Made by a program: the position numbers and the translations under genes. Positions 1 to 46,391 of a DNA stretch of 46,391 nt are shown piece by piece. This DNA comes from Candidatus Hermodarchaeota archaeon. Lineage in GTDB: Archaea; Asgardarchaeota; Lokiarchaeia; Sigyniarchaeales; SOKP01. Location: assembly GCA_048885925.1 (NCBI GenBank), contig JBHLLG010000020.1, positions 1 through 46,391 of the forward strand, given 5' to 3'. The notes under the pieces are model-generated. The model had not been told where the DNA came from and searched no databases. It saw nothing but the letters and a program-made list of their open reading frames with translations. How positions within the stretch are numbered: position 1 is the first letter of the stretch; every line of letters starts with the position of its first letter.

Positions 1-195
1 GTCATTGATAAAAATTATTTACTCATTGATGGATTAAACGTCCGTAGAAGAAGAGTGAATTATAAGCATGTTGAACCGATTTCAGAGCAAATTGATATTA
101 AAAAAGGTGCTTCACATGAGGAAGTTGAGGCAGCAATTAAAAAGGCTAAACTTGAAAAGAAAATGAAAGAGATTGTCTCTTTCCCAATCAAGTAA
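1..195 (+). CDS. rpl14e: 50S ribosomal protein L14e (eL14), 5'-partial
   Basis: Not in the ORF track. Frame 1 reads [64 protein letters not shown], matching the archaeal L14e pattern (IDKN..LI.G...RRRVN.KH.EP....I.KGAS.EEV). Confidence 0.9.
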
Positions 196-246
196 TTTAA
201 ATAAATAATATATCAAATAATATTTTAATTAACATTTTTTTTAAAT

Positions 247-347
247 GCAACGGTTGCCTAGCCTGGTACGGCGCTGGCTTGGAGTGTTGGTCTTCCCAGA
301 AAGCCAGTGTGTGAATGCACTCGGGGGTTCAAATCCCTCCCGTTGCG
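247..347 (+). tRNA. tRNA-Ser(GGA) with a 17-nt intron at position 37/38
   Basis: Acceptor stem GCAACGG/CCGTTGC with discriminator G; D-arm GCC/GGC; anticodon stem CTGGC/GCCAG with GGA at 281-283; long variable arm GTGT-GAAT-GCAC; T-arm GGGGG-TTCAAAT-CCCTC. CCA is not encoded. Confidence 0.95.
285..301 (+). other. tRNA intron (BHB type, 17 nt)
   Basis: Sequence TGTTGGTCTTCCCAGAA. Central helix TTGG/CCAG with bulges AG|T and AA|A. Removal gives the 7-nt anticodon loop TTGGAGA. Confidence 0.9.
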
Positions 348-366
348 TACTTATAGTTATATATAT

Positions 367-972
367 TTATACCTCAGGAAATTCTAATGCCTTAGCTTTT
401 TGTCCAGCAAACATGCCTCCCATACCTCCAGAAGCTTGTGACTGCAATTTCAACAATCTTTGTACAATCGTATTTATTCCAAATGAACAGAGAAAATACC
501 ATGCTGTAAAGTTTATCCACATAGTATTACCAGCACTTATAAAATTCCCAATTAAGGGTACATCATTAGCATGCATAGGTGATAATGCGACAGGGTTATT
601 CTCAAAAATCATTCTGACTAAAAAAAATATTACTAACATTGGAACAAAAGTTATGCAAGTTGGTTTCATCCTCTGAAGTGCCATTCTCTGTTGGGTTTGC
701 TTAAACATTGCATCTTTACGCTCCCATTTCTTTTTAGCTTTCCTGTAACGTTCTGTGTCAACTTCGGCTAAAGCAATTACTTTTTCTTTCTCTTCTTCAT
801 GGCCTTTTATTTGCTTTTGCTTCCGAGCTATTGCATCGGTATCAACTAACCATTTTGTTAAAACAGCACTAATTAATGCTGTTGCTACAGCTAATAACAA
901 AACAAATATCATCGATCCAGGAGGAGAATCAATCAGATCTATAAATGCATTTTTAAAGATTAGAAACAACAT
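367..972 (-). CDS. DUF106 / EMC3-TMCO1 (Oxa1 superfamily) membrane insertase-like protein
   Basis: TM1, then a coiled coil, then MKP..ITFVP, and a W..WYFLCSF motif. Lies downstream of secY as in most archaea. Confidence 0.85.
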   Translation of the reverse strand: MLFLIFKNAFIDLIDSPPGSMIFVLLLAVATALISAVLTKWLVDTDAIARKQKQIKGHEEEKEKVIALAEVDTERYRKAKKKWERKDAMFKQTQQRMALQRMKPTCITFVPMLVIFFLVRMIFENNPVALSPMHANDVPLIGNFISAGNTMWINFTAWYFLCSFGINTIVQRLLKLQSQASGGMGGMFAGQKAKALEFPEV

Positions 973-1109
973 CCTTATATTGTATTTATATTGAAATTAT
1001 TTTAAACTTTTCAGATTATCTCCAAAATATCAAATTCTTTAGAAATTTTAGTATTTTTTTATTAGCTAATAATTTTATAATTTACAATTTTAGGTATATC
1101 TTAAAAGAT

Positions 1110-2597
1110 TTAGTCCATTCCTAACAATGAACGCATACCAGGATATTGATATGCAGCGAGTTCTTTAGCAATTGTTTCACCGTACTGATGCACTATACCT
1201 ATCGCGATCAATAATCCAGTCCCAGAAGTTAAAGCTCTTAAACTATCTGCTGTGAAACTCAAACATGCTATAATGATCCCATTTAAAATTACCAAAGTAG
1301 GTATATAACGCTTAAGTATTCGCTCAATAATCTTAGCTGAACTTCTAAATCCTGGTACTTGCATTTGTGAATCTATTATCTGACCAGCAATATCTCTCGG
1401 CGCTAAACCTGAGACCTCTACCCAAACACGGCCGAGCATTACACACAAAAATATAAATATTACGAGATAAATAACAGCTCTTAGAGGACTTTCTGCTAAT
1501 TGATCAATTCCTAATGGTGGAGTTAATAAATAGATGAGTCCACCTGTTGGAACAAGCTGGCCACCCATTCCTTCAACACCCGATTCTTGGAATCTAAATT
1601 TTCCTATTAAATTAACCCAAAAATCTGGAATGGCTCCCCCATTACTTGCTCGTATTGCAGCTTCTGGGCCAGCTAATAATTGCCCAAAAAATAAAAAATT
1701 TGCATATAAAGCATTCACTAAAATAACCGGAATATTCGATACATAAAGAAGTTTCATGGGGTACTTCCCCTTAAAACCTCGATAGCCTCGATATGCAAGT
1801 GGGATTTCAACTCGAGTAGATTCAAACCAAATTACAAGAAATAATATAACAACTGTCGTGATAATCCCTAACAATGAAGGATAATTACCTCGTACTAAAA
1901 TGGTTCCAAGATGTGTAGAAGGGTCATCATCAAACAATACTTCAAAAAAAGCAAGGACAATACCTGTATATAATCCATCTTGTGCGGGTACAAAACTAAA
2001 TGAATTCCAAAAAATCTGACCTGCTACACCTGCAGCAATAAATAATGAAACTCCACTCCCAAGACCCCATCCTTTTTGAAGTAATTCATCCAACAATATT
2101 ATAATTATTCCAGCAAAAAGTAATTGGAAAAAAATAAAAAAGGCTCCTGGTAATCCGATACCATCTTCACCTGTTACTTTGCCAAAAGCTCCTCCAGCAA
2201 TATAAGCTATCGCATTGAAGATTGTTAGGAATACTGCAAGTACTTTTTGGGCACCACTAAACATTGCTCTATCATATGGATCAGCCATATTGACATTAAT
2301 GAGCCTTGAACCTAGGAGTAATTGCATAATAAGACCTGACGTTACAATGGGACCTATCCCTAATTCTGTTAATGTTCCCCTTTGACTTGCAAGAATGACT
2401 CTTAACCAATAGAAGTAATCAGTGGTTTCTGCTAGATTAACTCCATAAAGAGGAATATTACTAATGATTAAATAGATTATTAATACAATCGCGGTCCAAA
2501 CAAACTTCTCTTTGAAAGAAACCTCCCGTTGGGGTTGCTTAATTTCTGGCATTGCACGGACGAATGGAGAGAAAAATCTAATAAACTTTCCAGCCAT
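1110..2597 (-). CDS. secY: Preprotein translocase subunit SecY (Sec61alpha)
   Basis: Motifs GTLTELGIGPIVTSGLIMQLL, LLDELLQKGWGLGSGVSLFIAA, YPMKLLYVSNIPVIL and SGTGLLIA; about 10 TM segments. Confidence 0.97.
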   Translation of the reverse strand: MAGKFIRFFSPFVRAMPEIKQPQREVSFKEKFVWTAIVLIIYLIISNIPLYGVNLAETTDYFYWLRVILASQRGTLTELGIGPIVTSGLIMQLLLGSRLINVNMADPYDRAMFSGAQKVLAVFLTIFNAIAYIAGGAFGKVTGEDGIGLPGAFFIFFQLLFAGIIIILLDELLQKGWGLGSGVSLFIAAGVAGQIFWNSFSFVPAQDGLYTGIVLAFFEVLFDDDPSTHLGTILVRGNYPSLLGIITTVVILFLVIWFESTRVEIPLAYRGYRGFKGKYPMKLLYVSNIPVILVNALYANFLFFGQLLAGPEAAIRASNGGAIPDFWVNLIGKFRFQESGVEGMGGQLVPTGGLIYLLTPPLGIDQLAESPLRAVIYLVIFIFLCVMLGRVWVEVSGLAPRDIAGQIIDSQMQVPGFRSSAKIIERILKRYIPTLVILNGIIIACLSFTADSLRALTSGTGLLIAIGIVHQYGETIAKELAAYQYPGMRSLLGMD

Positions 2598-2847
2598 GGG
2601 TGATCAGGATACACTTTTTTTTATTGAAATTAATTTGTTGCTTTTGAGTATTTATTTTAAAGTTTGTATAATTGAAATGTAATTTAAGAAAAATTGAATT
2701 TTAAAAAAAGTTTGCGATTCAAAATCAATATTATTTAAATAATTTTAAGTTAAAATAATAAAATATTGAATATTTAATATTAAAATTTCATCTTCATATT
2801 TTTGCTTTTGTACATTTACTTTTAAATTATTCCTACTTTACTATTAA

Positions 2848-3144
2848 TTAGAAAAGGGAACCAATACCTGTTGGTTCTTCTTCTTCAGGTTCTTCTTTCT
2901 TCTTCTTTTTCTTGTCTTCTTTTTTATCCTCAGCAGGACTTGCAACTGGAGTCATTGATACAGGTACTGCACTAGCGGATTTAATTAATTCGTCAATATC
3001 TGTTCCCTTTAATCCAGCAATAAGTTTTGTGATTTCATTTTTATCAATTTTTGCACCTGCGGCGGTTAATACCTTTTCTACACTTGCTTCAGTAATTTTT
3101 TTATCAGCTTTATGTAATAGTAAGGCAGCGTATATATTTTCCAT
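2848..3144 (-). CDS. rpl12: 50S ribosomal stalk protein P1 (L12p/aP1)
   Basis: MENIYAALLLH N-terminus, Ala/Pro hinge, acidic tail ending GIGSLF. Confidence 0.95.
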   Translation of the reverse strand: MENIYAALLLHKADKKITEASVEKVLTAAGAKIDKNEITKLIAGLKGTDIDELIKSASAVPVSMTPVASPAEDKKEDKKKKKKEEPEEEEPTGIGSLF

Positions 3145-3221
3145 CTTATCTAACCTCTATTTTATTTTTTTTTACATTATTTTTATTATATTTAATTTAA
3201 ATTCAAAAAAACTCTCTTAAT

Positions 3222-4115
3222 TTATCCAAATAATCCTCCGATACCAACTTCCTCAGTATCTTCCTCTTTATCTTTTGATTTTTTCTTATCAATTTTAGGT
3301 TCTTCTTTAATAGGAACGTGGATTTTTTCACCATAAATAAATGCATTTAGTATATTAGCTTGAGAAGCAGCTTTTCGAATGTATTCCTCTTTCATATCTT
3401 CAATTAAGAAGGGCATTTCAAAAAGAACTGCTAAAGCTCCTCCATAAGCCTTGGCAAAATCTTGTTTGAACTTATTCATATCCATATATAAGACATCCTC
3501 TGCAATAATTTCACCATTGCTCCAAGCAAAATTAATTTTGATTAATGATTCAATAGGTGTAATTCCTAGTTTTTTCAGAACCGCAGCTTGTTTAACTGTC
3601 ACTAATTCACCAGCTTTATGTGTTCTTGTATCTTCACGGATATGTATTGTATCATTCATTATTCTTGTTGGTAATCGTAAAGTCATGTTTAATTCGCTTA
3701 TAACTTGACCTGTGGGAAGTCCTGTATCTCCTGCTGGAACCCATATATCTACTGAGGTAATCTCATCTGGTTTTGCAGGAACCATCCACTCATTTTCGAG
3801 AAAAATATTTTTTAACTCAAATAAATCTAGATTGGTAAATACTAAACTGGATTGACCTGTTATATGATGTGCAAATTCATCTAGATTTTCCTTCTCCGAT
3901 TCTTTTTTAAATATATCTAGCGCAAGTAGTTGAAGTGATTTTTTTGACATTCTAAATACTGCTTTTCCCCTCAAAATTTTTCTCATACTCTGAAATTGTC
4001 TATCATTTATATTGCCAACTTCGATAACAGCAACATTTTTATTATTTCTAAATAAATCAACTAAAAGATTAACTTCCTCTTCTTTCCATTTAGGGATATG
4101 TTTGCTCTTAATCAA
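3222..4115 (-). CDS. rpl10: 50S ribosomal protein L10 (uL10/P0)
   Basis: Motifs IPKWKEEEV and VPAGDTGLPTG, with a C-terminal GIGGLFG. Start placed at TTG 4115 behind a GAGGTG SD at the end of rpl1; the ORF track start is 4130. Confidence 0.93.
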   Translation of the reverse strand: MIKSKHIPKWKEEEVNLLVDLFRNNKNVAVIEVGNINDRQFQSMRKILRGKAVFRMSKKSLQLLALDIFKKESEKENLDEFAHHITGQSSLVFTNLDLFELKNIFLENEWMVPAKPDEITSVDIWVPAGDTGLPTGQVISELNMTLRLPTRIMNDTIHIREDTRTHKAGELVTVKQAAVLKKLGITPIESLIKINFAWSNGEIIAEDVLYMDMNKFKQDFAKAYGGALAVLFEMPFLIEDMKEEYIRKAASQANILNAFIYGEKIHVPIKEEPKIDKKKSKDKEEDTEEVGIGGLFG

Positions 4116-4119
4116 ATTT

Positions 4120-4848
4120 TTACACCTCAATACCTTTTAGGAATTCTTCTGTTACTTTTACGGGTTTTCCCATTGTAGATTTAAGATACATGGATTTAAA
4201 ATTATTGAATTTATGTGGCATTTTATCGGCAATAAAGTTCACGACGGTCTTCATATTTTCATATAACTTTTCTTTACCCATAGATTTTTTCCCTATCTTA
4301 GCAAAAATTATTGGTTGTTTTTTCATTTGGATTCGAATGACTCTTTTATACCGATCATTTGCTACTTTTAAATCCTCAGGACTAGAAATAATACCGTATC
4401 CTGTAGGGAAAGGTTTTGGCATTTTACCGACAGGACCAAGAAATCTTGCTAAGTATCGAGCAACATCCCTCATCATTTTATCTTCTACTACAAAATATTC
4501 ATATTTTTTAGCAAATTTTTTCTTATATTTTTTCTCTTCATTATTTAATTTAACTAAACCTTCAGAGTCTAGAGTATCAACACCAAGTTTTTTTGCTTCA
4601 AGTAAGATCTCATCTGATGCTATAACACATATATTAGGTGTATTATCGGTGATTATTTCATAGGGTAAGATAATTTCCTGTTCTATTCGGTTTGTTGGAT
4701 CACTTAGATTAATATCCTTGATATTTAATATAAGGTCAATTGATTCATCAAATTTTCTGACCTTATCTTTAAATCCTTCTTTTTTAATCACAGAAAAATT
4801 AATAGCAGTAGCTAAGGATTTCTTTAATAATTTATCATCGACTTTCAC
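4120..4848 (-). CDS. rpl1: 50S ribosomal protein L1 (uL1)
   Basis: Motifs RKFDESIDL, LGPVGKMPKP and YLKSTMGKPV; located in the L11-L1-L10-L12 cluster. Confidence 0.96.
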   Translation of the reverse strand: MKVDDKLLKKSLATAINFSVIKKEGFKDKVRKFDESIDLILNIKDINLSDPTNRIEQEIILPYEIITDNTPNICVIASDEILLEAKKLGVDTLDSEGLVKLNNEEKKYKKKFAKKYEYFVVEDKMMRDVARYLARFLGPVGKMPKPFPTGYGIISSPEDLKVANDRYKRVIRIQMKKQPIIFAKIGKKSMGKEKLYENMKTVVNFIADKMPHKFNNFKSMYLKSTMGKPVKVTEEFLKGIEV

Positions 4849-4854
4849 TTTTTC

Positions 4855-5377
4855 TTAATCACCTCTTACTTTATCAGCATACTCTCCTTCATCTATTCGT
4901 TTCTGAATTATTCTCGGATCTTCTCCTTCTACTGTTAATCCTACCGACAATGCTGTTCCTAAAACAGTTTTAATTGCTGATTTATATGTTTTATCTAAGA
5001 ACTTCTCTCTTTTGGCATCAACTACATTTTTAATTTGTTCAAGTGTTAAATCTCCTATTTTTTGCTCTGAACATGAAGAACTACCTTTCTCTACACCTGC
5101 TTCTGCGAGTAATAGTGAAGCAGTTGCAGGAGTTTCAATAAAAATTTCAAATTCTTTTGTTTCTGGATCGCATTCAATTCTAACTGGAACTGTCAAACCC
5201 CTGAAGATTTGAGTTTGTTTGTTAACCTCGTCGACCACATCCTTAATGTCTACATGGAAAATCGAATTGATTTTCGTTTATGCCAGTTGGTCCAACTGCA
5301 GGTCCGATGGGCGGTCCTCCTGATGCACTTCCTCCGGTTACGAGAGCTTTTACAATAATTTTCCCTTTTTTACTCAC
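4855..5377 (-). CDS. rpl11: 50S ribosomal protein L11 (uL11), two exons: 5377-5278 joined to 5249-4855, 164 aa
   Basis: GTG start at 5377 with a GGTGA SD upstream. Exon 1 encodes MSKKGKIIVKALVTGGSASGGPPIGPAVGPTGI, the conserved L11 N-terminus. Removing 28 nt gives ...GPTGINIKDVVDEVNKQT... in frame with the 127-aa ORF. Confidence 0.92.
5250..5277 (-). other. Putative BHB pre-mRNA intron in rpl11 (28 nt)
   Basis: mRNA strand: UG-GCAU-AA|A-C-GAAAAUC-AAUUC-GAUUUUC-C-AUGU-AG|A-CA. It has a 4-bp central helix and two 3-nt bulges. Cuts after the 2nd bulge nucleotide restore the frame. Confidence 0.85.
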
Positions 5378-5404
5378 ATACTTTCACCGTAATATTCTTT
5401 TTTT

Positions 5405-5528
5405 AGTTCAAAAAGATTATTCAAAAGGTTCAGAACGCGAGATTGCATTTTTAAACTTATTTCAATATCATCTCTATATTGAAACCGCTTTAATTTGCGT
5501 CCTAAGTCCTTTAGAAATTTTTTGAACT
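5405..5528 (-). promoter_or_regulatory. Long stem-loop in the putative 5' leader of the rpl11 operon
   Basis: Nested inverted repeats on the mRNA strand: AGUUCAAAAA/UUUUUGAACU, AAAGG/CCUUU, AGGACGC/GCGUUCU and UUUCAAUAU/AUAUUGAAA. A TATA-like TTTTTTAACT lies at 5561-5552 upstream. Confidence 0.6.
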
Positions 5529-5576
5529 TAGTAATTTACTGAATTAATGAAAGTTAAAAAATTTTTTTAAATTAGA

Positions 5577-5762
5577 TTAAAATCTGCAACACAATCTTCT
5601 TCCAAAATTTAAATCATGTTTTAAATATTCCTCACACAAAACATTTAAGATTGTTTCGTAATCTAAATTAACTTCTTTAACAATTTCCTCGATCTGAATT
5701 CCAGGAGTAGCTATTAAATCAAAGATTTGTTTCTTAGTTTCGTTACTAATTTCTGAGGTCAT
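5577..5762 (-). CDS. Small hypothetical protein (possible HTH-like), C-terminal RRLCCRF
   Basis: 61-aa ORF with ATG start and a plausible amphipathic helical pattern, filling the intergenic space. Confidence 0.6.
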   Translation of the reverse strand: MTSEISNETKKQIFDLIATPGIQIEEIVKEVNLDYETILNVLCEEYLKHDLNFGRRLCCRF

Positions 5763-5824
5763 TATGGTAAATTATAACTATTTCCTAATAAATTTTAACT
5801 ATAAATAAGTTTAATAATTGAACC

Positions 5825-6508
5825 TTAGTTCTCTCCTTCTAAGATCACTTTATGCGTAATTTTACCAATCTTTTCTATGCTAGCTTCAATAGTATCTCCT
5901 GGTTGAATTGGCCCTACTCCGCTTGGTGTTCCAGTAGCAACAATATCTCCAGGTAATAACGTGATAAATTTAGAAAGATATGCTAAAATATCTGGAATTT
6001 TAAAAATCATATGTTTTGTATTTGACAGTTGACGAATTTCGCTGTTAAGCTTTAACTGAATGTTTAAATTATGAGGATCTTCTATTTCACTTAAAGGTAC
6101 TATGCGTGGTCCAATAGGACCAAAACTGTCGAAATTTTTACTTCTATACCAGGGTAAATTGATATTTCTATCATTGATCTGCATTTTCCTAGCAGTTATG
6201 TCAAGGAAAATAGAATAACCTTCTATATATTCATAGCTTTGTTCTATGCTAACATTTTTACAAACCCGAGAAACTATAAAAGCTAATTCTACTTCATGAT
6301 CTACATGATTATATTCTGGATTATTGTATAGAATTTTTGGATATATTATTGGATTCCCATTAGTTACCAAAGTATTTGTTGTTTTTGCAAAAAATACTGG
6401 ATTTTCAGGTATCTGTGCTTTCATTTCCTTTGCATGATCTATATAATTTCTCCCTAAACAAATTATTTTAGTTGGTTCTATTAATCTATTTCCTATTTTA
6501 AAAATCAT
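5825..6508 (-). CDS. Fumarylacetoacetate hydrolase family protein
   Basis: Motifs KIICLGRNYIDH, DHEVELA, DITARK.Q, RSKNFDSFGPIGP and PGDIVATGTPSGVG. Confidence 0.93.
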   Translation of the reverse strand: MIFKIGNRLIEPTKIICLGRNYIDHAKEMKAQIPENPVFFAKTTNTLVTNGNPIIYPKILYNNPEYNHVDHEVELAFIVSRVCKNVSIEQSYEYIEGYSIFLDITARKMQINDRNINLPWYRSKNFDSFGPIGPRIVPLSEIEDPHNLNIQLKLNSEIRQLSNTKHMIFKIPDILAYLSKFITLLPGDIVATGTPSGVGPIQPGDTIEASIEKIGKITHKVILEGEN

Positions 6509-6511
6509 AAA

Positions 6512-7186
6512 TTATTCACCTTCTAAAACAACCTTATTTGTGAGGGTTCCTATTTTTTCAATTGTGGCTTCAATAATATCACCTGGTACTATTGGACCTA
6601 TTCCACTAGGTGTGCCTGATGCAACTATATCTCCAGGTTCAAGAGTAAAAAAAGTTGAAATATACTCTATCAATTTGGGGATTTTAAATAATAAATGTTT
6701 AGTATTAGATGATTGTTTAATTTCTCCATTCAGCTTTAAATTAATATTTAAATTATGCGGATCTTTAATCTCATCTGTATTAACTAGTCTTGGTCCTATC
6801 GGTCCGAAAGTATCAAAGGATTTAGAACGAAACCATGGTAATTTAGATACGATGTCTTTTGCTTGCATTTTTCTCGCTGTAACATCATTAAACACAGTAT
6901 ATCCAAGAATATGATTGTATGCTTCTTCTTTTTGAATGTATTTACACTTATCTTTTATGATAAATGCCAATTCAACTTCATAATCAACTCTATTATATTT
7001 TCGATTGCTATAAAGAAATTTTGGATATATAATAGGTTCATAATTTGAAATTAAACAATTCAATGTTTTTGGGAATATAACAGGTTCTTTTGGAACAGGT
7101 AATTTAGTTTCCTCAATATGATCCATATAATTCGTTCCTACACATATTATTTTAGTAGGAGTGATTTTATGAGTTCCGAGTTTCAT
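6512..7186 (-). CDS. Fumarylacetoacetate hydrolase family protein (tandem paralog)
   Basis: Motifs KIICVGTNYMDH, DYEVELA, NDVTARK, SKSFDTFGPIGP and PGDIVASGTPSGIG. Confidence 0.93.
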   Translation of the reverse strand: MKLGTHKITPTKIICVGTNYMDHIEETKLPVPKEPVIFPKTLNCLISNYEPIIYPKFLYSNRKYNRVDYEVELAFIIKDKCKYIQKEEAYNHILGYTVFNDVTARKMQAKDIVSKLPWFRSKSFDTFGPIGPRLVNTDEIKDPHNLNINLKLNGEIKQSSNTKHLLFKIPKLIEYISTFFTLEPGDIVASGTPSGIGPIVPGDIIEATIEKIGTLTNKVVLEGE

Positions 7187-7315
7187 ATTGTCTATAGAAT
7201 CTTTTTATGATAAAAACAAAAATTAAATTAATTTTATGAATGATTAAAGTTTAAAGAAATTTATTCCAAGAATTACGAATTAGTTAAAAAAAATCTTTAA
7301 AATTATAATGATAAA

Positions 7316-7906
7316 ATGAATGAAGTTAATACCAATGAATTAAAAGAAAATAAACAAGAAAAACGTATATTTCAACACATTATAAGTAAAAAGGTAGCAG
7401 CAACAGGAATTTTTGTTGCTGTGGGATTAGTTTTAAGTTATTTAAATCCATTTGGTTATTTTGAAATATTTGGTACTAAAATAAACCCATTTGCTCATTT
7501 TATAAATGCTATTACCGGAGTATTAATTGGTATTGCTTTTTCATGTATAACAGCACTAGGCATTGCTATTCTTCGATTTTCATTAACAATTGGCACTATT
7601 CATGCATTTCATGGAGGAATAAGTGGAGCATTTATTGTGGGAATCGTATCATACTTTTTTCGCAAAAAATTTCCTAAATATGTTGAACTAGCTGCTTTAT
7701 TAGAGCCATTGGGAACAATTTTTATAGGCGGGACTATTGGTCACCTAATTGCCCCTATTGGAGGCATTTTTGTAATTGAGAGTTTATTTACATATTGGAT
7801 TCTATTTGCTTTAAGCTGTATTCCGGGATCTATAATGGGATTTATAATTCTAATGGTCTTGAAACAAGCAAGAATAACTTGGGAAGAATTTTTTGAACCT
7901 CAATGA
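7316..7906 (+). CDS. thiW: ECF transporter S component, ThiW-like
   Basis: About 6 TM segments; motifs P.AHFINAITGVLIG, LRFSLTIGTIHAFHGG and EP.GT..IGG resemble ThiW. Confidence 0.7.
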   Translation: MNEVNTNELKENKQEKRIFQHIISKKVAATGIFVAVGLVLSYLNPFGYFEIFGTKINPFAHFINAITGVLIGIAFSCITALGIAILRFSLTIGTIHAFHGGISGAFIVGIVSYFFRKKFPKYVELAALLEPLGTIFIGGTIGHLIAPIGGIFVIESLFTYWILFALSCIPGSIMGFIILMVLKQARITWEEFFEPQ

Positions 7907-8511
7907 TTAATATAACAAATCTTATGAAAATTGATTTATCTTTCAATTATAAAGAATTCATTGGACATCATACACTTCTTTTTGGAGAAACTAATACTAA
8001 AAAGACTTATTACACAGCAAAATTTGTTCAATTCCTAATAGAATCAGAACATATTAATCCTAAAGAAATAAGCATTTTAGATTTTGCGCCGCCTCAAAAT
8101 GTAATTAGGGGTATTAAAATCGGAGGTAAAATAAAGGATTTCTATAATCGCAGTATTATTTGCAATAATATCTATTATAAAGGAAAGATTATCCCACCAC
8201 GACTTAAAGCAATAAATAAAAAAGACTTATATCGATTTGCTTGTAAAAATTTCAAGAAAACATTTAAAATGTTAAATAGGTTTAGCGAGAATCCAACTCC
8301 AATATTAATTGTAAATGATATATCAATCTATCTTCATGTAGGGAATAAAAAACTTTTATGTAACTCAATAAGTAAATCTAATACTTTTTTTGGCAATTGC
8401 TATTATGGAAAATCTATTCAAAGTGATTTTACTACTCTTTTTAGTTTAAGAGAAAAACGATTAACCGAATACTTAATTAAAAAAGTAGATTTTTCCTATA
8501 ATACGGGATAA
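7903..8511 (+). CDS. Hypothetical protein with degenerate P-loop NTPase fold
   Basis: Walker A-like HTLLFGETNTKKT, ILDFAP, and Walker B-like ILIVNDISIY. Overlaps the thiW stop (ATGA). Confidence 0.6.
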   Translation: MINITNLMKIDLSFNYKEFIGHHTLLFGETNTKKTYYTAKFVQFLIESEHINPKEISILDFAPPQNVIRGIKIGGKIKDFYNRSIICNNIYYKGKIIPPRLKAINKKDLYRFACKNFKKTFKMLNRFSENPTPILIVNDISIYLHVGNKKLLCNSISKSNTFFGNCYYGKSIQSDFTTLFSLREKRLTEYLIKKVDFSYNTG

Positions 8512-8627
8512 ATTTTTCTTATATAAAATTTCGAAATTTAATTTTAAAAATTACAAATAAATTTCTCCCTCTTAAAATTTAGATATAATCATTTAAGCAA
8601 TAGTTATTATAATTATATCAAGAAATT

Positions 8628-9560
8628 TTGTTAAAAATGATTATGCTAGATAACTTTTCAAATTTCATGGTATTTGGATTAAAAGATACTGGTGAAAGAG
8701 AAAGGATAAATATAACAGAGCAAGAATTTTCTCAAACTAATGGACATAAAATCCTACATAATTCACAAGTTGTAATAATAATAAAAGAAGAGTTAAGGCG
8801 AATATATATTTGGAAAGGTTACCAATCGAATGTCAGGAAAAAGTTTATTGCTTCACGTGTAGCCCAAGATCTCCAAAAAAGATTAATAGATATCGCTAAT
8901 TTTCATAGATGTAAAATAGTTTCAATCGATCAAGGAGAAGAGCCTCAAGAATTCCTAAACGCATTTGGATTTAAATCACAAGAGATACCTAAGAAAAAAG
9001 AAATAAATCAACCCTTCTTTTCAAGATTAAATACTCGTATAATAGAAGAAGTAGCTCAAATACCAAAATCTTCTGGTAATTCGAGAGATAAGAATATAAA
9101 GACTATAAAAAATTTGAATCCGATATTAAATAAATCGAGAGAAGAAATCATCAATAATATCATTCATACTCAACCTTCAAATGGGTATAAACGAAATCAT
9201 ATCTTAATAGGAAATATTATTCTCTATGGAATTGTAACAAAAAAAACTGAAATTTTTGGTAACCCTATTGAAGAATCCGTATGGGAACCTTTTGAAAAAC
9301 TCCCAAAAGAAATTTTTGAATTAAATGGTCACAAATTAAGAATACATTTTAATAAGAATTCAAATTCCATTGAAGCAATTGAAGTTCTGGAAAAAATTTC
9401 TAAAATAAAAAAAGAAGAAAAATCAGAATTGAAAGTAAACTATAATAAATGGACAGTTAAACAATTAAAAGATTTTTGTGTTAGGAATGATATAAAAGTC
9501 CCTTCTTCATATAGAAAAGCACAAATCGTAAGTCTTGTTGAAGAATTTAATAAATCCTAA
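8628..9560 (+). CDS. Asgard gelsolin-domain protein with C-terminal SAP/HeH/Rho-N-like domain
   Basis: Gelsolin motif RIYIWKG..SNVRKKFIASRVA...IVSIDQGEEPQEFL; C-terminal YNKWTVKQLKDFC..NDIKVPSSYRKAQIV. Confidence 0.8.
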   Translation: MLKMIMLDNFSNFMVFGLKDTGERERINITEQEFSQTNGHKILHNSQVVIIIKEELRRIYIWKGYQSNVRKKFIASRVAQDLQKRLIDIANFHRCKIVSIDQGEEPQEFLNAFGFKSQEIPKKKEINQPFFSRLNTRIIEEVAQIPKSSGNSRDKNIKTIKNLNPILNKSREEIINNIIHTQPSNGYKRNHILIGNIILYGIVTKKTEIFGNPIEESVWEPFEKLPKEIFELNGHKLRIHFNKNSNSIEAIEVLEKISKIKKEEKSELKVNYNKWTVKQLKDFCVRNDIKVPSSYRKAQIVSLVEEFNKS

Positions 9561-9690
9561 ATATAATTGGATGAATTTATTTAGATTTTAATTATTTATT
9601 GAAACTTTAAATTCTATTTTTAACTTTTCTTTTTAATGTTACATTATTAGATAGCAATTTAATAGCTTAAAAATGCAAAGATGATTTGTC

Positions 9691-10329
9691 ATGAAAAAAG
9701 TAATATTATTTGGTCCTCCAGGAGCCGGAAAAGGAACTTTTTCCTCCCAGATTAAAGAGATTTTACCAGAAATTATACATATTAGTACTGGAGATATCTT
9801 TAGAGAAAATTTAAAGAATGAAACCCCTCTCGGTTTAAAGGCTAAAACTTATATGGATAAGGGTGAATTAGTCCCTGATGATGTTACAATTGAAATGGTA
9901 AGAGATAGACTAAACAAAGATGATGTTAAGAAAAATGGATTTATTCTTGATGGATTTCCTCGGAATATTTCTCAAGCAGAAGCTCTTTCTAAGATGACAG
10001 AAATCGATAAAGTTATTTTACTTAATGTACCGCAAGATATAATAATAAAAAGAATACTTGGACGCTACTCTTGTCCAAACTGTGGAGAAATTTATAATAA
10101 ATACTTTATGAAGCCAAAAAAGGAGGGAATTTGCGACAAATGCAGTAATAATATAGAATTTAAACAAAGACCTGATGATACAGAAGAAACTCTAAAAAAT
10201 CGATTAGAAGTATATGATAAAAATACAAAACCCTTAATTAAATATTATAAAAACCAAAAATTAGTCAAAGAAATTGATTACTCCAACAAATTACCTGAAA
10301 AAAAAGTAAAAAAAGTTATTGGAATATAA
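9691..10329 (+). CDS. adk: Adenylate kinase (bacterial/eukaryotic long type, Zn-binding LID)
   Basis: Motifs GPPGAGKGT, HISTGDIFR, GELVPD, GFILDGFPR, CPNC..CDKC LID and QRPDD. Confidence 0.93.
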   Translation: MKKVILFGPPGAGKGTFSSQIKEILPEIIHISTGDIFRENLKNETPLGLKAKTYMDKGELVPDDVTIEMVRDRLNKDDVKKNGFILDGFPRNISQAEALSKMTEIDKVILLNVPQDIIIKRILGRYSCPNCGEIYNKYFMKPKKEGICDKCSNNIEFKQRPDDTEETLKNRLEVYDKNTKPLIKYYKNQKLVKEIDYSNKLPEKKVKKVIGI

Positions 10330-10355
10330 AATTTTTATATTTTTTTTGATTATTT

Positions 10356-11108
10356 ATGAATCCTAATATTTGTATAACTATTCCCATTAAAACAAATCAG
10401 TTTGATAAAATTTCTGCTTCCATTAAAAGAGCATTAAATGAAAAACCTGAATTTATTGAATTAAGATTTGATTTTATCAAGAATATAGAAGAATTAACCA
10501 GTGAATTAATTATTAATTTAAAAAAGATGTGCCATCCTACAGCATGCTCAATTTTTACATTTAGAAATTATCTTGAAGGAGGAAATATACAAATTAGTGA
10601 AGGTAAACGATTTAGTATTATTGAATCTCTTATTAATGCTAAACCTAATTATATTGATGTTGAATTACAGAGTAATTTTACTCAGTTGAATCAAATATTA
10701 AGCAATGCTAAAAAAAATGATGTAAAAATTATTGTTTCATATCATGATTTAAAAAAAACTCCTTCTTATAAAGATGCCTTGGATCTTATAGAAACGTTAA
10801 AAATGGAATTCATTAATAAATGTTTATCTAATTTGGAAGATAGTGAGGATATTATCTATAAATTTGTGTTCACGGTTCAAAATTTTGAAGATAACATAAT
10901 ACCACTAAAAATATGTAATTATTTTAGAGAAAAAAACCAGAAAGTAATATCTTTTTGTATGGGAGAAATGGGAATTTTCTCAAGAGTTCTATGTCCTTTA
11001 GTGGGTTCATTTTTAACATATGTTTCGTTAGATGAAAAAGTAGCACCAGGGCAAATTAATATCAAAACAATAAAAGAACTTTTTAATTTATTGATAAATA
11101 ACCTGTAA
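10356..11108 (+). CDS. aroD: Type I 3-dehydroquinate dehydratase
   Basis: Motifs IELRFD, IFTFR...EGG, YIDVEL, IVSYHD, FCMGE.G..SR and APGQI. Confidence 0.92.
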   Translation: MNPNICITIPIKTNQFDKISASIKRALNEKPEFIELRFDFIKNIEELTSELIINLKKMCHPTACSIFTFRNYLEGGNIQISEGKRFSIIESLINAKPNYIDVELQSNFTQLNQILSNAKKNDVKIIVSYHDLKKTPSYKDALDLIETLKMEFINKCLSNLEDSEDIIYKFVFTVQNFEDNIIPLKICNYFREKNQKVISFCMGEMGIFSRVLCPLVGSFLTYVSLDEKVAPGQINIKTIKELFNLLINNL

Positions 11109-11169
11109 CTTTTTAAATTAATAAAATTAGAACTATAAAGATTAAATTGTATATTTTTTACTATATTAT

Positions 11170-12375
11170 ATGGTAATCCATTTTGCTTTTTTGTTTCATA
11201 TATATCAACCCCCCGTACAGATTCCTCTCGTAATTAAACAGATTGTAAATGAGTCCTACAAACCTATTATGGAAGCGTTAAGAGATCATCCTGAGGCAAA
11301 GATTACTTTAAATATCAACGGTACTTTAACTGAACAACTGCATGATTATGATTATGACGATTTGATTGGATTAATTACTACCCTTGCCTCAAATGGGCAA
11401 ATTGAATTTACTGGGTCTGCTAAATTTCATCCTCTGCTTCCCTTAATTCCAGAACCCGAAATTAAGCGTCAAATAGAATTGAATAATCAAACTAATCGAC
11501 ACTTTTTTGGAAAACTTTATAATCCTCGTGGATTTTTTCCTCCTGAAATGGCAGTGAATGGAGAAGTATTTAAAACAGTTAAAAAGAGAAAATTTGATTG
11601 GATGATTATGAGCGGAATTGCTAATACATTGCCAGAATTTCCTACTAATAATATATCCGTACATCCCAATGGATTAAAAGTGTTATTTAGAGATGATTAC
11701 ATCTCAATTGATTGCGCATTTGATAAAATAAATAATGTTGAAACGTTCGTTAATAGATTAAGATATAAAAACACTAAAGATGATATGTACATAATCATAG
11801 CAATGGATGGAGAAACATTTGGACACCATGTTAAACATGCTATACATGACTTTTTAGTCCCATTGTTTCAAACTCTCCCTCACAGAGATGATGTTAAAAT
11901 CTGTACAGTATCAGAAATTGTTAATAGATTCCCTAAAGGATTTACACAAGTTCCGCGAGATTCAAGTTGGTCGACCATGCCGTATGACATCGCTAATGAT
12001 GTTCCCTTTCCATTATGGTTCGACCCTGACAATGAAATTCATATAGAACAACATAAATTTTTCATGTATGCTCTTACGCTGATTCATTTAGCCGCTAAAT
12101 ATAGGGATAGTATGAATGAAGATAAGAAAAGAATTTTCAATAATGCAAGAAATCTTTTAGATCGAGGAACTCACAGCTGTCAGCAATGGTGGGCATCACA
12201 ACGACCTTGGTATTCTCCTGATATGATTCTACGCGGATTAAATGAAATTCTTATGGCAAGTGTGAACGCTAAGCGTAGTATTCCTGAGAATATTCCAGAT
12301 ATTAAAGAAGCTATGGAATTAATAATGAATGATATGCTAAAAGCTCAAAATAAAATTGTATTATCCTTAATGTGA
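11170..12375 (+). CDS. Glycoside hydrolase family 57 protein
   Basis: Motifs HIYQP, ESYKP, HPLLPL, FFPPEMA, AMDGETFGHH and SSWS. Confidence 0.9.
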   Translation: MVIHFAFLFHIYQPPVQIPLVIKQIVNESYKPIMEALRDHPEAKITLNINGTLTEQLHDYDYDDLIGLITTLASNGQIEFTGSAKFHPLLPLIPEPEIKRQIELNNQTNRHFFGKLYNPRGFFPPEMAVNGEVFKTVKKRKFDWMIMSGIANTLPEFPTNNISVHPNGLKVLFRDDYISIDCAFDKINNVETFVNRLRYKNTKDDMYIIIAMDGETFGHHVKHAIHDFLVPLFQTLPHRDDVKICTVSEIVNRFPKGFTQVPRDSSWSTMPYDIANDVPFPLWFDPDNEIHIEQHKFFMYALTLIHLAAKYRDSMNEDKKRIFNNARNLLDRGTHSCQQWWASQRPWYSPDMILRGLNEILMASVNAKRSIPENIPDIKEAMELIMNDMLKAQNKIVLSLM

Positions 12376-12432
12376 AAATTTGATGCGTAAAAAATAGAAA
12401 AATAAATAAAAAAAGTCATTTTTTACATATTT

Positions 12433-12669
12433 TTAATTCTTCTTGAAAAGATTTCCACAATCTCCACATTTAACGCTTCGAGAGTCTCAGCGGAAGAAGC
12501 TGAACTAACTTTTCCTATACTGGTGTGCCCTGCCTCAGCGGTAGGCTGAATTAGCTTTACCAATACTGTAGTATAGCACATTATTCCTATCTGGCTCCTC
12601 ATGAAGCTTACGTGGATTTTCATTACCACATTGAGGACATTTTACTCGTGAAAATTTATATTCTGTCAT
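12433..12669 (-). CDS. 58-aa zinc-ribbon protein, three exons: 12669-12563, 12533-12517, 12485-12433
   Basis: Missed by the ORF track. The spliced product MTEYKFSRVKCPQCGNENPRKLHEEPDRNNVLYYSMQGTPVYSRSVKCGDCGNLFKKN has paired CxxC knuckles. Exons sum to 107+17+53=177 nt. Confidence 0.85.
12486..12516 (-). other. Putative BHB pre-mRNA intron 2 of the zinc-ribbon gene (31 nt)
   Basis: CAGU-AU|A-GGAA-AA-GUU-AGUUC-AGC-UUC-UUCC-GCUG-AG|A. The junction gives CCA GTA TAC TCT (PVYS). Confidence 0.85.
12534..12562 (-). other. Putative BHB pre-mRNA intron 1 of the zinc-ribbon gene (29 nt)
   Basis: CAGU-AU|U-GGUA-AA-GCU-AAUUC-AGC-C-UACC-GCUG-AG|G. The junction gives AGT ATG CAG (SMQ). Contains an in-frame TGA if retained. 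Confidence 0.85.
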
Positions 12670-12731
12670 GTTTTTTTCCCTTAAGTCTGTTATAGATATA
12701 TAAATATTTAGTAGAGTTTGTAAATTTAAAT

Positions 12732-13262
12732 TTAGGTTTTTAATTTAGTTTTTATAACAATCTCTCGCACAATATTCTTAATTTTTTTATTTGAAGTATA
12801 AATAACAATCTCTGCTGCATCATCATAATAGGATTTGCGAAGATTTAGAATTTTCTTTATTTCTCTTTTAGGATCTTCTTTATCAAGAATTGGTCTAGTT
12901 TCTTTCCCATTTTTTAATATTCTTTTATAGATTTCTTCTGGAGTTGCTTTTAATAATACAATATGACAATTTTTTTTTAAATTTTCAATATTGGTTTTAT
13001 TCAAAACTACTCCACCTCCACATGAAATAACAACTTTCTTTAAGTTAGAAACCCTCTCGCATATTAATGATTCATACTCTCTAAATTTACTCTCACCATC
13101 TGTGGCAAAAATTTTTGGAATTAATTTACCTACTTCTTTAATGATAAGTTGATCTGTTTCAATAAATCTGTAATCATTGCCAAGAAATTTAGTTAAGGCA
13201 TTTCCAATTGTGGATTTTCCAGTTCCCATAAATCCAATAAGCGCAATAGAATTTTTGCTCAT
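12732..13262 (-). CDS. aroK: Shikimate kinase (bacterial AroK type)
   Basis: Motifs IGFMGTGKST, GESKFREYE, VISCGGGVV and RPIL. Confidence 0.93.
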   Translation of the reverse strand: MSKNSIALIGFMGTGKSTIGNALTKFLGNDYRFIETDQLIIKEVGKLIPKIFATDGESKFREYESLICERVSNLKKVVISCGGGVVLNKTNIENLKKNCHIVLLKATPEEIYKRILKNGKETRPILDKEDPKREIKKILNLRKSYYDDAAEIVIYTSNKKIKNIVREIVIKTKLKT

Positions 13263-13289
13263 AATTCACATTCCTTCTTCAATCAGAGT

Positions 13290-14186
13290 TCAAAAAGATC
13301 CAAGAATTACTCCCAAACATATTATGGTACCTTGTCCCATCATATATACCATTGTAAAGTATTCAGCCAATTTTGGTGTTGGTCGATAAAAAAAGAAAAA
13401 TGTAAAGATTAATCCAGAAACAATAAAGATCATATCTAAATAAAGATAAAATATATTAAATTCCCCTGTTAAATAAGCTAAAAAACTAAATAAATATGCA
13501 AAAATTAAGCAGAATCCCGAGATTTGTGCTGTTCGCTTTATACCATAACGTTTAGGCCAAGTTTTTACTGGAGTTACCTCATCTTGAGAAAAGTCGCGAA
13601 TATCGATCATTCCCCGACCACCAAACATAGCAAAAAAGAACATACAAGCAATTAGAATTACACCTAAAGAGATTTTTCCTGAAGATGCTCCCATTAATAA
13701 ATAAAGAGCTTGTAAACCTCCTAAAGTTATTGCCCGTCCTATTGGGGTTTCGAACCAATGCAGTGCTAAACCTAAAATTATCGCTATAACAACTCCCCAT
13801 GCAACCAGTGACCAAATAGAAAACAACGCAATAACAATTAAACTCAAAATAAGTGATATTAATGAAAATACTAGGCCAGATCTGGGTGGAATTGATCCAT
13901 CCGCTAAAGGATTCTTTCGAATTCTAGCACGGGGGCCTTTTAAATCTAATTCGCGGTCTGCATAAAAATCTAGAGAAAACCCTCCAACAGCTAAAAGCCA
14001 TCCCCCAAGAGTCATCCATAAAGCTACTTCAACACTAGCTCCTGCGGCGAAAGCTCCTGTTCCTGTGATCATTGCCACCATAAAAGTTCTATTAGGGCGA
14101 AACAGATATAAAATCGATTTTATCCTTGAGTTTTGTGTTTTTCCTTCTTGCATTATTGCCATTAATAATGATAATTTTAAAATCAA
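13290..14186 (-). CDS. UbiA-family prenyltransferase
   Basis: Multi-TM protein; N-terminal RP; Asp-rich motifs DFYADRELD...NPLADG and DIRDFSQD. True start is probably MQEGK (about 14153). Confidence 0.85.
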   Translation of the reverse strand: MILKLSLLMAIMQEGKTQNSRIKSILYLFRPNRTFMVAMITGTGAFAAGASVEVALWMTLGGWLLAVGGFSLDFYADRELDLKGPRARIRKNPLADGSIPPRSGLVFSLISLILSLIVIALFSIWSLVAWGVVIAIILGLALHWFETPIGRAITLGGLQALYLLMGASSGKISLGVILIACMFFFAMFGGRGMIDIRDFSQDEVTPVKTWPKRYGIKRTAQISGFCLIFAYLFSFLAYLTGEFNIFYLYLDMIFIVSGLIFTFFFFYRPTPKLAEYFTMVYMMGQGTIICLGVILGSF

Positions 14187-14263
14187 AAATTGATGTTATT
14201 AATAATTTTTTATTTAAAAATAATTCCAGAAAGCCATCAATTAATCTAAAGAGAAATGAAATA

Positions 14264-14821
14264 TTAATCCTCTTTTGTATAACCATGCTTTCCTAATATT
14301 CCTTTATTTAGACCAATATAATTACCTGCTATATATGCATAAAAATTAAAAGCATCAGGATTTAAGGTTTCATCAATAACATACTTAGGATCAGAATGAG
14401 TTGCCATAACTTGTCCAAAATAACATACATGAGATCCTAATTTCAATTTATTAACTACTTTGCATTCCATATTCCATGGAAATTCTTTTACTAAGGGTAC
14501 TTGAACGATAGATGCTTTCTCTTTTGTTAATTTTAATTCCTTCCATTTATTTACATCTCTTCCTGATCGTGTACCTATGTAATCGGTTTCTTTTAGTTGA
14601 TCTATAGTTGGATAATTTATTACAAATTCGCCATGTTTTTCAATTAATTGATAAGAATAACGATCAGGATTTATTGAGATTGCAATAATTGGTGGGTTAT
14701 AACATACTTTACCAACATAAGCAAGTGTAATTAAGTTAGCACTTTCCCCTACTCCAACAGAAATTACTGCAGCTGGCATTGGAAATGTTGAAATTCTAGG
14801 ACTTAAAACTACTTTTTCCAT
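14264..14821 (-). CDS. Flavin reductase family protein (DIM6/NTAB)
   Basis: Motifs FPMPAAVIS, PPIIAISI, GEFVINYP, GTRSGRDVNK and MECKV...LGSH. Confidence 0.9.
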   Translation of the reverse strand: MEKVVLSPRISTFPMPAAVISVGVGESANLITLAYVGKVCYNPPIIAISINPDRYSYQLIEKHGEFVINYPTIDQLKETDYIGTRSGRDVNKWKELKLTKEKASIVQVPLVKEFPWNMECKVVNKLKLGSHVCYFGQVMATHSDPKYVIDETLNPDAFNFYAYIAGNYIGLNKGILGKHGYTKED

Positions 14822-14993
14822 TTTCTCACCATATTTACATTATTTTTTTTTTGAGTAATTATTTGTTTTAATCTATAGTAAATTAAATAGTTTTAAATTG
14901 AATTAATCTAAAATTTTCCTATATAAAATTTTAAATAATTAAGAATTAGTAAATGATCAAGTTCTTTAATTAATAGTATTAGGTGAAAAGAGA

Positions 14994-15614
14994 ATTATAA
15001 TAAAACATAGAGGATTTATCCCTAAATTCGATTCCTCTGTATTTATCGCACCAACAGCAGCAGTTATAGGAAATGTCTTGATCGGAAAAGATTCAAGGAT
15101 TATGTATGGTTCGGTTGTTAATTCAGAAGGTTCTGCGATAGAAATAGGTAAATGCTCAATAATATGCGAAAATGCAGTTCTTAGAGCTACAGCATCAGGA
15201 AACCAGGATTACCCTGTTTTAATTGGAGATCATGTTTTTATCTCACCACAATCGACTCTAATTGGATGTACAGTTGAATCTAATTCATATATAGCAACGG
15301 GTGTAACTATTTTACAAGGTGCTAACATTCAATCTGGTGCTGCGGTGGCTGTTGGAGCTTTTATACATGCAAACACAGTTGTTCCCGCAAATTTTTTTAT
15401 TCCTCCGAATAATATTGCTATTGGAGATCCAATAAGAATTTATAGTCCAAAAGAGAAAGAGGCATTAGCTAAAGCTATAAAGTCCATTGAATTTGCGAAG
15501 GTTGCTTTTAATGTAGATGCAGAATGGGAAAATCGCTTTGAGAGATATAGACAAGCTACTGCAGTAAGATCAAAAGAATTTGAGAGTCATTTTAATGACG
15601 AGATAATAGATTGA
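14994..15614 (+). CDS. Gamma carbonic anhydrase / hexapeptide-repeat family protein
   Basis: Hexapeptide repeats. The in-frame upstream sequence IIIKHRGFIPKFDSSVFIAPTAAVIGNV extends the 15078 ORF. Start is inferred at ATT 14994 after an AGGTGA SD. Confidence 0.85.
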   Translation: MIIKHRGFIPKFDSSVFIAPTAAVIGNVLIGKDSRIMYGSVVNSEGSAIEIGKCSIICENAVLRATASGNQDYPVLIGDHVFISPQSTLIGCTVESNSYIATGVTILQGANIQSGAAVAVGAFIHANTVVPANFFIPPNNIAIGDPIRIYSPKEKEALAKAIKSIEFAKVAFNVDAEWENRFERYRQATAVRSKEFESHFNDEIID

Positions 15615-15638
15615 GGTAATTTTACCTTTTAATTTATA

Positions 15639-16523
15639 ATGATCGAGAAGAACTTTGTAACAACTCAAACAAAAATTTTATGTGTGATTGGGTATCCAAT
15701 TGAACATTCAATGAGCCCTATAATGCATAATGCTGCAATACATGATTTGAACCTTGATTATATATATTTAGCATTCAATATTTTACCCGCTAATTTGAAT
15801 CATGCCGTTAAAGGAATCAGAACATTTAATATCATTGGAATTAATGTAACAATTCCATTTAAACAAAAAATTATGAGATACTTAGATGAAATTGAACCTC
15901 TAGCAAAAAAGATTGGAGCAGTAAATACGCTAAAAAATGATAATGGATATTTGATTGGTAAAAATACTGACGCAGAAGGAGGTATTAAAGCTCTATTAAA
16001 CACGGGTTATGAAATTTCAGGAAAAAATGTTTTATTGCTAGGCGCTGGTGGTGCCGCAAGAGCTCTAACTCATGCAATAGTAAAATATGTTAATAAAATA
16101 GTTATAGTAAATAGAAATGAAAAGCGGGCATTAAAGCTCTCAAAAGAAATAAAATCTAATTTTGGAATAAATATTGGGGCAAACAAAATGAATAATTACA
16201 TTTTAAAAGACGAATCTGAAAAAGCAGACATTATCATAAATACAACCCCAATTGGTATGTTTCCTAATATAGATAGTACACCCATACCTGCTGAATTTTT
16301 GCATAAGGATTTAATTGTTTATGATATAGTGTATAACCCATTAGAAACTAAATTGATTAAAGATGCAAATGAAATTGGATGTAAAACACTCAGAGGAATA
16401 GATATGTTAGTTAATCAAGGAGCTTTAGCATTTGAATGGTGGACTAACAGAAAACCAAATATCAAATTAATGAAAGAAAAAGTTATTGAATTTCTTCAGA
16501 AAAAACAAGTAAAAAGTATATGA
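15639..16523 (+). CDS. aroE: Shikimate dehydrogenase
   Basis: Motifs IGYPIEHSMSP.MHN, GINVTIPFK, IGAVNT, NTD, GAGGAARA, INTTPIGM and YDIVYNPLET. Confidence 0.95.
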   Translation: MIEKNFVTTQTKILCVIGYPIEHSMSPIMHNAAIHDLNLDYIYLAFNILPANLNHAVKGIRTFNIIGINVTIPFKQKIMRYLDEIEPLAKKIGAVNTLKNDNGYLIGKNTDAEGGIKALLNTGYEISGKNVLLLGAGGAARALTHAIVKYVNKIVIVNRNEKRALKLSKEIKSNFGINIGANKMNNYILKDESEKADIIINTTPIGMFPNIDSTPIPAEFLHKDLIVYDIVYNPLETKLIKDANEIGCKTLRGIDMLVNQGALAFEWWTNRKPNIKLMKEKVIEFLQKKQVKSI

Positions 16524-16551
16524 TTTTGATTAAAAAAAGGAAAAAAAGAAT

Positions 16552-16929
16552 TTATTCTACAGGGCTACCGCAAAGAGGACAATATTTAGCATGTTCTCTT
16601 TGGTTTAGCTCAACACCACAATTATAACAAAATTTAGATTTTTCATCAACTGGTCTTTTTTCCACTATAAATTGTTGACTTTGCATTTGATTAGTAGAAC
16701 TTACTAATTGATAATTCGAAGTTACTAAATTGTTTTCTATTTGCTCATAACAGATACTATTACAGTGAATACAGCGAGGCTTGTGCTCTTTATCTAAATA
16801 AATCGCAACATAAATTAATAAACCTATTCCACCAGTAAATATTGCTAAGAAAATTGCTAAACCAATATTGAAATCATTCTTTTTTGTATGTACATTCTTA
16901 TCACACTTATAACAATACATCATTGACAT
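16552..16929 (-). CDS. Membrane zinc-ribbon protein (LITAF-like domain plus C-terminal zinc ribbon)
   Basis: CYKC, hydrophobic hairpin (IFLAIFTGGIGLLIYVAIY), CIHC, then CYNC..CPLC. Confidence 0.8.
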   Translation of the reverse strand: MSMMYCYKCDKNVHTKKNDFNIGLAIFLAIFTGGIGLLIYVAIYLDKEHKPRCIHCNSICYEQIENNLVTSNYQLVSSTNQMQSQQFIVEKRPVDEKSKFCYNCGVELNQREHAKYCPLCGSPVE

Positions 16930-17067
16930 TTTTTTACCTCCAATTTTTTTTAATACATTTATATTTCTTTAATTAAATAAAAAAGAAAGAAATACTAAAA
17001 TGATCTTTAGTCCAATTTTTAATAGTTAAGGAGGCTTTTAATATAAAAAAAAGAAACGAAAAAAAAA

Positions 17068-17487
17068 TTAATTTTCTGTAATTTTACTCCCACAGTTAGG
17101 ACAAAATTTTATCCCAAACTCTAATTTTTCTCCACAAAGTGCACAAAAATTGACACCACTTACTTTAGTTTCTCCAGATACACCTACAGGTGTAATATAT
17201 GATTGTTGTTGAGTTTGTGGTTGAAATTGATATGTATATGTACTTGATGGTTTTAAAGTAGTAATTTTACTACCACAATGCACACAAGTATTCTCTTCCT
17301 TAGAATAATACCACACCAGATAAATTATTAAACCAATTCCTGCAGTAAAAATTAATAAAATAATTGCTAAACAAACATCAATATCTTCACGAGTTAATAA
17401 AACTTCTTGATTACATCGAGGGCAGAAGCCAGTAGGATTTTTCGTTGTCATTTTATAAATCCTTATTTTATTTTTATTTAATTCCAA
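17068..17487 (-). CDS. Membrane zinc-ribbon protein (LITAF-like domain plus C-terminal zinc ribbon)
   Basis: CPRC, hydrophobic hairpin (IILLIFTAGIGLIIYLVWY), CVHC, then CALC..CPNC. Probable start MTTKN. Confidence 0.8.
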   Translation of the reverse strand: MELNKNKIRIYKMTTKNPTGFCPRCNQEVLLTREDIDVCLAIILLIFTAGIGLIIYLVWYYSKEENTCVHCGSKITTLKPSSTYTYQFQPQTQQQSYITPVGVSGETKVSGVNFCALCGEKLEFGIKFCPNCGSKITEN

Positions 17488-17527
17488 TAAATTTTAAGTT
17501 AATTAATTGTTTTCTTCTTATATACTT

Positions 17528-17908
17528 TTATTCTTTAAGAGACGCACCACAATTTGAGCAAATTGTTTCTTGAGTACTTATTTCTTCTTGACAATAAGGA
17601 CAATTTATTTTTACTTCTTTCTCTTTTTTTTCTTGTTCAATTGTTTCTAGAATTCTTGAAATTTCAGCTTTTGGATTAGGGATTTCTTCGCGAGAATTAT
17701 AAAAATTTAATTGATTTTGGCAATTTGGGCAAAATTCCTTTTTCAAAATGATATAATGATAAATTAGAAAAGGAATTAGTCCAAGCCCTAATGAAGCAAT
17801 GATAGCAAGAATCCAGACATTATAATACATACTATCAAAAGACTTTTTTTTTGGATTAAAAATCTCCTTCTCGCATTTATTACAATAAGCAAATAATTGT
17901 GAATCCAT
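17528..17908 (-). CDS. Membrane zinc-ribbon protein (LITAF-like domain plus C-terminal zinc ribbon)
   Basis: CNKC, hydrophobic hairpin (WILAIIASLGLGLIPFLIY), CPNC, then CPYC..CSNC. Confidence 0.8.
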   Translation of the reverse strand: MDSQLFAYCNKCEKEIFNPKKKSFDSMYYNVWILAIIASLGLGLIPFLIYHYIILKKEFCPNCQNQLNFYNSREEIPNPKAEISRILETIEQEKKEKEVKINCPYCQEEISTQETICSNCGASLKE

Positions 17909-18119
17909 ATCTCTAATTTTAAATAAAATAATTTAATCATTTTAATTTTTCTGCAATGATCTTATAAAAATTTATCTTATTGGAGTGGTGACTTTTTGTT
18001 AATTTTTTAATAAAATGAGTTAATTAAAAATAAAATTAATAAGACCTTATTGATAAATAATTCTTCAAATTTCTGATGAATTTAGAACTAGCAATGAACT
18101 AAAGTTTGGGAGTAAACTG

Positions 18120-18722
18120 ATGCAAAAATCTTTTTTTATAGTATTAGAAGGTACTGATGGATCAGGTACAAGCACTCATAGTCATCTTCTTAAAGGATTT
18201 TTAGAAAGCAAGGGATTAAAGGTTTATTTAACACAGGAACCAACAAAAACTAAAATTGGAATATTATTAAGAGAATTTTTGAAAAATAATGAAATTCCAC
18301 CAACTACAGATGCATTATTATTTGCTGCTGATAGAGATTTACATTATCATAACGAAATAAAAAAAAAATTGCAAGAAGGTTATATTGTTATATCAGATAG
18401 GTATTTAGAGTCTTCAATAGTTTATCAATCGGTTCAATCTGAAAAAATTTCAGTCGATTGGGTTAAAGAAATAAATAAATTTATAGAACTCCCTGATATC
18501 ACAATAGTTTTAGATATTGATCCAAAAGTAGCATTAGCAAGAAAAGAAAATGAAGATTTAGAGAAATTCGAGGACACTAAATTTTTAGATAAAGTAAGAA
18601 ACCTTTACTTAAGTCGAGCTAAACAAGAAGGATATTATGTTGTCAGCTCTGATGATATTATAGAAGTTGTTCAAGAGAAGATCCAAAGAATTATTATTAA
18701 CAAATTAGAACATTTTGGCTAA
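18120..18722 (+). CDS. tmk: Thymidylate kinase
   Basis: Motifs FIVLEGTDGSGTST, T.EP, LLFAADR, VISDRY..SS.VYQ, PD.TIVLDI and EKFE. Confidence 0.92.
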   Translation: MQKSFFIVLEGTDGSGTSTHSHLLKGFLESKGLKVYLTQEPTKTKIGILLREFLKNNEIPPTTDALLFAADRDLHYHNEIKKKLQEGYIVISDRYLESSIVYQSVQSEKISVDWVKEINKFIELPDITIVLDIDPKVALARKENEDLEKFEDTKFLDKVRNLYLSRAKQEGYYVVSSDDIIEVVQEKIQRIIINKLEHFG

Positions 18723-18817
18723 AATTATAGAATTAAAGGATAAAACATTTATTTTCAATATTATAATAAGAATAAGATATATCTAATCTAAATTTAAAAC
18801 TTCTTTTATGATTAAAT

Positions 18818-20107
18818 TTGAAGAAGGAAAACTCTATTGACAATAATTCTTTTGATATAAGTAGATTATTTAATCATGTTAAGGATTTTAGCTTTCCGCG
18901 ACTTGCTGGAACAAACGGAGAAAAGAAAGCAGTTGTATTAACAATACAAAAATTTCAAAATATTGGCTTTAAAGATTCGCAAGTTTATAAAGAATCATTC
19001 AAGTTTTCTGATTTTTACTCTACTACCCTTATAAAATTAATAATGATAATAAATTTGACTTTTTCATTGTTTATTTTGATGTTTGCTTATATAAATCTCT
19101 TTTTCACGACTTTTGTATGTGGTATCATGGCATTAATTGTTTTATTAATCTTCAGGGGTTTAAGACATCCTGAACATCCAGGATTTTGGGGAGAATATTA
19201 TGGAAAGACGATCAGTGCCTCTAATATTTTTGTAAAATTAATATCAAGAAATTTACCAACAGATGTAGCTGGAAACATTATAATTTCAGCACACTTAGAT
19301 TCTAAATCTCAAACCTTTAAAACCTCTTGGAGAATATTTTTTTATAGAGTTTGGTTGTATAGTGGGATTTTTCTTGGAATTTTTTTGATAATTTTGTTTA
19401 TTCGTACATATACTATAATAAAAATAAATATTATATTAGTAGGGATTAACATATGGATTTTTACTATACTTATTTCAATTTCAAATGTATTTTTATTGTT
19501 TTTAAATACTCATAATAAATCCCCCGGAGCTTTAGATAATGCATCTGGTATGGCAGTAGTTTTTGAACTAAGTAGGTACTTTAAAGATAATCCTCTTCAT
19601 AACTTCAATATTTGGTTTTGTCAATTTTCTGCAGAAGAGCTCGGAACAATGGGCTCACGAGTTTTCGTTAATAGTCATGAAGGTGAATTTATCAAAGGAA
19701 GAACGTTTCATATTAATTTAGATATGATTTCATGCGCTTGTAGACCACAAAACCGAATTGAATACTTAAAATCTTATGGAGTTATCCCTCGAAAGAAAAT
19801 TGCCCCCTTACTTAGTAAATATTTAGATAACGCAGCAAATGAAGAAAATATGAAAATAAAAGGTTTTCATTTATCTACAGGGGCTCATACAGATTCTGTT
19901 CCATTCCATCTAAGAGGATATGATTCGGTTGATATAGTAACAAGAGAAAGTGGTAGATATACTCATAGTAAATTAGATACTCCTGAAAAAGTTGATCCTA
20001 ATATATTATTAGAAGCATGTATATTAATTAAAAGAGTAATTCTTTCATTAGATAAAGACTATAATATTTTATGTAGAGATAAAGAACTTTTTTATGATTC
20101 TGATTAA
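18818..20107 (+). CDS. Membrane-embedded M28 family peptidase
   Basis: Motifs FPRLAGT.GE, SAHLDSK, PGALDNASG, AEELG, INLDM and HTDS; two TM hairpins. Confidence 0.85.
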   Translation: MKKENSIDNNSFDISRLFNHVKDFSFPRLAGTNGEKKAVVLTIQKFQNIGFKDSQVYKESFKFSDFYSTTLIKLIMIINLTFSLFILMFAYINLFFTTFVCGIMALIVLLIFRGLRHPEHPGFWGEYYGKTISASNIFVKLISRNLPTDVAGNIIISAHLDSKSQTFKTSWRIFFYRVWLYSGIFLGIFLIILFIRTYTIIKINIILVGINIWIFTILISISNVFLLFLNTHNKSPGALDNASGMAVVFELSRYFKDNPLHNFNIWFCQFSAEELGTMGSRVFVNSHEGEFIKGRTFHINLDMISCACRPQNRIEYLKSYGVIPRKKIAPLLSKYLDNAANEENMKIKGFHLSTGAHTDSVPFHLRGYDSVDIVTRESGRYTHSKLDTPEKVDPNILLEACILIKRVILSLDKDYNILCRDKELFYDSD

Positions 20108-20138
20108 TGGAAATTAGAAGAAATTGTAATAAAATGAT

Positions 20139-20678
20139 TTAGATTAACTCTTGAATTTCTTTTTGAATTTCTTCGATTCTTTTCTTGGATTTTACTAACA
20201 TTTTGTTTCTACCGTATTTATAAAACCATCTATTAAATCTATCTTGGATTGACACTTCTTTTGTACCTGCTATACATTTATCTGCTAAACATATTATTTT
20301 TTCTTCCAAAGTAATAGGTAAATAATCTCTTTCAGGTAAACCGACTTTATTAGCATCTTCTTTGTCTAATCCCCCTAAAATATGGGTTTCACAGATTCTA
20401 GCAAGTTTTTCTGAAAAACCTCTTTGTCTTAAGATTTTGCCACCTATTATTGCATGTTTAAAACCATGAGTCTTAGTTCTGCCAATATCATGTAATAAAG
20501 CACCAATCTCAATTAAATTCATATCTAATTTAGCTTTCTTTACTTTACTTGCAATTTCTATAGCTTTATTAGCAACTTTTTCTGAATGACGTCTCACTGA
20601 AAGGGGAATTTTCAAACTCTTCAAAAAATTTAATGTAAATTCCCGATCGGGCAAAATTTCTTCTTTCTTAACCATCAT
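20139..20678 (-). CDS. HD-domain protein (TIGR00295-like)
   Basis: Motifs RHS..V, GALLHDIGR..TH, H..IG and P.TLEEKIICLADK. Confidence 0.88.
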   Translation of the reverse strand: MMVKKEEILPDREFTLNFLKSLKIPLSVRRHSEKVANKAIEIASKVKKAKLDMNLIEIGALLHDIGRTKTHGFKHAIIGGKILRQRGFSEKLARICETHILGGLDKEDANKVGLPERDYLPITLEEKIICLADKCIAGTKEVSIQDRFNRWFYKYGRNKMLVKSKKRIEEIQKEIQELI

Positions 20679-20833
20679 AATTTATAATTAAATAATTAAC
20701 TTTAAGTTTTAGTTATTAACAATTTCGCTAAATTAATATTCTAACTAAGAAATCCACAATCTTATTATTTGAAATATTAATTGATTGTTAAACCATATAA
20801 AAAATATAATAAATTTATAAAGAAAAAAGAATC

Positions 20834-21322
20834 TCAATAGAATTCTTCATAAGGACCACTTATTAACCCACCAACTAATCCTCCTATAAGTCCTCCTATA
20901 ATAGCGCTAATTATTCCTCCTAATGTCTCAATTAATTGAGTTCCTTGGAATAATGCCATTAAATCTTCACCGGAAATTATGCTTAATATTATCCAAATTA
21001 ATAAAACAATAATAACTACTAATACACTCGCAATTGTACCTCTTCTCAAACCTTTTGCTATTGTACCTGAGATATAACCTATAAAGATCCATGCTAAAAT
21101 TTCTGGAGCAAAAAATCCTAATACTGAAGGCTCAATAATCATAAATGAAATCATATCAAAATCAAAATTTGATCCAATCAATAATGTTAGCGTTTTTAAA
21201 GCATTTTCTCCCGCATATGATTGAATTTGATTTAATATTACTGTCATGTTAAAAAAAAACACAGTAAAAAAACTAAAGATAACACCAACAATAATACCAA
21301 TTACTAATCGATATGAAACCAT
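20834..21322 (-). CDS. Hypothetical membrane protein
   Basis: Four Gly-rich hydrophobic segments; GAGGT SD upstream of the ATG. Confidence 0.75.
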   Translation of the reverse strand: MVSYRLVIGIIVGVIFSFFTVFFFNMTVILNQIQSYAGENALKTLTLLIGSNFDFDMISFMIIEPSVLGFFAPEILAWIFIGYISGTIAKGLRRGTIASVLVVIIVLLIWIILSIISGEDLMALFQGTQLIETLGGIISAIIGGLIGGLVGGLISGPYEEFY

Positions 21323-21552
21323 TATGCTACCTCACTAAAAATAAACCATTATTTTAAATTTATATTCTAAAAGTTATATTAATATTTAAAATCATTTTGC
21401 TATATTAATACTTTAGTCCTTAAGGTTTTAGAAAAATCTACTCAATAAAATATTAAAGTTATTGTATATTCTAAAATATATTCTTTAATTTATTAGACTC
21501 TAAAATAATTTTGTTTAATTAACGTTAGAATAAAATAAACAAGGTAACTAAT

Positions 21553-22362
21553 TTGGCAAGAAAGAAAAAGAAAACAGAAGATTCCGAAGATAAGAAAAAA
21601 TCCGAGAAATTAGAAGAATTTAGTGAAGATTTTGATATAGATTTTGAAGAGGATTTAGATTTGGAAGAAGAACTCGATTTATTAGATACTGAAGATATAG
21701 AAGCAGGAATGGAGATAAAAGAAGAATTAATTGATAAGGATGAAGAAAGGAAACAACTTTACTTAAGTTGTGGTATTCATATTGGCACAAAATTGTTAAC
21801 AGGAGATGCTCGACGATTCATTTATAGACAAACTAACTATGGATTGTATGTAATTGATTTAACTCAAACGGATGAACGTCTCAAAATTGCAGCAAAGTTT
21901 TTAAGCAAATACGTTGAAGAAGGAAGTGATAAAGTTATTGTTACTTCTGTTCGACGATATGGAAAAGAACCAGTAAAAAAGTTCTGTGAAATATTGGGTT
22001 GTAGAGCAATAACTTCTAGATTTATTCCTGGCTCACTGACAAATCCTATAATTGATACATATATCAAAGATGCAAATGTAGTAGTAATTGTAGATCCTCA
22101 TGCTGATAAGGTAGTATTAAGGGAAGCCAAATTAGCTCGGATTCCGGTTGTTTCTTTATTCGATACAGATGATACACTTGAAGGTATAGATCTTGCGATT
22201 CCAGCAAATAATAGAGGTAAAAAAGCTTTAGGTTTAGCATTTTATCTTTTAGCAAGGCAAATTATGTTTTCACTAGGGAAAATCTCAAGTGAAGACGAAT
22301 TTCCATACACATTAGAGGAATTTACCTCAAAAATCGTCCCTGTTTATAAACAAGACCAATAA
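21553..22362 (+). CDS. rps2: 30S ribosomal protein S2 (uS2) with charged N-terminal extension
   Basis: Motifs YL.CGIHIGT, RFIPGSLTNP, EA...IPVV.LFDTD and D.AIPANNRGKKAL. Confidence 0.96.
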   Translation: MARKKKKTEDSEDKKKSEKLEEFSEDFDIDFEEDLDLEEELDLLDTEDIEAGMEIKEELIDKDEERKQLYLSCGIHIGTKLLTGDARRFIYRQTNYGLYVIDLTQTDERLKIAAKFLSKYVEEGSDKVIVTSVRRYGKEPVKKFCEILGCRAITSRFIPGSLTNPIIDTYIKDANVVVIVDPHADKVVLREAKLARIPVVSLFDTDDTLEGIDLAIPANNRGKKALGLAFYLLARQIMFSLGKISSEDEFPYTLEEFTSKIVPVYKQDQ

Positions 22363-22517
22363 AAGGTATAATTTATTAAATATTAATCTTTGTACCAATA
22401 AAGCTTACAATTTTTATTGGAATATTCCTTATTCTTTTGAATTATTTATAGTAAATTTTTAACATAAAATCAATTATTTTTACATAAAGTAAAAACATAT
22501 ATAGCAAGAAGATTTTT

Positions 22518-23294
22518 ATGAAAAAAATTATTTCATTTTCAGGAAAAGGCGGTGTTGGGAAATCTACCCTTCTCGTGTTAATGCTCAAATATCTCCTCGA
22601 AAAATTTAAACATCTCAATATCCTCGTAATTGATGCCGATCCAGATGCAAATGTTGCAGATATTATCGGGAAAGAAATTCATTTTAAAGAAACTATCGGC
22701 GGGAAAATGGCAGTGCTTAAAAATAAAATCCAAAAACGACAAATCCCCCTCGATGTTTCAAAAGATCAAATTATTGAGTCTGAAGTTTTTGATGCGTTAA
22801 TTGAAATGGATGACTTTGACATTTTAGAAATGGGGCGTAGCGAAGGTGAAGGGTGTTATTGTAGCGTAAATAATACTTTAAAACGGGTGATCGACATTCT
22901 CTCAAAGAATTATGATGTTACATTAATAGATGCTCCCGCAGGGTTAGAATATTTTTCCCGAAAAACGGGTCGAAACGTCACAGACTTAGTAATAGTAAGT
23001 GATCCTTCCAAAATGGGTATCCATACTATGAAACGGATATTAGAAGTATCTAAAGAGGTTGAATTAAAATTTGAAAATATATGGATACTTGGAAATAGGT
23101 TCCCAGAAAATATAAGAGACATCTTAGAAAACGAAGTTGCTAACATTAAAGAAGAATATGTAAAGCTCCTTGGTTTTATCGCTAATAGTGACGAAATCAG
23201 TAAAATGAATTTAATAGGTGAAAATCTCTTACTCCTCCCTAATGAAAATGAAGCATATCAAAAAGTTAAAGAATTATATGCGAGAATAATCTAA
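22518..23294 (+). CDS. cooC: CooC/AcsF-family ATPase (Ni insertion into CODH/ACS)
   Basis: Motifs SGKGGVGKS, IDADPD.N, MGR.EGEGCYC.VN and DAPAGLEYFSR. Confidence 0.85.
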   Translation: MKKIISFSGKGGVGKSTLLVLMLKYLLEKFKHLNILVIDADPDANVADIIGKEIHFKETIGGKMAVLKNKIQKRQIPLDVSKDQIIESEVFDALIEMDDFDILEMGRSEGEGCYCSVNNTLKRVIDILSKNYDVTLIDAPAGLEYFSRKTGRNVTDLVIVSDPSKMGIHTMKRILEVSKEVELKFENIWILGNRFPENIRDILENEVANIKEEYVKLLGFIANSDEISKMNLIGENLLLLPNENEAYQKVKELYARII

Positions 23295-23298
23295 GAAA

Positions 23299-23958
23299 TT
23301 AGAGATAATCATTAATCTTTTTATTTCGAAAATTTTTTTCTACACCACCTCTCATCCCTGGCAATTCAAAACACTTATCAGGAATCATTCTTTTAAAATA
23401 TTTTTGATTTTCTCTTTCAGAAATAAGCTGAGACTTATAGAGCGTTTCAAAGATTTCTCCACCAGAAAATTGAATATCTTCGAAATAGGGGATAATTGGT
23501 CTATTTTTGCTAACTTTATATACAGCTTCTTTTAGTGACAATTCTATCTCTTTTATTTTCCCTCTTTCATTGATAATGCTAGTTTTTTTGTTATATTCAT
23601 TATATAAGCATATAATACATTGCGGCCATCTTTCATGAAAATAGCTTAAGACTTTATCTATAACTTGATGTTTAAGTAAAACTACACCATATAAAACACC
23701 ACGATTATTTATCTCGGTTCGAGTAAATTGTTTGGCACGATAAGCTTCAGTAGAAACTTCTCGCATCATTCGATTAATTTTTTTTGCAAATGGGGATCCA
23801 GAATTACGAAAAACTACTTCTGGCACTTTTTTAATTTGTACTAAAAGATCTGGATAAAAATTACTATGACGTGGGAGATTTTGAATTATTTCTTCATAAG
23901 AATATCCTTTAGCTCGACCTATAACTTCCATTGGATCTTGTTGACAATTTTTATTCAT
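23299..23958 (-). CDS. DUF4130-like protein (partner of DNA modification/repair radical SAM)
   Basis: Motifs REV..EAYR.KQFTR, H......YFHERWP and LY.SQ.I.EREN; directly downstream of the radical SAM gene. Confidence 0.7.
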   Translation of the reverse strand: MNKNCQQDPMEVIGRAKGYSYEEIIQNLPRHSNFYPDLLVQIKKVPEVVFRNSGSPFAKKINRMMREVSTEAYRAKQFTRTEINNRGVLYGVVLLKHQVIDKVLSYFHERWPQCIICLYNEYNKKTSIINERGKIKEIELSLKEAVYKVSKNRPIIPYFEDIQFSGGEIFETLYKSQLISERENQKYFKRMIPDKCFELPGMRGGVEKNFRNKKINDYL

Positions 23959-23976
23959 ATAATATCCCTTATCAAT

Positions 23977-25284
23977 TTAAATTATTTTTACAAAATCATG
24001 AAGAGTTGTTTGTGAATTTCCATTGAGTACCAGAAATGGATCTGCTCGCTTTAGAACAACGCCAACTGATTGAAGATCCTTTCGTTTGCTAAAAATGAAT
24101 TTTTTGGCTCTTAAATTTATTATTCTTTTGGCAGAAATAGGACCAATACCAGGAACTCGTAGCAATTCTTCATAGGATGCTTCATTAGGGTTTACACGAT
24201 TATGATCCTCAAAATATTTATGTGCTAAATGAATTTTTGGATCTCCATTTGGTAAATTTCCATCATCATTTAAAATTTCCTTAATATCCTCCAACTTATA
24301 ATGATAGATTCGTAATAACCAATCGCTTTGATACAAGCGATGTTCTCTTGTTAAAGGTGCTTCTTGCTTACCAGCTAAAGGAGTGCCCTCGATTGGTATA
24401 AATGAAGAAAAATAAGCTCTTCTTAGATCAATTTCTTTATAACCCCAGTCAATTCTTTTTAGCAATTCATAATCACTTTCGTTTTCCGCAGCTCCTACTA
24501 CAAATTGAGTTGTTTGACCACTATTGAGAATAGGAGCACCATCCCAACGGAATTTTTTATACTCATTTTCTCGTCGATCTTTTATCATTTTTTCTTGGAA
24601 TTTCAATTCGTTATCTTGTTTTGAATCTTTCATAATTTTTAAGATATCTTCATTATGCTTAATACGAATTTTTTTTAGCCAACGTTGTCGTGTTATTATA
24701 TCATTGTTAAAATCTTTTTGATCAGCAATCTCCACGAGATGAGCCTTAGAAGAAGCTTCCATGTTTATCGAAATACGATCAGATATAGTCACAGCCTCTT
24801 TAAGAAGGGATTGACTTACACCGGGTAAACACTTAAAATGTATATATCCTCTGAAATTATATTTAAATCGAAGAAGTCGAATTGCTTCTAGCATTTCTTC
24901 AGTTGTATCATCAGCACTCCTGCAGATACCTGACGATATAAATACACCCTCAGCAACATTCATCGAATAGAGCTTCATGAATGTACGAGCATATTCTTCT
25001 GGGGTGAAACTTATCTTATTTTTACAGGTATGGGAAAAACAATATTTACAATTATAAATACACTTATTTGTATAAAGAGTTTTAAAAAGGCTCATGCAAC
25101 GCCCATCAGGAGTATAACTATGACAAATACCTCCACTAGCAGTAGCACCAATCCATTCTTTCGAATCTCCGAAAAGTTTTGGATATTTATCTGTACGACT
25201 GGACGCTGTACTAGCACAGATGTCAAATCTTGAATTTTCTCCTAAGATTCGTATCTTTTCTAAAACCGAAGGCACTTTACACAT
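23977..25284 (-). CDS. Putative DNA modification/repair radical SAM protein with HhH motif (TIGR03916-like)
   Basis: Motifs GICHSYTPDGRC, CIYNCKYC, GYIHFK, GQTTQFVVGA, REHRLYQSDWLLRIY and LLRVPGIG..SA. Confidence 0.92.
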   Translation of the reverse strand: MCKVPSVLEKIRILGENSRFDICASTASSRTDKYPKLFGDSKEWIGATASGGICHSYTPDGRCMSLFKTLYTNKCIYNCKYCFSHTCKNKISFTPEEYARTFMKLYSMNVAEGVFISSGICRSADDTTEEMLEAIRLLRFKYNFRGYIHFKCLPGVSQSLLKEAVTISDRISINMEASSKAHLVEIADQKDFNNDIITRQRWLKKIRIKHNEDILKIMKDSKQDNELKFQEKMIKDRRENEYKKFRWDGAPILNSGQTTQFVVGAAENESDYELLKRIDWGYKEIDLRRAYFSSFIPIEGTPLAGKQEAPLTREHRLYQSDWLLRIYHYKLEDIKEILNDDGNLPNGDPKIHLAHKYFEDHNRVNPNEASYEELLRVPGIGPISAKRIINLRAKKFIFSKRKDLQSVGVVLKRADPFLVLNGNSQTTLHDFVKII

Positions 25285-25499
25285 CGACCTTGTATAATTT
25301 CATACCCACATGACATACTTAAGTTAAAATTTTGATATTTACCTTATAAAAAGAGGGGGCATATTGAATTTTCAAAATAATTAAAATTGGCTTATAAAAA
25401 TTTCTCTTATCAGAAATCCCAATGATACACAAACTTAAATCTATTTTTAGTTTATCAGATTATATTTAATAACAATTAAAAAATTCAGTAGATTTTAAG

Positions 25500-27317
25500 A
25501 TGGCTAAGCATACCGGTGGAGAAATAATCACTAAGTATTTAATAAAAGAGGGTGTAAAATATGTTGTTGGAATTCCTGGGCATGGGAATCTCCCCCTTGT
25601 CGATGCATTTTACAAGGATAAGGACAAGATTCAATTAATTCAACCTAAAACTGAAAATGCTGGAATTCATTTTTCAGTAGGATATTACCGAATTACAGGA
25701 CAACCGCTATGTGTTTTTACTTCAATTGGTCCAGGTGCAATGAATACAGCAATAGGATTAGCAGATGCTTATGTAGATAGTTTTCCTGTTCTATGTTTGA
25801 CTGGAAGTACTCACATTCATATGCGTGGGAAAGGAGTTCTTCAAGAGATTGAGAGAAAAAGAGATTCTGATATGCATCGTGTTCTAGAACCTATAGTTAA
25901 ACGGAGTTGGCAGGTAAATTCTGTGAGCCAATTACCCATGATAATGCAAAGAGCATTTAATCTAATGTTGACAGGACGAAGAGGACCTGTAGTAATAGAT
26001 CTTCCTATGGATGTACAAGCAAATTCTATAGAAGTAGAAATTCCAGAACCATTAGAGAGAAGATCAATTGGACGTATCAGGGGTGATCCTGAGAATATTG
26101 AAAAAGCTGCAGAATTAATTAAAAACTCAAAAAGACCTGTTTTATTTATAGGTGGGGGAGCAATTTCTTCGCAAGCAAGTGAGGAAATTAAAGAATTAGC
26201 AGAAAAAGTAGGTGCAGCAGTAGTAGTTACGATGATGGGGAAAGATATTATCGATAATTCTCATCCACTTTATTGTTGGTCGGCAGGTTCCAAAGGTACG
26301 ACTGTCGGATTAAAAATGACTTCAAATGCAGACGTTATTTTGGCAGTTGGTTGTAGATTTGCTGATGAAACAGCGAGTTCATATAAATATGGAGTAAGTT
26401 TTTCGATACCACCTACAAAATTAATACATATAGATATAGATCCTCAAGAAATAGGTAAAAATTATCCTGTTTCTGTAGGAATAGTCGGAGATGCTAAAGC
26501 TTGTTTAATCCAGATTATAGAAAAATTAGGAGATTATTCAAGAGATTATAAGAATTCTGATTACTTTAAAGAAATCCAAGAAGAGAAAGATAAATGGTTT
26601 AAATTTCTTGATGAAAATCGAGATGATTCAAAAATTCCAGTCATGATCTCTACAGTTTTAAGAGAGGTAAGAAATTTTTTTGACAGAGATGCTGTAATTG
26701 TGACTAGCTCGGGAAATGTACAGGCTCAAATGCTACAAGAATTAGCATTTTACGAATCAAATACATGTCTTACAGCTGGGGGATTTTCAACGATGGGTTA
26801 CAGTGTTCCAGCTGCTATAGGAGCCAAATTAGGTTCAATAGATATTGGAAAACCAGATAGACAAGTTGTTGCACTGGTGGGAGATGGAGATTTTATGATG
26901 ACGATATCTGAATTAACATTGGCAGTACAGCTTGGTTTGGATAACATATTTTTTGTAATTCTAAATAATCATGGGTGGATTGCAATTAAGGATTTACAGC
27001 AAGCAGCTTTTGGGGAAGATCGGGGTTATGGTACAGCTTTTGAAGACAAAAATGGAAAAACATATTCTCCTGATTTCGCTAAAATTGGTGAAGCATTTGG
27101 CTGTTATTCTGAAAAAATTTCTAGAAAAGAAGAGATAATTCCCGCATTTGAAAGAGCCGTTAAATCGAGGAAACCTTCTGTAATAGAAATTGAAGTTCAA
27201 AGAGAATATCCCTTTACTGGTTCTCCTGCAGTAGGCTGGTGGGATGTTCCGCGCCCCGAGTATCTTACAGAACAAAGAAAGAAATATGAGGATGAAATCA
27301 AGGGAGAAAAACTTTAA
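25500..27317 (+). CDS. Thiamine-pyrophosphate-dependent enzyme, acetolactate synthase large-subunit family
   Basis: Motifs GIPGHG, TSIGPGA.N, GPVVIDLPMDVQ, MGYSVPAAIGAK and GDGDF...NN. Substrate uncertain. Confidence 0.88.
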   Translation: MAKHTGGEIITKYLIKEGVKYVVGIPGHGNLPLVDAFYKDKDKIQLIQPKTENAGIHFSVGYYRITGQPLCVFTSIGPGAMNTAIGLADAYVDSFPVLCLTGSTHIHMRGKGVLQEIERKRDSDMHRVLEPIVKRSWQVNSVSQLPMIMQRAFNLMLTGRRGPVVIDLPMDVQANSIEVEIPEPLERRSIGRIRGDPENIEKAAELIKNSKRPVLFIGGGAISSQASEEIKELAEKVGAAVVVTMMGKDIIDNSHPLYCWSAGSKGTTVGLKMTSNADVILAVGCRFADETASSYKYGVSFSIPPTKLIHIDIDPQEIGKNYPVSVGIVGDAKACLIQIIEKLGDYSRDYKNSDYFKEIQEEKDKWFKFLDENRDDSKIPVMISTVLREVRNFFDRDAVIVTSSGNVQAQMLQELAFYESNTCLTAGGFSTMGYSVPAAIGAKLGSIDIGKPDRQVVALVGDGDFMMTISELTLAVQLGLDNIFFVILNNHGWIAIKDLQQAAFGEDRGYGTAFEDKNGKTYSPDFAKIGEAFGCYSEKISRKEEIIPAFERAVKSRKPSVIEIEVQREYPFTGSPAVGWWDVPRPEYLTEQRKKYEDEIKGEKL

Positions 27318-28855
27318 TTGGAATAAATTGAATATTTTCTGTCTAGCTTAATTTTTAAACTGTCTGGTAAATTAAATTTTTCAGCATAAAATCTAAAAAT
27401 TACTTCATCAATAATTTTTTGTTCATTGGTGTAATTGTATTTTAGATTTTTCTTCTTATTTTTAATGATTGATTCTACCTGTTCTTCTACTTTCACTTTA
27501 ATTTCATTTTCTGGTTCTACAAAAGGTAAAGCATGAATTCCAGTTATTTGTATGCTATTTGTATTATTTATTATTCCTTTTGCTAGATAATTATATAAGG
27601 AACTATTTAATAGTCCCAACATATATGAAATGGATATTTTTTTCTTATTTTTAATAAATCCAATTGCTTTATTAGAATCCCAATAACATCCTCTTGGCAT
27701 AATACGTGCCGCCAATTTTGAACTTACACCACTTATTATGATACCCTCTTCTTCAAATGGTACATTTTTAGGAATATCGTAGTTCTTTATTGAATCTTCC
27801 CTCCAATCTAAAGCTTCTATAATAGGTCTAAAATATTGATCTGCACCTCCCCGTTTTAAATAAGGTTTCCAATTATCTTTTCCTAAATCAACTTGCCTAA
27901 TTACTTTGTATTTTTTTTCAGAATCCTTAATCGTTAGATTTCTTTTCTTAAAAAGTTCTGCTAATTCCGTACCATCAATAGCAGCTATATATTTTCTATT
28001 ATCATGGGTATGCATTCCTATAAATCCCTTTAAATATACGCTCAATTTAGGAGCTTTCTCAAATAACTCAATAACTTTATCTTCAACGTCAATATAAAAA
28101 AGATAAAAGGGTAAAGAATTATATTTGACTTGTTTTATTTTCTTAACATTCTTAGGAGCTTTATATTCTTCCTCACTCTTTAATCGAGGAATAATTCGCA
28201 TTAGATTACTTTCTCTGATATTCTTATATTTTTTACCAGAACATTTTGTTAAAATTATAATTACCGGACTAGTACTTACATTTTGATTGGAAAATAAATT
28301 TTTTGGTGCTAATAGAATCTCATTAATTTTACAGTTATTCAATATAAATCTCCTTAGCTTTTTATGAGTACTAAGAGTTAGAAATGAATCACTTGTGATG
28401 AATCCTAATTTTCCTCCTTCCTTTAACCTCCAAATGCTATTTATAATAAACATTGCATAAGTTTCATGAGCATTTATTTTCCCATATATTTTTCTCAATT
28501 TTAATTTATTTTTGCTTACATAAGCACTCGCTTTATTAAGGTAAGGTGGATTTCCAATAATAAAATCGAACTTGTTATATGAGTCCGGGTATAAAGCCAA
28601 AAGTGTATCTTGCTCCTTAAATGAAATACCTAACTTTTCAACTTCAAATTTAAAATTTGAATTAATGTCATAAGCATATATCTGATTTTTATCAACTCCA
28701 GACTCTAATAATTGTTTTATAAATACTCCAGGTCCTACACATGGATCCAATATCTTTTGATTTTTTTTAATCTCCCCAATTTTTGATATTATATATTCAA
28801 CTGTTTTAGATGGGGTTAAAATTACTCCTAAATCTTTATTATTAAAATTGATTAT
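27314..28855 (-). CDS. N6-adenine DNA methyltransferase (TaqI/Eco57I-like), orphan
   Basis: DPCVGPG (motif I), IIGNPPY (motif IV) and a TaqI_C-like C-terminal region. The in-frame upstream LGVILTP segment extends the ORF beyond 28750. Confidence 0.85.
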   Translation of the reverse strand: MINFNNKDLGVILTPSKTVEYIISKIGEIKKNQKILDPCVGPGVFIKQLLESGVDKNQIYAYDINSNFKFEVEKLGISFKEQDTLLALYPDSYNKFDFIIGNPPYLNKASAYVSKNKLKLRKIYGKINAHETYAMFIINSIWRLKEGGKLGFITSDSFLTLSTHKKLRRFILNNCKINEILLAPKNLFSNQNVSTSPVIIILTKCSGKKYKNIRESNLMRIIPRLKSEEEYKAPKNVKKIKQVKYNSLPFYLFYIDVEDKVIELFEKAPKLSVYLKGFIGMHTHDNRKYIAAIDGTELAELFKKRNLTIKDSEKKYKVIRQVDLGKDNWKPYLKRGGADQYFRPIIEALDWREDSIKNYDIPKNVPFEEEGIIISGVSSKLAARIMPRGCYWDSNKAIGFIKNKKKISISYMLGLLNSSLYNYLAKGIINNTNSIQITGIHALPFVEPENEIKVKVEEQVESIIKNKKKNLKYNYTNEQKIIDEVIFRFYAEKFNLPDSLKIKLDRKYSIYSN

Positions 28856-28885
28856 TAATCAGCACTCTTAAATATAATCTGGTAA

Positions 28886-30040
28886 TTACTTATCAATATC
28901 TTTTAATAGGATTGTATAGAAATGGCAGAGTTTCTTCAATATTGTTGTATCCACTTTATCAATATTATCATTGACAGAATGAATATACTTGTAAGCGCTT
29001 TTATCACCATTACCAAGGCCCTGGAATTTTTTGTTTAGAAGAAATAAACCATCGCTATACATACCAAAATAAATTTTTTTAGCTTTTTCGAGACTCATTA
29101 TATCATTATTTTCTAAAATATAATTTTGAGCCTTAAAATTTTTTTTATTAATGAGACCATGATCCCATAAATATACTCTTTTAGCGATTGAGTCAAAATT
29201 AATTATAAAGGTCTTGTCTCTATTATATTCCCTTATTATATTATAGAAATTTCTAATTCCCATTGTGCCAGATTCTTCTGCACCCGTAAAAACAAACCAT
29301 AAATTATAATTTTGAAGTTGATTTTCTGGATTTGAATAAAAAAGAACTAATTCTAAAACACACGATATTCCAGAAGCATTATCTATTGTGCCACTAGAAA
29401 CGTTATTTGTAGTATTTAATGCGATAATTAATGTAGCAAAACAATTTATAATTAAAAATAAAACTGCGAATATATAGACTAAAAAAAGAGCATGACAAAA
29501 AACAAAGGAATCAAATATAATAAAAAATAGACTAAAAGGAAAAGAAATAATCCAAATATAATATAGCATAATTCGAAATTTAATTGAGAGGGCTTGTCCT
29601 TTTGAATCCAAATGTGAAAAGAGGAAAATATTCTGATCAGAGTTGATTTTATTAGATTGAGCTGATATTTTTAAAAATATATTTTGGGAATGATAAATCC
29701 TACCAATTTTAATTTTTTCAGGATTTCTTGTAAATTTTATTAAAATTAGAATTAATAGCAAAATTAGTACTAGATTTAAAATCGTAAATATCACTTGAAT
29801 ATTTAAAAAAAGGACGATAAGAAGCCAACTTAATACTGTTAAAGAAATTTTTGGATAGATCCTTGAGTAAAAGGTACTATACGTAAATTCTTGGATCTTT
29901 GGTGTAAGTTGTAATTCTTCTATTTTTTTTTTAACAAGGTTGAAACTTTTTTTTTCAAATTCTGTTCCAGATAATCTAGGAAAAGAAAAATCCTTTAAAT
30001 TTTGCACTATACGCTTTTCATCAATCATAGTAAATCTCAC
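28886..30040 (-). CDS. Membrane-embedded M28 family peptidase
   Basis: Motifs FPRLSGTE.E, SHLDSK, GTIDNASG, GAEESG, INFD and HS.ND; paralog of 18818..20107. Confidence 0.85.
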   Translation of the reverse strand: MRFTMIDEKRIVQNLKDFSFPRLSGTEFEKKSFNLVKKKIEELQLTPKIQEFTYSTFYSRIYPKISLTVLSWLLIVLFLNIQVIFTILNLVLILLLILILIKFTRNPEKIKIGRIYHSQNIFLKISAQSNKINSDQNIFLFSHLDSKGQALSIKFRIMLYYIWIISFPFSLFFIIFDSFVFCHALFLVYIFAVLFLIINCFATLIIALNTTNNVSSGTIDNASGISCVLELVLFYSNPENQLQNYNLWFVFTGAEESGTMGIRNFYNIIREYNRDKTFIINFDSIAKRVYLWDHGLINKKNFKAQNYILENNDIMSLEKAKKIYFGMYSDGLFLLNKKFQGLGNGDKSAYKYIHSVNDNIDKVDTTILKKLCHFYTILLKDIDK

Positions 30041-30046
30041 ATTCTT

Positions 30047-31714
30047 TCAAATTAAATAAGCTCCATCTTTCGCAGAACTTACCATTTTTCTATACATATT
30101 TAAGTATCCAGTTTTAATTTTAGGTGTAGGTTTTACCCATTTTTTTAATCTTGCTTCAATTTCATCTTGAGAAATTAATAAATCTAATTTGCGATTTAGA
30201 ATATCAATTTCAATTATATCACCATCTTGAACGATAGCTATAGGACCACCTTCTATCGCCTCCGGACATACATGTCCAATACAAAGCCCCCTTGTAGCTC
30301 CGGAATATCTTCCATCAGTTATCATTGCAATTGAATTTTCTAATCTCATACCTGTTATGATTGCTGTTGGAATCGATAATTCTCTCATGCCAGGAGATCC
30401 TTTAGGTCCTTCATAACGAATAACTAATACCTCTCCTCCTTCAACTTTATTTAATATTAGAAAATCTCTTAAATCCTTTTCACAATTAAATACTTTAGCT
30501 GGACCTTTATGATGCATCATTTTGAATTCAACGGCACTTTGTTTTATCACGGCTCCTTCAGGTGCTAAATTTCCTTTCAGTACAGCAATACCCCCCTCAT
30601 TTGAGATTGGATCTTCTATATTTCTAATGATGTGGTATTCATTGAATTCTATTTTATCAAGATATTCATAAAGACTTAAACCTAAAACTGTTTTTGTTGA
30701 TAAATTCAAGAATTTTGATAGCTTTTTCATTAAAACTTTAACTCCACCAGCTTCATGAAACTCTGATAGATTATATTCTGAACTCGGTTTGAATTTGGCT
30801 AATAAAGGAATAGATTTGCTAATTCTATCAAAATCAAAATGATTTAGATTACCATCTATTTCATGTGATAAGGCACATAAATGTAGTATCATATTACTAG
30901 AACCACCAAATGAAAGTGCAACCTTAATTGCATTTTCAATTGAGTCATGTGTGATTATATCTAAAGCATTTATTTTCTTTTCAATTAGATTCATTAATAC
31001 TTTTCCCGTATCCTTACATAGCTTTTCTCTTTCCTTACTTACAGCACTTAAGGTTGCACAATCGGGCAAAGAAAGCCCCATTGCTTCTACTATACACGCC
31101 ATAGTATTCGCAGTACCCATCATATTGCAAGCACCAGGAGAGCAACACGTTTCTGATTCAATAAGAGATAACTCTTCTCTCGAGATCAACCCCACATTAT
31201 ACTGTCCTATAGCCTCTTTAATATCAGAAGTTACAAACATCTTTCCCTTAAGAGGACCATCTTGAAATGTTTTAGGTAGCATAATACCTCCTGTTAAAAA
31301 CATTGAAGGGATATTACATCTTGCTGCTGCTAAAAGCATTCCAGGTATGATTTTATCACATGAACACATTAATACCATTCCATCAAAATCATATGCCTTG
31401 ATTGTACATTCTATTGAAGAAGTTATAATTTCTCTTGAAGGTAAAATGTACATTGAGAAATTACCAGAGTTAGCAATTCCATCACATGGAGCGATTGTAT
31501 TAAATTCCATAGGAATACCACCCGCTTCTCTAACACCTTCTTTAACAAATTCAGCTAACTTACGTAAGTGAATATGTCCTGGATTAATTTCATTCCATGA
31601 ATTTACAATCGCAATTTTTGGTTTTTGTAAGTCTTCATAAGAATAACCACATCCATGATATAAAGCTCGTTCATAAGCCTTTTTAGGATCCAATTCATCT
31701 ATTTTAAACAACAT
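30047..31714 (-). CDS. ilvD: Dihydroxy-acid dehydratase (IlvD/Edd family)
   Basis: Motifs [44 protein letters not shown] and TDGRYSG. Confidence 0.9.
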
Positions 31715-31812
31715 TTAGATTTGTAAATTTAATTGATTAATGAAATTTCCTATAATAAAACAATTTTCTACTATCTAAAAAATCTTTATAAATTGAATAA
31801 AAAGTGTTATTT

Positions 31813-32715
31813 TTAATCATTTTTCATCGGATTTTTATCCATACAAGGAACTCCAAATTGACAAAATGCACATCCAACAGGATAAGTAGGAGGTCTCAAC
31901 TTCCAATTAACACGGCGAATATGTGATTTTAAAATTGGAGCAATACGATTTATCATTTTTCTGGCAATTTTTTGACCATATTCATGGCATTTAATTTTAT
32001 TGTGACCATTTTCATCAATAGCATTTCCAGGACATCTCTTTTCGCACTCTCTACAAGTTCCTTTTGAATAATATAAGCAATTTGCATAGGGATCTTCATT
32101 TTTTCTTTGAGTAATTTTAAGAGGAGCTTTAGTTACAACGGAAGCTAATCTAATATTACAACCAGCATCAGTAATTAATCCTTCATGCAAACTAAATGTT
32201 CCTAATCCTGAAGCAAATGCAATATGGCGTTCTGACCAAGTAGAATAAAATTTTCCCTTTAACAATATACTAAATGACTCACTTAGCATACCAGATACGG
32301 ATTTATATCCATTATCATTAAAAAAACCTATTATATGTTTACACGTTTCTTGTTTAAAAGAGTTAGCATAATTTCTTCCTACCGAATAGATTTCAGCAGG
32401 AAGTTTTAATTTGCCTCGTTCTTTTATATTTTTACTCTCATTACGAATTTTATCAACATAAGGAAAAACTATTGAAACAACTCGTAGTTCTGAAGCATGT
32501 ATCTTTCCTTGTCCTTCAGCTAGCCATAAATCAAGAGGATTCAAATGTTCTGGTCCGACAACCTCTTTAAATTTTTGAAAAATTGGATCATCTCCTTTAG
32601 CAACACCAATTAAGGGATCATTAAAAATTCTACCTGCCCCATAATTCTCATGAAGACGATTGAGCTCACTCGATTCAAAGAAAGAATTGAGATATCGGTA
32701 TAAATCATCTATCAA
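31813..32715 (-). CDS. Epoxyqueuosine-reductase-like 4Fe-4S protein
   Basis: Motifs WSERH.AFASGLGTF, RLASVVT, C.....TC.EC..RCP and CAFCQ.GVPC. Confidence 0.8.
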   Translation of the reverse strand: MIDDLYRYLNSFFESSELNRLHENYGAGRIFNDPLIGVAKGDDPIFQKFKEVVGPEHLNPLDLWLAEGQGKIHASELRVVSIVFPYVDKIRNESKNIKERGKLKLPAEIYSVGRNYANSFKQETCKHIIGFFNDNGYKSVSGMLSESFSILLKGKFYSTWSERHIAFASGLGTFSLHEGLITDAGCNIRLASVVTKAPLKITQRKNEDPYANCLYYSKGTCRECEKRCPGNAIDENGHNKIKCHEYGQKIARKMINRIAPILKSHIRRVNWKLRPPTYPVGCAFCQFGVPCMDKNPMKND

Positions 32716-32813
32716 TGTGATTTCCTCTTATTCTGATTTAATTAACTATATTTACTAAAAGAGATTTTATAATTTTAAGAATAATTTTTAATGTATAAAG
32801 TTAGTGTTTAAAG

Positions 32814-33920
32814 TTGGAATTTAGAAAAGTCGGAATAATTGGTACGGGTGTAATTTTCGATCTTAATATATTAGGTTATTTAAATCGAACTGATGTTGAG
32901 ATCACTTGTCTTTGTAATAGAACTGTTGAAAAAGCAAAACAAAAAATTAAAGAATTCAAACTCGATGAAAAACTTCCTATTTATTCTAATTATAAGGAAA
33001 TGATAGATCGAGAAGATCTAGATCTTTTAGAGATACTTTTACCTCATCATCTTCACGCAGATGCAACAATTTATGCAGCTCAGAAAGGAATAAGTGGTAT
33101 TTCTGTTCAAAAACCTATGGCATTAACTTTAGAAGAAGCAGATAAAATGATTAATATTTGTGAGAAATCAGGTTCAATTCTTTCAGTTTATGAAAATTTC
33201 ATATTCGCTCCCCATATTTTGAAAGCGAAAGAATTATTAGATAATGACTATATCGGTGATCCATCGTCAATTCGGATTAAAACTGCTATTGGAAGCAAAG
33301 GCGGATGGAAAATTCCCGAAAGTGCTGAAATTTGGAGAAAAGATCCTAAAAAAATAGGTGGTGGTTCTGTTGGTTCTCCTATTCTTTTCGATAATGGATG
33401 GCATGCTTTTTCATTAGCTAGCTGGTTTTTTAATGAAGAAATTGAAAAAGTGTTTGCTTGGACAGGTAACTATCAAGGTCTCGATGCGCCTGCTTATGTT
33501 ATGTTTAAATATAAACAAACCAAAGAACATGTGGTTCCTCAATATGGGAATATGGAATTTACTCTAATGCCAGAAATGGATTTTTCTGATTCAAAATATT
33601 ATCCTGTTGATGAATTCATTGAAATCATAGCTAGTCGAGGAATTATGAAAATTAACCAAGGCACATCAATAGGAAATAAAATGTCAATTTCTGAAATATT
33701 TCCCCCAATCGTGATTATACGAGATGGCAAAGTAGAAACGTATACAGACTTTAAGAAAGATTGGAAATATAGTTTTATAAATGCGACGCATTATTTTATA
33801 GAATCTATAAAAGGAAATAAAGAACCAATACTTTCTGGTAAACAAGCAAGATCCATATTAAAATTTAATCTAGCGGCTATAAAATCCGCAGAACAAGGGA
33901 AAGAGATATTTTTGGAATAA
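32814..33920 (+). CDS. Gfo/Idh/MocA family oxidoreductase
   Basis: Motifs GIIGTG, PHHLH, QKPMA, YENF and D.G.H. Confidence 0.88.
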   Translation: MEFRKVGIIGTGVIFDLNILGYLNRTDVEITCLCNRTVEKAKQKIKEFKLDEKLPIYSNYKEMIDREDLDLLEILLPHHLHADATIYAAQKGISGISVQKPMALTLEEADKMINICEKSGSILSVYENFIFAPHILKAKELLDNDYIGDPSSIRIKTAIGSKGGWKIPESAEIWRKDPKKIGGGSVGSPILFDNGWHAFSLASWFFNEEIEKVFAWTGNYQGLDAPAYVMFKYKQTKEHVVPQYGNMEFTLMPEMDFSDSKYYPVDEFIEIIASRGIMKINQGTSIGNKMSISEIFPPIVIIRDGKVETYTDFKKDWKYSFINATHYFIESIKGNKEPILSGKQARSILKFNLAAIKSAEQGKEIFLE

Positions 33921-33922
33921 AA

Positions 33923-35191
33923 TTATTTTTTTAATAATAAATCTTTATCATATTTCAATTCCTTATGAATTAAACCTTGAGTAATCCCTTTTCTTAAATC
34001 CTTTCTTATTCTCATAAAATATTTATGCAATCCTGAACCACTGATATCTTTTGGTGCTTCAACTAAGCAAGATCGATTTTTTTCATTTTTAGAAGTAATT
34101 TCATCCCAAAATACAACTCTTTTTTGCTGATCTGAAAGATGGGCCATTTTAGCAAAAATAGATAAATTTTTTCCTTGTTCACCATTATATATGGGTTCCC
34201 CACCATTCTTCATAACCGATATAAAATGATCGGTTGAATTTATAAAAGAATATCTCCAATCTCGTGGAAGATCATTTCCATATACGTTCACTTCTCCATT
34301 AGTATATACAATAATAGGAGGGAACTGGGGACTTTTTGATATAAAATTACCACCACATGTACATTGATTTATCCACATTAATCCTTTTGTTCCAGATATT
34401 TCAATATATTCATCGCATATGTAATAGTTGCTGGGGTAATATAAATTTGGAGCAATTGTAATCTCCATGATGCCAAATTTAGCAGGCTCCTCAGCTTTTT
34501 CAATTGGATATTTCCAAAATATATAACTTGGTCCATCATAACCCGCTGAGAAATAATCAATCCAACTATAAACTTCTTCAACTTGTTCTTGGCCCATTAA
34601 CCAAAGAGCCGTTGAAAATTTATGAATACCATCATCATAAACCCATGGACCCCCACCACATAGGTTGAAATTTTGACGCCATAACATTGATTTTAAATCT
34701 CTTGGCATACTAGGTCCTCCAGCATGAATCGTATTAATTCTAAAATTCAACAATTCTCCAACAATTCCATTATTTAATAATTCCTTTGCTCTTAAATATA
34801 CAGGATAGAACCGAAAATTTTCATATATTTTTAATTTTACTCTCTCCTCCTCACAAACTTTTATCATCCTTTCACAATCTGTTATAGTATGAGCCATTGG
34901 TTTCTGAATTGAAATACCTGGGATACCTGCTCTTGCACAATATTCAGTCATAGGTCCATGGAGATGATGAGGAGTTAAAATTTCAACTATATCTAAATCT
35001 TCATGATTAACCATCTCACGATAATCTGGGTAAACCTTTAAAGTTCTTAATCCCCATCTTTCTAGTTTCTCTGCTGCCATCTTTATATCAGTATCAGATA
35101 TAGCAACGATTTCTGTATCTGGTGAATGGAGATATCCTAATATATTTAAATCTGCGATTGTACCACAACCAATTATTCCAACCCTTAACAT
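33923..35191 (-). CDS. Gfo/Idh/MocA family oxidoreductase
   Basis: Motifs GIIGCG, TPHHLH, QKPMA, YENFRF and GGG..YDDGIH. Confidence 0.88.
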   Translation of the reverse strand: MLRVGIIGCGTIADLNILGYLHSPDTEIVAISDTDIKMAAEKLERWGLRTLKVYPDYREMVNHEDLDIVEILTPHHLHGPMTEYCARAGIPGISIQKPMAHTITDCERMIKVCEEERVKLKIYENFRFYPVYLRAKELLNNGIVGELLNFRINTIHAGGPSMPRDLKSMLWRQNFNLCGGGPWVYDDGIHKFSTALWLMGQEQVEEVYSWIDYFSAGYDGPSYIFWKYPIEKAEEPAKFGIMEITIAPNLYYPSNYYICDEYIEISGTKGLMWINQCTCGGNFISKSPQFPPIIVYTNGEVNVYGNDLPRDWRYSFINSTDHFISVMKNGGEPIYNGEQGKNLSIFAKMAHLSDQQKRVVFWDEITSKNEKNRSCLVEAPKDISGSGLHKYFMRIRKDLRKGITQGLIHKELKYDKDLLLKK

Positions 35192-35256
35192 ATTCCTCGT
35201 AAATTTATATATTAATCAATATTTTATTAAATTCTACCATTAAATAGTCAAATTTT

Positions 35257-36684
35257 TCATTCTTCTTTCATTTTATACCAATCTTTCATCTCATTTAATT
35301 GCTTTTCATCTTCCATAAGAAGCACTCCTTTAGCATCTCTTTCAATTATATTAAAAAGATCATTACAAATATCTTGATTATCTTCGGCTATATTTTTACT
35401 CCAATCCGGATCTTTTGACAAATCAAATAATCTCTGATAAGATCTATCATTAGAAGTAATAAGAGCATAGTTATTATCTTTGTACAATGTGCAAGCATGA
35501 AAACCGCATGTAACGTAAACACGATCTTCAACATATTGTCCATTTTCCTCGATCAATATTGAAAGATCTATACCCTCAAGGATATCGGGTTTTTCTTCAT
35601 TCAAAAAACCAAAAATTGTTGGTAATATATCAAAATCGTAAACGTAGCGCTCCTTTATTCTTTTAGGACCATTAATATTATTTGGTGGTTTAATCATAAA
35701 AGGAATATCTACCAATTCAGGATACATATAGTAGGGAATTTTGCCTGTTGCGTTATGTTCTCCTATAGAATGCCCATGATCGCTTATGAAGATAATCAAG
35801 GATTCTTCATATAATTCCATATTTCTTAGTTCATTTAAAAAATAACCAAACCATGCGTCACATAAGGAGACTTCTCCAGCATAACAAGCTCTCATATACT
35901 CTAACTCTTCTTGAGTAAGATAATCAATATCATGACGATAAGCAGGAGTAATTACTTTTTTACCTTTATAATTTTCATCTATATAAAGATCAAGGTACTT
36001 TTGTGGAGGATCCCAAGGCTCATGTGGATCAAATTCATCAATTAAGCAGAAAGTCTTTTTAATTCCTCGAGTATCTTTAGTAAATTCAATTGCTTTTTTG
36101 AAAGTTTTAGCAGGGAAATAATGTTCCTCATTTTTTCTATTCTGAATATTTGGAAAATATCTATTTAAAATAAATTTTTGATACTTTTTACTATCAGGAT
36201 CTCCACTAACAATATGTTCATTTACCATTTGATCAAGTTTGGTTTTACCCTTCCTTAAAATTGCTCTAAATTTATCATTTTCATGACCTCTAATCCAATT
36301 CCATTGATCATATCCAAGATGAAAATTCATATTTGGTTTAAATTGATGATATGTGCTGGTTATAAATGCAGTTTTATACCCAAAGCTCTTTAAATATTCA
36401 GAGAGATGAGTTTGTTGAGGTGGGATTGGATGCCATCCTGGAGCCTCAACTACATCATCAGTTCGAAGTATTGGTCTCTTATGATTAAATGGAAATGTGC
36501 GAATTCCCGTATGAATTGCTCGTCGTACAGGAATAGTTGGTAGAGATTCAGGATATGCTTTATCAAATATTATGCAATCTTTAGCAAACAGATCAAAATT
36601 TGGAGTTTTTATCCAATTATTGCCATAAGTATTTCCAGTATGGTCTTTCCGTAATGTATCAAATATAATTAGAAAAATTTTCAT
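35257..36684 (-). CDS. Sulfatase-like hydrolase (alkaline phosphatase superfamily)
   Basis: Motifs DTLRKDH, TPNFD, T.P.R...HTG, FDPHEPW and SDHG. Confidence 0.88.
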   Translation of the reverse strand: MKIFLIIFDTLRKDHTGNTYGNNWIKTPNFDLFAKDCIIFDKAYPESLPTIPVRRAIHTGIRTFPFNHKRPILRTDDVVEAPGWHPIPPQQTHLSEYLKSFGYKTAFITSTYHQFKPNMNFHLGYDQWNWIRGHENDKFRAILRKGKTKLDQMVNEHIVSGDPDSKKYQKFILNRYFPNIQNRKNEEHYFPAKTFKKAIEFTKDTRGIKKTFCLIDEFDPHEPWDPPQKYLDLYIDENYKGKKVITPAYRHDIDYLTQEELEYMRACYAGEVSLCDAWFGYFLNELRNMELYEESLIIFISDHGHSIGEHNATGKIPYYMYPELVDIPFMIKPPNNINGPKRIKERYVYDFDILPTIFGFLNEEKPDILEGIDLSILIEENGQYVEDRVYVTCGFHACTLYKDNNYALITSNDRSYQRLFDLSKDPDWSKNIAEDNQDICNDLFNIIERDAKGVLLMEDEKQLNEMKDWYKMKEE

Positions 36685-36741
36685 GATAATGAAGTTTCTT
36701 TTCTTAAATTCATATTTATCTATTTTAGATCTTTGCTTTAC

Positions 36742-39429
36742 TTAAATTTTTATAATTTTCCATTTTAATGAATCATTTGGTTCGCTTCTACCAGTTAATA
36801 TTACTTTATCTTCTTCAATTACTAACTCTACCTCTTTACCATTGATCTCAACACCCCTAATTTGCTTGAATTCATCTTTATTCAATTTCAATTTAACTTT
36901 CCACTCTCCTTTAACAAGAGGAGCGTACCACCCTGAATATCCCTTAATTGATTTATTGAATCCTAATAAACGAGAGGAGAATGAATATTCTTCTTTGGGT
37001 ATTATAGGTGAAAAAACTACTCCTTCAGCAGTAAATTCTGCTCCTATCAAATGTATAGTATTATATAATGGCCATGCATGGCTATGAAGATTCATAATAG
37101 GGAAATCTGTAAAGCTTAAACCCGTGGATGTAAGAATCTTTGACTCATCCTTGGGATCTCCGGTAAAATGAATTGGATTAAAAACAGTATGACCTGGATA
37201 TTTAGATAAAATAGAGTTATATGTATCTGGACCACTCCATATTCCATACCATATATCTGGATAACTTTCAGCATGAAAACAAAGTGTATTTTTTTTCCAT
37301 TCATCCCATGCCATATTCCCATCCACTTTAGACAAAGCCCATATCAAAGTTCCATTTATAGAATACCAAATACCCGCATTTGCTCCCATACCTATGATTT
37401 TACTTTCAAATCCCTTACTGTGAAGCATAGCACCAATTTTTGATGGATTCCGTAATAAAAGATTGATATTTTGAACTAAGATTTTTGCTTGTTCTTGATT
37501 TGTTATTTCCCCAATAATTGACCAAGATTGAGGCTCTAACCATATTTGATCTTCTCCAAACCATCCTATATCTTCTGTTATCCATGCACGTTTAAACCAT
37601 TTACCTGTCCACTGAGCACGAACAGCCTCACTTTGAGCTTTAGCATATTTCAAAACCTGTTCAGCTAAAGTGTTTTCACCAATAAAGTTTAACATCTCAG
37701 CATAAAATCTAAGAGTATAAGTAGCCATAGCTGAATTCAAAACACTTTCTCCATTTTTTCGAACCTCGCTTAATTTCTCATCTGGAACTAATCCTAATAA
37801 AATTGTATCATTCCAATCACCAACAGATAATCGTTGAATTCCGTGGCGACCCGGGCCAGTTATTTCAGTAAAATGCTTATAGCACCTATTTAACAATTCT
37901 CTTACAGTTGATTTTCCTGCGTTACGACCATAAAGAGGATAAGTAGGAATTTCTTCGTTAAGAAAACTTTTTTCCCTAGTTATAAGAACATATTCACTAA
38001 CTAACCAAAGAAGCCATAACTCGAAATCACTTGATTTTGCCCAGTCGAATGTCATACCAAAACCTATAATAGAATATGGTATTTCTCCGTCTTCCCGTAC
38101 TTCTTTTAGAGAATATCTGAGAACTTCTTTCACAATTTCTGATTGAATATATAAAAATGGTTTAACATGCTGTAATGGATCACGAACAGCACCTTGAAAA
38201 CCCATAATATATTGGTATATTAATCCTTGTGAAAGAATATGCTCTTGAAAGAAACTATCATAAGTCATAGCACTTCTTAAATAATAATTGTGCCATATAA
38301 GTTCTCTATTTATCCAAGGTTCCTCAGGAATGTTTAGTAACATATTATTCTTTTTCCAACATTTGCTTGACTTTCTCCATAAATTAGATTTATCTTTTTT
38401 GTATTTATTAATGAGAGAGTCGAGATCGAAACCCTCTGGAAGATATCCAAAGATAAAATATAATGTTTGACTCTCTGAAGGGTTTAAATGTATTTTTTCT
38501 TTAATAAACATTGCATTTCCATCATTAGAGATTGTCTCTTTCAAATTAAAAACTGTTTTTATCCCTTTAGGTGATTCTATTTCTCCATTAGTGAAGAATA
38601 AAGAGTCATTTGTACTCAACCCATCTACAATTTCGTCAAGAGAAATTAAAAATGTTGATGGAGGTTCTTTGTCATCATAGGCTGGTTTTTTAGCTCGAGG
38701 TTTTTTACTTTTTTCTATTCTGTTAGACTCAATATATTTTGAATCTAAGAGTCCCTTACCCTCGCTTATAATTTTGAATTCATGTTCAAATTTTTCACTA
38801 AACTCTCGTCTAAGTTTTCTAGTAATTGAATAATCTTTTTCTTTCAAACCATTACCAAAAGATAAAAATGAAAATTGATACATAAAGCAACCCCAATATT
38901 CAACCCAACTTAGATTTACTGCCACTTCACGATTATTTTTAATTGTAACTTGAGATACTAGAATTGGATCATCACCATATGGAGCAAAAATTACTTGATC
39001 TAATATGTATCCACCATCTTCAACAGTTTTTCGATAATACCCCACTCCAAATATTCTTTCAAAATATAAATTATTTCCTTTATAGAAAGTGCTTATTGTA
39101 CGTTCTCCATCGGTTAAATATCCGAATCCCCCAGCATAATGCTTATATTCAGGATCATAAACATTAAGAAATTTTGGTCCTCCTTCATCTTGTCTAACTT
39201 GAATATAACCATAATTAGATGCAACAGCAACTAATCGTTCATTTCCAACTTGATGCCAGTGATCTGTTTTACTGTGCCATACTTCATTCATGGGGGTAAT
39301 TGCTTTAGGATCATTGATTTGATCACAAGTATAACGATAAGCAGGTAATCCGAATTCATCTTCAATCCATTCACCAAAATATCCAGAACCAAATGCTTTT
39401 TTTTTCATATATTGAAAGAGTAATATCAA
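36742..39429 (-). CDS. GH94-like glycoside phosphorylase/hydrolase
   Basis: Motifs G..RDPLQH, GDWND, ESVLNS, WF.RAW, IWLEPQ.W and GIW. Probable start MKKKAFG. Confidence 0.75.
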   Translation of the reverse strand: MILLFQYMKKKAFGSGYFGEWIEDEFGLPAYRYTCDQINDPKAITPMNEVWHSKTDHWHQVGNERLVAVASNYGYIQVRQDEGGPKFLNVYDPEYKHYAGGFGYLTDGERTISTFYKGNNLYFERIFGVGYYRKTVEDGGYILDQVIFAPYGDDPILVSQVTIKNNREVAVNLSWVEYWGCFMYQFSFLSFGNGLKEKDYSITRKLRREFSEKFEHEFKIISEGKGLLDSKYIESNRIEKSKKPRAKKPAYDDKEPPSTFLISLDEIVDGLSTNDSLFFTNGEIESPKGIKTVFNLKETISNDGNAMFIKEKIHLNPSESQTLYFIFGYLPEGFDLDSLINKYKKDKSNLWRKSSKCWKKNNMLLNIPEEPWINRELIWHNYYLRSAMTYDSFFQEHILSQGLIYQYIMGFQGAVRDPLQHVKPFLYIQSEIVKEVLRYSLKEVREDGEIPYSIIGFGMTFDWAKSSDFELWLLWLVSEYVLITREKSFLNEEIPTYPLYGRNAGKSTVRELLNRCYKHFTEITGPGRHGIQRLSVGDWNDTILLGLVPDEKLSEVRKNGESVLNSAMATYTLRFYAEMLNFIGENTLAEQVLKYAKAQSEAVRAQWTGKWFKRAWITEDIGWFGEDQIWLEPQSWSIIGEITNQEQAKILVQNINLLLRNPSKIGAMLHSKGFESKIIGMGANAGIWYSINGTLIWALSKVDGNMAWDEWKKNTLCFHAESYPDIWYGIWSGPDTYNSILSKYPGHTVFNPIHFTGDPKDESKILTSTGLSFTDFPIMNLHSHAWPLYNTIHLIGAEFTAEGVVFSPIIPKEEYSFSSRLLGFNKSIKGYSGWYAPLVKGEWKVKLKLNKDEFKQIRGVEINGKEVELVIEEDKVILTGRSEPNDSLKWKIIKI

Positions 39430-39496
39430 TAATACTATTAATATTAATAAAATCTTAGCACTTATTAAATAAAGTCTTTAAAGTAACATTACTTTT

Positions 39497-40282
39497 TTGC
39501 TTTATAAATTAATAGAACTGATATTCATGGCTTATTCAGTAGAAAATCTGCTTATTGATCTTGGAATTGTTGGAATAGATTATCTCTACATCTTGTCTAC
39601 GGTTTTCATTCCTTTAATATTAAAGAGAAAAAATAAAATATCAAAATTTACAGCAAGAAAAGCTATCCATTTGTTTGCTGGAATGGTGATATTGAGTATA
39701 CCTTTTTTTATTTGGCCATTTTGGGCGACTATAGTCGCAAGTTCGATTACATTAGCTTTATTTTTTAGTTCAAAAGAATCAAAAGTAAAACAATTAAAAG
39801 AATTATATGATGCAATTGGTGAAGAAGCAGAGGAGAAAGTAGGTTTTCTACAAGGTCCATTTTTCTATGCGTTATCTATTACAACTCTAGTAACATTTTT
39901 TGCGATTTTTGCTCCAGATCAAATGTATTTCCCTATTGCTGGAGTATTAATCATGATTATAGCTGATACATTAGCTTCAGTTATAGGAAAAAGGTGGGGA
40001 AAAGTTAGTTTATGTCTTAAGTATACTAATTCAAAAAGGACCTTGGAGGGAAGTTTAACATTCTTAGGAACTGCATTTTTATTATGTTTCCTTTCCTTTT
40101 ACTTATTTGGTGTTTTGTTTAATTCCTTCCAAAAATCATTATCCTTTCCTACTATTTTAATGTATTCATTAATTACCAGTGGAATTGCTACTATAATTGA
40201 ATTATTTTCTCCAAGCACCTATGATGATTTAACAGTCCCAATGGGAAGTACATTGATAATATATCTTTTAACATTAATTTAA
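39497..40282 (+). CDS. CTP-dependent isoprenoid-alcohol kinase (phytol/dolichol kinase family)
   Basis: Motifs RKAIHL, GP.FY, ADTLASVIG.RWG, KRTLEGS and E..SP..YDDLTVP; multi-TM. Confidence 0.8.
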   Translation: MLYKLIELIFMAYSVENLLIDLGIVGIDYLYILSTVFIPLILKRKNKISKFTARKAIHLFAGMVILSIPFFIWPFWATIVASSITLALFFSSKESKVKQLKELYDAIGEEAEEKVGFLQGPFFYALSITTLVTFFAIFAPDQMYFPIAGVLIMIIADTLASVIGKRWGKVSLCLKYTNSKRTLEGSLTFLGTAFLLCFLSFYLFGVLFNSFQKSLSFPTILMYSLITSGIATIIELFSPSTYDDLTVPMGSTLIIYLLTLI

Positions 40283-40337
40283 TTTATCCAATTTTTATTA
40301 TAATCTAAATAAATATTAAATTTTAAAATTAGTTGAC

Positions 40338-41726
40338 ATGGAAAACATACAAAAATCCTTTGATGTATTAATAGTTGGTGCTGGTACAGGCGGAACTACA
40401 GCTGCGAGATTTGCCGCAAAAAAAGGATTAAAAGTATGTTTAATTGATAGGAAGGAAAAATTAAAAATTGGAGATAAAATATGTGGCGATGCTGTTGGGA
40501 ATGATATCTTTGATTTTCTTAACATAAATCATCCAAAAAGTGAAGAACTATCTTGTTACATAAAAGGAGCAAAATTATTTTCCCCAAATCTTAAGAAATG
40601 TATTACTTTGTTAGATCCTAAACAAGCAGGATACATTGTAAATAGGTTAGAATTTGGACAAAGATTATTGAATGAAGCTCTCGATGCTGGTATAAATCAA
40701 TTTTTAGATAATACAATGGCTTTAGATCTATTATACAAAAATGGAACTGTAAAAGGGCTAAAAGTTAAATTAGAAAATGGAGAAAAATTGGATCTTAATG
40801 CAAAAATCGTAATTGATGCAAGTGGTTTTTATTCTCCCTTAAGAAAGAAAATAACAAGTTCTTTAATAGAAAAGGATATTTTAAAAGAAGATAGTATTCT
40901 CTGTTATCGTGAAATAGTGAAATTTTCTGCTATGGATCAAGATGTTAAAGATCCTGAGTATATAACAATAATTCTCGATCAAGAAAAAGCTCCGGGAGGT
41001 TATATTTGGTATTTTCCTAAAAGTGAATCTTCTTTAAACATTGGACTCGGAACTTTCATGGATTATCATGGACATTTAAAAGATCTTTATCAAAAACATG
41101 CATTTCAGGAGTTTATTAAAACATCAAATTACGAAATTGTATCTTCTGGAGGGGGTGTAGTTCCCGTAAGAAGACCTCTATGGTCTTGTGCGGATAATGG
41201 AATTTTATTTATTGGAGATGCAGCTTGCCAAGTGAATCCCCTCCATGGAGGAGGAATTGATCCTTCAATGAGAGCTGGATTTCATGCAGCAAACTCTACA
41301 TTAGATGCAATTGAGAGTTCAGATTATTCTATATCTAAATTATGGAATTATAATTATAATGTAATGAGTAGTTTTGGAGCTGAGTTTGCAGCATTAGATT
41401 TATTAAGAATTGTGCTACAATCTCTCTCTAATGAGGACTTAAATTTTGGTTTGGAACGTGATTTATTAAGTGGAGATGAGATTTTAGAGATATCCTCGAC
41501 TGGGAGCTTAAATTTATCATTAGTGAACATGGCAGTAAAAGCTTTTAAAGGGATCTCCCGTCCTAACTTGTTATTAGACTTAAATTATCTCAGAATAAAA
41601 ATGAGAGAAATCTCCAAATTATATAAGAACTTTCCAGAAAATGTTGATGCTTTTTCAAGTTGGAAAGAAAAAGTTATAGAAATTTATGATAAAATTAATA
41701 AAATGATTGTTAAAAGAAAAAAATAA
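40338..41726 (+). CDS. Digeranylgeranylglycerophospholipid (geranylgeranyl) reductase
   Basis: Motifs GAGTGG, K.CGD, APGGYIWYFPK (YxWxFP) and GDAACQVNPLHGGGI. Confidence 0.9.
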   Translation: MENIQKSFDVLIVGAGTGGTTAARFAAKKGLKVCLIDRKEKLKIGDKICGDAVGNDIFDFLNINHPKSEELSCYIKGAKLFSPNLKKCITLLDPKQAGYIVNRLEFGQRLLNEALDAGINQFLDNTMALDLLYKNGTVKGLKVKLENGEKLDLNAKIVIDASGFYSPLRKKITSSLIEKDILKEDSILCYREIVKFSAMDQDVKDPEYITIILDQEKAPGGYIWYFPKSESSLNIGLGTFMDYHGHLKDLYQKHAFQEFIKTSNYEIVSSGGGVVPVRRPLWSCADNGILFIGDAACQVNPLHGGGIDPSMRAGFHAANSTLDAIESSDYSISKLWNYNYNVMSSFGAEFAALDLLRIVLQSLSNEDLNFGLERDLLSGDEILEISSTGSLNLSLVNMAVKAFKGISRPNLLLDLNYLRIKMREISKLYKNFPENVDAFSSWKEKVIEIYDKINKMIVKRKK

Positions 41727-41740
41727 ATTGTTTTTAAGAT

Positions 41741-42568
41741 GTGAAATTTGTGGTTGATATAGTAATGGATGAGTATATTGAAAAAAATACATATGAATAT
41801 ATCATCAAAAAAATTAATAATGATGGTGCTTTACATTTCTCTCTAATAGACCCAGATCCATTAAGACAAGGTCCCAATAAAGCAGCAAAGATGGCAAAGT
41901 ATGCTGAAGATGCTGGAACTGATGCTATTTTAATTGGAGGAAGTACAGTTTTTGATCAAAGCTTTGTTGATAAAACAATTCAGGCAATAAAGAGTAAAGT
42001 TAAAGTCCCAATAATCATTTTCCCCGGAGGTATTAGTAATGTATCTCAATATGCTGATGCCATTTTTTTCATGTCGTTATTGAATTCTTCAGATCCTTAT
42101 TTTTTGATTGGTCAGCAAGCACTTGCATCATATACTATCAAATCGTATAACCTTGAATATATTTCAATGGCATACTTAGTAATAGAACCTGGAGGAAGTG
42201 CTGGATGGATCGGAGATGCTAAATTATTACCTAGAAACAAGCCAAAATTGACTGCTGCTTATGCTTTAGCAGCTGAAATGTTTGGGTTCAAAATTATATA
42301 TTTAGAGGCTGGTTCTGGCGGTGAAAAAATTCCAACAGAACACATAAAAACGTGTTCATCAATCTTAAACATTCCTATAATTACTGGAGGAGGAGTTGAT
42401 TGTAAAGAAGATGCCAAAGCATTTGTTGAAGCTGGAGCAGATATTATTGTAATGGGAACATTCATCGAAAATCATATCCTTAAAGATAATGGTAACTCCT
42501 TAAAAGAAGTGATTGAGGAAATTAAAAATACTGGAAAAACTCAAAAAAAGAAATTTACTATAAGATGA
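41741..42568 (+). CDS. Geranylgeranylglyceryl phosphate synthase (group II)
   Basis: Motifs HFSLIDPD, DAILIGGS, IFPG, FMSLLNS.DPYFLIG, YLEAGSG and TGGG. Confidence 0.93.
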   Translation: MKFVVDIVMDEYIEKNTYEYIIKKINNDGALHFSLIDPDPLRQGPNKAAKMAKYAEDAGTDAILIGGSTVFDQSFVDKTIQAIKSKVKVPIIIFPGGISNVSQYADAIFFMSLLNSSDPYFLIGQQALASYTIKSYNLEYISMAYLVIEPGGSAGWIGDAKLLPRNKPKLTAAYALAAEMFGFKIIYLEAGSGGEKIPTEHIKTCSSILNIPIITGGGVDCKEDAKAFVEAGADIIVMGTFIENHILKDNGNSLKEVIEEIKNTGKTQKKKFTIR

Positions 42569-42581
42569 GTTGTGATTCTTA

Positions 42582-43460
42582 ATGAAATTTAAAGATGCCA
42601 TTGTTATTCTTCGGCCAATTAATGATATAATGGGAAGTTTAACAGTTATTATTGGTATCATTAATACTCGATTGGGAATTGGTTTTGAAAGAATCATCAT
42701 TAATATAATTCTTGGAGTGCTAACCTATTTTTTTATTGCAGGTTCAGGAATGGTGATAAATGATATTTATGATGTTGAAATTGATAAAATAAATCGACCA
42801 GAACGACCAATTCCTAGAGGAGCTATAACTCTCCGAGAAGCAAAATACTTATATGCAGGAGTTTTTATTTTAGGATTAATAATTTCTATAATTCACAGTA
42901 TAATGTACAATTTGCTATTTTTAAATGTAATTATTGCAGCATTTTTTGGTTTTATGGGGTGGATATATGCAAAATGGGGAAAAAGAAGTGGATTTTTTGG
43001 AAACATAATCGTCAGTGTATCTTTTTCTATTGGTTTCATATATGGCGCAATTTTAAATAGCTCAAATATTCCCATTTATATTTATCTCTTCTTTTTAAAT
43101 AGTATTTTTAGTTTATTATCTCGCGAAATTATAAAGGGATGCGAAGATATTGAGGGTGATAAAGAATTAGGAGTACATACTTTAGCTATTAAAATCGGGA
43201 TACAGAGAACTCCTTACATTTCAATGACTTTTGCGTTTTTATCTATACTATTCTTCATACTTGCAGCATTCACAGACTTAATAAATTGGTTAGCTTTTTC
43301 AATTTCAATGATTCCTGGTATAGTGTTAGTATTTTATGCTGCAATATTAATGCCTAAAAAGAATTTGGATAAAAAAAATTTCTCAAAAATAAGTTTATTA
43401 TTAAAAATAGGAATGTTTTTGGGGTTAATTGCTGTTATTTTAGCTAGTATTGAAGTTTAA
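42582..43460 (+). CDS. Digeranylgeranylglyceryl phosphate synthase (UbiA family)
   Basis: Motifs NDIYDVEIDKINRPERPIPRG and REIIKGCEDIEGD...G..TL; follows the GGGPS gene. Confidence 0.9.
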   Translation: MKFKDAIVILRPINDIMGSLTVIIGIINTRLGIGFERIIINIILGVLTYFFIAGSGMVINDIYDVEIDKINRPERPIPRGAITLREAKYLYAGVFILGLIISIIHSIMYNLLFLNVIIAAFFGFMGWIYAKWGKRSGFFGNIIVSVSFSIGFIYGAILNSSNIPIYIYLFFLNSIFSLLSREIIKGCEDIEGDKELGVHTLAIKIGIQRTPYISMTFAFLSILFFILAAFTDLINWLAFSISMIPGIVLVFYAAILMPKKNLDKKNFSKISLLLKIGMFLGLIAVILASIEV

Positions 43461-43462
43461 AA

Positions 43463-44905
43463 TTATCTACTTTTATTATCTTTATATTTTTTTAAAAATT
43501 GAATTATACCATCAAAATTCTTATTTATTATTAAACCATTTAAGATAACTTTATCATTTGAATTCAGGTTAATTATAGGAAATGTTTCTATTAAAAATCT
43601 TGCTTGAGTTAACCCCAAATATTTTCTTGTATATTCGGCTTTAGAATATTTATATGTAGTAAGAAATTCACTGTCTAATCTTTCTCTAAAGGCTTCTAAT
43701 ATAAAATTAAAATAATTTTTCAATAATCTTTGATCATCTCTACTAATCATCGGTTCTATGAATAACTGAATTGGATGAGTTCTATATGTATTCCCTGAAA
43801 CATAAATCCCTTCAACTCCAAAATCCTCACTAATTATTCCTAAGCCAACCCTACCATTATAAGAACCTGTATCAACAGTTCGAATGTATAAAATATTTGA
43901 TTCAATTTTAGCTTTCAATTTATTATTAACATGAAGACTTAGCTTCTTGTATTCATTATTTTGATAATTATTAGCATCTATAACAGTGAGTTTATTTTCC
44001 CCTTTATTTTCAAGAATTTCTCCTTTTAGTAAATAATATTTAACAATTATGGGTTTTTCTATATGAAATTCTTTGAGAAATTCATCAAATTCAGAGCCAG
44101 CGCGGTATCTAAATTCCGGTTTTAGTAAATATTCTTTTATAATTCTTTTATTCTGTTTTTTGATCTTAATTCCATTGAATTTTGCATTTTCATCTTTAGG
44201 TGTTTTTTTTCTCTTAAAAAAACCAATACAGATATTAGTTCCTGTATATTCAAACACTTTTATTTCAAATATTTTCATTTTATTAATATAATAATATTTT
44301 AGGAAATCAACACGAAATTTATTAGAAACAGATGCACCAAATAAGAAATTTGATGGAATTATATAAATCAAATTTTGAATGTTATTCCTTAGATCATTTA
44401 TCATAGCGATTTGGTATAAATCTTGATAACCCTCATTTTTACCACTAAAAAGCTGCAAGTATTTTTGGGTCTCTTTGTGTTTTCTTATATATCCTAAATA
44501 GAGATATGGGGGATTTGTAATATGAAATAAGGAGAATTGAAGCTTATTTAAAAAGATAGGAAAGTTCTCTAAATTATCCCGTAACTGAATATTATTAATG
44601 GCAATCTCTGAAGGAATACCATAATTCTCGGCATTATTGATACATTTTCGTACCATTTCTGGCTGTATATCAAACAAATAAATATGCTCTGTAAAAAATT
44701 GGATTCTCTTATCAAAAGAGATGATATCTAAAATAGGTAGAATCAAATTACCTTCCCCTGCATACAAATCTATCCATGCATAATCCCAGAGTTTTTCTTG
44801 AATTTCCGGTAGTATGTATTTTAAAAAAATATCTCTTGAAGTTAAATGAACACCTAAAGACCTTCGATGTTTATTATCTTCAAAATAATCTCTTTTATTT
44901 TTCAT
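43463..44905 (-). CDS. N6-adenine DNA methyltransferase-like protein, orphan
   Basis: Motifs LGVHLT, DLYAGEG (SAM binding), TNPPY, DLYQ and IIPSNFL. Confidence 0.8.
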   Translation of the reverse strand: MKNKRDYFEDNKHRRSLGVHLTSRDIFLKYILPEIQEKLWDYAWIDLYAGEGNLILPILDIISFDKRIQFFTEHIYLFDIQPEMVRKCINNAENYGIPSEIAINNIQLRDNLENFPIFLNKLQFSLFHITNPPYLYLGYIRKHKETQKYLQLFSGKNEGYQDLYQIAMINDLRNNIQNLIYIIPSNFLFGASVSNKFRVDFLKYYYINKMKIFEIKVFEYTGTNICIGFFKRKKTPKDENAKFNGIKIKKQNKRIIKEYLLKPEFRYRAGSEFDEFLKEFHIEKPIIVKYYLLKGEILENKGENKLTVIDANNYQNNEYKKLSLHVNNKLKAKIESNILYIRTVDTGSYNGRVGLGIISEDFGVEGIYVSGNTYRTHPIQLFIEPMISRDDQRLLKNYFNFILEAFRERLDSEFLTTYKYSKAEYTRKYLGLTQARFLIETFPIINLNSNDKVILNGLIINKNFDGIIQFLKKYKDNKSR

Positions 44906-45033
44906 ATATTGATGATATTTCTTCTCTCGCTTCTATCAGTTTAAGTTCTAATCTTATAATCTGAATAAAAGATTAATTGATTTTTAAGAATATACAGATA
45001 ATTTTATTAATAACTTATTCTCAATAATAGTTT

Positions 45034-46391
45034 ATGATTAATTGGACTATAATGTTTTTTTTCCAACTATATTCTTTTGGATATCTAAATCTCGAACAAA
45101 TTTTTATTACTAATTTACTGTTGTTAGTAATTTTTAGAGGCTTCTATATTGTTAGCTATTATTTCAACTATTATAAAGACTACAACAAAGAACTAGGAGA
45201 GAATATAAAAATTTTCACTACAAATGAGAAAATATACTTTAGTATTAAGCAGATTTCAATTATACTATTTGCAATGATCTACTTTCCTATAACAATTTTT
45301 GTATGCTTTTATTCACTCTTAGTTAGTAGCACTTTTATTAAACAAATCGGAGAAAATCTTCGATTAAAACCATTGAAACCCTTAGCAAAATTAATGAATA
45401 TCCTCGCACCATTAATAGGAATTTTATGGTTTCTTTTAATTGAAGTAGATTATTATTCAGTTGCAGCAGTAGGGATAAGCTTATTAGCGTATTTACACTA
45501 TGGATTAAAGACATCTACTCTTCCTCTTTCTAAATTGATAGAAAAATATAATAAACGCTATTTTAATAAAGTCCCTAGAGCCGTTCAAATTATCTTTATG
45601 TTTCTTTTAATTGCTGTGCCAACTACAATTCTCTCACTATTGGGTGTTTACGCTCCCCAAAGCAAAAAAACTTATATGATTGAAATGAGAGATGGAGTTA
45701 AACTAGCCACTGATGTTTACTTAGCTCCCGGGTCATTCGGAACACCTAGACCTGTCATACTAATAAGAACACCCTATGGGAAAAATGGAATGGGGATGTA
45801 TCAAACATTTTATTCAACTCAAGATTATCATTTAGTTATTCAAGATTTGAGAGGAACACATGATTCAGAGGGAGGAGATAAGTTCTTGTTGTTTACTAAA
45901 TCATATCAAGATGGGGTTGATACCATTGATTGGATTTTAAGTCAAAGTTGGTGTAACGGTAAAATAGCTAGTTCTGGTGCTTCTGCTCTCTGTATTAATC
46001 AATTCTTTTATGCTGGTATGGCTCCTGAAGGATTAGTGGCGCAACAATTATGGTTTGGGACACCTGAACTATTTGATCATGCAATTTACCAAGGATCATA
46101 CCATAAATCATCTGTAGAAACATGGCTACAAAGTACAACTCCAGATAATTGGCGATATCAACTCGATATACTATTTTCTTATTCTAGTCCTAAAAATGAA
46201 ACTATGTATAACTCAACATCTTTATCAATACCAATCGGACCACATTATTCAAACGTTTCTGTAGCTGGGATTCACGTTGGAGGATGGTATGACCATTTCC
46301 TTCAAGGTACAATCGATGGTTATATTGGATATGATGATTTTGGTGCTGCTAGTGCTCGTGGAAAACAAAAATTAATAATGGGTCCATGGAC
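45034..46391 (+). CDS. CocE/NonD family serine hydrolase with N-terminal multi-TM region, 3'-partial
   Basis: Not in the ORF track because it runs off the window end. Open frame from ATG 45034 containing MIEMRDGVKLATDVY..PRPVILIRTPYGK, QDLRG..DSEG, WCNGKIASSGASA, GGWYD and MGPW. Confidence 0.85.
   Translation, partial: MINWTIMFFFQLYSFGYLNLEQIFITNLLLLVIFRGFYIVSYYFNYYKDYNKELGENIKIFTTNEKIYFSIKQISIILFAMIYFPITIFVCFYSLLVSSTFIKQIGENLRLKPLKPLAKLMNILAPLIGILWFLLIEVDYYSVAAVGISLLAYLHYGLKTSTLPLSKLIEKYNKRYFNKVPRAVQIIFMFLLIAVPTTILSLLGVYAPQSKKTYMIEMRDGVKLATDVYLAPGSFGTPRPVILIRTPYGKNGMGMYQTFYSTQDYHLVIQDLRGTHDSEGGDKFLLFTKSYQDGVDTIDWILSQSWCNGKIASSGASALCINQFFYAGMAPEGLVAQQLWFGTPELFDHAIYQGSYHKSSVETWLQSTTPDNWRYQLDILFSYSSPKNETMYNSTSLSIPIGPHYSNVSVAGIHVGGWYDHFLQGTIDGYIGYDDFGAASARGKQKLIMGPW

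What the first reader, a model, noticed from the sequence alone, without database searches (positions are those of the whole stretch)
5250..5277. BHB intron inside the ribosomal protein L11 coding sequence
Seen: the conserved L11 N-terminus is 28 nt out of register with the rest of the gene, and unspliced translation stops after 44 aa (...GIN-ENQFDFPCRH*). The insert folds as GCAU/AUGU central helix, bulges AAA and AGA, and a 7-bp hairpin GAAAAUC/GAUUUUC, with one C-C mismatch at its base. Cutting after the 2nd nucleotide of each bulge, the EndA rule, yields GGC ATA AAC ATT AAG (GINIK) and a full 164-aa uL11. Established: archaeal pre-mRNA BHB introns are known mainly from crenarchaeal cbf5, with some predicted in DPANN genes. 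Inference: the first gene of the stalk operon needs splicing, which could tie ribosome synthesis to tRNA-processing capacity.
Basis: partly seen in the sequence, partly recalled or inferred. Interest (0 to 1): 0.9.

Follow-up and report, generated by a model that had tools for sequence, protein, structure and literature searches.

The report
Spliced mini-intron inside ribosomal protein uL11 gene
The only uL11 ribosomal-protein gene of this Asgard-type archaeon is interrupted by a 28-base insert shaped like the introns that archaea cut out of tRNAs, and similar mini-introns sit in at least six other protein genes of the same genome, so essential messenger RNAs here apparently need splicing.

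Summary
On the minus strand, uL11 is broken by a 28-nt insert (5277..5250). Removing it gives a 164-aa protein that aligns without an internal gap to an intact congener.

It is the genome's only uL11 locus. The same insert occurs in 13 of 49 readable congeners and in an independent DNA run.

- A 4-bp central helix is paired in all 22 distinct copies.
- Seven of 14 pairs show compensatory changes.
- Cutting after the second bulge base restores frame and sequence.

The same gene region carries three more intron sites in relatives, with up to three introns per gene and lengths differing by 1 nt.

Comparing 2.0 Mb of a congener found six more interrupted genes in this genome: RNA polymerase subunit N, a JAB/MPN protein, a CODH-family protein, CdhD, a Ras-like GTPase and UPP synthase. 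Six of the seven inserts score in the top 0.4% of random placements.

An EndA gene and RtcB are present. No RNA read covers the junction. Verdict: a genuine EndA-type mRNA intron, confidence 0.85.

The parts
5278..5377 (-). uL11 exon 1: GTG start, 33 codons plus the first base of the split Asn codon
   Evidence: Translation. Pfam Ribosomal_L11_N positions 1-25.
5250..5277 (-). 28-nt BHB mini-intron
   Evidence: Sequence. Appears as a 28-nt gap against intron-less congeners. Covariance-model match at 66 bits.
4855..5249 (-). uL11 exon 2: last two bases of the Asn codon, 130 codons and the stop
   Evidence: Translation. Pfam L11_N positions 27-58 and Ribosomal_L11 2-69. The spliced product is 164 aa.
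5280..5283 (-). Central helix, 5' strand (GCAU, exonic). It pairs with 5252-5255.
   Evidence: Paired in 22 of 22 distinct orthologous copies.
5252..5255 (-). Central helix, 3' strand (AUGU, intronic)
5277..5279 (-). 5' bulge AAA. The predicted cut lies between 5278 and 5277.
   Evidence: Invariant in 13 congeners.
5249..5251 (-). 3' bulge AGA. The predicted cut lies between 5250 and 5249.
5256..5276 (-). Inner helix and loop: a C.C mismatch at the base (5276/5256), a 7-bp stem (5269-5275 with 5257-5263) and the loop 5264-5268
   Evidence: Seven of the 8 inner pairs show compensatory changes across 22 distinct copies.
5247..5248 (-). Outer helix, 3' strand (CA). It pairs with UG at 5284-5285, giving only 2 bp, so the BHB is of the relaxed type.
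   Evidence: 79.5% of cells are paired in relatives.
4120..4848 (-). uL1 gene, next in the operon and uninterrupted
   Evidence: Pfam Ribosomal_L1. Single tblastn hits in all loci examined.
3222..4130 (-). uL10/P0 gene, uninterrupted
   Evidence: Pfam Ribosomal_L10 and RL10P_insert..
2848..3144 (-). Acidic stalk protein (P1/aL12-like), the last gene of the stalk cluster
   Evidence: ORF listing. The assignment rests on the sequence's character only; Pfam was not run.

Best explanation
The 28 nt at 5277..5250 (minus strand) are an archaeal bulge-helix-bulge (BHB) intron in the pre-mRNA of the only uL11 gene.

Proposed mechanism:
1. The transcript folds so that exonic GCAU pairs with intronic AUGU. 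This 4-bp helix is flanked by two 3-nt bulges on opposite strands, a 7-bp intronic hairpin and a short exon-exon helix.
2. The tRNA-splicing endonuclease EndA cuts after the second base of each bulge.
3. RtcB joins the exons, creating the codon AAC and an open 164-codon uL11 frame.
4. Unspliced RNA can only yield a 44-aa fragment.

Shown here: the anatomy, its conservation and covariation, the exact restoration of the orthologous sequence, and the presence of an EndA gene and of RtcB.

Inferred: that cleavage and ligation actually occur.

The intron belongs to a population of 28-39-nt BHB introns. They occupy four sites in the uL11 N-terminal region across one family of Promethearchaeota, and at least six other protein genes in this genome. 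They are gained and lost quickly among species.
For: **1. A real and needed gene.**
- There is one uL11 locus in a 95%-complete genome.
- The exons are 71-85% identical in protein to congeners, with no other defect.

**2. Not an artefact.**
- The insert is in 13 of 49 readable congeners.
- A 250-nt contig of a DNA run from another study spans 5122-5371 without gaps.

**3. The structure is conserved.**
- In 12 distinct genus copies, 92.9% of cells are paired, against 24-45% when the partners are slid.
- In 22 distinct copies from three genera, 92.5% are paired and the central helix is 100% paired.
- In that set 7 of 14 pairs have changes on both sides, and 0 of 500 shuffles reach the observed values.

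**4. The cutting rule fits.**
- Only 2 placements have a 4/4 central helix and leave an open frame. The 28-nt one gives GPTGINIKDVVDE as in orthologues and has by far the better helices.
- The spliced product aligns to intact G021 uL11 without an internal gap.

**5. The inserts are not translated.**
- Sister introns at sites A and B differ by 1 nt between species (36/37 and 35/36 nt), carry stops, and leave the flanking frames intact.
- G005 and G044 carry three introns, with exons of 22 and 28 nt between them.

**6. It is a general phenomenon.**
- Seven genes are interrupted in G000 relative to 2.0 Mb of G021.
- Their BHB scores at the junctions are 9, 11, 11, 11, 12, 12 and 13 of 13. Random placements give 6.5 +/- 1.5, and 0.4% reach 11.
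- The central helices of the JAB intron covary: GGCU/AGCU, GACU/AGUU and GGUU/AACU.
- For the RpoN intron, the rule restores Val-Ser in 5 of 5 relatives examined.

**7. The machinery is present.**
- An EndA gene with N-terminal and catalytic domains lies on C22, and RtcB on C12.
- 5 of 5 congeners have two EndA paralogues. Passages of PMC5829648 describe the Asgard enzyme as the two-subunit type with the L1 loop, and state that only the two-subunit and epsilon2 types cut non-canonical introns.
- 19 of 31 tRNAs found by ARAGORN in this genome carry introns.
Against: - There is no RNA evidence. The one metatranscriptome contig that matched covers 4940-5206 and stops short of the junction, and two other RNA runs laid nothing.
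- The folding energy of the region is no better than that of shuffles (z = 0.33).
- In G000 the motif is a slightly degraded copy: a G.U in the central helix, a C.C at the base of the hairpin, and an outer helix of only 2 bp. It therefore needs an endonuclease tolerant of relaxed motifs.
- Only one EndA paralogue is found in the G000 assembly.
- The 23-sequence alignment used for covariation was fitted to the model's own structure, which leans towards that structure.
- The relatives are not independent samples.
Confidence: 0.85

Rival explanations
1. The insert stays in the mRNA and the ribosome deals with it, either by translational bypassing (hopping, as in phage T4 gene 60) or by programmed frameshifting.
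For: A 28-nt insert containing a hairpin, with a stop codon 10 codons downstream, superficially resembles a bypass cassette. No RNA data exclude an unspliced mRNA.
Against: - No matching take-off and landing codons flank the insert. AUA or AAC lies at the 5' side, and neither is available in frame at the 3' side.
- Frameshifting cannot rescue the in-frame inserts that carry stops: uL11 site A at 36 nt, CdhD at 36 nt with two stops, and UPP synthase at 30 nt.
- The conserved parts are the 4-bp helix and the two 3-nt bulges at the junctions, with covariation. A ribosomal mechanism has no need for them.
- Three such events within 100 nt, as in G005 and G044, would be very inefficient for an abundant ribosomal protein.
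Confidence: 0.04
2. The insert is removed at the RNA level, but by something other than EndA and RtcB, for example another structure-specific nuclease and ligase pair.
For: Cleavage was not tested. G000 shows only one EndA paralogue. Some copies have relaxed motifs: a 3/4 central helix at uL11 site B, RpoN and UPP synthase.
Against: The geometry is exactly the EndA substrate, and the EndA cut rule predicts the right junction in all seven genes. An EndA gene and RtcB are present. The same lineage already relies on this pathway for many tRNA introns.
Confidence: 0.06
3. The gene is broken. Either it is a pseudogene, or it is a split gene whose 44-aa and 127-aa products (GTG at 5238) work together. 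Alternatively the insert is an assembly error.
For: As annotated, the frame is interrupted, and a GTG-started 127-aa ORF exists downstream.
Against: - There is no second uL11 copy.
- The same insert occurs in 13 assemblies and in an independent DNA run.
- The exons are conserved, with no further lesions.
- The split would fall inside the compact N-terminal domain, at Pfam profile positions 25-27 of 58.
- Genomes with three inserts would leave exons of 22 and 28 nt, which cannot be separate proteins.
Confidence: 0.03

Closest known systems
The cbf5 pre-mRNA intron of Crenarchaeota (Desulfurococcales, Sulfolobales)
   Same: Both are BHB introns inside a protein-coding gene, thought to be removed by the tRNA-splicing endonuclease, with a patchy gain and loss pattern among relatives. 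This comes from PMC2738675: the search listing and abstract and passages. The conclusion section states that pre-mRNA splicing had been confirmed for no gene other than cbf5.
   Different: The host gene differs (uL11, first gene of the stalk operon), and so does the lineage (Promethearchaeota, i.e. Asgard). Up to three introns occur in one gene and four sites within about 100 nt. At least seven interrupted genes occur in one genome. Splicing is not shown experimentally here.
Non-canonical tRNA introns of Asgard archaea
   Same: The motif and enzymes are the same, and the lineage is heavily loaded with introns. PMC11291895 reports 92-95% of tRNA genes interrupted in three Asgard genomes (passages). 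The 2026 preprint 10.64898/2026.10.13.758758 reports repeated gains and two EndA paralogues in 44 of 60 genomes (passages). In G000, 19 of 31 tRNAs detected carry introns.
   Different: Those reports concern tRNA genes. In the passages I read and in my searches I found no report of BHB introns in Asgard protein-coding genes. Supplementary files could not be read.
Translational bypassing, as in phage T4 gene 60 (recalled from general knowledge, not from a call)
   Same: A short untranslated insert containing a hairpin inside a coding sequence.
   Different: Bypassing needs matched take-off and landing codons and leaves the insert in the mRNA. Here there are no matched codons, and the conserved features are those of a BHB.
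Unconventional HAC1/XBP1 mRNA splicing in eukaryotes (recalled; the reference list of PMC5829648, seen, cites RtcB in HAC1 splicing)
   Same: A protein-only endonuclease plus an RtcB-type ligation removes a small intron from an mRNA and changes the reading frame.
   Different: That endonuclease is IRE1 and it recognises two stem-loops, and the event is a regulated stress switch. Here the motif is a BHB and no regulation is shown.

Membership tests
Archaeal BHB intron (EndA/RtcB-spliced), pre-mRNA type | A 4-bp central helix flanked by two 3-nt bulges on opposite strands | tested here: met
   GCAU/AUGU with bulges AAA and AGA. The central helix is paired in 22 of 22 distinct orthologous copies.
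Archaeal BHB intron (EndA/RtcB-spliced), pre-mRNA type | Flanking helices on both sides (inner intron-intron helix and outer exon-exon helix) for the strict hBHBh' form | tested here: inconclusive
   The inner helix has 7 bp after a C.C mismatch. The outer helix has only 2 bp in G000, and 79.5% of its cells are paired in relatives. This is a relaxed motif. The sister intron in the CODH-family gene is fully canonical, with 6 + 4 + 8 bp.
Archaeal BHB intron (EndA/RtcB-spliced), pre-mRNA type | Cuts at the symmetric bulge positions give a functional joined RNA | tested here: met
   In silico only. The result is a 164-aa frame that aligns to intact G021 uL11 without an internal gap. The same rule works for the other six genes.
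Archaeal BHB intron (EndA/RtcB-spliced), pre-mRNA type | Structure maintained by compensatory change among orthologous introns | tested here: met
   7 of 14 pairs have changes on both sides (17 cells), and 0 of 500 shuffles are as high (the alignment was fitted to the model). On the independent MAFFT alignment of 12 distinct copies, 2 pairs do, with 92.9% of cells paired.
Archaeal BHB intron (EndA/RtcB-spliced), pre-mRNA type | The genome encodes the splicing endonuclease (a type that tolerates relaxed motifs) and the RtcB ligase | tested here: inconclusive
   One EndA gene (C22:7600-8217) and RtcB (C12:26362-27669) were found. A second EndA paralogue is present in 5 of 5 congeners but was not found in the 95%-complete G000 assembly.
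Archaeal BHB intron (EndA/RtcB-spliced), pre-mRNA type | The intron is absent from the mature RNA (spliced junction, excised or circular intron) | not testable with these tools
   The only RNA contig that matched covers 4940-5206, and two further RNA runs gave nothing.
Translational bypass or programmed frameshift element | Matched take-off and landing codons, or a slippery site that restores the frame, with the insert kept in the mRNA | tested here: not met
   No matched codons are present. Sister inserts are in frame with stops, or vary by 1 nt.
Self-splicing group I or group II intron, or any Rfam family | A ribozyme core of hundreds of nucleotides, or a match to a curated RNA family | tested here: not met
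   The insert is 28 nt long. Rfam at gathering thresholds gave 0 matches over the whole window.

The most novel reading that the evidence does not exclude
A whole family of Promethearchaeota (Asgard archaea) has protein-coding genes colonised by EndA-type mini-introns.

- Roughly 0.4% of comparable genes in this genome are affected (7 of about 1,700).
- They include components of the ribosome, RNA polymerase and the CODH/ACS pathway.
- Up to three introns occur in one gene, often inside the most conserved motifs.
- Species-level turnover is fast.

If so, mRNA splicing by the tRNA-splicing machinery would be a routine, essential step of gene expression in these relatives of eukaryotes. Expression of the translation and transcription apparatus might then be gated by EndA/RtcB capacity.
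Probability: 0.6. Interest if true: 0.9.

Novelty: new member of a known kind. Interest (0 to 1): 0.8.

Why it matters
Archaeal mRNA splicing by the tRNA endonuclease has been confirmed experimentally for a single gene, cbf5 (PMC2738675, passages).

Here, comparative evidence of unusual clarity points to the same mechanism in:
- an essential ribosomal-protein gene;
- six further genes of one genome;
- four sites of one gene across a family.

The lineage is among those closest to eukaryotes and is already known for intron-laden tRNA genes.

The practical consequences are:
- Gene callers will mis-annotate these genes as frameshifted, truncated or split. That affects marker-gene sets (uL11 and RpoN are phylogenomic markers) and metabolic reconstructions (CODH, CdhD).
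- The intron-less and intron-bearing sister species form a natural system for studying how BHB introns are gained and lost in coding sequence.
- They also let one ask what exon sequence permits insertion, and whether splicing competes with coupled translation.

Tried and rejected
1. **De novo genome scan.** I scanned for BHB geometry plus ORF fusion, using shifted cut sites as the control. There were 161,594 structural candidates. Of these, 3,815 fused ORFs at the correct cut, against 3,359-3,853 at cuts shifted by 1-4 nt. No excess appeared in any length class. The scan is too permissive to be informative, so I replaced it with the comparative tblastn census.

2. **RNA evidence.** The run search listed 24 runs. 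Of three RNA runs laid, one contig matched (4940-5206) and none reached the junction.

3. **Is the intron a dispersed mobile element?**
   - The covariance model R1 of the site-C intron, run on 53 genomes, found only the 13 uL11 sites (60-73 bits); the next best hit scored 24 bits.
   - blastn-short of all seven introns against the genome found only self-hits of full length.
   - I rejected the mobile-element idea.

4. **Folding energy as evidence.** It is not significant.

5. **A second EndA subunit in G000.** It was not found with Pfam at E <= 10, by tblastn with the first paralogue, or by tblastn with G021's second paralogue.

6. **The 30-nt in-frame insert without a stop in CdhD** has no BHB solution, so I treat it as ordinary protein variation.

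7. **Census candidates that were artefacts.** These were antisense shadow ORFs, tRNA genes with differing introns (C24:7465-7673; C1:234721-234825), and 5'-UTR alignments near N-termini.

Full report
**Observation**

The finding lies on the minus strand. Reading 5377 downwards, a GTG-started frame encodes the conserved uL11 N-terminus and stops after 44 codons (...GINENQFDFPCRH*). The rest of uL11 runs from 5247 to 4855 in another frame.

Pfam places Ribosomal_L11_N positions 1-25 on the first piece. Positions 27-58, plus the whole RNA-binding domain, fall on the second piece. The 28 nt between 5277 and 5250 are therefore extra.

- central helix GCAU/AUGU;
- bulges AAA and AGA;
- hairpin GAAAAUC/GAUUUUC with loop AAUUC;
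- a C.C mismatch at the base of the hairpin.

RNAfold recovers the central helix and the hairpin as the minimum-energy fold. The energy itself is unremarkable, however (z = 0.33).

Cutting after the second base of each bulge yields a 495-nt frame. Its 164-aa product aligns to the intact uL11 of congener G021 with 135 of 165 columns identical and no internal gap.

**Real gene, real insert**

The genome is 3.9 Mb in 181 contigs and 95% complete. It has a single uL11 locus, the one in the window. The gene heads a uL11-uL1-uL10(P0)-P1 cluster, followed by a SecY-like gene.

Close relatives carry the record title "Promethearchaeota archaeon". That phylum belongs to the Asgard kingdom Promethearchaeati.

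A DNA run from a different study holds a 250-nt contig spanning 5122-5371 with three substitutions and no gap. The same run also holds an intron-less relative. Assembly error is therefore excluded.

**Relatives: the uL11 census**

The genus holds 53 species genomes, and 51 match the uL11 C-part. I could read the N-terminal region in 49:
- 23 came and 26.
- Two loci were cut by contig ends and two genomes had no match.

Results for the 49:
- 25 are uninterrupted.
- 13 carry the 28-nt insert at exactly this site (site C).
- 9 carry a 36- or 37-nt insert further upstream (site A).
- 9 carry a 35- or 36-nt insert between them (site B). One species has 31 nt there, with an unrelated hairpin and a canonical motif.
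- G005 and G044 have all three, and three species have A plus B.
- In total, 24 of 49 have at least one insert.

The 1-nt length differences, the stop codons, and the 22- and 28-nt exons between inserts mean these sequences cannot be translated.

uL1 and uL10 are uninterrupted in every locus examined.

**Relatives: beyond the genus**

I searched a class-wide sample of 150 genomes.
- Shortened open frames for the C-part appear only in the window's own family.
- Outside it, 22 of 23 matches have frames of at least 162 aa. The remaining one is a partial match.
- This is a proxy. Only 7 of these loci were checked directly, and all 7 are contiguous.

I then picked 20 loci from other genera of the family because their frames were short. 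All 20 carry 28-39-nt inserts at sites A, B or C, or at a fourth site D.

**Structure**

For site C, a MAFFT alignment of 13 genus copies (12 distinct) gives 92.9% paired cells, against 24-45% when the 3' partners are slid.

Adding 10 copies from other genera, aligned to the covariance model, gives the following for 22 distinct rows:
- 92.5% of cells are paired.
- The central helix is paired in every copy.
- 7 of 14 pairs have changes on both sides (17 cells).
- 0 of 500 shuffles reach the observed values.

That alignment is fitted to the model, which favours the structure. The relatives are also not independent samples.

For the other sites:
- Site A: the central helix UGGG/CCCR is 4/4 paired in 9 of 9 copies.
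- Site B: an outer helix GGRCC/GGYCC of 5-6 bp, with a central helix of 3-4 pairs.

A covariance model of the site-C intron finds only the 13 uL11 sites in 53 genomes (60-73 bits, with the next best hit at 24 bits). The intron is therefore an orthologous single-locus feature and not a repeat.

**Not only uL11**

I compared stop-to-stop ORFs from 2.0 Mb of congener G021 with the whole G000 genome by tblastn. About 1,676 ORFs of at least 100 aa had a hit of at least 50% identity over at least half their length. After removing artefacts, seven G000 genes are interrupted where G021 is intact.

| Gene | Place in G000 | Insert | Note |
|---|---|---|---|
| uL11 | C20:5250-5277 | 28 nt | the finding |
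| RNA polymerase subunit N | C96:9379-9409 | 31 nt | |
| JAB/MPN protein | C15:18539-18569 | 31 nt | inside the JAMM motif |
| Prismane/CODH-family protein | C4:38336-38367 | 32 nt | canonical, helices of 6, 4 and 8 bp |
| CdhD | C17:26531-26566 | 36 nt | in frame, two stops |
| Ras-family GTPase | C12:62467-62497 | 31 nt | |
| UPP synthase | C37:24652-24681 | 30 nt | in frame, one stop, inside DGNRRWA |

The gene identities rest on Pfam matches of the intact G021 orthologues.

At the junctions dictated by the orthologous proteins, I scored 13 BHB pairs (4 central, 3 outer, 6 inner). The seven genes score 11, 11, 12, 13, 9, 11 and 12. Random placements score 6.5 +/- 1.5, and 0.4% reach 11.

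Two of the other introns were followed into relatives:
- The JAB intron recurs in 8 of 53 genus genomes, with compensatory changes in the central helix and lengths of 29 or 31 nt.
- The RpoN intron recurs in 10 of 47 genomes with a match.
- In 5 of 5 relatives aligned, the cutting rule restores Val-Ser as in the intact gene. In G000 the last exon-1 base differs, which gives Gly.

The reverse comparison used G000 ORFs against 1.2 Mb of G021. It found one 30-nt in-frame insert with a stop in G021.

**Machinery**

- G000 encodes one EndA with N-terminal and catalytic domains, and RtcB.
- Five of five congeners have two EndA paralogues. The second was not found in the G000 assembly.
- Passages of PMC5829648 describe the Asgard enzyme as the two-subunit type with the L1 loop. 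They also state that only the two-subunit and epsilon2 types cleave non-canonical introns.
- ARAGORN with intron search finds 31 tRNAs in G000, 19 of them with introns.

**Dynamics**

I built a quick tree from uL11 (C-part), uL1 and uL10, with 27 rows and 629 columns. Among 23 genus genomes, site C needs at least 6 changes of state, site A needs 3 and site B needs 2. Strongly supported sister pairs differ in intron content.

The tree rests on three linked genes and a short search. It shows rapid turnover, but it does not show the direction of change.

**Rivals**

- Ribosomal bypass or frameshifting fails. There are no matched codons, several sister inserts are in frame with stops, and the conserved parts are BHB features.
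- Pseudogene, split gene and artefact readings fail on copy number, on recurrence in independent data, and on the multi-intron alleles.
- Excision by some other RNA enzyme cannot be excluded without biochemistry.

**What is known**

My searches of the library found the following:
- mRNA BHB introns are confirmed only for crenarchaeal cbf5 and predicted elsewhere (PMC2738675, passages).
- Asgard reports deal with tRNA introns (PMC11291895, passages; preprint 10.64898/2026.10.13.758758, passages).
- I found no report of BHB introns in Asgard protein-coding genes or in uL11.

Subscription journals and supplementary files were not searchable, so this is not proof of absence.

**Verdict**

This is a genuine BHB mRNA intron, a new member of a known kind, with confidence 0.85. 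The larger result is that it belongs to a family-wide population of such introns in protein-coding genes. The missing piece is direct RNA evidence.

Noticed in passing
G000 contigs outside the window: C96:9379-9409(-), C15:18539-18569(-), C4:38336-38367(+), C17:26531-26566(+), C12:62467-62497(-), C37:24652-24681(+): Six further protein genes of the same genome carry 30-36-nt BHB-type inserts that the EndA cutting rule removes exactly. They are RNA polymerase subunit N, a JAB/MPN protein, a CODH-family protein, CdhD, a Ras-like GTPase and UPP synthase.
   Followed up: yes
uL11 loci of relatives, e.g. L017 (G005), L046 (G044), L216 (G101), L211 and L213-L215 (genus g16): Three further intron sites (A, B and D) lie within the first ~35 codons of uL11 in relatives, with up to three introns per gene. 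Site D sits in the Val codon of PAVGP and was seen in five genomes of another genus.
   Followed up: yes
window 246-348 (+): A tRNA-Ser(GGA) with a 17-nt intron is found only when ARAGORN is allowed introns. The default ARAGORN scan and Rfam at gathering score report nothing in the window.
   Followed up: partly
G000:C4:38351 and G000:C96:9401: The RpoN and CODH-family introns share an exact 12-mer that occurs only twice in the genome, both times inside these introns. About 2 occurrences are expected genome-wide from composition. This may hint at a common origin, or it may be chance.
   Followed up: partly
G000 whole assembly; G021:C1:2000931-2001173: The second EndA paralogue, present in 5 of 5 congeners, is not found in the G000 assembly. 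It is probably an assembly gap in a 95%-complete genome.
   Followed up: partly
window 5825-6508 and 6512-7186 (-): Two tandem paralogous FAA-hydrolase-family genes lie directly upstream of the uL11 operon region (Pfam for the first).
   Followed up: no
G000:C17, about 26390-26420 (+): CdhD also has a 30-nt in-frame insert without a stop (10 extra residues) relative to G021. It has no BHB solution and is probably ordinary protein variation.
   Followed up: partly
G021:C1, about 335,800-335,830 (minus strand; the b62 hit): G021 has its own 30-nt in-frame insert with a stop in a gene that is intact in G000 (...PMH|NWGKD...). It has a 9-bp hairpin and a 3/4 central helix.
   Followed up: partly
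G021:C1, about 894,000-895,200 versus the G000:C24 ORF at 22708: G021 has an 816-nt same-frame insertion relative to a G000 ORF. It could be an intein, a domain or a mobile element.
   Followed up: no
window 5276 (run X11): An independent sediment DNA run holds the intron-bearing allele (with a substitution at the mismatched hairpin base). It also holds an intron-less relative whose contig diverges exactly at the intron boundary.
   Followed up: partly

What the first reader, a model, noticed from the sequence alone, without database searches (positions are those of the whole stretch)
5250..12562. A family of related ~30-nt mRNA introns with a retargetable 4-nt guide: candidate mobile splicing system in Asgard archaea
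Seen: three inserts in two unrelated genes share one design. rpl11: A-CGAAAAUC-AAUUC-GAUUUUCC-AUGU-AG. Zn intron 2: A-GGAAAAGUU-AGUUC-AGCUUCUUCC-GCUG-AG. Zn intron 1: U-GGUAAAGCU-AAUUC-AGCCUACC-GCUG-AG. Consensus: N-(G/C)G(A/U)AAA...A(A/G)UUC pentaloop...U(U/A)CC-NNNN-AG. The NNNN tetramer changes to stay complementary to the exon tetramer upstream of the 5' cut (GCAU/AUGU versus CAGU/GCUG), and stem changes are compensatory (GGUA/UACC versus GGAA/UUCC). Established: tRNA introns in Thermoproteales appear to have spread by transposition. Inference: a common-origin intron family has colonised protein genes. Three in 46 kb implies many genome-wide, hidden as frameshifts or short in-frame inserts. 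In the closest prokaryotic relatives of eukaryotes this would be an intron-containing mRNA system without a spliceosome. I cannot check whether it is already published.
Basis: partly seen in the sequence, partly recalled or inferred. Interest (0 to 1): 0.95.

Follow-up and report, generated by a model that had tools for sequence, protein, structure and literature searches.

The report
Mini-introns in Asgard protein genes
Three inserts of about 30 bases that break a ribosomal-protein gene and a small zinc-ribbon gene look like tRNA-type (bulge-helix-bulge) introns, part of a set of perhaps thirty or more in the protein genes of this Asgard archaeon, which is very unusual for a prokaryote.

Summary
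Inserts of 28, 29 and 31 nt sit on the minus strand at 5250-5277 (rpl11), 12534-12562 and 12486-12516 (a 58-aa zinc-ribbon gene). Relatives without them read straight through at exactly the predicted junctions. Each insert has a 4-bp exon-intron helix, a 3-nt bulge and a stacked hairpin, which is the relaxed bulge-helix-bulge (HBh') motif cut by the archaeal splicing endonuclease EndA.

A motif-free comparison with 1.03 Mb of a congener found eight more such inserts in this genome (purA, aEF-2, JAB/MPN, PAC2, dodecin and others). All 11 carry the motif at the exact boundaries, and the canonical cut rule restores the ortholog's protein in 9 of 9 tested. Helices covary. Genes for EndA and RtcB are present. 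rpl11 is interrupted at four sites across the family but almost nowhere else in the phylum sample.

No RNA data exist, so splicing is inferred. The "one mobile family" claim is only partly supported. Length (28-31 nt) and an A-N-U-U-C-like pentaloop are shared. Sequence similarity is convincing only for the two zinc-ribbon introns. There are no multicopy repeats, no reverse transcriptase was found, and a covariance model cannot find the introns above background. Nine literature searches found no prior report.

The parts
5278..5377 (-). rpl11 (uL11) exon 1, GTG start, ends one base into codon 34
   Evidence: ORF list; Pfam L11_N profile 1-30; colinear with intronless relatives
5250..5277 (-). 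rpl11 intron, 28 nt: one bulge base, an 8-pair hairpin (first pair is a C.C mismatch here and C-G in 6 of 7 relatives), pentaloop AAUUC, tetramer AUGU (5252-5255), two bulge bases
   Evidence: same site occupied in 7 of 23 same-genus loci
5280..5283 (-). exon tetramer GCAU, forming the 4-bp central helix with 5252-5255
   Evidence: helix paired in 7 of 7 sequences
4855..5249 (-). rpl11 exon 2 with stop codon
   Evidence: L11_N 27-58 and the L11 RNA-binding domain; spliced product 164 aa
12563..12669 (-). zinc-ribbon gene exon 1 (first CxxC)
12534..12562 (-). zinc-ribbon intron 1, 29 nt; exon CAGU (12565-12568) pairs with GCUG (12536-12539); pentaloop AAUUC
   Evidence: present in 16 of 21 same-genus loci
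12517..12533 (-). 17-nt micro-exon between the two introns
12486..12516 (-). zinc-ribbon intron 2, 31 nt; exon CAGU (12519-12522) pairs with GCUG (12488-12491); pentaloop AGUUC; found only in this genome
   Evidence: a contig of run X4 is 31 nt shorter here (table 5c)
12433..12485 (-). zinc-ribbon gene exon 3 (second CxxC) with stop codon
   Evidence: spliced product 58 aa, colinear with the 56-58 aa intronless orthologs listed

Best explanation
The three inserts are archaeal bulge-helix-bulge introns of the relaxed HBh' type, sitting in protein-coding genes. In the pre-mRNA, four exon bases upstream of the 5' splice site pair with four intron bases upstream of the 3' splice site. A 3-nt bulge holds each cut site, and an 8-10 bp intron hairpin stacks on the 4-bp helix. 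The tRNA-splicing endonuclease EndA cuts after the second base of each bulge. RtcB then joins the exons and probably circularises the ~30-nt intron. Shown here: the motif, its covariation, exact restoration of the conserved protein by that cut rule, presence or absence among relatives, and the presence of the enzyme genes. Inferred: the cleavage and ligation themselves. The introns belong to a class of 25-38 nt mini-introns (28-31 nt in this genome) scattered through housekeeping genes of one Asgard (Promethearchaeota) family, with fast gain and loss. At least one gain (zinc-ribbon intron 2) looks like a copy of the neighbouring intron placed at a second site that carries the same exon word CAGUAU.
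For: 1. Interrupted genes. The inserts break the frame or carry stops in single-copy conserved genes. rpl11 has one match in G000. The census added purA, aEF-2, JAB/MPN, PAC2, dodecin, an RHH protein, a TFIIB-like zinc-ribbon protein and a 66-aa protein.
2. Presence or absence at exact sites. The rpl11 site is occupied in 7 of 23 same-genus loci, and 12 loci have no insert. Zn intron 1 is in 16 of 21 same-genus loci. The 5 without it, plus one from another family, read through with the junction codon ATG that splicing would create.
3. Motif-free census. ORFs from 1,027,383 nt of congener G012 were laid on G000 and gave 9 inserts. With the two Zn introns that makes 11, and 11 of 11 have a 4/4 central helix, a 3-nt bulge and at least 4 of 5 stacked pairs at exactly the insert length and place. 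The reverse comparison gave 5 G012-only inserts, 4 of them with the motif.
4. Cut rule. Cutting after the second bulge base gives gapless colinearity with the G012 protein in 9 of 9 census introns, and 58-aa and 164-aa products for the window genes.
5. Covariation. For Zn intron 1, 99.4% of 165 cells pair, 6 of 11 pairs change on both sides, and 0 of 500 shuffles reach this. For the rpl11 intron 94.9% pair, against 22-46% when the partner is slid. A strain variant at 5273 turns A-U into G.U.
6. Enzymes. An EndA gene lies at C22:7621-8214 with N-terminal and catalytic domains, and RtcB at C12:26362-27669. Of 17 other same-genus genomes, 14 have two EndA paralogues, which fits the two-subunit, broad-specificity form reported for Asgard (PMC5829648, passages).
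7. Context. ARAGORN called introns in 19 of 31 tRNAs in this genome.
Against: No RNA evidence: no listed run holding the locus is RNA, and the one RNA run laid gave only two short, partly fitting pieces and no joint at any of the three introns. The outer exon-exon helix behind the 3' bulge is weak or absent at most sites; I read this from the flanks printed and the 78.6% pairing. The 3' bulge is therefore poorly defined, and a canonical-only EndA would not be expected to cut. Only one EndA paralogue was found in this 95%-complete assembly. My strict descriptor fully resolved only 9 of 20 further rpl11 loci; the site-B inserts and several others need a relaxed form. Fold energies are not exceptional. 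A generic descriptor with an ORF-fusion test gave 157 hits against 138-164 in frame-shifted controls, so no excess except at the strictest setting (7 against 1-3).
Confidence: 0.87

Rival explanations
1. The shared design reflects constraint, not descent. The introns arose independently, and each looks alike because EndA needs the 4-bp helix, the bulge and a stacked hairpin, and because a minimal stable hairpin in a 29% G+C genome ends up about 30 nt long. This rivals only the 'one mobile family' part of the finding.
For: Stems of different introns share no sequence. No near-identical copies exist anywhere in the genome. No RVT_1 gene was found. A tRNA-intron preprint reports almost no shared intron families in Asgard, unlike Thermoproteales (bioRxiv 10.64898/2026.10.13.758758, passages).
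Against: EndA has no known need for a loop sequence (recalled), yet 9 of 10 G000 introns (the 10 listed) fit A[AGU][UC]U[CUA], against 40 of 646 background pentaloop hairpins. Lengths are confined to 28-31 nt in G000. Zn2 resembles Zn1 (z = 5.6, the top of 91 pairs) and sits behind the same exon hexamer.
Confidence: 0.45
2. Ribosomes hop over the inserts (programmed translational bypassing, as in phage T4 gene 60 or the 'byp' elements of a yeast mitochondrion; both recalled, not read).
For: Short inserts with a 5' hairpin and stops close behind the take-off point are features of bypassing (recalled).
Against: No take-off and landing codons match. Five of the 11 introns split a codon (script phases 1 or 2 for rpl11, purA, the 66-aa gene and the TFIIB-like gene; Zn intron 1 by the junction). 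The conserved residue is made from bases of both exons: AU|G = Met in the zinc-ribbon gene, A|AC = Asn in rpl11. Hopping in frame cannot give these. The exon-intron 4-bp helix stays paired through one-sided changes, which bypassing does not require.
Confidence: 0.03
3. The inserts are removed at the RNA level by another, unknown nuclease or ribonucleoprotein that recognises the conserved hairpin and pentaloop, not by EndA.
For: The conserved loop is unexplained by EndA. The outer helix is weak. Only one EndA gene was found in this assembly.
Against: The cut sites fall exactly where the EndA rule puts them at every locus tested. The same genome depends on EndA for many tRNA introns.
Confidence: 0.06
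4. Assembly error, or decaying pseudogenes hit by small palindromic insertions.
For: The genome is a fragmented metagenome assembly of 181 contigs.
Against: The same inserts occur in contigs of other studies without gaps and at the same sites in many species, with compensatory changes. The genes are essential and otherwise intact.
Confidence: 0.01

Closest known systems
BHB intron in the cbf5 pre-mRNA of Crenarchaeota (PMC2738675, abstract seen in the listing; Watanabe 2002 seen only as a reference)
   Same: A protein-coding archaeal gene interrupted by a short intron with a bulge-helix-bulge motif, gained and lost among relatives, and linked to a hetero-oligomeric EndA.
   Different: That is one gene with one intron. 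Here there are at least 11 introns in one genome, up to three in one gene (rpl11 in G005 and G301), four insertion sites within 20 codons of rpl11 across the family, a narrow 28-31 nt size class and a shared loop, all in Asgard archaea.
Non-canonical tRNA introns of Asgard archaea (PMC11291895 and bioRxiv 10.64898/2026.10.13.758758; passages)
   Same: Same presumed enzyme and motif, same lineage-wide excess of introns, many independent gains, and no evident route of arrival.
   Different: Those papers deal with tRNA genes. In the passages I searched (terms mRNA, protein-coding, frameshift, interrupted) neither mentions introns in protein genes. In mRNA no cloverleaf helps to form the motif.
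tRNA-intron transposition in Thermoproteales (Fujishima 2010; known to me only through the preprint's text)
   Same: Related introns at different sites, limited by the need to rebuild the BHB with local exon bases. Zn intron 2 beside Zn intron 1 fits this.
   Different: No families with at least 80% identity are seen here. Apart from Zn1/Zn2 the members share architecture and loop, not sequence.
Unconventional HAC1/XBP1 mRNA splicing (RtcB's role mentioned in the PMC8718801 abstract; Ire1 recalled)
   Same: A protein endonuclease cuts an mRNA at two stem-loop sites and RtcB joins the exons, without a spliceosome.
   Different: Different nuclease and motif, a single regulated target, and eukaryotic.
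Translational bypass elements (T4 gene 60; mitochondrial 'byps'), recalled, not read
   Same: Inserts of 27-55 nt that interrupt coding sequence and are absent from the protein.
   Different: Bypassing needs matched take-off and landing codons and does not rebuild split codons. Both features fail here.

Membership tests
Archaeal BHB (EndA-dependent) introns | 4-bp central helix between the two splice sites | tested here: met
   4 of 4 pairs (G.U allowed) at 11 of 11 G000 inserts and 4 of 5 G012 inserts found without using the motif. Paired in 100% of cells across 16 and 7 orthologous sequences.
Archaeal BHB (EndA-dependent) introns | 3-nt bulge with the 5' splice site, followed by an intron helix h' stacked on the central helix | tested here: met
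   At least 4 of 5 stacked pairs directly behind a 3-nt bulge at all 11. Six of 7 h' pairs of Zn intron 1 change on both sides.
Archaeal BHB (EndA-dependent) introns | Second 3-nt bulge closed by an outer exon-exon helix h (the canonical hBHBh' form) | tested here: inconclusive
   Outer pairing is 0-5 bp by my reading of the flanks printed, and 78.6% paired over two positions in rpl11. It is strong only at rpl11 site B. Most are therefore the relaxed HBh' form described in PMC5829648.
Archaeal BHB (EndA-dependent) introns | Cuts after the second base of each bulge give the functional product (cut position recalled from the tRNA literature) | tested here: met
   Gapless colinearity with the intronless ortholog in 9 of 9. 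The rpl11 and Zn junction codons match those of intronless relatives.
Archaeal BHB (EndA-dependent) introns | EndA of a broad-specificity type, and an RtcB ligase, encoded in the genome | tested here: inconclusive
   One EndA gene and one RtcB gene in G000. A second EndA paralogue was not found in this assembly but is present in 14 of 17 congeners. The L1 loop was not examined.
Archaeal BHB (EndA-dependent) introns | Spliced RNA and excised (circular) intron observed | not testable with these tools
   No listed holder of the locus is an RNA run.
Mobile (transposing) intron family of common descent | Members at different loci are more alike in sequence than structure demands | tested here: inconclusive
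   Zn1-Zn2 z = 5.6, C176-C5 candidate 4.7, rpl11-Zn2 3.9, rpl11-Zn1 2.9, against mononucleotide shuffles that ignore hairpin symmetry. The shared pentaloop is in 9 of 10, against 40 of 646 in the background.
Mobile (transposing) intron family of common descent | Multiple near-identical copies, or an associated mobility enzyme | tested here: not met
   blastn-short found only A+T-rich partial matches. There is no RVT_1 match in the 95%-complete genome.
Mobile (transposing) intron family of common descent | Recent lineage-specific gains | tested here: met
   Zn intron 2 is in 1 of 21 same-genus loci, and a different 30-nt insert lies 5 nt away in one other locus. Congeners G000 and G012 differ by 11 and 5 inserts over 1.03 Mb.

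The most novel reading that the evidence does not exclude
An actively spreading class of ~30-nt mini-introns is colonising protein-coding genes, including ribosomal-protein and elongation-factor genes, in one family of Asgard archaea. New copies settle wherever four exon bases can pair with the intron's 3' word. The conserved A-N-U-U-C pentaloop is a recognition element for a dedicated factor in splicing or spread. This would be a living prokaryotic example of an intron invasion of mRNAs in the closest relatives of eukaryotes, and the cells must cope with unspliced messages without a nucleus.
Probability: 0.3. Interest if true: 0.95.

Novelty: new variant of a known kind. Interest (0 to 1): 0.85.

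Why it matters
Protein-gene introns removed by the tRNA-splicing machinery were known in archaea essentially from one gene (cbf5). Here they appear by the dozen in one genome, in essential translation genes, with up to three in one gene and with rapid turnover. They occur in the prokaryotic lineage closest to eukaryotes.

If splicing is confirmed, these cells must keep ribosomes off unspliced mRNA, or tolerate truncated products, without a nuclear envelope. That is the problem invoked in intron-based hypotheses for the origin of the nucleus, and it would become testable in living Asgard cultures or metatranscriptomes.

There is also a practical consequence. Gene callers split or truncate these genes, so Asgard proteomes, marker-gene sets and completeness estimates for this family contain hidden errors.

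Tried and rejected
Family-specific descriptor (fixed A[AG]TTC loop): 260 hits against 203 in reversed or complemented controls, and 15 against 5 with an AG end. Only the three window introns looked real. The loop was fixed too narrowly.

Generic HBh' descriptor with hairpin filter and ORF-fusion test: 157 hits against 138-164 when the 3' cut was shifted by 1-4 nt. There was no excess except at energy <= -5 kcal/mol with at least 60 open codons on each side (7 against 1-3). It is insensitive because most real introns lie in short genes or near gene ends.

Covariance model R1 (three 30-nt introns): with filters off on 2.6 kb it placed 5 of 8 other introns or candidates correctly (13-24 bits) and missed purA, the C40 intron and one candidate. 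In 175 kb, unrelated hits reached 15-20 bits, and of the window's three introns only rpl11 appeared (15.9 bits, E = 3.2). MAFFT could not align dissimilar introns structurally. I did not build a second model.

Rfam and ARAGORN found nothing in the window.

RNA evidence: no RNA holder was listed. The one RNA run of a related study gave two short, partly fitting pieces and no joint at the introns.

ARAGORN's tRNA intron boundaries were too unreliable to compare tRNA and mRNA introns.

The zinc-ribbon protein and the 66-aa protein match no Pfam or NCBIfam family above cut-off.

Literature: searches listed no paper on BHB introns in Asgard protein genes. One search was too loose to be useful. Supplements were not seen; the tRNA-intron papers' supplementary tables could mention such cases.


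Full report
WHAT IS THERE. On the minus strand the window has three short inserts: 5250-5277 (28 nt), 12534-12562 (29 nt) and 12486-12516 (31 nt).

The first splits rpl11 into a 44-aa and a 127-aa reading frame in different frames. The Pfam L11_N profile runs 1-30 in the first frame and 27-58 in the second.

The other two split a small CxxC...CxxC gene into three pieces with a 17-nt micro-exon between them.

In each case four exon bases lying two bases upstream of the insert pair with four intron bases lying two bases upstream of its end: GCAU/AUGU, then CAGU/GCUG twice. A hairpin fills the space between, and the minimum-free-energy folds show this arrangement. The fold energies are ordinary for the composition (z = +0.33, -1.29, +0.55).

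THE DNA IS REAL. Contigs of runs from other studies cover 5122-5371 (X12, 3 differences, no gap) and 12260-12750 (X4, identical, no gap). A strain variant at 5273 changes an A-U stem pair to G.U. One X4 contig replaces 12469-12518 with 19 other letters, which is 31 nt shorter. This is what I would expect of a relative without intron 2 (table 5c; inference).

RELATIVES.
- rpl11, 23 same-genus loci. Seven carry a 28-nt insert at the same site and 12 have none. Two further sites carry inserts of 36-37 nt (3 loci) and 35-36 nt (3 loci), and one genome has all three.
- The zinc-ribbon gene, 21 same-genus loci. Intron 1 is in 16. The five without it, and one locus from another family, read straight through with an ATG codon at the junction, as splicing would create.
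- Intron 2 occurs only in this genome. One other genome has a different 30-nt insert 5 nt further on.
- In relatives the last two intron bases are A-N, not AG, and the rpl11 stem closes with C-G where this genome has C.C.

THE MOTIF. A 4-bp helix, then a 3-nt bulge holding the 5' splice site, then a stacked intron helix, with the intron's 3' word followed by the 3' splice site. This is the bulge-helix-bulge motif of archaeal introns in its relaxed HBh' form (PMC5829648 and the 2026 tRNA preprint, passages). The cut position, after the second bulge base, I recall from the tRNA literature.

For Zn intron 1 (16 sequences), 99.4% of 165 cells pair and 6 of 11 pairs change on both sides. No shuffle of 500 reaches this, and slid controls pair in 14-51% of cells. 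The 4-bp helix shows only one-sided changes that keep pairing (C-G to U.G; U.G to C-G or U-A).

For the rpl11 intron (7 sequences), 94.9% pair, with two double changes. That is not significant against shuffles (55 of 500) but far above slid controls (22-46%).

The outer exon-exon helix is weak at most sites (flanks). At rpl11 site B it is strong while the 5' side is loose.

HOW MANY. I fetched 1,027,383 nt of congener G012, which lacks all three inserts. I laid its ORFs on this genome without using any RNA motif.

Nine inserts appeared: rpl11, purA, a JAB/MPN protein, a 66-aa protein, a TFIIB-like zinc-ribbon protein, dodecin, an RHH protein, aEF-2 and a PAC2 protein. The names come from Pfam scans of the G012 orthologs. 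The zinc-ribbon gene of the window was missed because its exons are short.

Insert lengths are 28, 31, 31, 28, 30, 30, 30, 30 and 30 nt. Eight break the frame or carry stops. One (PAC2) is in frame and has no stop.

All 11, counting the two Zn introns, have the motif at exactly the right length and place. Chance per tested position is about 0.2% by my estimate from pairing frequencies.

Applying the cut rule gives gapless colinearity with the G012 protein in 9 of 9. Among 32 in-frame insertions of 7-14 aa, the five with the motif are all exactly 10 aa.

Leaving out the contig chosen for its synteny with the window, that is 8 inserts in 0.97 Mb, or roughly 30 in the genome. This counts only introns absent from G012.

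The reverse comparison found five G012-only inserts (25-32 nt), four with the motif. Introns shared by both genomes are invisible to this method.

RANGE. Relatives' records are titled Promethearchaeota archaeon, so the Asgard assignment holds.

I searched 300 genomes of the phylum with the intact G012 L11. The match was split into two or more pieces in 19 of 63 genomes of the window's own family, against 2 of 223 elsewhere. Eight more family genomes show in-frame stops inside a lengthened or N-terminally cut match. 159 further matches were not listed.

I then fetched twenty family loci, chosen because their match was split, cut or held stops. All carry inserts, 29 in total, at four sites near codons 17, 24, 28 and 34, and two genomes have three.

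My strict descriptor together with frame restoration fully resolves 9 of these 20 loci. The site-24 inserts and several with bulged stems need a looser form.

MACHINERY. The genome has one EndA gene (198 aa, N-terminal and catalytic domains) and one RtcB gene. No second EndA paralogue was found in this 95%-complete assembly. However, 14 of 17 other genomes of the genus have two, which fits the two-subunit form reported for Asgard. No RVT_1 match was found. ARAGORN called introns in 19 of 31 tRNAs, though its boundaries are unreliable here.

ONE FAMILY? Shared features go beyond what EndA is known to need (recalled). Lengths are 28-31 nt. Loops are AAUUC (three times), AGUUC (twice), AGUUU, AACUC, AUUUC and AUUUA in 9 of the 10 introns listed; the PAC2 intron's loop reads GUUUC. 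Only 40 of 646 background pentaloop hairpins fit the same pattern.

Against a single origin, the stems differ completely and no multicopy relatives exist. Only Zn1-Zn2 stand out (z = 5.6, top of 91 pairs).

Zn2 is unique to this genome and sits 17 nt from Zn1 behind the same exon hexamer. A copy retargeted by the 4-bp rule is the simplest reading (inference). A plain tandem duplication would also have duplicated the micro-exon, and it did not.

RIVALS. Bypassing fails because split codons are rebuilt from both exons. Assembly error and pseudogenes fail. An unknown nuclease cannot be excluded, but the cuts fall exactly where the EndA rule places them.

PRIOR WORK. cbf5 pre-mRNA introns in Crenarchaeota are known (PMC2738675, abstract). 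Heavy tRNA interruption in Asgard is known (PMC11291895 and the 2026 preprint, passages).

Nine searches listed nothing on introns in Asgard protein genes. Term searches inside three papers also found nothing. Supplements were closed.

VERDICT. The inserts are best read as EndA-type mini-introns in mRNAs, a known mechanism used on an unreported scale and in an unreported lineage. Splicing still needs RNA evidence. The mobile-family idea remains open.

Noticed in passing
L014 (G005) and L152 (G301), rpl11 5' region: Three separate mini-introns (near codons 17, 24 and 34) within the first 35 codons of one ribosomal-protein gene. Across the family there are four sites within about 20 codons, so this stretch is an insertion hot spot.
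   Followed up: partly
G000 introns listed; background: The intron hairpins end in a pentaloop fitting A[AGU][UC]U[CUA] in 9 of 10 cases, against 40 of 646 background hairpins. No known EndA requirement explains a loop sequence (recalled).
   Followed up: partly
window 12469-12518, run X4 (table 5c): A metagenome contig replaces this stretch with 19 other letters, 31 nt shorter. This is the size of Zn intron 2, suggesting a co-occurring relative that lacks the intron.
   Followed up: no
L035 (G015), zinc-ribbon gene: A different 30-nt insert with its own hairpin lies 5 nt downstream of the place where this genome has Zn intron 2. These are two independent insertions almost at the same spot.
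   Followed up: partly
G000 C15:53118-53147 (minus strand), PAC2-family gene: A 30-nt insert with the full motif is in frame and has no stop. Unspliced mRNA would give a protein 10 residues longer, so such introns are invisible to frameshift-based screens.
   Followed up: partly
G000 whole genome; G001-G017: Only one EndA paralogue is detectable in this assembly, while 14 of 17 congeners have two (about 100 and 72 bits). The second may lie in unassembled sequence.
   Followed up: partly
G000 C5:45896-45925, C12:62467-62497, C6:5548-5581: Three further candidate introns from the descriptor scan, with stable hairpins (loops AUUUC, AAUUC and a 9-nt loop). Each fuses long open frames (177+336, 50+487 and 73+711 codons). 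They were not checked against orthologs.
   Followed up: no
window 5825-6508 and 6512-7186 (minus strand): Two adjacent paralogous ORFs of 227 and 224 aa with very similar sequences, a tandem duplicate. No family search was run on them.
   Followed up: no

What the first reader, a model, noticed from the sequence alone, without database searches (positions are those of the whole stretch)
12433..12669. Hidden three-exon zinc-ribbon gene with a 17-nt micro-exon
Seen: a GC-richer 'intergenic' stretch with the direct repeat CTCAGCGG..GCTGAA (12486, 12534). On the minus strand, a CPQC-containing frame and a CGDC-containing frame are separated by two hairpin inserts, each after the same exon hexamer CAGUAU. 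BHB-rule cuts give a 58-aa protein reading ...VLYYSMQGTPVYSRSVKCGDCG.... Retaining intron 1 hits TGA and retaining intron 2 hits TAG, so both must be removed. Outer helices are weak (relaxed HBh'/BHL type); established knowledge links such substrates to heteromeric or broad-specificity EndA. A multi-intron protein gene in a prokaryote is highly unusual.
Basis: partly seen in the sequence, partly recalled or inferred. Interest (0 to 1): 0.9.

Follow-up and report, generated by a model that had tools for sequence, protein, structure and literature searches.

The report
Two tRNA-type introns split archaeal gene
A tiny zinc-ribbon protein gene of a Loki-type Asgard archaeon is cut into three pieces by two very short tRNA-type (bulge-helix-bulge) introns, a very rare arrangement for a prokaryotic protein gene.

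Summary
The observation and the interpretation both hold, except that splicing was not seen in RNA. On the minus strand, 12669-12433 holds a zinc-ribbon gene in three exons of 107, 17 and 53 nt. The inserts are 29 nt (12562-12534) and 31 nt (12516-12486). Uninterrupted homologues read straight through both predicted junctions (YYS-MQGTPVY-xxxx-KCGxCG).

Intron 1 sits at the same site, always 29 nt, in 34 of 53 genomes of the genus. Its bulge-helix-bulge core shows strong covariation: 95.2% of cells paired, 8 of 11 pairs changed on both sides, 0 of 500 shuffles as good. Removing it restores an intact protein in 25 of 25 loci. The downstream exons are under purifying selection, dN/dS 0.04.

Intron 2 is a diverged copy of intron 1 found only in this genome. 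Relatives carry other BHB-type inserts at two further sites in the same gene.

The genome encodes EndA and RtcB. The outer helix is absent, so the motif is the relaxed HBh' type.

No RNA data cover the gene.

The parts
12563..12669 (-). Exon 1 (107 nt): ATG through 35 codons (M..KCPQCG..VLYYS) plus the first two bases (AU) of the Met-36 codon (Met-35 in P0009 numbering). Its last six bases, CAGUAU, supply the exon strand of helix H and two bulge bases.
   Evidence: Homologues P0009-P0033 align to it.
12534..12562 (-). Intron 1 (29 nt), relaxed BHB (HBh') type. H pairs exon CAGU (12568-12565) with intron GCUG (12539-12536). The bulges are AU|U and AG|G. h' pairs GGUA (12561-12558) with UACC (12543-12540), with an inner GC/GC extension.
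   Evidence: the local MFE fold reproduces H + bulge + h'. Covariation. Shuffle test 6 of 20000. Same site and length in 34 of 53 genus genomes.
12517..12533 (-). Exon 2, a 17-nt micro-exon: G + CAG GGC ACA CCA GUA + U. It completes Met, encodes QGTPV and starts the Tyr codon. It ends in a second CAGUAU.
   Evidence: QGTPVY is invariant or nearly invariant in 21 full-length homologues. dN/dS is 0.007 for these codons in intron-bearing genomes.
12486..12516 (-). Intron 2 (31 nt), a diverged copy of intron 1. H pairs exon CAGU (12522-12519) with intron GCUG (12491-12488). The bulges are AU|A and AG|A. h' pairs GGAA (12515-12512) with UUCC (12495-12492), which is compensatory relative to intron 1.
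   Evidence: A covariance model trained only on intron-1 sequences finds it at 30.3 bits, E 7.8e-5 genome-wide. Local MFE fold. Shuffle test 16 of 20000. Found in no other of 53 genus genomes.
12433..12485 (-). Exon 3 (53 nt including the TAA stop): AC completes Tyr, followed by S-R-S-V-KCGDCG-NLFKKN.
   Evidence: Homologues end ..KCGxCGxxFKKx.
12389..12414 (-). T-rich tract after the stop codon, between this gene and the convergent GH57-like gene. It is a likely archaeal oligo-T terminator (inferred).
   Evidence: Read directly from the sequence. Not tested.
12721..12734 (-). AT-rich box TAAATTTAAATTTA overlapping the stop of the upstream shikimate-kinase gene. It is conserved upstream of the gene in relatives and is a possible promoter element (inferred).
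   Evidence: Sequence. The same box appears in L015, L016, L018, L041 and L042. Not tested.

Best explanation
The locus is one functional gene for a 58-residue, four-cysteine zinc-ribbon protein. Its pre-mRNA carries two archaeal bulge-helix-bulge introns of 29 and 31 nt.

In each intron, exon CAGU pairs with the intron's GCUG to form the 4-bp central helix. A 3-nt bulge (AU|N) holds the 5' cut. An inner intron helix (GGUA/UACC or GGAA/UUCC) follows. The 3' cut lies two bases after GCUG (AG|N).

The tRNA-splicing endonuclease EndA would cut at both sites of both introns, and RtcB would join the three exons. This rebuilds the Met codon (AU+G) and the Tyr codon (U+AC).

Shown here: the anatomy, the exact match to uninterrupted homologues, conservation with covariation, selection on the downstream exons, and the enzyme genes. 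Inferred: the cleavage and ligation themselves.

Intron 1 is old within the genus and vertically inherited. Intron 2 is a recent copy of it that sits at a second CAGUAU site.
For: 1. Junctions. 24 of 33 homologues read YYSMQG across junction 1. Of these, 22 show the PV[YH]-4 aa-[KR]CG spacing that removal of insert 2 gives. Removing the inserts by the BHB rule gives a 58-aa product.
2. BHB core at the homology-defined junctions: H 4/4 and h' 4 bp for both introns. Shuffles reach this 6 and 16 times in 20000. Local MFE folds of 43 and 45 nt reproduce H + 3-nt bulge + h'.
3. Conservation. Intron 1 occurs once per genome in 34 of 53 genus genomes. It is 29 nt in all 25 loci read.
4. Covariation in 23 species: 95.2% of cells paired, 8 of 11 pairs with changes on both sides, and 0 of 500 shuffles reach any of the five measures. 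Slid registers pair only 14.7-50.2%. This includes an exon-intron compensatory change in H (CG to UA).
5. Expression of the spliced frame. 25 of 25 intron-bearing loci give an intact protein after removal. Pooled dN/dS downstream of the intron is 0.043, and 0.007 for QGTPVY.
6. Machinery. An EndA catalytic subunit scores 101.7 bits, and its best solved relative is 3p1z_B at E 5.5e-38. RtcB scores 569.6 bits. ARAGORN calls introns in 19 of 31 tRNA genes.
7. Independent BHB-type inserts at other sites of the same gene in relatives also restore frame and length.
8. Passages read in PMC5829648 state that Asgard archaea have an (alpha-beta)2 EndA with the L1 loop that allows relaxed motifs.
Against: - No RNA evidence was obtained, so splicing is inferred rather than observed.
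- The outer helix h next to the 3' bulge is not formed. Only 48.9% of cells pair and two of its four pairs never pair. A displaced exon-exon helix is only suggestive.
- A 131-nt fold of the region does not give the BHB and is no more stable than shuffles, z -0.35. The local folds are also not significantly stable, z -0.6 and -1.06.
- An internal hairpin competes for GCUG.
- No second (beta) EndA paralogue was found with the alpha protein or with PF01974 at E up to 10.
- Three of the inserts in relatives fit only with one mismatch (L085; L028 second insert with H 3/4; G140). The L095 local fold did not reproduce its BHB.
Confidence: 0.85

Rival explanations
1. Translational recoding. The mRNA keeps the inserts, and ribosomes bypass or frameshift across them, as in phage T4 gene 60, to make a near-full-length protein.
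For: Purifying selection on the downstream exons would also be expected under recoding. Each insert holds a stop codon soon after the break and can form a hairpin.
Against: - There is no matching take-off and landing codon. The exon ends AGU AU, and the bases before CAG are GAG G or GAA G.
- The invariant Met codon exists only after joining AU to G. AU before and G after the insert are invariant in 23 of 23 species.
- Two separate events would be needed in this genome.
- The covarying pairs are exactly those of a BHB, that is exon CAGU with intron GCUG plus h'. The simple hairpin shows no covariation.
Confidence: 0.05
2. Decaying gene. The inserts are disruptive insertions, and only the 44-aa N-terminal fragment, or nothing, is made.
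For: Public gene callers annotate 42-44-aa truncated proteins at such loci (P0001-P0008, P0010). No RNA or protein data were available.
Against: - The interruption is kept at one site, with no length change, in 34 of 53 species of the genus.
- All 25 loci examined keep the downstream frame, both cysteines and the stop position.
- dN/dS downstream is 0.043 with pS 0.72.
- Structure-preserving double changes occur within the insert.
Confidence: 0.03
3. The inserts are removed from RNA by a route other than EndA/RtcB, such as another nuclease-ligase pair or self-cleavage. Alternatively they are excised at the DNA level.
For: The strict BHB outer helix is missing, and no EndA beta subunit was found. 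EndA competence for this substrate is therefore not shown.
Against: - 29-32 nt is far too short for group I or II introns.
- No Rfam family matches anywhere in the window.
- The cut sites fall at the BHB-rule positions in independent inserts at four sites.
- The genome assemblies of 34 species all hold the insert, with no insert-free DNA form of the same species seen.
Confidence: 0.05

Closest known systems
BHB intron in the cbf5 (pseudouridine synthase) mRNA of Crenarchaeota (Watanabe 2002; Yoshinari 2006; Yokobori 2009). These are cited in passages read in PMC10485636 and PMC7714728. For PMC2738675 only the search listing was seen.
   Same: A short intron sits inside a protein-coding sequence with a relaxed BHB motif. 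It occurs in a lineage reported to have the broad-specificity EndA, and presence or absence varies among related species.
   Different: The host gene is different; cbf5 in this genome is contiguous. The phylum is different (Asgard, Loki-type). This gene has two introns and a 17-nt middle exon. Intron sites at four positions of the same 57-codon gene occur across relatives. The introns here are 29-32 nt.
BHB intron in the 5' UTR of HVO_1309 mRNA, Haloferax volcanii (passages read in PMC7714728 and PMC10485636)
   Same: A non-tRNA, non-rRNA substrate of the archaeal splicing endonuclease lies in an mRNA.
   Different: That intron lies in the untranslated leader, so it does not interrupt a reading frame. 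It is processed by a homodimeric EndA.
Multiple non-canonical BHB introns in Asgard and Thermoproteales tRNA genes (passages read in bioRxiv 10.64898/2026.10.13.758758 and in PMC5829648)
   Same: The motif is the same, relaxed forms occur, and one gene can hold several introns. Gains are repeated, and related intron copies occur at different sites. This genome also has many intron-bearing tRNA genes.
   Different: Those are structural RNAs in which the exon half of the motif comes from the tRNA fold. Here the exon half is coding sequence and the product is a protein.

Membership tests
Archaeal bulge-helix-bulge (EndA-type) intron | A 4-bp central helix H formed between the 5' exon and the 3' end of the intron | tested here: met
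   CAGU/GCUG in both introns. 100% of cells pair in 21 distinct sequences, with CG to UG or UA and UG to UA or CG changes.
Archaeal bulge-helix-bulge (EndA-type) intron | 3-nt bulges on opposite strands flanking H, with a cut after the second bulge base at both sites | tested here: inconclusive
   The 5' bulge is closed on both sides by H and h'. The 3' 'bulge' is closed only by H because the adjacent outer helix is missing. Cuts at the rule positions give the homologue-matching product. The motif is therefore relaxed HBh', not strict hBHBh'.
Archaeal bulge-helix-bulge (EndA-type) intron | An inner helix h' within the intron | tested here: met
   A 7-pair helix with 92.5% of cells paired, and all 7 pairs show changes on both sides.
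Archaeal bulge-helix-bulge (EndA-type) intron | An outer exon-exon helix h | tested here: not met
   The adjacent register pairs in 48.9% of cells, and two of four pairs never pair. A displaced 5-bp helix GUGCU/GGCAC pairs in 93.9% of cells but has weak covariation, with 8-14 of 500 shuffles as good.
Archaeal bulge-helix-bulge (EndA-type) intron | Splicing endonuclease and RtcB-type ligase encoded by the organism | tested here: met
   PF01974 at 101.7 bits and PF02778 at 33.8 bits in one 198-aa ORF. RtcB at 569.6 bits.
Archaeal bulge-helix-bulge (EndA-type) intron | Excision and exon ligation seen in RNA | not testable with these tools
   No RNA run holds the stretch, and no contig of the four runs laid covers the gene.
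(alpha-beta)2 broad-specificity EndA (Crenarchaeota/Asgard type) | A catalytic alpha subunit of the crenarchaeal type plus a separate structural beta subunit | tested here: inconclusive
   The alpha subunit's best solved relatives are 3p1z_B, 3ajv_B and 2cv8_A, aligned over residues 18-198. That these are crenarchaeal alpha chains is recalled from memory. No second paralogue was found. The genome is 95% complete.
Group I / group II self-splicing introns | Ribozyme core of hundreds of nucleotides | tested here: not met
   The inserts are 29 and 31 nt. There are 0 Rfam matches in the window.
Programmed translational bypass (T4 gene 60 type) | Matching take-off and landing codons flanking the gap | tested here: not met
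   The sequence shows AGU AU | ... GAG | G CAG. There is no matching codon pair, and the Met codon is only made by joining.

The most novel reading that the evidence does not exclude
This small gene may record ongoing spread of BHB introns into protein-coding sequence in Asgard archaea. Intron 2 would be a recent intragenic transposition of intron 1 into a second CAGUAU site, by reverse splicing or a cDNA route that needs only a 4-6-nt exon match. Unrelated mini-introns have landed independently at two more sites of the same 57-codon gene, in at least two genera and in further metagenomic lineages. If so, EndA-dependent mRNA introns with micro-exons are a general and so far uncounted feature of these genomes. 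Splicing might then couple expression of this protein to the cell's RNA-splicing capacity.
Probability: 0.35. Interest if true: 0.9.

Novelty: new variant of a known kind. Interest (0 to 1): 0.8.

Why it matters
Reviews read here count only two archaeal mRNAs spliced by the tRNA endonuclease. These are cbf5 in Crenarchaeota and the HVO_1309 leader in Haloferax (PMC10485636 and PMC7714728, passages).

This locus adds a third host gene and the first in Asgard archaea, the closest prokaryotic relatives of eukaryotes. No example with two introns and a 17-nt micro-exon in one protein gene turned up in the five full-text searches I ran.

The comparative series gives a natural data set on how BHB introns are gained and kept in coding sequence. 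Within one genus the gene is intron-free, one-intron or two-intron. One intron copy is specific to a single species. Other sites are hit in other lineages.

There is also a practical consequence. Gene callers truncate these genes to 42-44 aa in public databases. Similar split genes are probably being missed or mis-annotated in Asgard genomes.

Tried and rejected
RNA evidence. The look-up of sequencing runs finally listed one holder of unknown kind (share 0.20) and three metatranscriptome runs with next to none of the words; no RNA holder was listed. Read laying of all four runs on 12300-12800 at 85% likeness laid one contig piece, on 12300-12345 only, and nothing on the gene. No conclusion either way.

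Transcript-derived contigs. None of the metagenome loci L045-L124 in which my pattern found the gene, nor any stored database protein, matches a spliced product of an intron-bearing genome. The best was 87% nucleotide identity (L046) and 91% protein identity (P0012). This gives no hidden transcript evidence.

Genome-wide census of BHB-interrupted ORFs. I required H 4/4, h' of at least 5 bp, intron 15-60 nt, at least 35 open codons upstream and at least 15 downstream. This gave 3281 candidates, against 3333 and 3347 with the pairing register slid by +2 or -2. There is no excess, but the screen is too noisy to see fewer than roughly a hundred true cases. It also excludes this gene's own h'=4 introns, so it says little.

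Function of the protein. No Pfam family reached its cut-off for three of the four proteins scanned. Only P0029 marginally passed CxC5, at 27.6 against 26.9 bits. The AlphaFold model has pLDDT 78.5 with two long strands. Foldseek against PDB gave 0 hits at E <= 0.001, the best being the MqsA zinc ribbon at E 0.21. The protein atlas returned only unnamed clusters at 0.91.

EndA beta subunit. Not found.

The internal hairpin TTCAGC/GCTGAA as the functional structure. Rejected.

Simple tandem duplication as the origin of intron 2. Rejected by inspection, because the sequence after intron 2 is not a copy of the sequence after intron 1.

Supplementary files of the papers were not opened. The supplements of bioRxiv 10.64898/2026.10.13.758758 and of PMC5829648 might list non-tRNA BHB candidates or EndA subunit tables that bear on novelty and on the beta subunit.

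Full report
**What is in the sequence.**
- On the minus strand an ORF starts at ATG 12669 and reads M-T-E-Y-K-F-S-R-V-K-C-P-Q-C-G ... V-L-Y-Y-S. It then runs into TGA.
- The same frame has two more stops and then reads ...S-R-S-V-K-C-G-D-C-G-N-L-F-K-K-N-stop, ending at 12433.
- A second frame holds Q-G-T-P-V followed by TAG.
None was found in 100 shuffles.
- The stretch is GC-richer (0.49) than its AT-rich flanks.

**Homologues settle the junctions.**
- A search with the 44-aa first ORF returned 33 proteins, whose sequences I read.
- Nine are 42-44-aa truncations. Eight of them end as this ORF does (YYSI... stopping in the insert), that is, they are interrupted in the same way; P0010 ends YYSISIAI.
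- Twenty-four read VLYYSMQG across the first predicted junction. Twenty-three of these continue to [KR]CGxC[GAS]; 22 do so after PV[YH] plus four residues, and one, P0026, carries 12 extra residues there.
- This is exactly what results when 29 nt (12562-12534) and 31 nt (12516-12486) are removed. AU+G rebuilds the invariant Met and U+AC rebuilds the Tyr.
- The three exons of 107, 17 and 53 nt give 58 residues (script).
- The first junction has no sliding ambiguity. The second can slide by one base with the same product.

**The inserts have the bulge-helix-bulge anatomy.**
- I wrote a scanner for the published rule: a 4-bp helix H, 3-nt bulges with the cut after the second bulge base, and an inner helix h'. 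It finds both inserts at the homology-defined bonds.
- Exon CAGU pairs with intron GCUG. The bulges are AU|U and AG|G (intron 1) or AU|A and AG|A (intron 2). h' is GGUA/UACC or GGAA/UUCC. The outer helix has length 0.
- Shuffling the intron reaches H 4/4 plus h' of at least 4 bp at these bonds in 6 and 16 of 20000 trials.
- Local 43-nt and 45-nt folds give exactly H + 3-nt bulge + h' as the minimum-energy structure. These energies are not unusual, z -0.6 and -1.06.
- A 131-nt fold prefers other pairings, z -0.35.

**Conservation and covariation.**
- The window lies in a 3.9-Mb, 95%-complete genome (G000). Its relatives include proteins labelled Promethearchaeota by NCBI.
- In 60 related genomes the gene is either uninterrupted or split at the same place.
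- I read 23 split loci, then 25. The insert is always 29 nt and always lies between AU and G.
- On the 23-species alignment the BHB core (H plus a 7-pair h') pairs in 95.2% of cells. Eight of 11 pairs have changes on both sides, and 0 of 500 column shuffles reach any of the five measures. Slid registers pair only 14.7-50.2%.
- H itself shows an exon-intron double change (CG to UA).
It has no change on both sides and is no better than shuffles.
- The outer helix next to the 3' cut is absent, at 48.9%. A displaced exon-exon helix, GUGCU/GGCAC, pairs in 93.9% with weak covariation.

**The spliced frame is the one under selection.**
- After BHB-rule removal, 25 of 25 intron-bearing loci give an intact protein with YYSMQGTPV[YF]-xxxx-KCGxC and a stop at the usual place.
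- Pooled Nei-Gojobori dN/dS among them is 0.043 for the 22 codons downstream of intron 1 (pS 0.72, pN 0.094). It is 0.007 for QGTPVY and 0.074 for 30 upstream codons.
- This excludes a decaying gene.
- It would also fit translational recoding, but no take-off and landing codon pair exists. The Met codon exists only after joining, and the covarying pairs are those of a BHB.

**Distribution and history.**
- A covariance model of H plus intron 1 (R1) finds one copy in 34 of the 53 genomes held for the genus. G000 alone has two copies (also 25 of 40).
- In G000 the model, which was not trained on intron 2, scores intron 2 at 30.3 bits, E 7.8e-5. The next hit has E 5.6 (only 150 of about 4100 candidates were scored).
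- Intron 2 is thus a diverged copy of intron 1, with a compensatory U-A to A-U change in h'. It is specific to this species and lies after a second CAGUAU. The empty site CAGTAT|A exists in some relatives.
- On a tree of the neighbouring shikimate-kinase gene (26 genus genomes), the intron-1 label needs two changes. One change is not excluded, shuffled labels need 6.2 on average, and 0 of 500 shuffles are as low. This fits one old gain and vertical descent.
- In a class-wide sample of 150 genomes, 115 have the gene at E <= 1e-10. Within the genus, 32 are split at site A, 12 are uninterrupted and 1 is split elsewhere. All other genera are uninterrupted except two genomes of one genus.

**Other introns in the same gene.**
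- G028 (L018) lacks intron 1 but has a 32-nt insert after V-Y-K. It has H UUAU/AUAA, AAA bulges and an 8-bp h', and removal gives V-Y-K-T-L-L-K-C-G.
- G015 (L028) has intron 1 plus a 30-nt insert one codon further on (H 3/4, h' 9 bp). It is therefore also a three-exon gene.
- Metagenome loci L050, L085 and L095, which are 3 of the 80 loci kept from 129 confirmed, have 30-nt stop-containing inserts at the V-Y-K site. So do genomes G073 and G140.
- L050 and L095 fit the strict core. L085 and G140 fit with one mismatch, judged by hand.
- That makes four sites in a 57-codon gene. Only this gene was examined, so I cannot say it is a hot spot relative to other genes.

**Machinery.**
- G000 encodes a 198-aa EndA with both Pfam domains. 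Its best solved relatives are 3p1z_B, 3ajv_B and 2cv8_A. That these are crenarchaeal catalytic subunits is from memory.
- It also encodes RtcB.
- No second EndA paralogue was found.
- ARAGORN finds 31 tRNA genes and calls introns in 19 of them.
- Passages in PMC5829648 state that Asgard archaea have the (alpha-beta)2 EndA with the L1 loop, and that only such enzymes cut non-canonical motifs.
- Passages in bioRxiv 10.64898/2026.10.13.758758 describe heavily interrupted Asgard tRNA genes and two EndA paralogues in 44 of 60 genomes.

**The protein.**
- It is a small zinc ribbon of unknown function.
- The same domain forms the C-terminal end of a 339-aa gelsolin-repeat protein in this genome.

**Comparison with what is known.**
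- Passages in PMC10485636 and PMC7714728 name cbf5 (Crenarchaeota, inside the coding sequence) and HVO_1309 (Haloferax, in the 5' leader) as the known mRNA substrates. They say more probably remain to be found.
- cbf5 is contiguous in G000.
- Five full-text searches found no report of a BHB intron in an Asgard protein gene, or of a protein gene with two such introns. Supplements were not seen.

**Verdict.**
- This is a real feature.
- It is a new variant of a known kind.
- I put 0.85 on EndA/RtcB splicing.
- The missing piece is RNA. The run search listed no RNA holder, and the four runs laid do not cover the gene.

Noticed in passing
L002:1432-2448 (-) = G000 contig 80, about 10289-10423 for the domain: A 339-aa protein with two gelsolin repeats (Pfam Gelsolin, 98.5 bits) ends in a zinc ribbon homologous to this small protein (hhalign probability 96.65%, E 4.8e-10, residues 291-337). 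Similar ~335-340-aa matches occur in most genus genomes. This may hint at a cytoskeleton-linked role for the domain.
   Followed up: partly
L018 (G028), L028 (G015), L137 (G140), L136/L095 (G073), L050, L085: Relatives carry other short stop-containing inserts in the same gene, after V-Y-K or V-Y-A-K. Each can be drawn as a BHB whose rule cuts restore frame and length. G015 is a second three-exon case, with a 24-nt middle exon.
   Followed up: partly
P0026 (68 aa, database protein) and P0020 (48 aa): P0026 has 12 extra in-frame residues between V-Y and K-C-G. This could be an in-frame intron translated by the gene caller. P0020 breaks off after V-Y-A-R-N, which may mark another interrupted copy.
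   Followed up: no
whole genome G000: ARAGORN finds only 31 tRNA genes in a 95%-complete genome and calls introns in 19 of them. Some introns are very long (146, 1335 nt) and may be false calls. Many tRNA genes are probably too interrupted to be recognised.
   Followed up: no
window 12721-12734 (-) and upstream of the gene in L015, L016, L018, L041, L042: A conserved AT-rich box, TAAATTTAAATTTA, lies 50-65 nt upstream of the start codon and overlaps the stop of the shikimate-kinase gene. It is a possible promoter element.
   Followed up: no
window 12423-12629 (-): A 68-aa GTG ORF in another frame runs across both introns and all exon joins. It is an artefact of the interrupted gene and could be mis-called as a gene.
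   Followed up: yes
window 10356-13262 and 26 genus loci: The gene keeps its neighbour, shikimate kinase, immediately upstream on the same strand in 26 of 27 genus loci with flanks. In about half of them a GH57-family gene lies convergent downstream. A 3-dehydroquinate-dehydratase-like ORF lies at 10356-11108; that name is my reading of the sequence and was not tested.
   Followed up: partly
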